The notes beneath the pieces are model-generated. The model ran no database searches, was not told where the DNA came from, and worked only from the letters and a program-made list of their open reading frames with translations. DNA of 64,000 nucleotides from Klebsormidium nitens (Eukaryota > Plantae > Klebsormidiophyceae). The stretch spans positions 62,001-126,000 of the forward strand of contig DF237061.1 in assembly GCA_000708835.1 (NCBI GenBank), in the 5' to 3' direction. The position numbers were made by a program, and so were the translations under genes. Positions 1 to 64,000 of the stretch are shown here, in pieces; positions within the stretch are counted from its first letter, which is position 1, and every line of letters starts with the position of its first letter.

Positions 1-402
1 CTTTAAAAAGTTTGCATAGTGCCAGGTGGACGGTCAGCTCGCCGAAAGATGGTTTCTAGATAGACAGGTCCTTTGAAAAAGCAATCAAGCAGCCACTTTT
101 GTCAAGTCGAAGAGGTGTGGTTGGCCTTCTGTCTTCAAGTGTACTCTGGCCAAGTGGGCGTAAAGGGCCAGATCACAGTCGTCAAACTAGTCCTTTCATG
201 CCGTGTTCTTGAAGGATTTGCTTAATAGATCATTTGCAATGTAGTGATTCTGCGACAGCTCAAAGCTCCGATGTTGAGAGGAAGCAGCTGTCACTGGGTC
301 AGAAGATTTGCTGCTCTGCAGGTTGAGTTCCACAGGAGAAGCACTTTTGGTCACCTCCTCAAAGGATTGCAGTCACTGACTGTTTTGGCTCTTCTGATGC
401 AG

Positions 403-6934
<6,532 letters not shown>

Positions 6935-8323
6935 GCTTGCTGTTGACATTGACGCTTGTGCATTATGCTAAGTTCGGAAGCATTACTTGCTGAGATTAGA
7001 TGAGAGCGTATGAGGAGACTGTATTCGGATCCGTCCGGATGACATGGACACAGCTTCTTGCACATTGAGGGCGAACATTCTCGTCTTCGAATCCTCACAA
7101 TTATGAGAATATTCATAATAGATACTCACTTACAATTGGAGGCGTTGCCTGCCACGATCTGTTTTCTCGAAGCAAAGGTCGATAGCTATGCTTTGCGAAG
7201 CTAGTGCAGCATGTATCTATCGTTACGTGTCAGGCATCGTGCAAACAATAACAATCCAAGCGACCAACCGGCCATGGTCTAGCCGTCACAGCATGCCGGC
7301 CAATGAACTGGATAGGGCCGGGCCGTTGCATCGCATCATGCAAATCATTCAAAGACCTGTTAACATCACTGAATTCATGTGTATATGTCGAGCTAGTAGC
7401 TGCATGCTTGCATGATGCGTCGACAGATGATTCCTTTCTCGCGCGACTATATAGCTTCAACAATGCATGATGATCCGGTTGAACAAGCTCAATCGACCGT
7501 TTGACTGACCGCGGGCGGTCAGCGCCACCATGCCATGATGATCCATTCTGGCAACCACGCGGCGCCGTGGGGACAATAAGGATCAAGTGAGCTGAGGTGT
7601 CACGTGTTGACTTCACTTCAACTACTGGCGTATGCATGTGGACCATGCGGGCGGCAATTCAGTGACTGCTCCCCGTGCTCACCATGGCGCTTCAAGCTGG
7701 CCTGCAACGCCCGCTATAAGCTTGCCGCCAATTTGGAATCATTGAACTCGATTGTCTTTGAAACCACGAGCTGCAGTCCACCAAAGATCCGAAAGGCACG
7801 GCTGTCAAGCTCAATTTGAGGAAGCCTCCTCTCCAAGTAGTACCGATCTGTCTCCCATGCTGTTTGGTCTCCCCCTGCAAGGAGCTCAAAACCTTAAATT
7901 GGCGATTACGAACCCTAACCTTTGATGTGTTCATTTCTTGTACGTAGACATCAACGCATGCAACCGATGGAACGATTGGTCGACCGTACTAAACAGAGAC
8001 TCGTTTCATGTTTAGGTATTAGACGCCCCGGGCCTTCAAACGCAAACCCCAAACCCCAAACCCCCGCGCCGGCTTTACATGTAGTCACGTGGCCGTCGGA
8101 CGCGACTCCCCGGGCCGCGCTCGAGCTGACAACGCGCAGCCGCCTGGGACACTCGTGTACGTGAAACGCCAATGTTTCGGAGGCTGATAGAGAACCAACT
8201 TTTGAATCAACCAGTTGAACAAACGGCAGACAACGGTCAGCAAGCTAGGTACAGTAGAACACTTGCTTCCCATTTGGACGCTGCTCAATTGCCACAAAGG
8301 GCCCGGGTCTTTCTCGAGTCCTC

Positions 8324-9008
8324 ATGGACTTGACGGCGCCTCACAAGCCCGCCATACAGCACCTCGAAACTAGGATTGAAAGGCTACAGGACAAGACAAA
8401 TCTCAGCCCGAGACTCAACGCTAAACAACTTCAAACAGGACCGCGAGCACGATAATGAGGTAGAGATCTTCCAAGCAGACTTCATCAACCCCCTCTGCAG
8501 CAGTATATACTCTCTGCGGGAGAAAATACTTTTGGGGAGCCCCTCAGATGTTCAGAGGAGTTCAAAGCAGCTAATCGGAAAGTCAACCACTTGAACAAGT
8601 GGCTAAAACTTGGCGCGCGAAGAAGCATTTTGAGCTAGACCCGTCTTTAAGGGATCTTTTGAAGTTTTGTACAGGGGGGAGTCGCCCCAGGCACAGCATG
8701 CGCTCGAGCATTATCTGCGTACCTCCCTTTTGCCAGCTGTCGTTGTGCTGAAGAGAAGTCTGAGAGAGATTGACAGCTGTCTGGGCGTGTTGGAGAACAA
8801 ACCACAGCTTACGGAGCTGCGAAGACGCCGTTCTGCAAAGCTTACACAGACTGCGTATAAGGCGCACCTTGAACGCCGGGCACGTGCCGCAACGGTGATC
8901 CAGAGGCGCTTCTTGGAGTTCCTGTTCCGGCCGGGGGGGCAGCTCGCGCGGAAGGCGGTCAAGCGTTTGCGGGAAGCTGCAAAGGAGGGGAGCTCGTTAG
9001 AGCCGTAA
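8324..9008 (+). pseudogene. Possible broken or unresolved ORF ending in an IQ-like motif (AATVIQRRFLEFLFRPGG)
   Basis: Protein-like segments occur in different frames: 8324 MDLTAPHKPAIQHLETRIERLQDK, ~8550 EEFKAANRKVNHLNKWLKLG, and 8667-9008 ending ERRARAATVIQRRFLEFLFRPGGQLARKAVKRL. I found no clean splice model. Confidence 0.3.
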
Positions 9009-10427
9009 AACATAAGCGCTTATTGCAGCTTGGAGGGCCTATAATATGATGGGATAGGACAAATCAAGAGTCATAATTAATCATAACAGCTGCAGATGGA
9101 TTTCCAATAGAGGTAACCAACTTTCGGTCATAAACTCAGTGTGGGCTGCATGTGCAAACGCTAGAGCCTTAATATTCACCGGCATATGACCATCCATTCG
9201 GACTGGCGGGATACCTTCCGACGCCTGCGTGAGTAAAAGTAAAGGAATGACGTATCCCCGTGTCATGAAGTCTCGAATGAACCTTAGCTTGCTAGACGGC
9301 TTCAGCTGGCATTTGATCCTTACCACGCACTAGGACAAGTTGTATCAGATTAAAGGTTCCGCCCATGTGGACTTGAGCCGTTTCACGGTGCAGCATGACA
9401 CCCTACAAATCGGATATTCCAGACGAACAAAGCTCTTGCATTAATATCAGCATGCTGTAGCAATGCTTAGGACGAAGCTAGGTCCTTTTTGCACTGCTCG
9501 TACTATACAGATTGCAATATCGTCATGATATTATGTCCTGACATCACATGTTTCTGAAAAGTCAAAGCCTCAAGCCCCAGCTCGTGGTCTCCGTAATACA
9601 AGTCACTATACACCACCCTCCTGGTTTTCGTATGCATGCATGCTGTTCAATCTAGCAGAAACTTGCATAGAACTGAGCGGACATTTCAGTATAGATTCGA
9701 GCCAGAAGCCTTGAAGAAGAAAATTATAATAAGCTAAACGGACCGCTTTCTAGGAAGACAGTTCCAGGGAAACAGCTACTAGAACGGGAAAATGCTTTAT
9801 AGTAAGAGTAGCCTGCCAAGTTGTCCCCTTTAACTTCCAACCATCAAGAATATGTACCAGGTCGTTTGCTTGAAACGATCAAACGTTTCCTTAATACATA
9901 CGTAGTCTGTTCTCCTTATGCAGGCCTTCTTTAAGGATTAAACATGAAGAAAGCTATTCGAATCCACTATACCCAAGGTTGTTGGCTCACAGATTCTCTG
10001 ATTTTTCGGCATCACAACTACCTTGCAAGCTTTGGCAAAGGCGAACTCAAGCTCCTCAACTCTACCCCTTTCCGGATCCAACTTAGACTCATATGTTTGT
10101 TCTTTCTAACATAAAAGAAGCTCAAACTGGACTGCAAAATGAGCCTCAAGACTCGTTGGGACGTCATCGAATTCGACGTGCTTCTTATTCTCAAGATGGC
10201 CGTCCCTTGAGTCTTCGCATCTGTGACAGCTTAGAAATCACAAATCCTATCAACACCTGAGCCCTCGAAACTCTCTGAAGAGGGCGGTTTTTGCAAAGGC
10301 TCTAGGCCTTTCAGCCAAAACAAAAAGACCGGACTCTGGTGGGTTTTGCGCGCGACGTTCTGGGGCGACTGCCAAGCCGGCGGTTCGGGCAGTCGGTCGC
10401 CGTTTGAGGTAGGCCCCCTCCGTCGCT

Positions 10428-13400
10428 TCAAGGGGTACAGTTGGTGGGGTAACCGATGCACGTCGGATTGCCATCGCTCAGGAAGGCGCCGCAAGTGGAC
10501 GGACTGCATCAAACAAGTCAATTCAAATTGGAATTGAAGTAAGCAGGGACTCGGAAGATCGAGATTGAATTCACATACCATGTATGGCAAGTCGGTTGAA
10601 CGAACAAGGTCATTCTTTTGACGGAGGTTTCTTGAGGGCTTCGCAATATGAAGCGGGTTTTCGAAACGAGCGTTCCTTTTGGCCGCTCCTCTCCTCCGCT
10701 ACCAGAATCCAGGTTTTAAGGTGAACGTCCTAAATCGCAACCGGTTCTTCATTCACCTGACTTTCAAAGCCACAAATCTTTCACAATCCGGTCGCCAGTC
10801 TTACCAGCAGATGAAGAAATTGCCCCCGGAATCGTAGCAAGGGTTTGCGAGATTTGCGTTGCACGATGCTCCGTCACTGGATTTTGGATAAGGGTATGTG
10901 GTGCACATTCCCCCGGGGGGGCCTGAAGTGCCCGCCGGAGGCGAAGGCGTCGTAACCGGGGGGTTAGTAACCGGTGGGTTTGTGCCCGGGGAACTCGTAA
11001 CCGGGGGGTTTGTGGCCGGGGGGTTGCCCGCACAGTTGGTGGTGTCCCCCTGGCAAGTCGCGCTGTTCCCGTCGGCGCCGAAGGGGCCGCACGCAGTGGG
11101 GCTGCAAACGGAAACTCGCTCACGTCAGCGGGTCCTCATCTCTTATGATGATTTTGGAATAGGCACGCCGTCTTGAATCTCGCAATGGCCGACGAAATCA
11201 AAAGATAGCTTTTTTCCTCATTTCGCCCTCATTTTTATGACATGCCCAGAAATTCGTATCGGTGACTGTGCTGGTGTCTTCGCTTGCCGACTGCCAGATA
11301 GATACCGCACTTTTTGGGTTTGATGCAAAGTAGACGTGAAATGCGTCGTCGGCTTTCGGTGCTTTCCTCGTCGGCCGTCCCTGTCAGTGATAAAGAAACA
11401 ATCTTTGCTTTGAGAGTCACCTCGAGAGCGGACGTGGATCTCTTTACGTCCTTTCCCTCGACGGACAATGTGTCCAACAAGAAAAGCTGGCGATTTTGAG
11501 CGTTGTAATGCTGTTCTCGAGGTCCTCTGTTGGTTCGGTCTGCTTAAGATGCTTAGGTTGGCAAAATTTGTGGTCAAGTTTCAGCCGTGACTCTTGTTGC
11601 GATAATGCCCAGGACAGCTGATCTCGTCTCACGTTCACTCGTCGCCCGGCCTTCTGTAACACGAAAACTCCAACTTCTTACCAGCAAATAAGATTCGCGC
11701 CATTTGAGTCGTAGCACGGATTCACAGCCCCCGCGCCGCAGGCGCTTCCTGCAGCTAGCTTTGGACGGCTCGCGCCGCAAGGCGGGTTAGGGCCCGGGTT
11801 TGCGGGCGCAGGGGTCGGGTTAGGACCCGGGTTTGTGGGCGCGGGGGTAGGGTTAGGACCCGGGTTTGTGGGCGCGGGGGTGGGGTTAGGCGGAGCTGAA
11901 GTTGGAGTAGGGGGAGCGGGTGTCGGGTTAGGGGAACAAACCCCGGAGACACCGACGCAAGTGGGCGTTCCGTCCGATGCGAAGGGTCCGCAGGTCCCGG
12001 GGCTGCGGAAAACGGAAAGGATGTGAGAGTTTGAGTCTCTGTTTTGTTGGGAATCCGGAACCTTTCATGGTAGAAGGGAGAAAGCGAGGAAGGGGTTGTG
12101 GGCGATGGACTAAAGCCTTGCTTTAGAATTTTGCGGGACATGAGAAGATTGTGAGGGAGCCTGAAAATGAGATCAAAAACGAGCCATGATGGAGAGGATG
12201 CCACCAACAATATGCGCAGTTTCAGGGCATTCTCTATGACCAAGTCAAACGGTGAGAGGCACACACAAAATTCCCTGTTGGAAAGGGATCTAACGACGAG
12301 GCTAAAACGCAATGTGACAGCGTTTTGTGGCAAACAAGCAAAACGGAGGGAATACTAATTTCCAGCGCGTAAGTTTGGCAACTCGACTGACGAGACTACG
12401 CTTTCCCCTCCGCAGGAAGCAAGACTTCGTTCAGTCTTGAATGTCAATCCTTGCTCGACGCTAGGACCATATGATGAATACGGACATCAGGAAGAGTTAG
12501 TGAGAACCCACCAGCAAGTCAACTTTGACCCGTCACTTGCATAGCACGGATTGGGTGAGCCGCCGCTGCAAGTGCTCCCGGGGGATAGAATTGGCGGGCC
12601 GCAGGAGGGGGGTCCTGGAGTTGGGGACGGCGTTTTGGCCGGGGGGGCCGGCGTATTTGCGGGCGGGGCCGGCGTATCTGTGCACGTGCCGGGATAGCCT
12701 TGGCAGATGGGGCTGTAGCCGTCGGTGTCAAGGCCGCCGCACGCGCTTGGACTGCACAGCATTGACACCGCTTTTTAATGCTGGCGAAAGTTGTGGGTGC
12801 GTGTGTGTGCTTTGCTTGTCGCTGAAAGTTCGAGGTCGATCTAGATTGCAAGTTGCAAAGAGGACAAAGGAGGAAAAATGAGGGCCCATCGTTATTTGAG
12901 ACCACCTGAGATTTGCTGACTGAACCTATAAGGCCCATTGATCGCCACGCACCTTATCAGAACTGAAATCTTAAGCCGCTTCGGCGATCTCAGACATTGG
13001 AAATCGACGTGGCACAAGTTTTAGTTTTGAGGGAATAATCCCGTCCATGATGTGCGTCAGACTTATTTCATGTGCGTCAATCTCATTCAACTATGAGGAG
13101 GAGGTACTGAAGCGGGATAGCATGGACAGAGGTCCGAAACTTAAAAACATACGTTCCACACTCTACAAAACTCCGCATGAAGACGACGAAATCCACAGGC
13201 ATTGTTCCAGGCTCAAATAACTAGACCCAGAAATCCGAACTCCGGACTCGAGAGCAGAATTTCAGAGGAACCCAACAAGCCGAGGAGATAATAGCAAGCC
13301 AGAGCTGGAACGTTCGACTCCAAGAGAATCCCATATCAAATACAATAGAAAGAGGTTTTTGACACTCTCACCAGCAAATGGCCAACGACCCGGGCCCGCC

Positions 13401-16400
13401 TACCGTACCTGGCTGATTCTTCTGCGCATTCACCCAACAAATCTGCTCCGCTAACAGCACAATACAGATCAGATTTATCCTAAAGGTCCTCACCAGCAGA
13501 TGGCGAACGACCCGGGCCCGTCCGGCGAGTTGCACGGCTGCGGCATGGAAGGCGCCACGTCACCGCACTTCGTCAAGTACGGATACTTGAGGTACGGGTA
13601 GCTGGGACTGCACCCACTTATCGGGGGGGAAGAGCCAGGGTTGTAACTCCCGGACTGAATTGTAAGCACCAGGAGGACCGATTCGTGGGGTTGGAGGGAG
13701 AAGGGGCCGATGGAACCGGAGTACGTACCGGGCAGGTTTTGGTGCTGCAAGAGGAACGGAAGCAATGATTTGAGCTTTACCCGGCGCCTGTACACCTTTC
13801 TCTAATGGGGTTCAAACGTGCGGTGGCTAGAACGCGACGGATGAAACGAATTCGACCACGAAATGCAACGCTGTAATCTGCTGCAAGGCATATTGACCTA
13901 CTTCGAGCTGCAGAAGAGTTTTCGTCAGCCTTTCGCTCGTTGTTTTCCCCTTCGAAATTGGGCGTGATGGACACTTCTGAAATTGGGGATGATCAGCGTG
14001 AAGAGTAAAGGTGGAGCAATCAGAGGAAGTTGAGTCAAGCATTCATGAGGGTTCCTCGTAGTTGCCTTGACCAGACTCGATCTGTCACCATCTCAGAACC
14101 GTGTGTCAGTACACTGAATTCCTGCCGTAGTGATTGAAAATGATGCCTCTGAACGGCCTTTAGGCTCGATACCTCCAGTCTAGCTTTTTCTTTGTCGTCA
14201 TTTCAGACGACTGAATTCCGCAATCGCAGCGTGCCTCACACGGAACTCATCTCAACCCCTAAACCTGTCTTAACCCAACTTAAACTATCTTGACGCATCT
14301 TTTGGTCTTACCGCCCACAAGTCGCGTGCAGTGACGACAGTCCCTGGCGTCAGCCCGATGACAGTCCACGTGGCCGAAAAGCTGTCGGAGGAGCCGCCGT
14401 TCTCGTTAACCAGCGCCACAACCACCCGGTTACCGCTCAACGGGCCGGCCCAGATTTGGCGCTTGCCCGCGTAGTAAGTGCGGGACGCCTGAACCCCTAG
14501 AGAGTCTGTGCGGAACGAAGCAAAGACAGCTTTGGTCATATGATGTCAGTCAGTTCTAGAACGACTTCTTGGAAGTCTACGAAGATTGTTCAGGGGTAGT
14601 AAGCTTGACAAGGTCGTCACCAGTAACCGTGCCGATTCTGACAGGGGTAATTAAAATGATCCCGCCGAAACTTCAGGAACTGGGAAAGTCTAAATGTAAT
14701 ATCAACAGAGTCCTGTTAGAGCTCGACGTGAGGACAAAGTCATGGAAACAGGAATGGAGATGCAACAAGGATTGGAATAACGGAATCGCAATCTGTCTAC
14801 TGAATGGTTCGACCGCGAATCTGCAAACGATTGCTCACATCAAAAGCGAGGTCACACAGTCTGTTTATGACGCCAAAAACATTTCGAGCTTCGCCGCACT
14901 CACCTTGATTCACGGCGATCACTTCGGAGTTTGTGAGGATAGCCTGCCGCGTGGCGTCGATTGCAGCCAACTGGATGCTTATCATTAAAGGCGCCTGTAA
15001 GCGAAAAGTCGGATCCTCGGTTGTCTAGTCGTGAGCCAGACTAGACTGCAGCGTTCTTAAGACTCAGCGGCATTTCCAGACGACAGTTCATCCTGGGACG
15101 GGATGACTATCAGCCAGCCCCCAAACCTTCCAGCGAACTTAGCGCAGTGCGAGTAGCTCAATCGGTTTTAAATTTGGTCTCTGAAGCAATCTCCCAACAG
15201 AAAAGAGCTTTTGCAGTGCTTTCTCGATCTAATCCTTCATAACAATGGCATATGAAGACTGGGTTACGCTTTTGGGTTACCTTCATAATCGCCCAGATGC
15301 TCATTTGCGTCCTCTCGCCGACGTAGTCGGGGCTCCCGTCTGAGAGGCCCAGGCCGCCAACCACGAGATAATCGGGATCTGCAGTTTGAACAAAAGGGTT
15401 TGTCACAATCGAGTCCCTTTTCTCGTTGCTTTCGAGATTGAAGGTCTTGTGAATGGAGCGAGCTACGAAGGCATGGTGCATTGGAATCAGGCGCAAACTC
15501 ACTCCTCGTCGAAAACCCGAACCATGCAACCCTATTGCAGATGCTACGAGCAACACTGCTCGAGAAAGTCCCTTCAGTTTGGCATGGTTGTGGCTTGTTC
15601 TGGTCAGTTCCAAGCTTTTGACTTCAACGAAAAGCACATTCTCAAAAAGGGCGCGCGTGGCATTGGCCAACTCAATCACACGCGTACGCCTGAAGCAATA
15701 TATTGCTGCTCTTAAGTTGGCAAAGAGGGGTCAGTTTGGCCAATTGAAGGCTGATAGCACTCTCTTCGAGCCCGGCTTCCAAGCATTCTCGTGAAGTTTC
15801 GGTACGTACCGTTCCAGCCTTGACTTGGCCCGGCACACTGCGGGTACATGTTGTTCTGGTCCATGGTCTCAAAGACCCGGTTGATGTCGCCGTAAATGTC
15901 GTAGAACGTGCGCCAGCTGTTGGCGACCGAACCTCTCTGCGCAGGTTTGGGGGAACATTTGTCGATTCAGCAGAACGGAGAAGACCCGTTGAACATCCAG
16001 CCGTGCACAAGTTTCCTTTCTCTCAGTCTTCTACGTTGAGAGGACACTAGTGCCAGAATTCTGCCGCAAACTTGACGCAAAACACTTCCTTAGAAGGGAC
16101 AACTGTGAAACCACGGCGATGAATGGTCTGGACGCTTGAAGACCTTGGAGCCGCTGAGCCCGGCACAGGAAAGACGTTTCAGCTCTCTACTGATCGCAGC
16201 ACGGGATCTCATCGAAAAACATCTCAATTCTGGATCCTACTGTCTTATCATCGGTGATTCCCGGGTGAACTGCAGCCCAAATCTAAGTCGCCCACAAACT
16301 TTTTTGGCAAGTACGAACTATTCTTGTGAAACATGTCCGAACGGCACCAGTTGTTAGGGATTCGGTGGTTTAAGTCCGCCCGGGGGGCGAGCCACGTGCA

Positions 16401-19400
16401 TCGGATCAGTCGACACCTATTAATGACGCGTCGCCACAAAGGCACATGGGGCAAAGGTGGTCGGTCTTTCATCGACTCACGTCGCACGTGCTGGTTGGAT
16501 AGCCCCAGTACCCGGTTGAGTAGTAGATTGGGCGGCTCAGCGCCGCCAGTGCGTCTCGCATGATTTCGAACCTGCAAGAGAATCACAAAAATTGCGGCTT
16601 AGAAGATAAGAATCAAGTTGATATGTCAAACTGGGTCAGAGGCATGAAGGCGGGTGGTCAAACAAATAAAGACGTACAAAAGGAAGAAGCGATTTCAAGC
16701 CGCCTGTTTTTCGGAGCATATCATTGGGCCAGCGTCGAAACGCTGCATCCAACTTTGTTTGATTTGCTCGACAATCGCTTTCAAAGCTGCCCAGCTTTTG
16801 GAATGCGGAAGGGGAGGCTAAAAGGGTAAACCTTCATTAAGCGAAGTAGTCAACTACCAAACAGCTCCCGAAGTGCCCAACCAGCGAGACTCCTTCGGCA
16901 CGACGCGGACCGTCTTTGGGTGGCAGCAACAAAGGAACGAGGCAGAGTCGAAGTTGATGGAAGGAAAGACTGAAAAAATCGATCCTGTTACCATCATGGA
17001 TTGATCCCTGAATCAATCATGATAAGCGCAAGTTACACAACCTTCAGTCAGGATGCAGGTCCAGAATGGGTACGAGTGCGGAGCGGGTGAAAGTTTTGAC
17101 TTCAGCAGTTCAGTGCTGGCTTAATATTCGTAGTAAATCGAAAGTAATCATAAGTAGAGAGTGCTTTTACCGTGTCCTGATGGGCGCGACGTCTCCGCTC
17201 GCGCACGAGTCGTACTTGAGGTAGTCCACGGTAGCCGCCTGCAGGTAGCGCGCGTCGCGCGCCTCAAAGCCGAGGGATCCCTCGCGGCCCGCACACGTCA
17301 GCTGCCTGAAGGGTCAGACGAAAACGCAAACTTGAGTGCCTTACGTTTCCAGCTATAATCTTGACATAAACCAATTCTTATTTCAGAAAAATAAGGGGAC
17401 AAAAGGGGTGAATTATGCTTTGTAGGTCGATCAAGTTCTGCACCGAAGAAGAAAAAGTTGGAACGAAGTAGATTGAACGGCTCCATGTGGCTGCAGAAGG
17501 CGTGAAACGGCTGATAGGAAGTTGCTTGGCATTGTGATTCTGGTTCGTTGAAGATCTTCTCTACGAGGAGCGGTCGCGCTTCAGAATATTTTTGGGATCA
17601 TCTATAGCTCTTTAGAAGTCCAGTTCTGACTCCAAAGTATGTCGACCGCCAAAGAGTCAACGACTGCGGGTGATAGAGAATCAGTCAACTGCCTGGAAGC
17701 AATGAAGCGTACCCAGTATACGGCCAAAAATGCAGCAACTCATGGCCGTATGATCAACCGACCAGTCGTAGCCACGTCGGCTTCGATTTTTGCCAGAGTT
17801 CTGGAAGCGCAGGAAAGACTCGAAACCGCAAATTTTCAGACAGACTGCGGCTTGAGGGACTGGAGACCCTTGTCTTTTAGATTAGTTACATTATCAAATC
17901 ATATTTACCGGGACGAATAGGTTTAGTGTGGCTCTTTAAGGTGGGCACAGGTGCGGAGCAGGTATTGTTTGGGGTTGGGTTTCCAGTTTTTGCTTCGTTC
18001 TTATTACAACTCGAGCTTATCAGAAGTCAGTGTCAAGAGAATCATCTAGAGACCGTGTCTCACCCTGCGTCGAGGTAGAGCCCGAACTTGAGCCCTTTGC
18101 CGTGGATGTAGTTTCCAAGGGACAGCATCCCAGAAGGAAAGACGGACGGATCGTGTTGCAAGTCTCCGCTGGGGCTTCGGCCGACGGTGTTCCAGCCATC
18201 GTCTGTAAGAGAGGGAAATGCATTTCGAGCTTCCCTTCCAGAATAGCATCATTACATAAGATGCATACTTTGCTGAAGTAACAGAGTCAGCTTGGACATA
18301 CGAAACGCGTCACGAAAGTGTTCCAGCCCTCGTTTGTAGAAGAGGCAAACGCTCTCTTTCCGAAAGGTTTAGGTACAGCCAGTTTGAGATGAGTCAGTGT
18401 AATGGAAACGGGTGGCGTTAGTTGGGGGGTTGGGATGGGTCCGGGAGCGCGCAAGTTTCAGTCGTGGGTTTTCGTTTATTGCGTCCTCCCGGCTCCGTTT
18501 GTGTACCTCGACCTGGCTCAAAGTCAACCTAGAATCGAGACTTCATAAAAGGCCTTTGGAGGACCTCATCAAATAATAATGATTAATTAATCAAAGGACT
18601 TCATAAAAGGCCTTCTGAATCATGTCTGAATAGCATCGTCGAACAAGGAGCAAAGCCTGCTGAAGAGCCAGAGTCTTCACAGAATACGAATCCTGTCAGA
18701 ACAAGGAAGACGTACATGTAAACTTCGCACAACTTTTTTCCACGTTTTATTGCGGCACGCGTTCACCGATCATCAAACCCTCCAGTGAGATTTACCTTCG
18801 AGTCAATAAAGACGAGTCTCCCAGCAAGAGTAAACTCAAAAGGCTCTATTTTGAAAGCTCTATGTGTATTGCAAAAGAAAGAGGCGTCTAGCACAAACGA
18901 TTCGCCGATGTTTGATGATTAAGGGCACCTTTCAGTCGTTCCAAGCCGATGATATGAGTGGCGGGCTGTTCAATTATGTGGCAGCTCACCTATGTTGATG
19001 TAGACATAACCGGCATCTCTCAGACCGAGGGCTACAACTTGGTCCGCTGCAAACATGATGGTTGTTCAGTGAAAAGCGAGGTAACTGAGCAGAGATTTAC
19101 TCAGATAATCAAAGGTACTACCGTGAAAGTTGGTGTTGATCAATTGGTCCTGCTACAGCAGCTTTTTGGGCTCGAATGTATCGTGCACATGCATCTTTAG
19201 GTTCCGTTTCATGCCTTCTTTTCGTACGATTCTCTTTGATTAGAGCGTCCCGCAATCAGCTTCTCAAAGCGCTGCAGAAAAGCATGGCCAAATTCCAGGG
19301 CCGGTCGAGACCGACTTTGGAACCCATCAGTTTCGTAGAGGTCACCAGCAATTGGGGAGTCTTCCTTCATTCGACAGGCCTCGGGATTTTGATGAATGAG

Positions 19401-21321
19401 TTGGTTGCAAAAGCTGACTTCTTCCTCCACGGATTCTGAACAACACTCTTGCTTGTACCGTCGATTTCGGGGACATACGTGGAGCTTTGGCAATATGCCA
19501 AAGAAAACCCCTTCCCAAGAGACGACATCACACGACAACGGAGTGCCGTCAGCTTTTTGAATGCAGTCTCGAAAGATTTTGAGACCTTCTCGCTCGTGTG
19601 AAGCATCAGTAATTTGATGAACACTCCAGCATCTCGCACAGGACCGTCATCATTTTGATCTTTCTCACAAGGTACCAAGGGTCGTCAGTAGTGCTTTCAT
19701 TGCCTTACCAGCTTGTTCAAGGTCTTGCTCGTTGATGACTTCCACTGTACTTTTCCTGGATTTGAAGTCCATTGATCTGGCAGACGCTCGACTACCTCAA
19801 AAGAACCAGAAAGTTTTCTCTTCAAAATGTCAAAGTCGTCAGTCAGTGGTAATGTCATCATCTTACCAGCTTGTTTGACTTTTGCCTCGTTGATGTCGGT
19901 ACCGTATGCGTTCCAAGTACTCCATCCCATCCGGGGGGTGGCATTCAGCCCGTTCGCCAGCATATTTCTCCGGAGGGGATCCCCCTCAGAAGTAACGTTC
20001 AGCTACATCAGAGGAAAGCTGCTCGTTGTGTTTCTCTGGACAATCATTGGGTGCGTAAAAGAGGCGAGAGATCTTCTGAAGCACAGACTAAACACTAGTG
20101 GTCCCCTACAGAACTAACTCCGCCCGTTTGATGGGTGTTGACATCCAAAGTTTCAGCTTGGTAAACACATCTTGATTTCAAGCCTGCAAAAGGGCCGCCT
20201 CTGCTCAAGGAATTTTGTATCTGAGGAGCACCGAATGTAGGAAAAGCTTTCTTCTCTCAGCAGCCTCCTCAGACAGCCACATCAATGATAATGTAACAAG
20301 CTTCTGAGCTTCACAAAAGATGGAGAGTCCTTACGTTTGCAGCATTGGAAGTCCCTCCCACAACGTCCACTGCACACAAAAGAGGGACTTTTGGGGACAG
20401 CTAGAGATAGGTATCAGGTTTTACCCTTGGGTAAGATGACATACATAGAGGTGGGTAGATGAATGTGCAAAGCTTTCTGAGGGAGTGCTGCCCAAAAGAT
20501 CGTTAATTTGTCATTTGGCACCCAGGTATTTTGACTTGCCAAGCGGCCCGAGAATCCAGCGGTAAACACCAAGGAGCTCGTTAGACAGGGCGGTTGCAAT
20601 ATAACACGAGTGGTATAGCAGCTTCAAGGACTGGGAACCTGACGTATAATCAGACTCATCTGGTTTCAGCAGTACCAGTGGATGATCCAGGAACATTGAG
20701 GATGCTCGCTCACAGGATTCTTCATCAAGAAGTCAAGGACCCCAAACTCAATCTTTCCAAGCAAACTTGAGCATAAGAGGAGCACACAAATCAATCAGGA
20801 AAAATGTGATTGTGGATATGCTAGAATTGTGTCCTAATAGACAGAAACTCACATCAGAAGACTATTTAAAAGCAGCCACTCAGGACATGAAGGGGTTCTT
20901 GATCTTTCAGTCCCCTGACAACATTGACTTACATGGTGCATCAGCAATGAACGTCAGGGATCGGGCCACATTCAGGCATTCTGAAAGAGAAGCTGAGACT
21001 TTCCACAGAGAGAGTGCATAATCACATGTTGAATGTGCAAGAGCTTTGTGTGTGCAATTTGGGTTTTTGTGTGAGCTTCTTGCAGTATCATTCTGTCCTT
21101 GATTCAAAAGCACAGCGACCTGAAGGGAGGCTTGCATTCAATCACCATTCAGAAAGGGGCCCATATGGATAGGAGATAGAAAGAACACACAAAGCAGTGA
21201 TCTCACCTTCAAGCACTTTTCTGTTCCGGATATTCTCAGAGGTTGCCTGTACAAAGCTTGAATCTTTGGCCAGCAGCATGAGACAGACGAGGATCGCAGC
21301 AAGAGACAAGCGTCCTGCCAT
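10428..21321 (-). CDS. GH27 glycoside hydrolase (alpha-galactosidase-like), predicted secreted, with four C-terminal 8-Cys modules
   Basis: Exons (minus): 21207-21321 (signal peptide MAGRLSLAAILVCLMLLA), 20119-20183 (tentative), 19867-20002, 18990-19046, 18064-18202, 17171-17305, 16481-16571, 15810-15936, 15281-15378, 14904-14994, 14312-14505, 13494-13744, 12512-12751, 11682-12002, 10805-11101, 10428-10503. GH27 motifs: LANGLNATPRMGWSTWN, YINIDDGW, FPSGM, GLKFGLYLDAG, VDYLKYDSC (nucleophile Asp), NSWRTFYDI (acid/base Asp), WNDPDYLVVG, WAIMKAPL, EVIAVNQDSLG, RDLWA. The 5' exon structure above 20002 is uncertain. Confidence 0.9.
11784..11890 (-). repeat. Coding minisatellite, 33-bp unit x3, encoding a PNPTPAPTNPG-type Pro/Thr linker
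   Basis: gggttagg anchors at 11784, 11817, 11850 and 11883, inside exon 11682-12002. Confidence 0.9.
13367..13398 (-). repeat. Intronic copy of the 3' end and donor of GH27 exon 13494-13744
   Basis: ctcaccagcaaatggccaacgacccgggcccg versus real ctcaccagcagatggcgaacgacccgggcccg (30/32); offset 122 bp. Confidence 0.9.
19520..19750 (-). repeat. One clear and one faint intronic copy of the 3' end and donor of GH27 exon 19867-20002
   Basis: gtcgtcagt...cttaccagcttgtt...ctcgttgatg at 19681-19740 versus real 19835-19900 (offset 158 bp); fainter copy near 19520-19570. Confidence 0.75.
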
Positions 21322-23761
21322 CTCAATAATAGAACGGAAAGATCTTGGGCTCAGGGAAAGCAGAGACACGACGGGAATCTTTGCATTGGCTATCTAGTCT
21401 TTCTTGGAATGAAGTATATATCTTGACTTACAACACGCTTGCAATCTAAGATCACAAACTTCTAAAAGTAGTTCAATTCCCCAATGCTGCAATCAGTCAA
21501 AGAGCTGCATTAGGAGCTCAGGTTGGTTTCACTCGTTCCCTTTGCATTCTTCTGAGGTCACAAATTGAAAGGCATGCCAATGCAGCTTTGATGGAGAAGC
21601 GGGGCGCTGCTTTGTGGTGCTAGGATGAGCTGAAACGCTGTGATAGATAAAACCCACTGCCAGGATCCGCCGTGAGAGACATTAGCTAGAGGTTGGAAAC
21701 ATTTAGGTAGACGGCAGATGCGGTCGATGTTGTCTGATTTCCAAAACGACGTGCGCATTCCCTGTTTCCTTGGCCTCTCATTTTTCCGTCGAATCAAATT
21801 GGGTATGAAAACGGGATTACAACATTTTCTTGATCCTCATAGAGGAGCTCAGTTGACAATACGTTTGTGGTTTGATCCTGACAAATCATGAGAAGCAGTT
21901 TCTGCCACAAGGCAGCTTGTGATGAAGCGCAAAAGATATGACGTCTGTTCAATGTCGACATGGATCATGGAAGCCCACTAGTGGCACATTATTCTAATTT
22001 CTGAGACATATCCAACGCACCTTGGCCGGAAGTTGGAATCAAAACCTTTCAGACCTTCAAGTTCAAGTTTGGCCGGGCTCTTGACAAGCTTACCGAAAGG
22101 GGTGACTGGGCCCTGCCCTGCATTCTCTTGCATGGCGCTATGTAGCAGTGGTCTCATGTGTGGCCGGCCGGGCGACGGCCGGCGAAAGCTCCGCCCGAGC
22201 ACGATCCGTACGGTTGCACAGTGGTCGAAAGGCCGCGCATTCATTGCAGCCGTACGGTTCGGGACTCGTCTGGCCGCAGCATGCACCTGGAGCTGCCAAC
22301 TGGCACAAGCACAGGCAGCGCCGTGTTTTACGGACTTCGGCTCTTGCTGACGTAGGTGTACAGTCATCGAAAGCCGACTCCAGAAATCAGTCCGAGTCGT
22401 CGACGGCCGCGCCCCCGGGGCCCGCCAGGCTAGTAGCCTGAGCTCATCATTGGCTGCATGAGCCGGCATGAGCCGCCAGCCACAGTCGCGGCCGCATTGA
22501 GTGGCCATTTACCAATGCGTGAGCATTGGGCTTCAAGTTTGGGAAGCGCTGCATGTCTGGCAAACTATCATCCTACACGGGAAGAACTGAACAGGTTGAG
22601 CGGCTGCTCTGATTGGCAGTGAGAAGTCACAATTTGGCCCACTAGCTGACTTGGCGCAGGGGCTTCGCACGGTGGAGCGGACCTTTTCAGCTGTTTACAT
22701 CAGCCTGTGCGATCCTTATGTAACAATTTTCCGAGAGTTTCTCAGTTGATGATGCCGCGCGCGAATTATGAGCGAATTATGATCATGGTATGAATCATCA
22801 TTCGTTTATACGTCTGAAGAGTTTCCAATTCGATTGCATAGCTAGAATCAGCAGGTTTGATTTGTAGCTCTGACGGTACCGCCCCAACTTAGTATACAGC
22901 TATAGCCTAGGGCGGGAGCCTGTAGGCAAGCCGCTCCCTTGCTCGCGCAAGTTCCTCAAGTTAACCACGCGGTACGTCTATGATCGAAGCTCGGATGTCG
23001 GTTCAAGATTGGGGCCCAACTGCAACTTCAAATTAATTGGGTACCATGATGAGTCGCCCTGATATAACGACATCGAATCTACTATTTATATTTGTAATTT
23101 TGGTGACACGGACATCATGACAGATCCACATACCACTTCCATAACGGAGAGTCCATCAAGCCGACTAGCTATAGAACCCGCAGCCTGGTACCTGGTTGGG
23201 AATATCGAACAGCCGATGGTTGCTCCTGCTCGACAATATCTTTATGAAGCCAAATGGAGTGTGCAAGGAAACCTCCGACGTGCTGCTTAATCAGTAACCA
23301 GCGTTGCCATTCTATACTACAGAATCATACCAGCAGTAAAAAGTTATCCTACACCTCCCGTCGGATTAGCTCTCTTTTAAGAATCTATATGCCGTATTGC
23401 GTCAAAAGAGATTTCGTCCTGCGTTATCTTGGTCGCCGCATGTAATTGATTACAGTAAGGCCGGTTGCCAGTCACCGACTGTAGGACACTTCGCTCAACT
23501 ATGATACAGTTCTCATCTCAGTTTGAAAGTCGATCTGCTCGCGTGCTCAGTACACTTATGTCACTCTGCCTTTAAGTCCCTTGTAGTCACCGACCAAGGA
23601 CACCTGTTTAGTCATGGTACAGTTCTCGGCTCAATCTAGAGATCATCACGTTCGCGTGCACAGTACACCTATATGAACCACTGAATTCTTTGTAGAACAT
23701 TTAATTCGATCAGAAGTTTCTCAGCTTTAAGCATCAACGCAATTGCACATACACAGCACGC

Positions 23762-26700
23762 TTACTCTTGGAGCCAACGCTCCGCGACCCCCGCAATCTG
23801 GCTTTCAACCAACTCCCCATTCTCGGCGGCCCCCTCTGCATCCGCTGCTTCCTTCCCGTCGCACAACCACGACCCTGCATCGTCCCCCGGTTCCAGGATG
23901 GTCTCGAAGTCCTCCTCCTCTGGCACCTGCAACAGATTGTCTTTCGAAATGAGAATATGTTGCTGGAGTGTGAGGGGAGGAGGTGCTCAGCATTGACTTC
24001 CTAGCACGCCCAAAATTACAAGAGGTCCCGCAGTGTGGTCTAAGAGTTGACTGAAAGCTCAACATTGTGACTGCTGGATTATTGCGCTCGCGACGATCTG
24101 CCAACGCCGAGGGTTTGCAGAAAGAAGGTCCCGGTGCAGTCAATGCGCTGGAGCGATTACAACGCAGGGCACCCAAACCAAGCATCGCAAAGCGGGTGCG
24201 TCACAGAAGGAGTGCGTCAAGCGAGTAAACCTAATCCTGCTTTTGAGGCTGCTCTAATGCAAAGAGTCAGTGCCTGAACACTTGCGTAGCTTGCTGGGCA
24301 GGTTAGGCAATAAGAAGCCGGTGAAAGGAGAGTGACGTACCGCTGACGCCAGGCGCAGCAGTCCCACAGCCGCCGCCACGCTCTCATCCTCCACGACGTC
24401 CGCGTTGTGGACGCCGACGGGCTTTGACGCCCCGTCCAGCCGCGACTTGGGGTCGGTGTCTTCTTCACCCAAGAGAGATGCGAGAACTTCCTGCAACATG
24501 GAAGTTTAGCGGCATTTTAAGGTTGGTAGGTACACATGTCGAGTAAACGGCTTCGATCCGATGCAGACACATGCAACCAAAGGCGGGCTTAGCCAACGGA
24601 AGCAGGCTTCAGCGGAGAGCTCATCATTTCCCGGTTGCTTTCCGCAGGGACACGAAGCTTGCTCAAACTCACGTTACACCGCAATCCGACAGCTGAGCAC
24701 GTTAAAATGGTCAAAGTTGAACTTTGAGCACTGACCGCCCAGACTCCGGGGGACGGATCCGCTCCAGCTGCCACGGCCTGCTGCTCTTTCGCGGCTGCCG
24801 CCTGCTCTCTCGCCGCCGCCTCCTGCTCCGCTGCCGCCGTCTCCTGTCGCGCCGTGGTGCGCACCCGCTCGCTCTGGCCCCCCGCCGCTGCAACTACCGG
24901 CCCCGCGCTGGCCAAACTGGTCGTCACGACGGCGCGCACCTCGCACTCGGTGAACGCCTGCAGCGGCACAAACGGCGCAACGATCATGCGCAAGGAAGAA
25001 ACTCTGAACGGGCGCAGCAGCGCAACGATTCGAAGCAACTCGAATGCTGTTGCAAAATGATCAGGAAGTGGACAGTGTCCACTCCACTTGGCGCGTCGCT
25101 TGCAATCAAAGCGCCCTACTGTTCAGCATTACCGCTCTGCAAACGGACGCATCCCCTCAGGGTGCAAATAGATAGGGGTCAAACGGTGGGATCGACACTT
25201 GACCCAAAACTAATGCATCAGGTCCAATCGCTTCACACGCGTACCTTGCTGCCCTTCTTGGTAGCGGACTTCTCCGCCGTGCTGATTGTCCCCGTCCCAT
25301 TCGCATTTGCTGCCGCCGTCGCCGTGCTTTGGCCGCCGGTTGCCAAAGCCAGCCCGCCCCCGCCCACCACAAATGCGCAGCCGGCCGGCTTCTCCACCCA
25401 GTTCTTCAGAGGGGCCTGCTCATCGGAGGTGGGGGTGCAAAACGTGGAGGGGGTTGCGGTGGCTTGTACCTGCAAGCATGTGAACGATTTTGCCTGTGAA
25501 AAAGTACAGCAATGAGGGCTGAAGCAACGTAGACAATTTTGCCGCTGTGTGCTCGGCAGTGGGACGCAAAGAAATGGGGGACGGTCTAAGCGGACCTTCG
25601 AAAACTGGGGTTTAATAACGGCCTTTTTATTACCGGATAGGTGAGCAGACTGTATTGCTAACCCGAGCGACACGCAAAAAGACCTCAAAGTCTGCATACG
25701 ACAAAAGCAAATGCATAAGGACTCAGCCGGAACTTATAATGCTCGATTGCCGTTATTGTCAAAGAATCGTGTGCAAAGTCTTGCAACGGGATTGAAGCTG
25801 TAGGTTCTCCAATAGAAAGAACGATAAACGGTTGGACAACCCCGCGATGCGTCCAAACTGCACTTTCAAACATCCGTGTTAGCGCAGCCACAAATTAAGG
25901 TTAATCAAAAAACCAGACTGTTGTCAGTGTGCAACCGTCGTAAACAGACTGCTCAGCCAAAGAAATGGCTCCAGAATTGACCTCCAAGGGAACGCCAAGC
26001 GCAAAAATGGGGCTGACGACTTGGCAGTGTCCACCGCCCCACTTGATAAACCTACGAAAACATTCAACGGAAAGCCCGGGCACTCACCGTTGCGTTAGAT
26101 TCGTGGAGCAATCCGGCGGAGCTGACGTAGCCGGGATTGGCAGGCGTTGCGATGCCGCTTGCGCTCTGCGTCCGCCGGCGTTCCCCGTAGCGCTGCAAAA
26201 AATGCGGTTCTTTCGTACAGCAGCTCGCCGGAATCTTCTATTGTAAATAGTCAAAAGCCTTCAGCAATGTTCCAAGCGAGTTTATGCAAGAAGGGACAGA
26301 GGACTCCTTTCACAAGCCATCTGAATCAAGGATCCTTCCCAATCCGACTGAACTGAAAGTTTGCCTCTACAGACTTGCGCGATGTTATGAAGCCAGGATA
26401 AACAGCTGGAAGGAGAGACAGGACGACGATGATTGGCAGAAGAAATGCCGATAAGAGATCGGAAATGGTTGGCTTACCGGGGGCCGGCCCGGGCTGACGC
26501 TCCGGCTCCGCGTCAGGCGCTGCATATGATCACCGAAAATCCGTAAGATCACGTTTAGAGATTGGCCCCTTTCTCCAGAAACTGAGCAACACAGACCACA
26601 TCCGATGGACTCTTTCGAGAGTTTTCCTGCAGCGACACCCAATTCAAACCGACTAGTTCTCGAAAAGTTCTTGAGCGAGTAGAGCAAATGGACTCTCTCA

Positions 26701-29700
26701 TCTGCTCATTAGAGGCAGCAGACTGCAGCCTGGAGCACAACATAGGACCTGATTTGAATTCATCTTCCGCTTCCGCTTTACATACCTGCGACGCCGCGTC
26801 GCCCACCCCGGACCCTCTGCCGCGGACCGTCACGTAGTCACAGCTCGCAGGAGTCTGGGATCGGAGGTGAGGCGCCTGCGGGATCATGGACACCCTGCCG
26901 CCGACGGCGGCCGCTTCCACGGAGCTCTCGTCCCTCTCGGCTCCCGCGTCGCTTTCTTCGCTGACGCCCTTCGCGCCGTCGATCTCGTTCAGCTCCACGG
27001 TCCGCCGCTGCCCTCCACCGGACTTGGTTCCCGTCCGTCTCGCGTTCCTCTCTCCGTCCTGGCCAACGCCTTCTCCCTCATCTTGGCCATTTTCTGTTAA
27101 AATACCACGCCTGTTTGCTTCCGCAGAATCGCTCTCTGGCTCGAAGCCGGTCTCATTCTCCTTGTTCTCGTCCCCCTGCTCGTCATCCGCCCCGCCACCG
27201 GTCAGCCCGTTGCCAGTACTTTTTTCTCCTGTATGTACATCTTCTTCAACAGCCGCGATCTGCCCGCCTTGACCAGCCGTAATCTGGCGCTCCATTCCTC
27301 CCCCTTCCACTGTCCCCCGTCCTTCCCTGCGCTCTCCGTCCTTCGGTTCTGCCGGCTTCTCCTCCGTCTGCAGGAGCGCGAAGTCGGCCTCCAGCACAGC
27401 ATCACGGGCGGCTTCCCAGTCTCGGATATTCTTGAAGACTTGCTTTCCAGCCGGGTTGCCGGTCTTCGTCTTGTAGGCCGAGACGATGCGCTCCAGGACG
27501 CCGCCCCCATCCGACGGGAGCGTCCCCGCCTGCCGCTTAGCTTCGAGCACGGACAGCGCGGGGGCTTCGCCTTTGAGCACCCCCCCGCTCAGCTCCAGCA
27601 GTGCGTCCAGGAGGTCGACCGTCTCCATTGTCAGGATCTCGTTCGCCAGGTCGAGACGGTCGCGGGCGGCGGCCATGCGTGCGTCGGGCTCGCCCTCATG
27701 AACCGGCTCCGGCGGCGGGGTGACGTCAACATCCTGGCCGGGGGGAGTGCGGTCCTCATAGCTGCCGACTCCCTGCATTGGACCGGTCGGATAAGTCAGA
27801 AAAGGATCATCCCGATGGAAGCGTGTACAAGCAGCACGCTAGCCTTTCTGAGTTCTGGGTGCGACAACCTCTCTGGAGAAATATTGTTGAGATGGCGACC
27901 CAAAGCGGCTGTGTTTTGCAAGACCACAATATCAAGCAGGAAGGAACTGTCAGCATGTCTTGAATCCTTTTATTATAACAAGCAGACTGCAAACACCTCC
28001 GTAACAGTCTGGAACGCGAGCATTTCAACGCTGTTGAGATTCAATAAGAACATCGCAAGTGACGAAACTCCTTCTCAAGCTTTCATCGAGCATGTGCAAC
28101 AAAATGGTCGGGAGTCAGTTCCTCCAGTTCCGGCTACTTGCGAGAAGCAAACCCTATGAGGTGTTTCTCATACAAACCCTAGCAGGCTCCTGCAATAAGG
28201 GATTCCCAAGACTTGACAGCCTCCGAAAACTTAAGAAGTCTGGAAGGGGAATCTATTTAGTTACCTGGACCTTGTCTGATAGAACGCCCTCGTCCTCCTT
28301 CGTCTCCTCGTTCTCGTTCACTGCCTGCGCCGTTCTGCTGACGTCGCCTCTCGTACCGTGCCCCACGTTCCCGTCAGCGGCGTCCTCCGCCTCCTCTCCT
28401 GCAGCCGTCGGGGGTCCCTCAGCAGTGACGTCGCCGGCAGACAGGAACGCGCCAGCTGGCTCGACACCTTGCGGCGGAGCGGCGATTCCCGTCACACCGG
28501 TCGTGACTCGGGGCTGCAGAAAGAAACAAAGACCGCGCATCAAAGTATGCTGAAGTATTCAGACCATTGGAAACTTACGATATTTCGGACGGCAGCGAGC
28601 ACGTCTTCGTGAGCTGTCGAGAGTCATAGTACTCTGTTTCCATCATGAATAAGGTCAGAGGAGGAATCCAAGCAACAGAAGGTGCCTTTAAAGTAACCCA
28701 TCAAGCGGGAAAGCCAGAAAGCCCGAGTACCATTTGTGAGGAACAGAGATGAAAATGATCAGAATCTAAGTAAATTTCAGCTTCTTTCACCGTTTCTTTC
28801 TGAGGTTCTTCCAGATCTTCTTCCTAACGGTTTTGGAACTCTTAAGCAAGTTGCAGTCCCCACAAAACACTCGTAGGTAGACACTTCAAGTCCCATTCTT
28901 TTCAGATACATGGTAACGTCTGGTAGGACTGTCTCTACATAAGCTGAACGCAAAGTGCAAAAAGTGCCTACTTAAAGCAGACGAAAGAAGGCTTGCGTCA
29001 TCAACACCTGGACGCCCTGCCAATCTGTGCTGCTTACCTCGCTCGCTCCGTGTGGTTGCGCGCCACCGCTGACGTCAGCCGCAGGGGCCTCCCTCTCAGT
29101 GGCGTCGCCAGGGGTCTCCAACACGCCCTTCTCCTTGGTGTCCGTGGGGTCGGAGAGAACAACGCCGTCGGGCTCGACGCCTTGCGGCGGAGAAGCGCGT
29201 CCTGAGCGCACCGTGTCGACCGGAGTCTGCAGATGCAAAAAAGCGCAGGATATCACCATGAGCTTCTCTTGTTGTTTGCTCAGGAAAGCACGCTTCGCCG
29301 CAAATTCCTAGTTGCCTCTGCACTGCATGCGTCCTGGCTTTCGCTTCAGAGTGGACGCAAAGAACTGCTCTCTTCTTGAAACGTATGCGATGGGCCGGAG
29401 CATGAACACACACCCCAGAGGATGCATATTCTGGAGGTCCAGCATCCTTTCAAAGACAGAGCAGAAGATGCTAAACCTTGTTCAAGAGGAAAGGAGATGC
29501 TTTTCAAGACCCTGTTTCTGCCTTGGCGTGCGTGCATATGAGGACCAAAGCATGAAACTTTGTCAACCTTGCAATGGTTTCCAAGTAGGCTTTCCTGATC
29601 ATCCAAGCACGAACCTCCAAAAGACCTGAGGGAATAGAGCGCCAGAAGTTCCACAAACAAGGCCAAACCTTACTTTGTTAACATCCTCCAAACGACCTGT

Positions 29701-32700
29701 GTTTGGACGCTTGTTCCCCGCCACCTCCTTGACACCGCTGCTTGCGTCAGCTCCAGCCGGGTGCGCAGTGTCCTTGCCGCCAGTGGCCTTGGCTTCCTCG
29801 TCGACGAGCTCCTCTGGATGCACTTGAGCCACGTCGTCTTTGGCAGACGGAGAGTCGTCGGCTGGCGTAGTCAGTCGCAGCGGGGGCCCGTCGTCATTCG
29901 CAGCACTTTGAAGGGTTGCCTGCCGACATCAAGGAGAGGATATCCACTGAGGAGACTTCTACAACTAGCTTGAGGAAAACAGCGTGCTCAAAACTTACAT
30001 CTATGTGAAGTACAGGAAATATGAAGGTCGGGGCTTTGCCTTAAATACATACAAACATTCCCCCAGAGCAGGAAAATGGAATGCGTGAGACAATCAACCG
30101 GTGACCAGGATGGAGAGCACGAGAGGGAGGACTTTCCCACTCGAATCCCCTGCAGTGCATGCTAATGCAGCTCACTTATACGGGTTCCTAGCTGCAGTCT
30201 TTTCCCTTTTCCGGCAAAAGGGACTAAATCTGCGGTTACCAATACGAGAGCAGATTGTTAGCAGGGACACCGATTTAAAAGCCGAAGCTGAGTCAGCTTG
30301 CAGCTGCTATCACAGGTTGACAGAAAATTAAAGGAATGCTTGCCTGAGCAGCAGCTGATGCTGCGGGGGTCCCAACGCCCTGCTCCTGGGAGGTGGTGGT
30401 CTTGGCAAACAGGGCCGAGAGGTCTTTGACAGAGGTGGAGACGTGGCCAGCTTGGGCAGCAGGGACCTCGGCCTTTGGACTCTGCAAGGTTTACATTCTA
30501 TTCATCAGGTCTGCAGCCCTGACGCAACACTCGTGATTGTCAGTGACCAAAGATGCCTGTGACTGAATTCGCACATGGAGAGATTGTGGAAGGAGGCCAA
30601 GCAAAAGTCGACCTCAGAGTTGGGCCATGTGGTCTGTCGTCAGAATCACCTTACCAAATATAGCTAGTGAGCCATACAGCATTCACACTGAGTCAACACC
30701 TGATGTTGCAAGGCAGGTCCTTCTCTGTTAACATACCTCAACAGTATCTCAGTCTGCGAGGATGCATTTTTGAAGTCAGTCTGCATGTAGAAATACCGGC
30801 TGCACAAGCTCCAGGTCTAGAAACTATAGGCCAACCAGGGACTGGCTACAGAATTCAAGACGGCTTACCTCCGCTGAAGTGGTGGCCCCTGGATTGGCAG
30901 AACGCTCGTCGTCCACTTGTTGTCGAGACTTTTTCGGTTTTGGGGATACCTGACAAGGAGAAAGAAGGTGAGGTCTGAAGGTTATAAGGCACGCAATAGA
31001 AAGAATCAAAGAAGGTATGCAGCGTTCGACCAGACACGTTGTGGGAATATATTGGCTGCCTTTTGATTGCCAGAACAGAGCACAACCAGCTTCCTCGGTG
31101 TGCCAATATGTTCAAGTCTTTTCAGGCTAGAGCTAGAGAAGCACGGTACTGGAAATGATGCTGAACACAGCAAACCTCGTTGAAAAGTTTAGGGTTTTGG
31201 TGACGGTGAACGCTTAGCCTCTAATGCAATTGCACTGGCTTGCTAACCTGGCTGGCCTCCTTGTCATCGTCCTTGTCCCATAGCACCAAGCTGCCCCCTC
31301 TGAACATGAAGGACAGTCCCAGGTGGCTGAGCTTCTCCATGTTATCCTTGGGCGGCTCAAGGGAGACGACCCCATTCTGAGACAGGAACTCCAGGCATTC
31401 GTCACAAGGACCTGCAGGGGTGTCTCCCGCTGCTTCCGAGTCCTGGCGGCGCTAGTCCTGCAGGAATGGCAGCGTTGTTGTAATTCAGCATGATGTGTGA
31501 AGCAGCAGGCTCAATGCTAAATTCACACTTTCTGATGGAGGTTACGATAGGAGACTGTTTCTGCTTCCTGTCTTGGAAAGTTGCAGTGCTCATTCTGTCT
31601 TGATGGTTAGCAGTGAACGCCAACTGCAGCACTGAAGAACGCTTCTGTAGCGTAACAGCCTGAGCATGCAATCTCGAATTCATCCATCTGTTGGCAATCA
31701 GGTTAGCACCTTTTCTTGTGCTTGTAAATAGATCATGAGCACAATCGCGATCTTCAAATGTCTTGTATTTGCGAGCAGATTCAAGCTTCTTCATTAAACA
31801 CAGCAGGCATTGTAAAGCACGTACCCGGGGATGTACCCCTCTGGTGTGCAGATTGGGCCCTGCTGAGGTGGAAGGGGCCACATAGTCGGTTCCCATGCAT
31901 ACCGCCTGCATTATGAAATGATCAAAGTTCTGTAAAACAGGAGTTGTGGCTTCTTCATGAGTCAAATCCAGTAGATCTTTAACAGGTCTGGACATTGGTC
32001 CTCAACATAGCATCTTCTCTGAATCACAGCGCAAGGTGCTAAAAGGTTCCGGGGTGAGGCCCGCATAGAGCAAGCAGGGGGCCGATGAACTTCTCTGATA
32101 TTCCCTGCGCATATTTGACAGAACATGTGGACTAGAGCAAGGCTGTTCTCCAGTCTTGTTGCTATTGTTGAATAAGGAGAGTGATGAATGTCTTGTTGCA
32201 TCTTGTGCAAGGTTCCGGAGGCAGTCAAGCGGCAATCTGCAAAGCAGGGATACTGCAGGCATGTGCTTGCCAATTCTGCTCAAAACACTGGCCCCATTCT
32301 AGCAAGAAAAAGCATGGGGTATGCACTTATCGAACGCAAGGTAGATTGCATGAAACGCATGTGCCTTCTCACCTCCTAGCATCATATGCGGTGCCACAGA
32401 CACCCTTCCCCACGGGGGCCAGAAAATTCATCCCTGAAAACCGTCTTGAATCAACATGGACGGCGGGAGCTGTTGATGAGTCTCTGAACGGCTGGTGGCT
32501 CTGCAAGGCACTCCATAGTTTGACGTGAGCAAGTGTACTATTGCTCACAATTCTTTGATAATGTATCTTGCAACAAGAGAAGCTGCTGCTCTCAGACCAG
32601 ATCATTGCTGTTAACAAAGCCATGTTTGGTTTTCAACTAATGTACCAGAAAATTAGCTGACCAATGCACAATCGAATCGAGCCTTGCCCAATGCATGTTC

Positions 32701-33012
32701 CTATTAATCATGCAATGGTACTAGAGACATTTTCACACGCACCTGCAGCTTCCTTGCGGTCTCATCATTCAGCTCAAAGAAAACCCTCTGTGTTTCATCT
32801 TCTTCACCCGTCCCCAATGTGCCACTGCTCAGCTTCCTCTGGAGCCACTTGGCAGCGAGGACTTTCAGGAGGCTACGATTCGGTCTTGCAACAGACCTTC
32901 GCACTGCAGAGATCGCCTCCTCCAGTGACCAATGCCTACCACTGTTGATGAGTTCGGTGAGATAAGCCTCGATTGCTGACATATGGCCATCATCATCACC
33001 CGCTTCTGCCAT
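23762..33012 (-). CDS. Large multi-exon protein of unknown function, acidic/Ala/Gly-rich and largely low-complexity
   Basis: In-frame exons with splice sites: 32743-33012, 32373-32500, (unresolved 31.4-32.3 kb), exon ending 31248, 30869-30949, 30344-30481, 29674-29919, 29038-29226, 28265-28513, 26786-27772, 26088-26192, 25245-25469, 24736-24957, 24341-24490, 23762-23926 (TAA). Contains a helical-looking island (DRLDLANEILTMETVDLLDALLELSGG...) and an EQEAAAREQAAAAKEQ coiled-coil-like tract. No family recognised. Confidence 0.7.
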
Positions 33013-35009
33013 GATTAGCTTGCAGTCTGCTTTCGTGGCTTGACCTCTGGGGACTGTTGAAACAGAGCTTTGCCTGAATACTTGGTCTCCACCTCACATC
33101 AATTCTATGGAAGACAACCAGCGGCGGCGGTTACTAAAGGACTACCTTGCTTTGGGAGTTGAAATGCAGCATACTTTGCACGTGTGGCCACTCAAGTCTG
33201 AACAAAACGGCTTCTCATACTTGTCTACATGGATGGGTTGCAACTGCAGGAGCAAGAGCCAACAGCCGCGTATGACCGTGACTTGGTAGTGAGTTGTGAC
33301 ACATAGAAACTCTGATGGCTAAAGAGATTCTGCAGGCTCTACATTGCGCGTCAATCAGGGCCTTCTGCTCAATCTGCTCCCTCTGATCGCACCTCTTGGT
33401 CACAACTTCAACTTCAAGTGACAAGGTGGACACGGGTCGCGACGAGCCTAGGTAATACATTTGCTGTGAATAGGCACGTACTGCCACATTATCGATGTTA
33501 CTCGTGGGGTAATCTTCAGACATAGGGCTTATTTACTCGGACATTTTCTTGGATCTCCCGTCTCACACTGCACGCCTCTTTCTCCGTTGTGGGGATCCCT
33601 CAGGATTCTCCTGATCCTTTTTTTTGTATATAGAATTTGTAAGAGCAACCCTGTGCAGAGAATTTGATATGGTGGAGTGGTACGCCACAATGGAGATTCA
33701 GAAGCCGTAACGACGTCGGTTCGAGCACGGTATTCCGCAGGACAAGTCCTGCGCAGGATACGTCCTGCTTCAGGATCTCAGTTGACCGAATCCTGGCCCC
33801 GCTCAAATCTACGTTTTGTGCCCTTTTTCTTGCTGGCACTCGTGGAGTTGTCCATTTTTGTGGAGAACAGAAAACATCATGGCGCGTTCCATAACGAATG
33901 AATGTACCTACATGCCAAGGCCCAATACCGTAGTAGTATTTGAATGCATGATGACAGATAGCGTATGGGATCAGGACATATAGCTTATATAGCAGTGCTC
34001 AAGCACTATAGTGACCAGGGCCGAAGGAATGAAGCTTCATTCTTTCTTCATGTTCAATTTAAGGCTGTGATAAGGGCGATATTGCAGGGTGCTCTTGACA
34101 GCTGAACGCGACATGGTTTGGAGGAAGTCTAATGTGCAAGCGCGACATGCGCGCGCTTGAAGTAGTATTGTGTATCCCTGTCATATCCGCGGGCCTTCTG
34201 CATGATGCGTGGAATGTGGCGCTAATATCATTTACATGATGGTCGATCTTTACTAGGCTGTACTTATGTTGCCGAGAGGCTCAGATAGAAGCCGGATCAT
34301 GAATTTAGCGACAACCCGGGTTTCAAGATGAGCATATACGTATGCCGCCATGCATGCAATCTTCTACTGTTTGAAATTGTGTGAACACCATACGATTGTT
34401 CAGCTCATTAATCATGTGGAAAGAGGACGTTCGTACACTTTGCAATCACACACTTCGCATGCAAGAGTCGTTTAAGTATTAGTGAAATGAATTCGAAACA
34501 AGATCGACGGAACCTTCCATGTTGTGGTTAAAGATGTTGGCGAACCTGCTTTTACCTAAGGAACTGCGCAAAAATCCGTAAGTTGTTCTAATTGGCGACC
34601 GCCACACATCATTGATGCGTCAAGTGCTTCAAGCAGCTAGAAGATCCGTGGAGCTTGCTTACTTGTGCCGACCACTCCGAATGGTCCTCATACTGAATTA
34701 TCAAGCACAGCTGTTGGAAGTCGACAAAGAGACACTCGGCTGCGTCCAACTTAAGCAACGAAGTTTTCAGGTCGCAAATGACATACAATGCGAAGAACAA
34801 CCACGAATGACAGATGCGTCCTTATCACTAAAGCAGGAAGGAAGCTTAAGCAGTTGGGATCCGGAGCATCAGCAGAGCGGCAGCCTCAAACTGCATCTTC
34901 CAAGGCGGAAATTGGCATCAGTTTCTCGTGGCAAGAGCGACTATGATGGCAACTCAGCTTACAGAACACAATTCAGCAATGCGCCGAAACAAACCATTCC
35001 GACAGTCTT

Positions 35010-43726
<8,717 letters not shown>

Positions 43727-45093
43727 GGTTTCAAAAGGGCGAGTCTTCTCGCAAGCTTTTCAGCTGTTCCAATTAGTGCAATTTCAATCCATGTTTTTGC
43801 CCACATGCATTGCCTCCTCTAGCTCGAGCAGGCTAGAAACTAGTGTGGCGCAAAAACCTTCTCAAATGCTAGAAATCACGGCTCCAACGAACCGTCCGAT
43901 CACAGTCGAACATCGGACGGACGGCTGCGAAGAAACATCCCTCAGTGCCAGGCCATGCCTCGCCACTGCTGGCAGTCACCATTGCCCCAAAAACTGGCAA
44001 AAGTCGTGAAATTGGTCATGAAGCCATTGGGCCTGAAGTTGAATGTAGGCGCCGCATTCGAACACGTACGCATGCTAATACAGCAATTCCCAGCTTGCAA
44101 CTAGCAACTCTTTCAATAGAAATTGTACTAGCCAGAGACCAACATGAACTCGAATCAAAGTGTACGCCGCCGGCGGGCCTGGCCATGATTGCCTTGCTCA
44201 TCAGCCACAACGGTATCTGAATGTTGCGTGTGTCGTTCGATATATGATGTTACCGACACATGGCTCAAATATATGAGCCATGCATCTTCAATCAAATAGT
44301 ACGTACCGTATTGATCATGATGATGACATAAGCGGTGCCAACATCTCTTCGAGTCTCTTGCAAGATGATGGTGCATTCATGTACGTGCGCGAACATCATT
44401 GTCAGGCAGAGAGTGACAATGTCAATTTTAGACGCGGTTCTTTGATAAATCCTTGAGTGGGCGGCCCACGTGTACAAATGTTAGGGCCTTACATTCATGC
44501 TTCGACGTGAGTTGCCCATATGCATGAATGCACCGAGCTTGCATGCAGGCTTAGTTAGCACGGCAGCCAAGCTGGGCTGGCAGGCTCGATTGCTCGCAAG
44601 GTCTATATGCCAATGGCCGGGTCCTGGGTAGACTCTTGTTTTGATTCCTGGTCGGGCCTATCGACCTGACCGTATCAGCACATATAACCACGAGCACATG
44701 CTTGAAGAAATGTGATGGGCGTCCTCTCGTCGATTGCGAGGATGCATGAGCGAAGATTCTAGGACCCGTTCATGAGAAGGTAGCATTGTGATTGGGATCG
44801 TGAGAGAAACCTTGGGAACCTACTCCTCAGGGATGCGACAATGAGTTGAGGACAGCAGGAAAGCAAAGTACGCAGTTGGAGTGGGTTCCTCTAACATGCC
44901 AGTAACCAAGCTTCTTGCAGACTCTGGCCATCCTTGGACAAACTCACTGTCTCTTGTATCTCCTTGAGTGCACTATAAGTACATACCTGTACACCTTCTC
45001 GTGTCTTTATCTGCTCATCACTGGGTCATACACATAATACAGCTGACTTGCATAGGATGTGCCAAGCGCGTCTCGCCGGAAGGGTTGAGAGCT

Positions 45094-48000
45094 TTACAGC
45101 TCGGTTCTACCAGATTCCGAACCTACGGGTTGCGCCTCAGCCTCGTGGATGAAGGGGCCGGAAACGAAGGTCTGCAGAATGACCTCGGCAAGTTCCTGCG
45201 AGACAACAGGAGGCACGTCTAATTGACTTGCAGCTTCTAGAAAGGACCACTGGTTAGTTACCCGAAGATGCTGTTTGCTTAAACGCTGTTTATTGACGGC
45301 TCCCTAAGGCGAAGAGAGGATGCCTTACATCCAACTAATCTGTTCGCCAAGACCGCCAGTCCTTCGCATTCCGTAATCCACATCCGGCTAACAGATTGTG
45401 ACTGGGCCGTATACAGTCAACAACTTCAGAAGTGCTTCCCTGGACGAGACACATTTGCTGAACACGGTACCCATACTCGTTTTCGACGTACTCATAGAAC
45501 CTGGCAAGCTTTTTCTCACTCCAAAATGGTTGCGTGTCAAAGATTCCACATACGGTTGTATGTCTGCAAGAGAAGGTTGGGCAGACCCCACGAAATGTTA
45601 TACTTTCCGTATGTTTCCAATATTTGTCCGCTTGTAGGGGAAGTCATTTTTAGTATGTTGAAATGCTACTTAATTCAAACAGCGGGAACTTCATCTCACC
45701 TCTTTGCCTGAAAAGGTGAGGTCGTCCAGCGTCAGCTGCTCGGCCGCCTTGGCCAGGTCCTCCAGGCTCACCGTGCCCGCCTGCACCAACCAGAAAGCGC
45801 CACGTCAGCAAAAGTGAGGCTGACCCACTATGTCAACGGGGTTGTTTCTTCTTGCCGCTGTTGACGCTCAAATCCTCGCTTTGTCCGTAGGCATTGTTCG
45901 ATGAAAGTAAGCCACACCTGCCGTCATAATCAACAAAAGATTCTCGATAACGAGGACAGGAGCCATTGCATGCTTTGTATACAAGCCTGGACACTCGTAT
46001 TCTGCGTCCATTGAAGCCGGCAGCTTTTCCAAATAACAGTTCTGAAAGACGGAACCGCAAGGTACAAAAGTCGGAGGGGCGGGTGAGGCACGCACCTCGA
46101 TCTTGGCCCCCAGCCCAGTCCATCCCGCATACCGCTTCTGCACCAGCTTCTCCAAGGCCCCATCCTGCGGTAAAACACTTTGTTTTTTGAGCGACCTCGT
46201 CGAGGAGCATAAACAATTGTCCTAGTGTCTCGCGGGCTCTCTCACGCTCGCACTGATTGTTAGCGATGCGTTTGAAGGTGATAAGCACATAGCGGTTATC
46301 ACCCTGCTCCACCGCGCTGTAGCAAATGCTCCTGAAGAAGACTCAGACGCGAGGACGATGAAAGCATTGCAAACGAGAAGGAAGACGAAACCAGAATGAA
46401 CGGACTCAAAGCTGCAGGGAGGACGATGATGCAAGGGCGGCTTCTGTGTGCTGATCGGTAAACATAGAAAATGCCGTCACTGGGCGGCTTAATGGCGAGC
46501 CAGAAGCGCTACGTACTTGACCAGGCTGACAAAATGAACCTCATCGTACGAGCTTTAGGGGTAAAGAACATGAGTGCATGCGCGGGCGCGCCAAACAGGA
46601 TTCACAAGCGACTTAACTTTCGAGAGAATGTTTAAAAGGCTGTACCTCGACAATCTTGGCAGCCACCCGGAGCCCCCGTGCGAGCGCATCCATCCCCGAG
46701 ATGTGGCCGATGAACAGGTCCTCGACGTCGATGCTCTCTCGCCGCCTGAGGACACGTGTCAAATTGTCACAAAGTTACAACTTATCTGCATTTTTGTATA
46801 CTTGACGTCATTGCGCCCTTTGAACAGTCTACCCGGAAACAATTTGCTCTTCCGCCCCACCATTGAGCGCCTGAAGAGTGATTCAGATCAATTTGCCTGT
46901 CGTTTTGTCTTCCTAGGACGTTCGGGCTTCGTCATGACAAGCTTGCTCGCGAAACTACGTTACAGCGCACAGCTGTTAACAAGCTTTCACAGAAAAGCTC
47001 AGTCTGACACTTGACTGACCCAGCTTTGTCATGTAAGCGGTGTGAAAGAGACTATAATCTGTCACTGCTGAACTACAACAGGGAAGCTGGTGTTAAAAGC
47101 AATCCCGCCGGCAAATGCCGGCCAAGTACTAACGACGCGCTCTGCAGACTCGTTTCGTACATGAAATACGACAGCAAGGGCGCTGCGCCTGAGCACTGCG
47201 AAAAAAACTCACAGCTTCGCGTCGAAGTTGATCCCTCCAGGCGCCAAGCCTCCCTGCAGAAGAAGAAGAGGGGTCTGTGTCAAACCAAGTCCTGCGCATG
47301 CTTCAGGGCTTGGCTGCTATGCTTGGCTGCTTTTGACCGTGGAATTGGAGCCTGAAAGATTCACAGCGCTCGTAGCAGCAGTTCTCGACCGAGCGGAAAC
47401 ATGCCACTTGCGATTTTGACAACGCGGAGAACAGATATTGAAATCCAGAGAGCAGGCTTGTTCCATAAAGCTTGAGAGCAGAGAGCGAGTGGCAGCGGTC
47501 AGCTTCTAAGCACTTTCGAAAACCAAAGAGCAAAACCTCGCAGCAAAGCCTGCGAGCCCTAGCCGAAGACCGTACTCTCCTTCAACGATCATACTCCACA
47601 AACCTGCTTGACGGTGTTGTCCGTGGTTAACCTAGCTTCAGCTCGAACGAAAATGCGAGATAAACGGTTGCAGAATGTCATAGTATACCCAAGCATTCAG
47701 GCTTGAGCTTTTCAAACCAACTGATTCCTTTTGCAAAAGAGCTCGGTCCTTACATTCCTGATGATCGCCAGTCCCACGAGCGCCGCCTCAGTCGGGTCCG
47801 TCAGGAACTGGTCTGTGTCCCAACCTGCAGAAAAGTGGATTTGGGTTGATCAACTCTTGATATATCCAGATAAGCAGAATGATGATCAGGAAACTGATTG
47901 TAAAAGGCGCCATAGTCTCAAAAAGTGAGTGCCTGTTTTCAGCTCTGAAGTGCTGCAAATCGAGAACCGTGTCCGCGCAAGTAGTTTTACCCGCTGCTTC

Positions 48001-51000
48001 ATCCTGCGTACAAGCTCAGGGGAGATAATTCAGGTCTACTTGACGCGGAAATGTTTCACCTTGTCTTATGAAGATAAGCATGCAACGACGCAGAAGGTCG
48101 GGGAACCCCAGTCACATGAACTCGTGAAAATACTCCTCTTGCTAATGCATAGTCTGAAAACACGAGCTTTGCTTGCTCGAGCGCCAAGGTATATGATTCT
48201 CCCTGGACACTCTGAAAGCGAACACGAGGAAGTAGACAAGAGCTTGAAGAAATTCTGCAACCCGAATGCGCTCGCCATGTTGACTAAGAATAGTCTCGGA
48301 TTACAGCCTCCGTCAACCACCCACAGCCGCTTTCTAGGTCGTCAGACCTTTCGTTTGAGCCTCATCAGAAGGACTAATGAGACTTTGCGTACCAGTCTGC
48401 GCGTCCCCGGTATTGGCGTCGATGTTCCCCAGCTTGCCGTTGATGCGGGAGAACTCCAGCTCGTGGAAGCAGCTGCTTCAAACAACGAAACGACGTCACC
48501 TATCCAGTTTAAGGTTCGTGATAACCTACTTAACTGCGGTGACAGTATAATCTACCCTTACAGGGTCGTTGGTGCTAGCAACTCCGGAAATCTCTGCTCT
48601 CATCAGCGCAATACCTGTTCATCGATTGGAAAGTAAGCCAGGGCAAGTGCACGGCTGCAGAAGACCTGAAGCCGTACAAAAGGAGGTACGCCTTTTCAAG
48701 CTTGCGTTTGGTGCCATCGTGACTTGAATTGGATGGTTAATATTTTGATTTGTCTCAAGACGAGCCTGCCAATCAAGACGTTTTTGAAACGTCTAGTTTG
48801 TTTGAGAGCACTCGGTCTGGCTTTACGCCCAGTCCAGCTTAGTCGTACAAAATGCAGAAAGCTAGAAGATACAAGGACAGGGTCCTTACCTGTGACCAGC
48901 CAAGGTTGCGTGGTTGCACTCAATATTCAGCTTGAACTCGTCTGCATAGACGACACGCGTAGAAATTTCAAAATCATGACGATAAAGCCAGGATGAACAG
49001 CCTATTGAAGCTTGTGTTTGAACAACTATCCTCTTCTGCTGGGCGCCAGTGCGTTAAACTTAGGCCCCGTTTGAAAGAGCAGCTTTCAGAGGGACCAGCA
49101 GTTGCAGAGAATCTAGCAAATGACCAGTGATATTGAATCCTCGGTCTATGCTTCCTTATGTTTGTTTCTTGCGCAGCCAGACCCGTGTTTTCAAGGCCAC
49201 AGGCAGGAAAGAATGCGTCTAAACAGCTGTCCCTCGGTGGAAATCTGTGGGCAAACTTTGGCAGAAGCGTTCCAATTGGATCAAGCTGAAACGGCTATCG
49301 CAGAGACGCTGGAATATTGGAACGGAGGAACTGAAAGGGATTGGAAACAAAACACGGAACCTGAAAACTCACCTCCCAGACCGTAGTGCTCCAAAAAGCC
49401 GATGGTTGTGGCCGCATCCCAGTCGTACCTGGGGCGTAACGGAACAGGAATTGCTTTGTACGTCCAGATGACATCGCACGTAAAGTGCTCCTTGATGTGA
49501 AGGGAGGCATTCATATTAAGCAGACTGGGGGAAATTCCGGTAGATTCAAGCACCTCACCCCTTCCTTATGAATGTCGATCGACGTCGACTCCGGAAACGA
49601 GGAACGAGAGTCAAGTCCTTGTACAGATTTGCGAGTTGGGTGAAGCAGCCAGTGGCGTCCGTATTCAAATTGAGCAATATGAGCAAGTTTGAAGTTGACA
49701 AATCTCATCTCCTTCTCATGGTGCGGAAAGGCCAAAAACCTCAAATCTGGTCCTCGATTAAATGAAAGTTTTCACCGGATAGACAAAATAAAGGTACGCT
49801 TTATTAAAGAAGGAGCAGGAACAGGGTATGGTAGGGGCAGGTATGGCAAGGGCAGTATGGCAATTGAACGCAATGGGTTGAAAGCAGACGAGAACCAGAT
49901 CGCAATCGAGGCCGAAAACAAGAAGCACAAGAGGCGGACGGGACTCACTGGTGCTTGGTGGGTTCCTGGGGTTTCGGCTCGAGCAGCAGCGTCCCTAACA
50001 AAGCAAGGAACAGCGTCAGACTCAGCAACTAGTTGGCGAAATGCGTTTTCCGAGAACAACCTAAACGCGCTCTGAGAACCTAACTGATCGTAGGAGTCTA
50101 CATGAAGGCATATACAAAATGAAACCGTGGGTAAAGTTGGCTGGGTCGCTCACCGTTGAAGCCAATCTTCTTCTTGTGCTCTGCAGCGAGTCGCAGGAAA
50201 AGCGCCTGCAAGAGGACAAAGACCGTCAACTTCTCGTGTCATGATCTGCCTTTTGCTCCGTCAGGGATGAGCACGTTTGCAAGTGAAAACCTCGTAAAGC
50301 TCTTCCCAATATCAGATCACTATTACATGGACTACTTTTATGTACACCCAAGCTCTCACGTTCCCTCATCTTCGCCAAATCCACTCACAGCCAAAGGTTG
50401 CTCCAAGATATGGACGAGTAAAACAAGTTCAAAGCGTCACGACTCTCCCGTTTCTTCACCTCCAAATGGAATATGCGAAACAAGACCTGCGACCCCGGCA
50501 ACTAGAGCTCACCATATGATCCAGCTCCTTCTTCAGGTCGGTCGTCAGAAGCGTCTGGTACCCCTCCCGGCCCCCCCAGAAGACGTAGTTCTCGCCCCCG
50601 AGCTTTTTCGTCACCTGCAGCAAGCCAGCGACATGTAAGCAATACTCAATAGAATCACACGAAAACAAATCTGTGAAAAATATCGTCCATGAAAATCAAG
50701 GAGAACAGCACCACGTGTTGGCCAAGTACAAGAAATCCGTCGTGAATGGACGACATTTCCTGACGCACCAACGGCAGCTTTCTAAGTAGATGCATGTTAA
50801 GGAGGGAGCATGTGGACCAGGGGATTGTTTCACCAACCATACCGGAGAACAGACAGTTTCCAAATTGCTTACGGTTATTGTATCGCAACGAACACCGAGT
50901 GCAGGCGTGTAGTTGATGAATGGAGCCAATTTGCAGCTACTCCACCTTCGACCAGTGCCAAAAAAAACGCACACTTGGACTCAGAGACTTATTGGCTGAT

Positions 51001-54000
51001 GGTGCGGGCAGACATGAACGAAGACATAAGTTTTGGGCCTTGTGGACTAAGGAGTCCGCCTCCAAGCGGGCTTACCTCCAAGCACTTCTTCACTTGAGCA
51101 GCAGCGACTGCGAACACCCGGGCGTCGGGGCTGCGAGCAGCAAGGCCGGGTCAGAAACAAGAGGTCTACAGCCTTTCGAAACGGCGCTCTGCGCGTTAGG
51201 AAGCGTGACTAAGCATGCAATCAAGAACCAGCAAGTAACAAGAATACTCTAAGCGGGGTGGTCAAGACGTGCCCTAATAATACAGAAAAAGCACCAATAC
51301 AATCTAGAACCAGCAAGTTACAGACTAATCTCGAATTAAGCGGGGTAGTCAAGCGGGGTACTCTCGCAGCACCGCCCTCTTCGAAGCAAGCGCCATACTT
51401 TCGCAGGATGAGAGCGTCAGCAGATACAAAGCAGCTACGTCTCATTGGGGCCCTCTGCGCATAACAGGTACTTGAGCTTGCAAGGAAAGAGCGCGAAGAC
51501 AATAAAGTCGAGGCAGAGAGTATGTTCTCTTCTCTTCGACATCTAGAAGCGATATTACAGCCCAGATTTCCCTGTGCTGCTCACCTACTTGCGGCGCCCT
51601 GCGCATAGCGCGGGTGCTTAAAGAGCTGCACAGGCTTCGAAAGAATCGCGCAACCACAGAACAAGCGACTCACATCCCCATTTTCAAGAGACAGAAAAGA
51701 TCAAGAACTAGGTTTTGCAGCGTCCCCACCTAGTTGCGGCGCCCTGTGCGTAGCGCGGGTGCTTGAAGAGCTGCGCAGTGCCCCAGAGCGGGTGAATGTC
51801 GGTGCCCTTCTGCAGCGAAAGCGCCAAGTCGACCACCTGGTCGAACATCTCGTTCGTCTCCTGCAGAATGGAAACGATGAATTCTTCGAGAAGTTGCGGG
51901 ACGCTAGTATTAAATGATTTACGAGGAGGATCAATGGAGAAATGCGGTCCAACACCCAATCGAAGTATGTATTCGTGTCCTACAGTTTCTGAAAAGTTCT
52001 GTGGCTTGAAAGAAACGGCAAAGTAGAGTATCCACAGAGATATGCGAAGGGGAAATGAAACTGAAGGCACCCAGTACCGCTGCCTTGTCCTCGCAAGAGC
52101 GCCTTGGGCATAGCTGGTTTGAAGGTGGTACAATACAGGTTTACGCTTGGCAGTGTATCGGCCTGAACTTGATTGCGGGGGCAAAAAGGAACACAAAAGG
52201 GAACACAACTCGACGGCTACAAACGAAGAAATAACATTACCATTCCGTTCGTTTCTACCAAGAACGTGACTAACGGATTTCGATTGTTAACTTCGAGAGC
52301 AAGAGACTAGCTTGGGCTTCGACTTAGAACTCTGATCCTGAACCTTTAAAAGAGCAGCCACCGGAGGGGTCTTCCCTCAGAAAGAGGGATCACTTTTTCG
52401 TAATTAAAAAAAGCCCTGGGGTAAGCGGTTGACGGCCAAGGTGCAATGGGCCATTGAAAAACGAAGAAACGAAAGCAGCCCAAACCGCGGACAATGGGTG
52501 GCAAGACCAATAAACCGGGCTTACCTCGAGAGTGCGCCCTTCTGGGGAGATGTCCCGGTCGTGGAAGCACCACAGGTTCACGCCCAGCTTCTTCAAGAAC
52601 TCGAAGTTGGCGCGCACTGCAAAGACAATCGGAATACCTTCGGGCTATGACTCTTCGAGACCGAAAGATCGAATGTAGCCCACAAAATTCTAGCTCTAAA
52701 CGCTGATGCCCAGTTGGGCCGCTCGCCATCGATCGAAGCTTCGTCTCTGATGAACTGCCCACATCGCCGTGTCCGCACACTAGTAAAAAGGAGAGGGTTG
52801 CAATCCTCAAGAAAAACGGGTCTTCTTGCATCACTAGTTCGATGGGATAATAATCAGCAATTTGGCAAACGCTTTGACAATCCGGTTCTCTGACGAAGTC
52901 ATTTCAACAGCTGTATTCAGCAACACAAAACCCAACAACGAGGACTTGATCTGCCCACAAACGCCACCAGATCATCCATTCTCAATGACACAAACGTGCA
53001 AACGAGCAAGGAATGGAAAGGTGACGAATTCTTGGTGATAGCCGCCTCTAACGTCTGTGGTCGGTCCACTCTGACCATTTTACTCGGTCGGTTGTAGCAG
53101 GCAACACGAGAAAGAAACTTGGGAACCAACACTCTGCCTGCCAGCAAAGACCATCAAAACATCCACCTAAACGGACCACACAGAAAAGAAACTTGGAAAG
53201 ATGAGCCACCTACTCCTGGTGAAGGCCGCCTCGAGCGTCTCTATCCGGCCTCTATAGAGTGTATCTGTCGGCTGTAGAAAAATCACAGCCAGAGATCCGG
53301 GACTTTACAAAGTTCACCAAATGAAAACGACGGGACACACACACGACAGCTGGAATGCTTTTACACGAAAGGACGCATACACTCGACTCAGAAGACTACT
53401 TATTCGAAACGACGCACATACACAAACAAAATAGAAATGGTAGGCGACGAACTTCTAGTAAAGGCCGTCTCGAGCGTCTCTGTACCGTCGTCCCAGGGCC
53501 ACTGCCGGGTCGGCGATCCGAAGGGGTCTGAGCCGTCGCCACGGAAACTGTGCCAGAACGCGACGCTGAAACGCAGCCAGTCCTGCAAGCAGAAGCGGGT
53601 CCTTGTATATTGGACAGACTTTTGAGCTATTTGGAAGCATTGTCCAATTCTTGTGTACTGTGACGGACACAGACAAAAACGACTTGGTATTGGGCCGAGG
53701 GAATCCGCTGCCTTTCATAACTCGTACAAATAATTGTAGAATATGGAGTAAACCCATCGAAGCTGATGACATATGGACGTCAATGAGCCAAAAGCATTCA
53801 ACGCCTAAGCCAAAAGTATGCTACGGCTTAGTAGACCTGAAATTTGAGAAAATTATATCCGCAGAGCTCTCAACGCACTAAGGGGCGAGCCTACCTTCAT
53901 TTTCCCCCCCAGGATTTCCTCTTCTGCGTTGTAGTACTTGTACGCCAGTGGGTTGCGACTGTAAGGGCCCTGCGGAAAAAAAACACGCCAGATTATCAAC

Positions 54001-54610
54001 AAAAACTTTCCGAGAGAATCCGATTCGGGCATAGAAACTGCTCCAAGGCACCAACACAGATCTCAAGTCAAGAAAATTGTCATTTTGTTGACTGTGATGA
54101 TCAAGCAAGTTTCATAGTGCTCAGGTCAACGGGTTCTATCTTATGACCGTCATGAGGGCATCCTAGCTCGAGATATATACACATTTTGTCCAAAACATCC
54201 AGAAACTCCTGCTGGAAATATCATCTATGGCAGACTGAATTACAATTTTCAATATAAGCGGTGCCACGTTGAGACACTAAATCAACACAGCCGATGAAGC
54301 TTTTCATCAATGGTTTAAGCGAAGCACTGGAAGAATGCACCAAACACTTGATTGTACCCCTGGCCAGACATTGAGTGAGTGTCAACTGGCTTGTTAGCAG
54401 GGCCTGAATACGTTTGATGAGTCCGGCTGATGCTTGCTAACTCAGCCACAAGACCCGCAAAGCAATCCAGATGTCGAGAATCTGGCAACAACCCACCTCA
54501 TATTTGATGTCAGGGATGCCTGGAAAAAAGTCCTTTTCCTGCCCCTTGGCCACCGCTGATGTCATGCAGAGCACCAGGAACACCCCGCTCAAAAGCAACA
54601 AGCGAGCCAT
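45094..54610 (-). CDS. xylA: Xylose isomerase (class II, plant type), 482 aa, with N-terminal signal peptide and C-terminal RTEL
   Basis: 18 exons: 54497-54610, 53895-53969, 53453-53582, 52525-52616, 51730-51860, 51076-51130, 50513-50614, 50154-50205, 49949-49994, 49373-49428, 48890-48941, 48393-48472, 47754-47824, 47213-47253, 46646-46745, 46096-46164, 45700-45780, 45094-45195 (1449 nt). Motifs: [103 protein letters not shown]. Confidence 0.97.
51437..51632 (-). repeat. Two decaying copies of the 3' end and donor of XI exon 51730-51860
   Basis: Exon-end equivalents are 51730 (real), 51585 and ~51439 (spacings 145, 146). The nearest copy reads [15 protein letters not shown] versus real [15 protein letters not shown]. 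Confidence 0.88.
53023..53248 (-). repeat. Two decaying copies of the 3' end and donor of XI exon 53453-53582
   Basis: Exon-end equivalents are 53453 (real), 53214 and ~53030. The nearest copy reads [10 protein letters not shown]|gtaggt versus real [10 protein letters not shown]|gttcgt. Confidence 0.85.
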
Positions 54611-56095
54611 GGTTCTTCCGGTCTGCAATCAAGGAAACATTATCAGACGCCGCTGCAGCATGCTCCTCTACTTAACGCATCGGCAATGACATAGATTATG
54701 TGACTTTCGTTTTGCCGGACAATAGGAAAAGCATTTGGATCAAGACTTAAGTCAAAGAAGAAAAATCTATCTCACCACTGCTCTTGGAAAGTCCTGTTCT
54801 GAAAAGACAAAATTGACAGCACTGGGAACCTCTGGTGTATACTGACAATATATAAAGCTGCATTGCACATGCATCTGTACATTGTCATCTTCTGAGCCAT
54901 GAGAAGGGCATGACTTGACACGTTAGCCGCCAATCCGTCCAGGCCAGTATTTAGCGGACCAGGACGGCCATGCCTGCTTGTGGGAGTTGTGAAAAGACTG
55001 AGCTTCTGCCAGCATTTAGAAGCCGTAATTGACTGTTAGAAGCATTAGCGTCCTTACCACCCTTTGATTTGATATAAGTGGATACTAAGACTGTAGCTCA
55101 GTGTAATATCAATCAGATCACTTCTGACATCCAGTCATAATCAGACTTGGTATCGAAGACACAAGGTTCTTCACTACATCTCCCCAAGGGTGGGGTTGTG
55201 TTTGCTGCCTTTGTATCGATCTTGTGAACTCTAAGGAGAGAGTTTCCAACAGCTACAACGAGCGCACACAAAAGTAAACCTCTCTACAGTCGCCCTTCTC
55301 TGACTGACATCCTTTCCAAGAAATAAGTCAGCAGCTTCCTTCCATTGTTCCCAGTTCTTCATCAATCGGTTGAATCTTTCGAAGACTTCCCTCCTATACT
55401 GATACGACCAGTGACATACCAACCAGCAAGGATGAAAGAACCTTGCAATCATGCACATCAACCTTTTCTGCACGTGCCAATCGACGCAACTAAACCTCCA
55501 TCAACCATTCTTCCTTCTTTCCCCACTTCAACGACAAATGCGCAATCTTGAGGGCTTCAACGATCTGAATGCACCATAAAGCAATTGGCATGCAAACGTG
55601 GTGGTGAAATGTGGCTCTTGCGTGCATTGCAACTTTTAAATAAGTCTTCTGCATGAGTAAATCAGAAGAATTGTAGAAGCGGGGCAGCCCACTTACATTC
55701 TTTGATGAAATTCTCGCTTATCACGCCTGCTTTGTAAGAAAGCGAGCCGCAATTTCAAAGCGCCCTTCCACCTGCAGGACAGTTGTTGACGAGTGCTCCT
55801 CAACCAAAAACGAACGATCGAGCTGTTGCCATTGGCCGGAGGAAGATGGTTTTTGCAAACCAAGTTGCTGTTAACCCCTGGTTGCTAGCCTTGCATGGTT
55901 ACTCTTCGAAGGTCGAAGCATCTGCTTCGGCAAGTTTGGCCGATAATGAGTAGCTGATGCTGCCAACTTGATAGTGTCAAAGGTCGATGAAATGGTATGG
56001 AGGAAAAGTTGGCAGTTAACCCCAGGGTTTCTGTGTTACCCAAACCCCTTTTAACCCGGCTCACGGAGCTTGCTGATTGCAGGAAGCGTCTCGTC

Positions 56096-56478
56096 CAATG
56101 TTCGTGGCGAAACTAATTATTTTCGCCAATTTGATTTTCGCCAGATTTTCGCCATTTAGTGTTTGGGAACGGGATTTCGCCGGCCTGGCGAAAATGGTCA
56201 GGCCGTCAGCCAGTTTTTACATTCTCGGGTGTTCCCACCGGTTTTGAAGAATCTTAACCCTGCTCAGAACCCCGTTTCTTACCTCTGTTTGTACTTTGTC
56301 AAGTTAGCTCTTCTGAGAAAACGAAGAAAATTAGGTCGGTATGGCAGATTCTAGGGCCGGGACACCCTACCGGCCACAACCGCCACTAGGATTTTCGCCA
56401 TTAGTGTCATTTTCGCCAATTAGTGTCTTGGAGGTCCTATTTAGTGTATTTCAGGATTTATTTTCGCCACGAACACTG
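56096..56478. mobile_element. Non-autonomous hAT-like DNA transposon (MITE), 383 bp
   Basis: 17-bp TIRs: CAATGTTCGTGGCGAAA (56096-56112) and the inverted copy of CAGTGTTCGTGGCGAAA ending at 56478 (1 mismatch). Perfect 8-bp TSD GTCTCGTC at 56088-56095 and 56479-56486. Multiple subterminal TTTTCGCCA repeats at both ends. No transposase ORF. 8-bp TSDs are diagnostic of hAT. Confidence 0.92.
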
Positions 56479-56885
56479 GTCTCGTCTCTGGTGCGCTTGC
56501 GTCAGCACGTTTCAATCCTCAACAGGAAACAAGAAAGGCGCTGAAACCTGCATGATGCTTTTAATTTAGGGGCACCGCACATGCCCAAAACCTAAATCCT
56601 TGTTGGAGCAGTCTTCAGCAGCTGCGACAGAAGCCGTGAGAGGAAAGGGACACTCTAATTCGTGAGGCCCTGACAGAGGCAGTAGGAGGGTGGCTCTTTA
56701 GAGGCAGTCACCTGCACCATTTTTTGGAAGAAGGTGCACATGACGATCTGTCAGCCTGATGCGAAATAACCTGCTCCTCTCAGAATCCATAAACCCATTG
56801 AACCCAAGCTCCACGTGGTCGCAAAGGGCAGCAATCAAAGTACTTGAGGTTTGCTGACTCTTACGGCAATAAGACAAAAGCCGCT

Positions 56886-59800
56886 ATGGATCCGGCAGTG
56901 CTTGTGCAGGGCCTGAGGAGCACCTTCAGAACTGGCAAGACCAGGCCGTTTGAATGGAGGAAGCAGCAGCTAAGGGCAATGATCAAGATGGTGCGGGCAA
57001 ACGAAAAGGCGCTGTGTGATGCTGTCTTTAAAGATTTGGGAAAGCCGCCCTTCGAGACCATCATAGCAGAGGTGAGCAGGACAACTGCTTGAAGCACTTT
57101 AATTCGTCTCTGGTCGCTTATCAAGGGCTTCTTGTTGGTTTGCCAGCTGAAAGGGTCCCTTGGAATAGCTGGTTCAGAAGTAGGCTGATGCAGTTTCCTG
57201 GAGAAAGTCCCCTTACTAAGAAGACTGGTCCTTCATCGGTTCCTTCTCTGCTTAAGTAGCTTCCTGTGCTGAAGAAATGTTTTCTGACAAAGCGAATCGT
57301 GTCCGAGCTAAGCATTCTTACAATTTGATGCTCCATTCTAAAGCTGCTGTGCTTCAATCATACAAGCGGAAGAGTCGCGGTGGTCGCAAGAACATGTGCA
57401 ATGGTTTCAGCTTGCCCCTACTGATCCTGAGGAGAAACAAGGTCTGGAATGGTTTGGGTTCCCTTCGGCCTTTCTGCGTAGACTCTGCTTCTACTCCATG
57501 ACTGGTTGAAAGCGCTGGGGGCTTGTTAAGAGAGCGCTCCCCCTTAAAACGTTCACATCAACTCATATTTGTGTACCACAAGGCTTGTTGCACAATTATG
57601 CAGTTGAATGGGGTCTGCAATGTTGCGGGGGAGATGATCCAGAATCTTCCCAAGTGGATGAAACCACAAACGGTGAGGCCCACAGGTCCTTGCCTCCTTT
57701 CTATCCTGTTGAACTTCCAGGATTTAGCTTGCTGAGATATAACAATTGTCTTCCTTTGGCGTTGACTCAGTCGATAATGAGATGCTCTCCAATGACTCTT
57801 TTTAGGTAAAAGCTTTGCAATTTGCTGACTAAATGAGTTTGGATTCCCTGAACAATTTTGTTGCTTCCCCCCAGCGTAGCATGTGGAACGCCTGTCTAGC
57901 CACTCATCAGAGAGTCATTGACCTGGTCTTTGAAGTTCCTCTCTGCGACAAAGAGAAGTGACTGAAAGCTACTCAAGTGAAGATTGAGCAGTGCCGCATT
58001 GGCATTCCGCGGAGCTTTGCATGGTTTGACTCCCCGGATTCGCAGATAGATACCTCTCACTTTCTGCTTGCATAAGATGAGATCCATTGAGTCAGTGGTT
58101 AACATATTCAAAAAGCTCCGGCCTCTGTTTCGACTGCTGTTGTTTCCAAGCATCCAGCTCTCACATTGTTTGTTGCTTTTTGCGCAGACTGCCGGGAATG
58201 TCTTGGTATTCCCGTCCACAAACGAGATCTATGCGGAGCCGCTCGGGGTTTGCTTGGTCATTGCTCCATGGAATTATCCAGCTCGTGAGTCACAAGCTTG
58301 TCAAACATTGAACCTCCAGGCAACTGTATTCTCCTGTTCATATAGCGTCCGAAAATAAAACTGCCTCTTAAAGAGCAGCTGAGCTGAACGAATATATTTG
58401 ATTGATTCCAGGAAGCGTTGCTCAACAAAGTTTGCCCCGAATAAGAGCATGCACAGGCAGCCACATCTGCAGATAAAGGGTTTGGTGAGAGAGTGGCCTG
58501 GAGCAGATTGCAGTTCGTTGCTGGACAGAGGCTTCACCAAAAGATTCAGATGACCGTCTTCGGCAAAGAAGGGGGGCAATAGGTATCTGCCTTCTTGTGT
58601 CTGGTTATAGCCTTTTCCATATCACCATGCCCTCTAGAAATAGTTAAAGAACATTGCTAATCAGAGTTTTGATTGCATCTGCAGTGCTGGCGCTTGAGCC
58701 CATGATTGGTGCACTCGCCGCTGGCAACACCGTCCTTCTCAAGCCTTCGGAGATTTCAGCGCACACGTCCGCCCTTCTTTCGGAGCTCATCCCCAAGTAC
58801 CTGGACACTGAGGCTGTCAAGGTGTTTGAGGGGGGGGTCCCGGAGACCACCGCAGTGCTGGCTCAGAAGTTTGACCATATCTTCTACACAGGTAACTGGA
58901 TTTGCCATGTCAAGAACATGATTGTGAACGGGCTCTCGTGGTTGATGGTGATTTCACGAAAGATTCGCCCAATGGACTTGGTGTCGATACTTCGCGCTTG
59001 TTCGGAACCCGGCTGAGCAGCCTTCTTTGGGCATCAATCTTGCCCTGTCTCAATCTTGCCAGTTATGGTTGCGGAAATATAGATTTGGTGTTGAGGGGCC
59101 AACGGCCCTCTTAAGATCATATCCCGTAGCTTAGATGCGCGCCAAATTTCAGCAGCTTTAGAGTATGCAGCTTCAAAGAACCCCTCTTTGCGGACTGGGG
59201 GCACAACCGGCCACCGTATTGCAGCAACTGGTTCCCCCCCTTTGTGTATGGTGGGTAAGATTCTTACAACTGACGCCCCCCCGTTTGCGTTCGGGGGGCA
59301 CAATGATGGCCCAAATCATCATGACTGACACCCCCTCTTTGTGTTCAGGGGGCACAGCGGTGGGCAAAATCATCATGGCGGCCGCCGCCAAGCACCTGAC
59401 GCCGGTCGTTCTTGAACTGGGAGGGAAGAGCCCCGCTTATGTGGACTCCGTAGGAGACTACATGGTAAGCGATGACGAGATGACGGAACCGACTGAGAAA
59501 TTGCAAATGCTGTAGTCCGAAGCTCATTCTTGCTTCATTTTCAGATTGGTCAGATCGGATCAGGTCCGCATAAACGCAGGGCCTCAACTTCTGTATTTCC
59601 CTGAGGGTTTGGGTTATGTTGGAGGCTTTGTGAATGTCGGCTTCAATGTTTGAAGAGAGTCTGTTTATCTACGAGCCCCTTAGTGGGTTGTCGTTGTTCG
59701 TATTTACTGCTTCGTGCTTTGACGTTGATTACACACAGCCTTGTCAAAACGCATTGCAAGTCTTGGTTGTCTAGCCTTTGGGGGATTGTAAAGATTCGCC

Positions 59801-62800
59801 GATATACTCTGTTTTAGTGGCCCATCTCGAACACATCCGTAAGACATAGCGAGTCCAGTCCCTGTCACAAGGGCTCCTTTGTTCGTAGCGACGATATATC
59901 CTTTTCATCTCCTCTTACAGACCGTGGCGCGCCGTATGTTGGGAGGGAAGCTGCTAAACGCCGGTCAGACGTGCACTGCCCCCGATTACGTCCTAGTCCA
60001 GGAGGCCAACGCAGACAAGCTGATTGAGGCGTTGAAGGTGAGTGTTCTGATCTGTGTGATGCGCCTGAGTTAGTGTGTATGCTAGCGAATGCTTGAGTTC
60101 TTGTGCTTGGACATACGACAATGACTTCGGGGCCAGAAATGCAGCGAACCATGACTGCGCCTTCACGGTCTCAAAGCCTGCGCTCGTTTGTCAGCGTCCG
60201 CTGGGGCTGGTAGAACAAACGGCAGAAGTGCCTTTGGAGAAGTACGACCTGCGGCAGTTGTATAGATACTCAAAACTCCTGAAGTCTTTAGCTTTTCTCA
60301 TTTTGAAGGGATTTGCGACGCTTCTGCATCTCAGAAGCTCGTACGTACAGCTGATATCAGTCACCCTGAAGGAAAGCTGCCACGACTTTGTCAACGCAGG
60401 TAGCACAGCTTTTTGATTGCGCCGCAACAGCCACACGTGTGTCGCAAAAAGACCCTGAAAGGTTCGATCTCCTTGGTTTATGCAGAAAGTTGTGGACGAG
60501 TTTTACGTCGGCAACCCCGAGAAGTCCGCCGACTTTGCGCGCATCATCAGCGCGCGGCAGTGGCAGCGGCTTGTGGACCAACTAGACACGCCACAAAACA
60601 AAAAGTGCATCGTGTACGGAGGGGAGCGCAACGAGGCCACCAAGTAAGGGCCACTTCGCTCCTTTCTGGATCTGAAATCCCAGTGCAAAGATTGGGCTCC
60701 CGGAACGATCAGCTAGAAGGAATGGAATCGGCGGACGGCATCCCAGCTTGGAAAGTGGTTAGTGTTGGGTTTACAGTTCCGTGAAGTAGGATTTGGTGTG
60801 AGCTTTCTAGAATTGTTGGGTGCTCGACGACTGGCGCAAAGTGCTTTCCGGAAGGTTGATGTTGTGGTTATCTGAAGATCGGGCTGTCAATCAGGCGGTT
60901 GAGATTCGTCTCCAGAAGCAAGTGCTGGGCATCAAATCGTTTTTCACTTCCTTCCAGATATATTGCTCCTACATTCCTGAAGAACGTGCCCGAAGATTCC
61001 AAGCTTATGCAAGAAGAGATCTTCGGGCCCATCCTTCCGATCCAAATCGTAAGTTTCTCAAAACCCCGGTCTCTTAACCCCCTTTTGCTTGGAACCGCGT
61101 ATGTCTCTTTGGTGAAACACGTGCTTATCTATGAGCATGCTGCGACGCTTCCCACAACATGTCTCACTGAAGACGATGCCTGTAGCAGAGATGTTCCAAG
61201 TGTTTTGTGTCACACGTAGACGCATCTGCTTGGGCAGTGCGTGAGCAGTTGAAAACATTTGAATCTCTTACGTGATTGGGCTTCGTGTGTCCTTTTCACA
61301 GCCTCACAGCCCCAAAACGGCCGTTTCTTCTGTTCTCTCGCAATGGCGCAGCAAGCACATGCTGCGTTTCAGAGATATCCTCGTTGTCGAAAGGGTTTGA
61401 ACTTGCAGTTTTTGCAAACTTATTGAGCGCACAAGTTTAAACTGTTCTGATCAGTTGATAAGGTTTTTGGAGTAACCTTTTCATCGAGCAGCAAGGGAGG
61501 GTAGGCTGACGTCGATGGAGCATACGTCAACAGTGTCGCAGGCAAGCGTCTCGAGAAAGTCGGAGGAATGAATCAAGGGCTGTTGCCTCGTTTATCAACG
61601 TCTGATAGTTGGCCTCTCGCTTGCGACCGTACCACGCACCCAGTCGTTCGCGTATTTCAGTATGAATGCAAGGCGATTTTGGCTTGATCAATCGCTCTGT
61701 GCTCTTTGTGATTGTTGAGGTCTCCAAAGCCCGTCATTCATGTTTATTTTCGTGTTCCGATTCACGATGTACGTTTCAGATCTTCCTCCACCTTTGTCGA
61801 GGTGTCTCAAAGGCCGTTTTTTGACCTAATCCAGGTTCGCGACATGTACAGCGCTCAGACCATTCCCACGCTCGTCGAGTTTTTTCCTTAAGCAGCCTTT
61901 CCTTCATGTCTCTTTGTGAGGGTTCCGGACGTGAACCACGGAACGTTGTACCCTTATGCTTTCCTCCACCCTTGCCGACGTTCCCTAATGCAGGTGTCCG
62001 AGCATGTCTTCTTTACAGGTTCGCGACAGGCACTGCGGAGCGAAAGTTGTGTTCAGTAATTTAAAAAGTTTTTGGACGGAGTTCTGATAATTTCTTGATT
62101 CCCAGGTTCGCGACATGCACCATGCAACCGAGTACATTCTGGAGCGGCCCAAGCCCCTCTCGCTGTACGTTTTCACGGACAAGAAGGACGTGGCGGAGCA
62201 CTTCATCCACAACACGTCGTCCGGCTCCATTTGCGTCAACGACACAGTCGTCCAAGTAAGGACCGGTGTCTTGCTTGCTGACGTGGCAGCAGAACTGGAC
62301 CCTATCCCCTGACGAAGGGGTTGTTTGCTTTCCGTTTGCTTGCCCCTCCCTGAATATTGAAAATGCTCAACGACAGGAGTTTATAAACCGATTTCGTGGT
62401 TGTCCGCCTGTGTTGCTTTCTTCGTACTGGTTCTCCTTATTGCAGCACAGGACGAGTCGCTGACCACATCACCTCGCACAATTCTGGACTGTTGTCTTTG
62501 TCGTTTTCAATGTCAAAATTGTTGCGATGACGTATGTATATCTTCTCTTATTCCTTCTCTTGTCCGAGAAGATTATAGTCTCCCGTAGACATCTCAGTCT
62601 GGTCGTCCGCCCAAGTGCTTGGTGCTGAGGCGCAGTGATCGAGGTGGCTTCTTTCGAGCACACGACATTTGCCACCCAGTTTCGGTCGTCTTGCGCGTGT
62701 CATCTGACTTCCTCACCTAGCATGGGCAACTTCTCCGTTTTGCAGGTTAGCGTGGCCGGACTTCCGTTCGGCGGAGTCGGAGACAGCGGAATGGGTGCAT

Positions 62801-62991
62801 ATCACGGTAAATACACCTTTGAAACCTTCAGCCACAAGAAGGCGGTCTGCCGGAAGGTTCTCGCCTTCGATGCTGACATCCGGTACCCTCCATACACCCC
62901 CAAGAAGCAAAGCATTACTCGGACTCTGATGAGGGGTGATTACTGGGGTGTGCTCCTAGCCGTCCTTGGACTCAGAAAGGTTTGCGATTGA
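56886..62991 (+). CDS. ALDH3: Aldehyde dehydrogenase, family 3 (plant ALDH3H/I-like), 478 aa
   Basis: 10 exons: 56886-57071, 57604-57672, 58188-58284, 58685-58891, 59349-59464, 59921-60037, 60486-60643, 60958-61048, 62106-62255, 62746-62991 (1437 nt). Motifs: [55 protein letters not shown] (catalytic Cys), [40 protein letters not shown], and a hydrophobic C-terminal tail. Confidence 0.96.
59176..59323 (+). repeat. Decaying ~50-55 bp copies of the acceptor and start of ALDH exon 59349-59464
   Basis: actgacgcccccccgtttgcgttcggggggcacaatgatggcccaaatcatcatg (59269-59323) versus real actgacaccccctctttgtgttcagggggcacagcggtgggcaaaatcatcatg; two fainter copies back to ~59176. Confidence 0.85.
61828..62042 (+). 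repeat. Three copies (period ~90 bp) of the acceptor and start of ALDH exon 62106-62255
   Basis: Exon-start equivalents are 62106 (real cag|gttcgcgacatgcac), 62019 (cag|gttcgcgacaggcac), 61922 (gttccggacgtgaac) and 61835 (cag|gttcgcgacatgtac). Confidence 0.9.
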
Positions 62992-64000
62992 GAACGCTTG
63001 AAAGGACGACCAGGTTACAGTAGTTTGGTTGAGATTGTGTACTTCGACTTAAAGCATACTTGTAAGGGGGTTGTTCAGCAAACGAGGGCGTCTGATACAT
63101 ACGAAGAAGAACACGTCAAGCTTGTGAGAAGAGAGCATGGAAGCGGTCCGTGCTCCATGTACAGTTTCCATTGGGTTAAGTAAATTGCTAGCGGCAGGAA
63201 AATGACGCCGTTTCATACATGAACGGGCAGTGACGAGATTGACAGTGCTTTGAGTAGAAAAGAAATGCACATATAGTACAGCTTAGGTTCGAACACGTTG
63301 ACAGTGAGATGACGAAGGTTGTCTTGGGGTACTGTCAGTCAAGATATGCGCCATTATCTTCCACCGCTTGTTGTGGTCCCAGCACGTGCGTACCAGCTTC
63401 AGGCAGGCAGGCTCAAGATACGGGTGCCCATGCACTAAGCCGGCCAATTTGCGCCCTACACGAACTTCAACGCACCACTCATCATCCACTTATAGCAGTA
63501 TCAGGGTCTTCTTTTATTATCCCCGATTTCTACGTGCTTCAGCGACTCCTTGGATGCAGTCCCTGTGGTTGCGGTCGGGCGGCCCGAGCACCCAGTTTCA
63601 CTTTATGACTTTGCTTGTTTAAGCAGCCTGACGCTCGGTGTACACACGGACACGTTTTGCCCAATCGACTCCCACATTAAGCATTTTGCACCGCGTAGCG
63701 GTCCCGAGTACTTGTAAGTGTAAATCTGCTTCAACCGAGACGGTCCAGGGCACTATAGGCATTGAAGATTGGTAAGTATTATACCTTGAGCAGACTGTTA
63801 ACTTAGCGTGACTGAAGCGTTACTTTTTGTATCAGGATCGGTCCGTGGCATTCGGGGCGTTTGAACCAAGATTAAACTCGAGCAAAAAGCTCCGCATGTC
63901 GGGCCGATTTGCTGCCGAGGGCGATTTTGGCCGCACCCGGAACTCGGGCAGAGGGCCCGCACGGCAAAATTTAACTGCTACGGCGCCCGAGACATATTTC

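Follow-up and report, generated by a model that had tools for sequence, protein, structure and literature searches.

Four tandem copies of an orphan eight-cysteine module on a GH27 enzyme of the alpha-galactosidase type in Klebsormidium nitens

We describe a gene of the land-dwelling green alga Klebsormidium nitens in which an enzyme of the plant GH27 type is extended by four modules (M1–M4), each of 53–63 aa with eight Cys, encoded in the five exons at the 3' end of the gene (13744 to 10428). The module is a genuine orphan under constraint, to date found in a single gene of one genus. Since the protein is already in public databases, the novelty is the module, not the gene. Positions are those of the window, the whole 64,000-nucleotide stretch of DNA that was analysed, and all features of the gene lie on its minus strand.

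Klebsormidium is a key model of green-algal adaptation to land, with a wall chemistry unlike that of land plants. A four-copy domain with no counterpart found elsewhere, constrained between species and borne on a wall-remodelling enzyme, would point to lineage-specific enzyme retention in the exposed wall.

Gene structure and transcripts

Exact mapping of the public protein onto the window gives a coding region of 16 coding exons and 800 aa (10428..21321). Exon 1 (21208..21321) encodes residues 1–38, which, by direct reading and the mapping, contain a signal-peptide-like N-terminus. Nine exons (14312..20002) encode residues 51–406, which Pfam and PDB matches assign to the catalytic barrel of GH27 and the larger part of the C-terminal beta-sandwich. 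The final five exons, E1 to E5, and the introns between them are placed by RNA contigs. E1 (13494..13744) holds the final beta-sandwich strands, a short Ser/Pro linker and the N-terminal half of M1 (Cys1–4 plus the TG of Cys5). E2, E3 and E4 each carry the C-terminal half of one module, a linker and the N-terminal half of the next: E2 (12512..12751) leads from M1 to M2 through 26 aa of Pro/Thr linker, E3 (11682..12002) from M2 to M3 through 52 aa of Pro/Thr/Asn linker, and E4 (10805..11101) from M3 to M4 through a linker of 42 aa. The coding part of E5 (10428..10503) ends the protein with the C-terminal half of M4, two residues and a TGA stop at 10430–10428. RNA contigs are continuous from 10503 to 10300, so the 3' untranslated region (10300..10427) extends at least to 10300.

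Every module is interrupted within its CC doublet by a phase-2 GT–AG intron, whose donor follows the first two letters, TG, of the codon for Cys5 (TG|Y). The four introns measure 742 nt (intron 1, 12752..13493), 509 nt (intron 2, in M2, 12003..12511), 580 nt (intron 3, in M3, 11102..11681) and 301 nt (intron 4, in M4, 10504..10804). Intron 1 holds an in-frame stop at 13490–13492. An earlier note, made from the DNA sequence alone, had proposed RNA-seq as a check on the four TG|Y junctions, and had named transcripts ending at the stop at 13490 as one finding that would refute its reading. All four splice joints (10503|10805, 11101|11682, 12002|12512 and 12751|13494) are present in spliced transcript contigs from four runs in two studies, and the same contigs splice the beta-sandwich exon at 14312 to 13744. 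Because the contigs span all four junctions and the sandwich join, continuing into the downstream exons, the stop at 13490 is intronic and unused in them. The gene is expressed as one spliced mRNA. Since the contigs link the downstream exons to those of the GH27 part, we rejected the view of them as small independent genes.

The spliced model is identical to GAQ82465.1 (A0A1Y1HV11, 800 aa), named 'alpha-galactosidase' from Klebsormidium nitens, whose tail has no annotation in the public record. Literature searches for the accession numbers and for the run id found no paper.

The GH27 enzyme

The GH27 identity proposed from the sequence holds in the catalytic profile, the beta-sandwich and both catalytic residues. 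Pfam matches PF16499 (Melibiase_2) at 1.2e-60, with residues 72–342 covering profile positions 1–284 of 284, and PF17801 (Melibiase_C, the C-terminal beta-sandwich) at 5.6e-17 over residues 355–433. The top PDB sequence matches are the plant alpha-galactosidases 6F4C (8e-91) and 1UAS (2e-81); arabinopyranosidases score far below the alpha-galactosidases. In phmmer alignments, the Asp of both catalytic motifs (YLKYD(S/N)C and SWRT..DI) are aligned and identical in 6F4C and 1UAS. In this family the Asp of LKYDxC is the nucleophile and that of WRTxxDI the acid/base. These matches mark the protein as a plant-type GH27 enzyme of the alpha-galactosidase type. The N-terminus, read by eye, has a basic residue, a hydrophobic stretch and then VQA|T, which suggests that the enzyme is secreted.

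Barrel and beta-sandwich of 6F4C (Nicotiana benthamiana) and 1UAS (rice) align end to end with the Klebsormidium enzyme. Both structures stop two residues past the point aligned to residue 434, in line with the expectation that land-plant GH27 enzymes end after the beta-sandwich, whereas the Klebsormidium enzyme runs about 365 residues further, through linkers and four Cys modules. A secreted GH27 enzyme of Streptomyces (PDB 3A21, 614 aa), which matches at 1e-44 across the catalytic part, likewise has additional non-catalytic sequence on the C-terminal side of its GH27 unit. The module appended in 3A21 is a ricin-type CBM13. In contrast, the Klebsormidium appendage has no ricin/CBM13 or other Pfam similarity and is built from four copies of a disulfide module of 55 aa with Pro-rich linkers.

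Modules and linkers

Translating the five minus-strand exons reproduced the module sequences given earlier exactly, together with their Cys spacing, C-x10-14-C-x7-10-C-x9-11-CC-x3-C-x10-11-C-x6-C. The modules share 39–53% pairwise identity. There are only two aromatic residues in each of M2 and M3, and Trp is absent from all four modules. When a module HMM was run over the window, only these five exons were found (next best E 0.29). Taken together, the identity among modules, the restriction of HMM matches to the five exons, the 32 Cys kept in an orthologue and the end point of land-plant GH27 enzymes indicate that the modules are more than a chance pattern.

Residues P, T, S, A, N and G make up 90–100% of the three linkers, in which neither dibasic sites nor other evident processing signals occur. 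The predicted layout of a catalytic domain, Pro/Thr/Asn linkers and four small disulfide-type modules is borne out by the spliced model. Pro-rich stretches in green-lineage wall proteins are hydroxylated and O-glycosylated. We infer that the modules form disulfides and that the linkers are O-glycosylated.

Comparison with known families and folds

Searches with whole modules used the public protein GAQ82465.1; other searches were run exon by exon. Whole modules and the whole tail matched no Pfam family at E<=10, and the modules had no match in NCBIfam and no accepted match, as whole modules, among PDB sequences. Pfam also returned nothing for exon-wise half-modules, which is uninformative because each exon carries only halves. 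The one PDB profile hit, a salamander three-finger pheromone (E 0.26 over 20 residues), was taken as chance.

Two independent AlphaFold models (M3 and M4), built on the four-sequence alignment, show the same pattern of four short strands at moderate confidence (pLDDT 73–75). Foldseek, which the earlier note had recommended after structure prediction, matched nothing in the PDB for either model, and a full VIA scan of both matched no solved fold. The ESM Atlas gave no usable match by features; by shape, TM was at most 0.46 for M4 and at most 0.27 for M1–M2. The description of the module as unrecognised therefore stands, with no confident match to a known domain family in the Pfam, NCBIfam, PDB or fold searches.

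The best ESM Atlas shape match is granulin (PF00396; TM 0.45 over 46/56 residues), which is below 0.5 and a lead only. Granulin and the modelled Klebsormidium module would both consist of a stack of short beta-hairpins with a CCP motif as well as CC doublets, but there is no sequence match in Pfam, and the module has 8 Cys against 12 in the granulin pattern. The claim that the module is neither hevein/CBM18 nor CBM1 agrees with the absence of Pfam matches to PF00187 and PF00734 and with a different Cys pattern. Hevein/CBM18 has 8 Cys arranged as 2 + CC + 4, with a conserved Ser and three aromatic residues, whereas the Klebsormidium module has 3 Cys + CC + 3 Cys, two aromatics in each of M2 and M3, and no Trp. 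CBM1 has about 36 aa and four Cys, compared with 53–63 aa and eight Cys here. The plant 8CM of LTP and hybrid Pro-rich proteins has the pattern C-C-CC-CXC-C-C and is helical; the Klebsormidium module lacks the CXC, is predicted to be all-beta and has no Pfam match to it.

These comparisons bear on the idea that a known family of small disulfide-rich domains (hevein/CBM18-like, granulin-like hairpin stack or knottin-like) includes the module as a highly diverged member, with a role following that of the family. Neither Pfam (E<=10) nor PDB sequences (best E 0.26, to the unrelated three-finger protein) offered a relative, the Foldseek and full VIA scans were empty for both models, and three Cys on each side of the CC is unlike the patterns of hevein, granulin, CBM1 and 8CM. 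We regard such a hidden kinship as quite unlikely.

Another explanation is that the tail integrates the enzyme into the wall through protein contacts, by intermolecular disulfides or other protein–protein binding, with the Pro-rich rods lying in the HRGP network as in chimeric HRGPs/AGPs. Among the HRGPs of green-algal walls are some that carry globular domains rich in Cys, and PAC (Ole e 1) and 8CM wall proteins resemble the tail in joining a Pro-rich region to a conserved-Cys domain. The linkers are HRGP-like, being Pro/Thr/Ala/Ser-rich in long runs of varying length, and the modules are low in aromatic residues. PMC7177597 describes PAC-domain proteins of the green lineage that combine Pro-rich regions with Cys domains. 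However, Pfam detected neither PAC/Ole e 1 nor an HRGP domain of any kind in the modules or tail, no partner is known, and the eight invariant Cys of each module, an even number, and the hairpin fold, predicted to be compact, would better fit intramolecular disulfides. On balance, we consider tethering through protein contacts improbable.

Distribution and constraint

When 1.84 billion protein representatives were searched exhaustively with a profile, only GAQ82465.1 and an ORF from a syntenic orthologue in another sample were returned, with no relatives detectable outside Klebsormidium. In word searches with the tail of GAQ82465.1, only the protein itself and a bacterial GH5 (P0003) were returned; the latter was rejected as a relative, since its Pro/Thr linker alone matches and it has no Cys module. 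With the exon alignment there was no match, the search being swamped by Pro-rich candidates, and with the whole-module alignment none of 10 candidates scored. The N-terminal half of M1 was left out of the exon-alignment profile because MAFFT had misplaced it there. Two metagenome scans and one scan of bacterial and archaeal genomes gave pattern matches only and no relatives.

The syntenic orthologue (L001) retains four modules, 32/32 Cys and all intron positions. Between the two genes the modules have a dN/dS of 0.30 at a dS of 0.33, only modestly lower than the 0.41 of the linkers, and 43 of the 44 inserted or deleted residues fall within linkers.

The confinement of the module to one gene and its only moderate constraint would be compatible with modules that have no binding role and serve as a stabiliser or solubiliser, as a spacer, or as small Cys-rich peptides of the inhibitor or antimicrobial type that are released from the tail; polyproteins of such peptides occur in plants and animals. 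Yet the linkers lack obvious processing sites and resemble glycosylated spacers, and four copies with all Cys intact in both species would be costly for a mere spacer. We think it very unlikely that the modules bind nothing.

Possible function

A catalytic domain followed by a Pro/Thr linker and a small disulfide module is the typical layout of secreted glycosidases with binding modules. CBM1 and hevein/CBM18 share this layout: a small (35–60 aa) disulfide module, sometimes in tandem, with a Pro/Thr/Ser-rich glycosylated linker on a secreted glycosidase. By analogy, the architecture suggests that the modules may bind carbohydrate or another part of the wall, and, as modelled, they would form discrete folds contiguous with a carbohydrate-active enzyme, as CBMs do. 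They have no similarity in sequence or fold to proven carbohydrate-binding modules. Small CBMs such as CBM1 and CBM18 depend on an exposed aromatic face, and the Trp/Tyr-rich binding face of CBM1 and hevein/CBM18 is absent from M2 and M3. In 1.84 billion representatives the module was found on a single protein plus its orthologue, and M2 and M3 are poor in aromatics; both points count against a general CBM, and several enzymes would be expected to bear a general wall-binding module.

The 'pectic' fraction, which is abundant in K. fluitans, is a heteroxylan from whose terminal alpha-D-Gal a plant alpha-galactosidase frees Gal (PMC11688530). These published alpha-galactose termini support the proposal of wall or carbohydrate binding. 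We suggest that the GH27 alpha-galactosidase is secreted and has been extended in Klebsormidium by a flexible, probably O-glycosylated tail, on which four disulfide-stabilised modules would act jointly as a multivalent anchor. By binding some constituent of the wall of the alga itself, most likely a glycan, the modules would retain the enzyme in the wall, where it could trim the alpha-galactose end groups of the wall heteroxylan. Both the ligand and the natural substrate are putative. Overall, we give this picture of a secreted GH27 enzyme anchored by four modules and trimming wall alpha-galactose about an even chance of being right.

A more far-reaching and rather doubtful version is that the module is at once a new fold from the Klebsormidiophyceae, a new CBM family for the unusual uronic-acid-free, alpha-galactosylated heteroxylan wall of the genus, and one of several lineage-specific wall tethers by which this early land-dwelling alga would hold its secreted wall enzymes in position. 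Glycan binding by the module would make it the founder of a new CBM family and a probe for an algal polymer that is poorly understood. In practical terms the gain is modest, since databases already contain the gene, the module comes from one gene in one genus, and its role is putative.

The E3 linker contains a 33-nt tandem repeat at 11784–11890, and the E4 linker a 15-nt tandem repeat at 10935–11025. Separately, a ghost copy of the end of E1 lies within intron 1 (12752..13493).

Module architecture

The gene is already public; what is new is the module left unannotated in its protein, P0001 (GAQ82465.1 / A0A1Y1HV11, 'alpha-galactosidase [Klebsormidium nitens]', 800 aa). P0001 lies letter for letter on 16 window exons, from 21321 to 10428, and is identical to the splice model of the earlier note. 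Reverse-complementing 13800 to 10300 and translating five in-frame exons reproduced exactly the four modules, M1–M4, described in that note.

All five exons are on the minus strand. E1 (13744-13494) encodes the last strands of the GH27 beta-sandwich, a short Ser/Pro linker and the N-terminal half of M1. Three exons then each carry a C-terminal half, a linker and the N-terminal half of the following module: E2 (12751-12512) joins M1 to M2, E3 (12002-11682) M2 to M3, and E4 (11101-10805) M3 to M4. E5 (10503-10428) completes M4 and ends after two residues and TGA. The four introns (742, 509, 580 and 301 nt) are all GT..AG and all in phase 2, cutting the codon of the fifth Cys after base 2 (TG|Y). 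A module HMM run within the window matched E1–E5 only.

The modules (P0001 residues 451-513, 540-592, 645-700 and 743-798) are 53-63 aa long, share 39-53% pairwise identity and follow the spacing C-x10-14-C-x7-10-C-x9-11-CC-x3-C-x10-11-C-x6-C. They are separated by linkers of 26, 52 and 42 aa in which P/T/S/A/N/G make up 90-100% of residues. Linker DNA contains tandem units, one of 33 nt repeated three times (window 11784-11890; encoding PNPTPAPTNPG) and one of 15 nt repeated five times (window 10935-11025; encoding TNPPV-like units).

Pfam matches of the full protein are confined to GH27 domains: Melibiase_2 over its full profile (residues 72-342, 1.2e-60) and Melibiase_C (residues 355-433). 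Among solved proteins, the plant alpha-galactosidases 6F4C and 1UAS come closest, and in both the Asp residues of YLKYD(S/N)C and SWRT..DI are aligned, which bears out the GH27 assignment made from sequence. Both structures stop two residues past the position aligned to residue 434, in agreement with the earlier statement that typical land-plant GH27 enzymes end after the beta-sandwich, so the tail of roughly 365 residues is an addition. P0001 shares its layout with modular secreted glycosidases that carry small disulfide modules on linkers.

Expression and splicing

Transcripts were checked over 10300-13900 using contigs from four public runs (two studies, single species label). Contig junctions fall at 10503|10805, 11101|11682, 12002|12512 and 12751|13494, where the plus strand reads CT..AC. 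Since the contigs omit exactly the four predicted introns, their source is spliced RNA; the runs were only presumed to be RNA beforehand. All four TG|Y junctions proposed earlier are thus present in the contigs. One contig links E1-E2-E3 and another links E3-E4-E5 and reaches 10300; the sole interruptions, at the 33-nt repeat within the E3 linker, come from assembly. Contigs ending at 13745 go on as window sequence from 14313, the end (...ARDLWA) of the upstream beta-sandwich exon.

The proposal of one gene had faced the possibility of transcripts stopping at the in-frame stop at 13490. No contig of the four runs retains intron 1, so this stop is intronic; the contigs splice past intron 1 and the one-gene model stands. 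Inside intron 1, 122 nt in, sits a 32-nt ghost copy of the E1 3' end and splice donor (window 13367-13398 versus 13489-13520, 94% identical). No use of this copy was found among the transcript contigs over 10300-13900.

Search for relatives

An alignment of exon-wise units (C-terminal half, linker, N-terminal half; without the N-terminal half of M1) was searched exhaustively with HMMER against 1.84 billion representative proteins, a library in which a single divergent module must reach about 40 bits to pass. Two proteins only were found at E <= 0.001: P0001 itself (E 4e-91) and P0002 (225 aa, E 4.5e-20), an ORF from a genomic contig of run SRR23617307. P0002 corresponds to positions 4834-5511 of that contig, L001, beginning in an intron, reading through the orthologue's E3 and ending in the next intron. 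We rejected it as a genuine 225-aa protein; it arose from calling ORFs in prokaryote style on a eukaryotic genomic contig.

Pfam gave no match for the exon pieces, each of which carries half-modules only, and no family at E <= 10 for the whole modules, the whole tail or P0002. NCBIfam gave none, and the best match of a four-module profile to all PDB sequences was an unrelated three-finger protein (E 0.26). The module is therefore unrecognised, as the earlier note had it. The exon alignment found no match in a word search, and neither further word searches nor pattern scans of metagenomes and bacterial and archaeal genomes found relatives of the module. A bacterial GH5 protein from a word search, P0003, was rejected because it matched through the Pro/Thr linker alone. 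Judged by sequence, the module has no relatives outside Klebsormidium among the searches made, whose libraries hold predicted proteins, where intron-split modules of unannotated algal genomes are not visible.

AlphaFold2 models of M3 and M4, each built from a four-sequence alignment, have pLDDT of 74.8 and 73.4. They agree on four short predicted strands: the first lies around Cys3, the second precedes the CC doublet, the third follows Cys6 and the fourth is at Cys7. ESM-Atlas feature searches gave no usable match, and the best shape match was a granulin cluster (TM 0.45), a lead rather than a finding. Fold comparison has little power for 56-residue models. We consider it improbable that the module belongs, in strongly diverged form, to an already known family of small Cys-rich proteins.

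Orthologue and selection

L001 is syntenic with the window, sharing the GH27 exons, four module exons and a convergent P-type ATPase neighbour; exon DNA is 73-96% identical. The orthologue retains the four modules, 32/32 cysteines and the TG|Y intron positions. One of its modules has CCS in place of CCP, so this Pro is not invariant.

Over 224 module codons, dN/dS is 0.30 (dS 0.33), compared with 0.41 for the linkers and 0.40 for the sandwich end, and 43/44 inserted or deleted residues lie in linkers. Together these indicate that the modules are under purifying selection and that the linkers are length-tolerant spacers. Two repeat-built linkers are longer in the orthologue, by 24 and 15 aa, through gain or loss of 33-nt and 15-nt repeat units; their evolution thus proceeds by repeat slippage. 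As estimated from this sequence pair, module constraint is moderate rather than extreme. We consider modules without any binding role very unlikely.

The neighbouring P-type cation ATPase gene lies at about 1700-9000 (+) in the window, convergent to the alpha-galactosidase gene, and at 8255-15511 in L001, where gene calls match Pfam Cation_ATPase_C, Hydrolase and Cation_ATPase (DNA 75-96% identical to the window). L001 also holds, at 175-222 versus 3-98, a second, stop-containing partial copy of a GH27 exon end (KYDSC...IRTR), so the other species, too, has a ghost exon fragment.

Proposed role

The observation was confirmed in full. Its interpretation is supported in part: the unrecognised module is genuine, expressed and under constraint, but carbohydrate binding stays putative. 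We propose that the protein is secreted, that each module would form a small disulfide-locked hairpin unit, and that the linkers may be hydroxylated, O-glycosylated spacers like those of green-lineage wall proteins. By multivalent binding to a wall component, the four modules could then keep the enzyme in the wall. We give this reading about an even chance, with a glycan as ligand its weaker part. What speaks against it is that nothing ties the module to a proven CBM, that aromatic residues are few in M2 and M3, and that a single gene carries the module. Retention by the same tail through protein contacts or cross-links seems to us unlikely.

For wall retention by binding, a natural substrate may be at hand. 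The 'pectic' fraction is abundant in Klebsormidium fluitans, at 30-50% of wall residue. It consists of a heteroxylan that lacks uronic acids and carries terminal alpha-D-galactose; a plant alpha-galactosidase frees Gal from this polymer (PMC11688530). These alpha-Gal termini could serve the enzyme.

The N-terminus of P0001 reads like a signal peptide. Between this start and the first plant-aligned GH27 residue is an extension of about 40 residues (27-64; exons at window 21208-21321, 20335-20370 and 19868-20002). It has no Pfam match and could be a propeptide.
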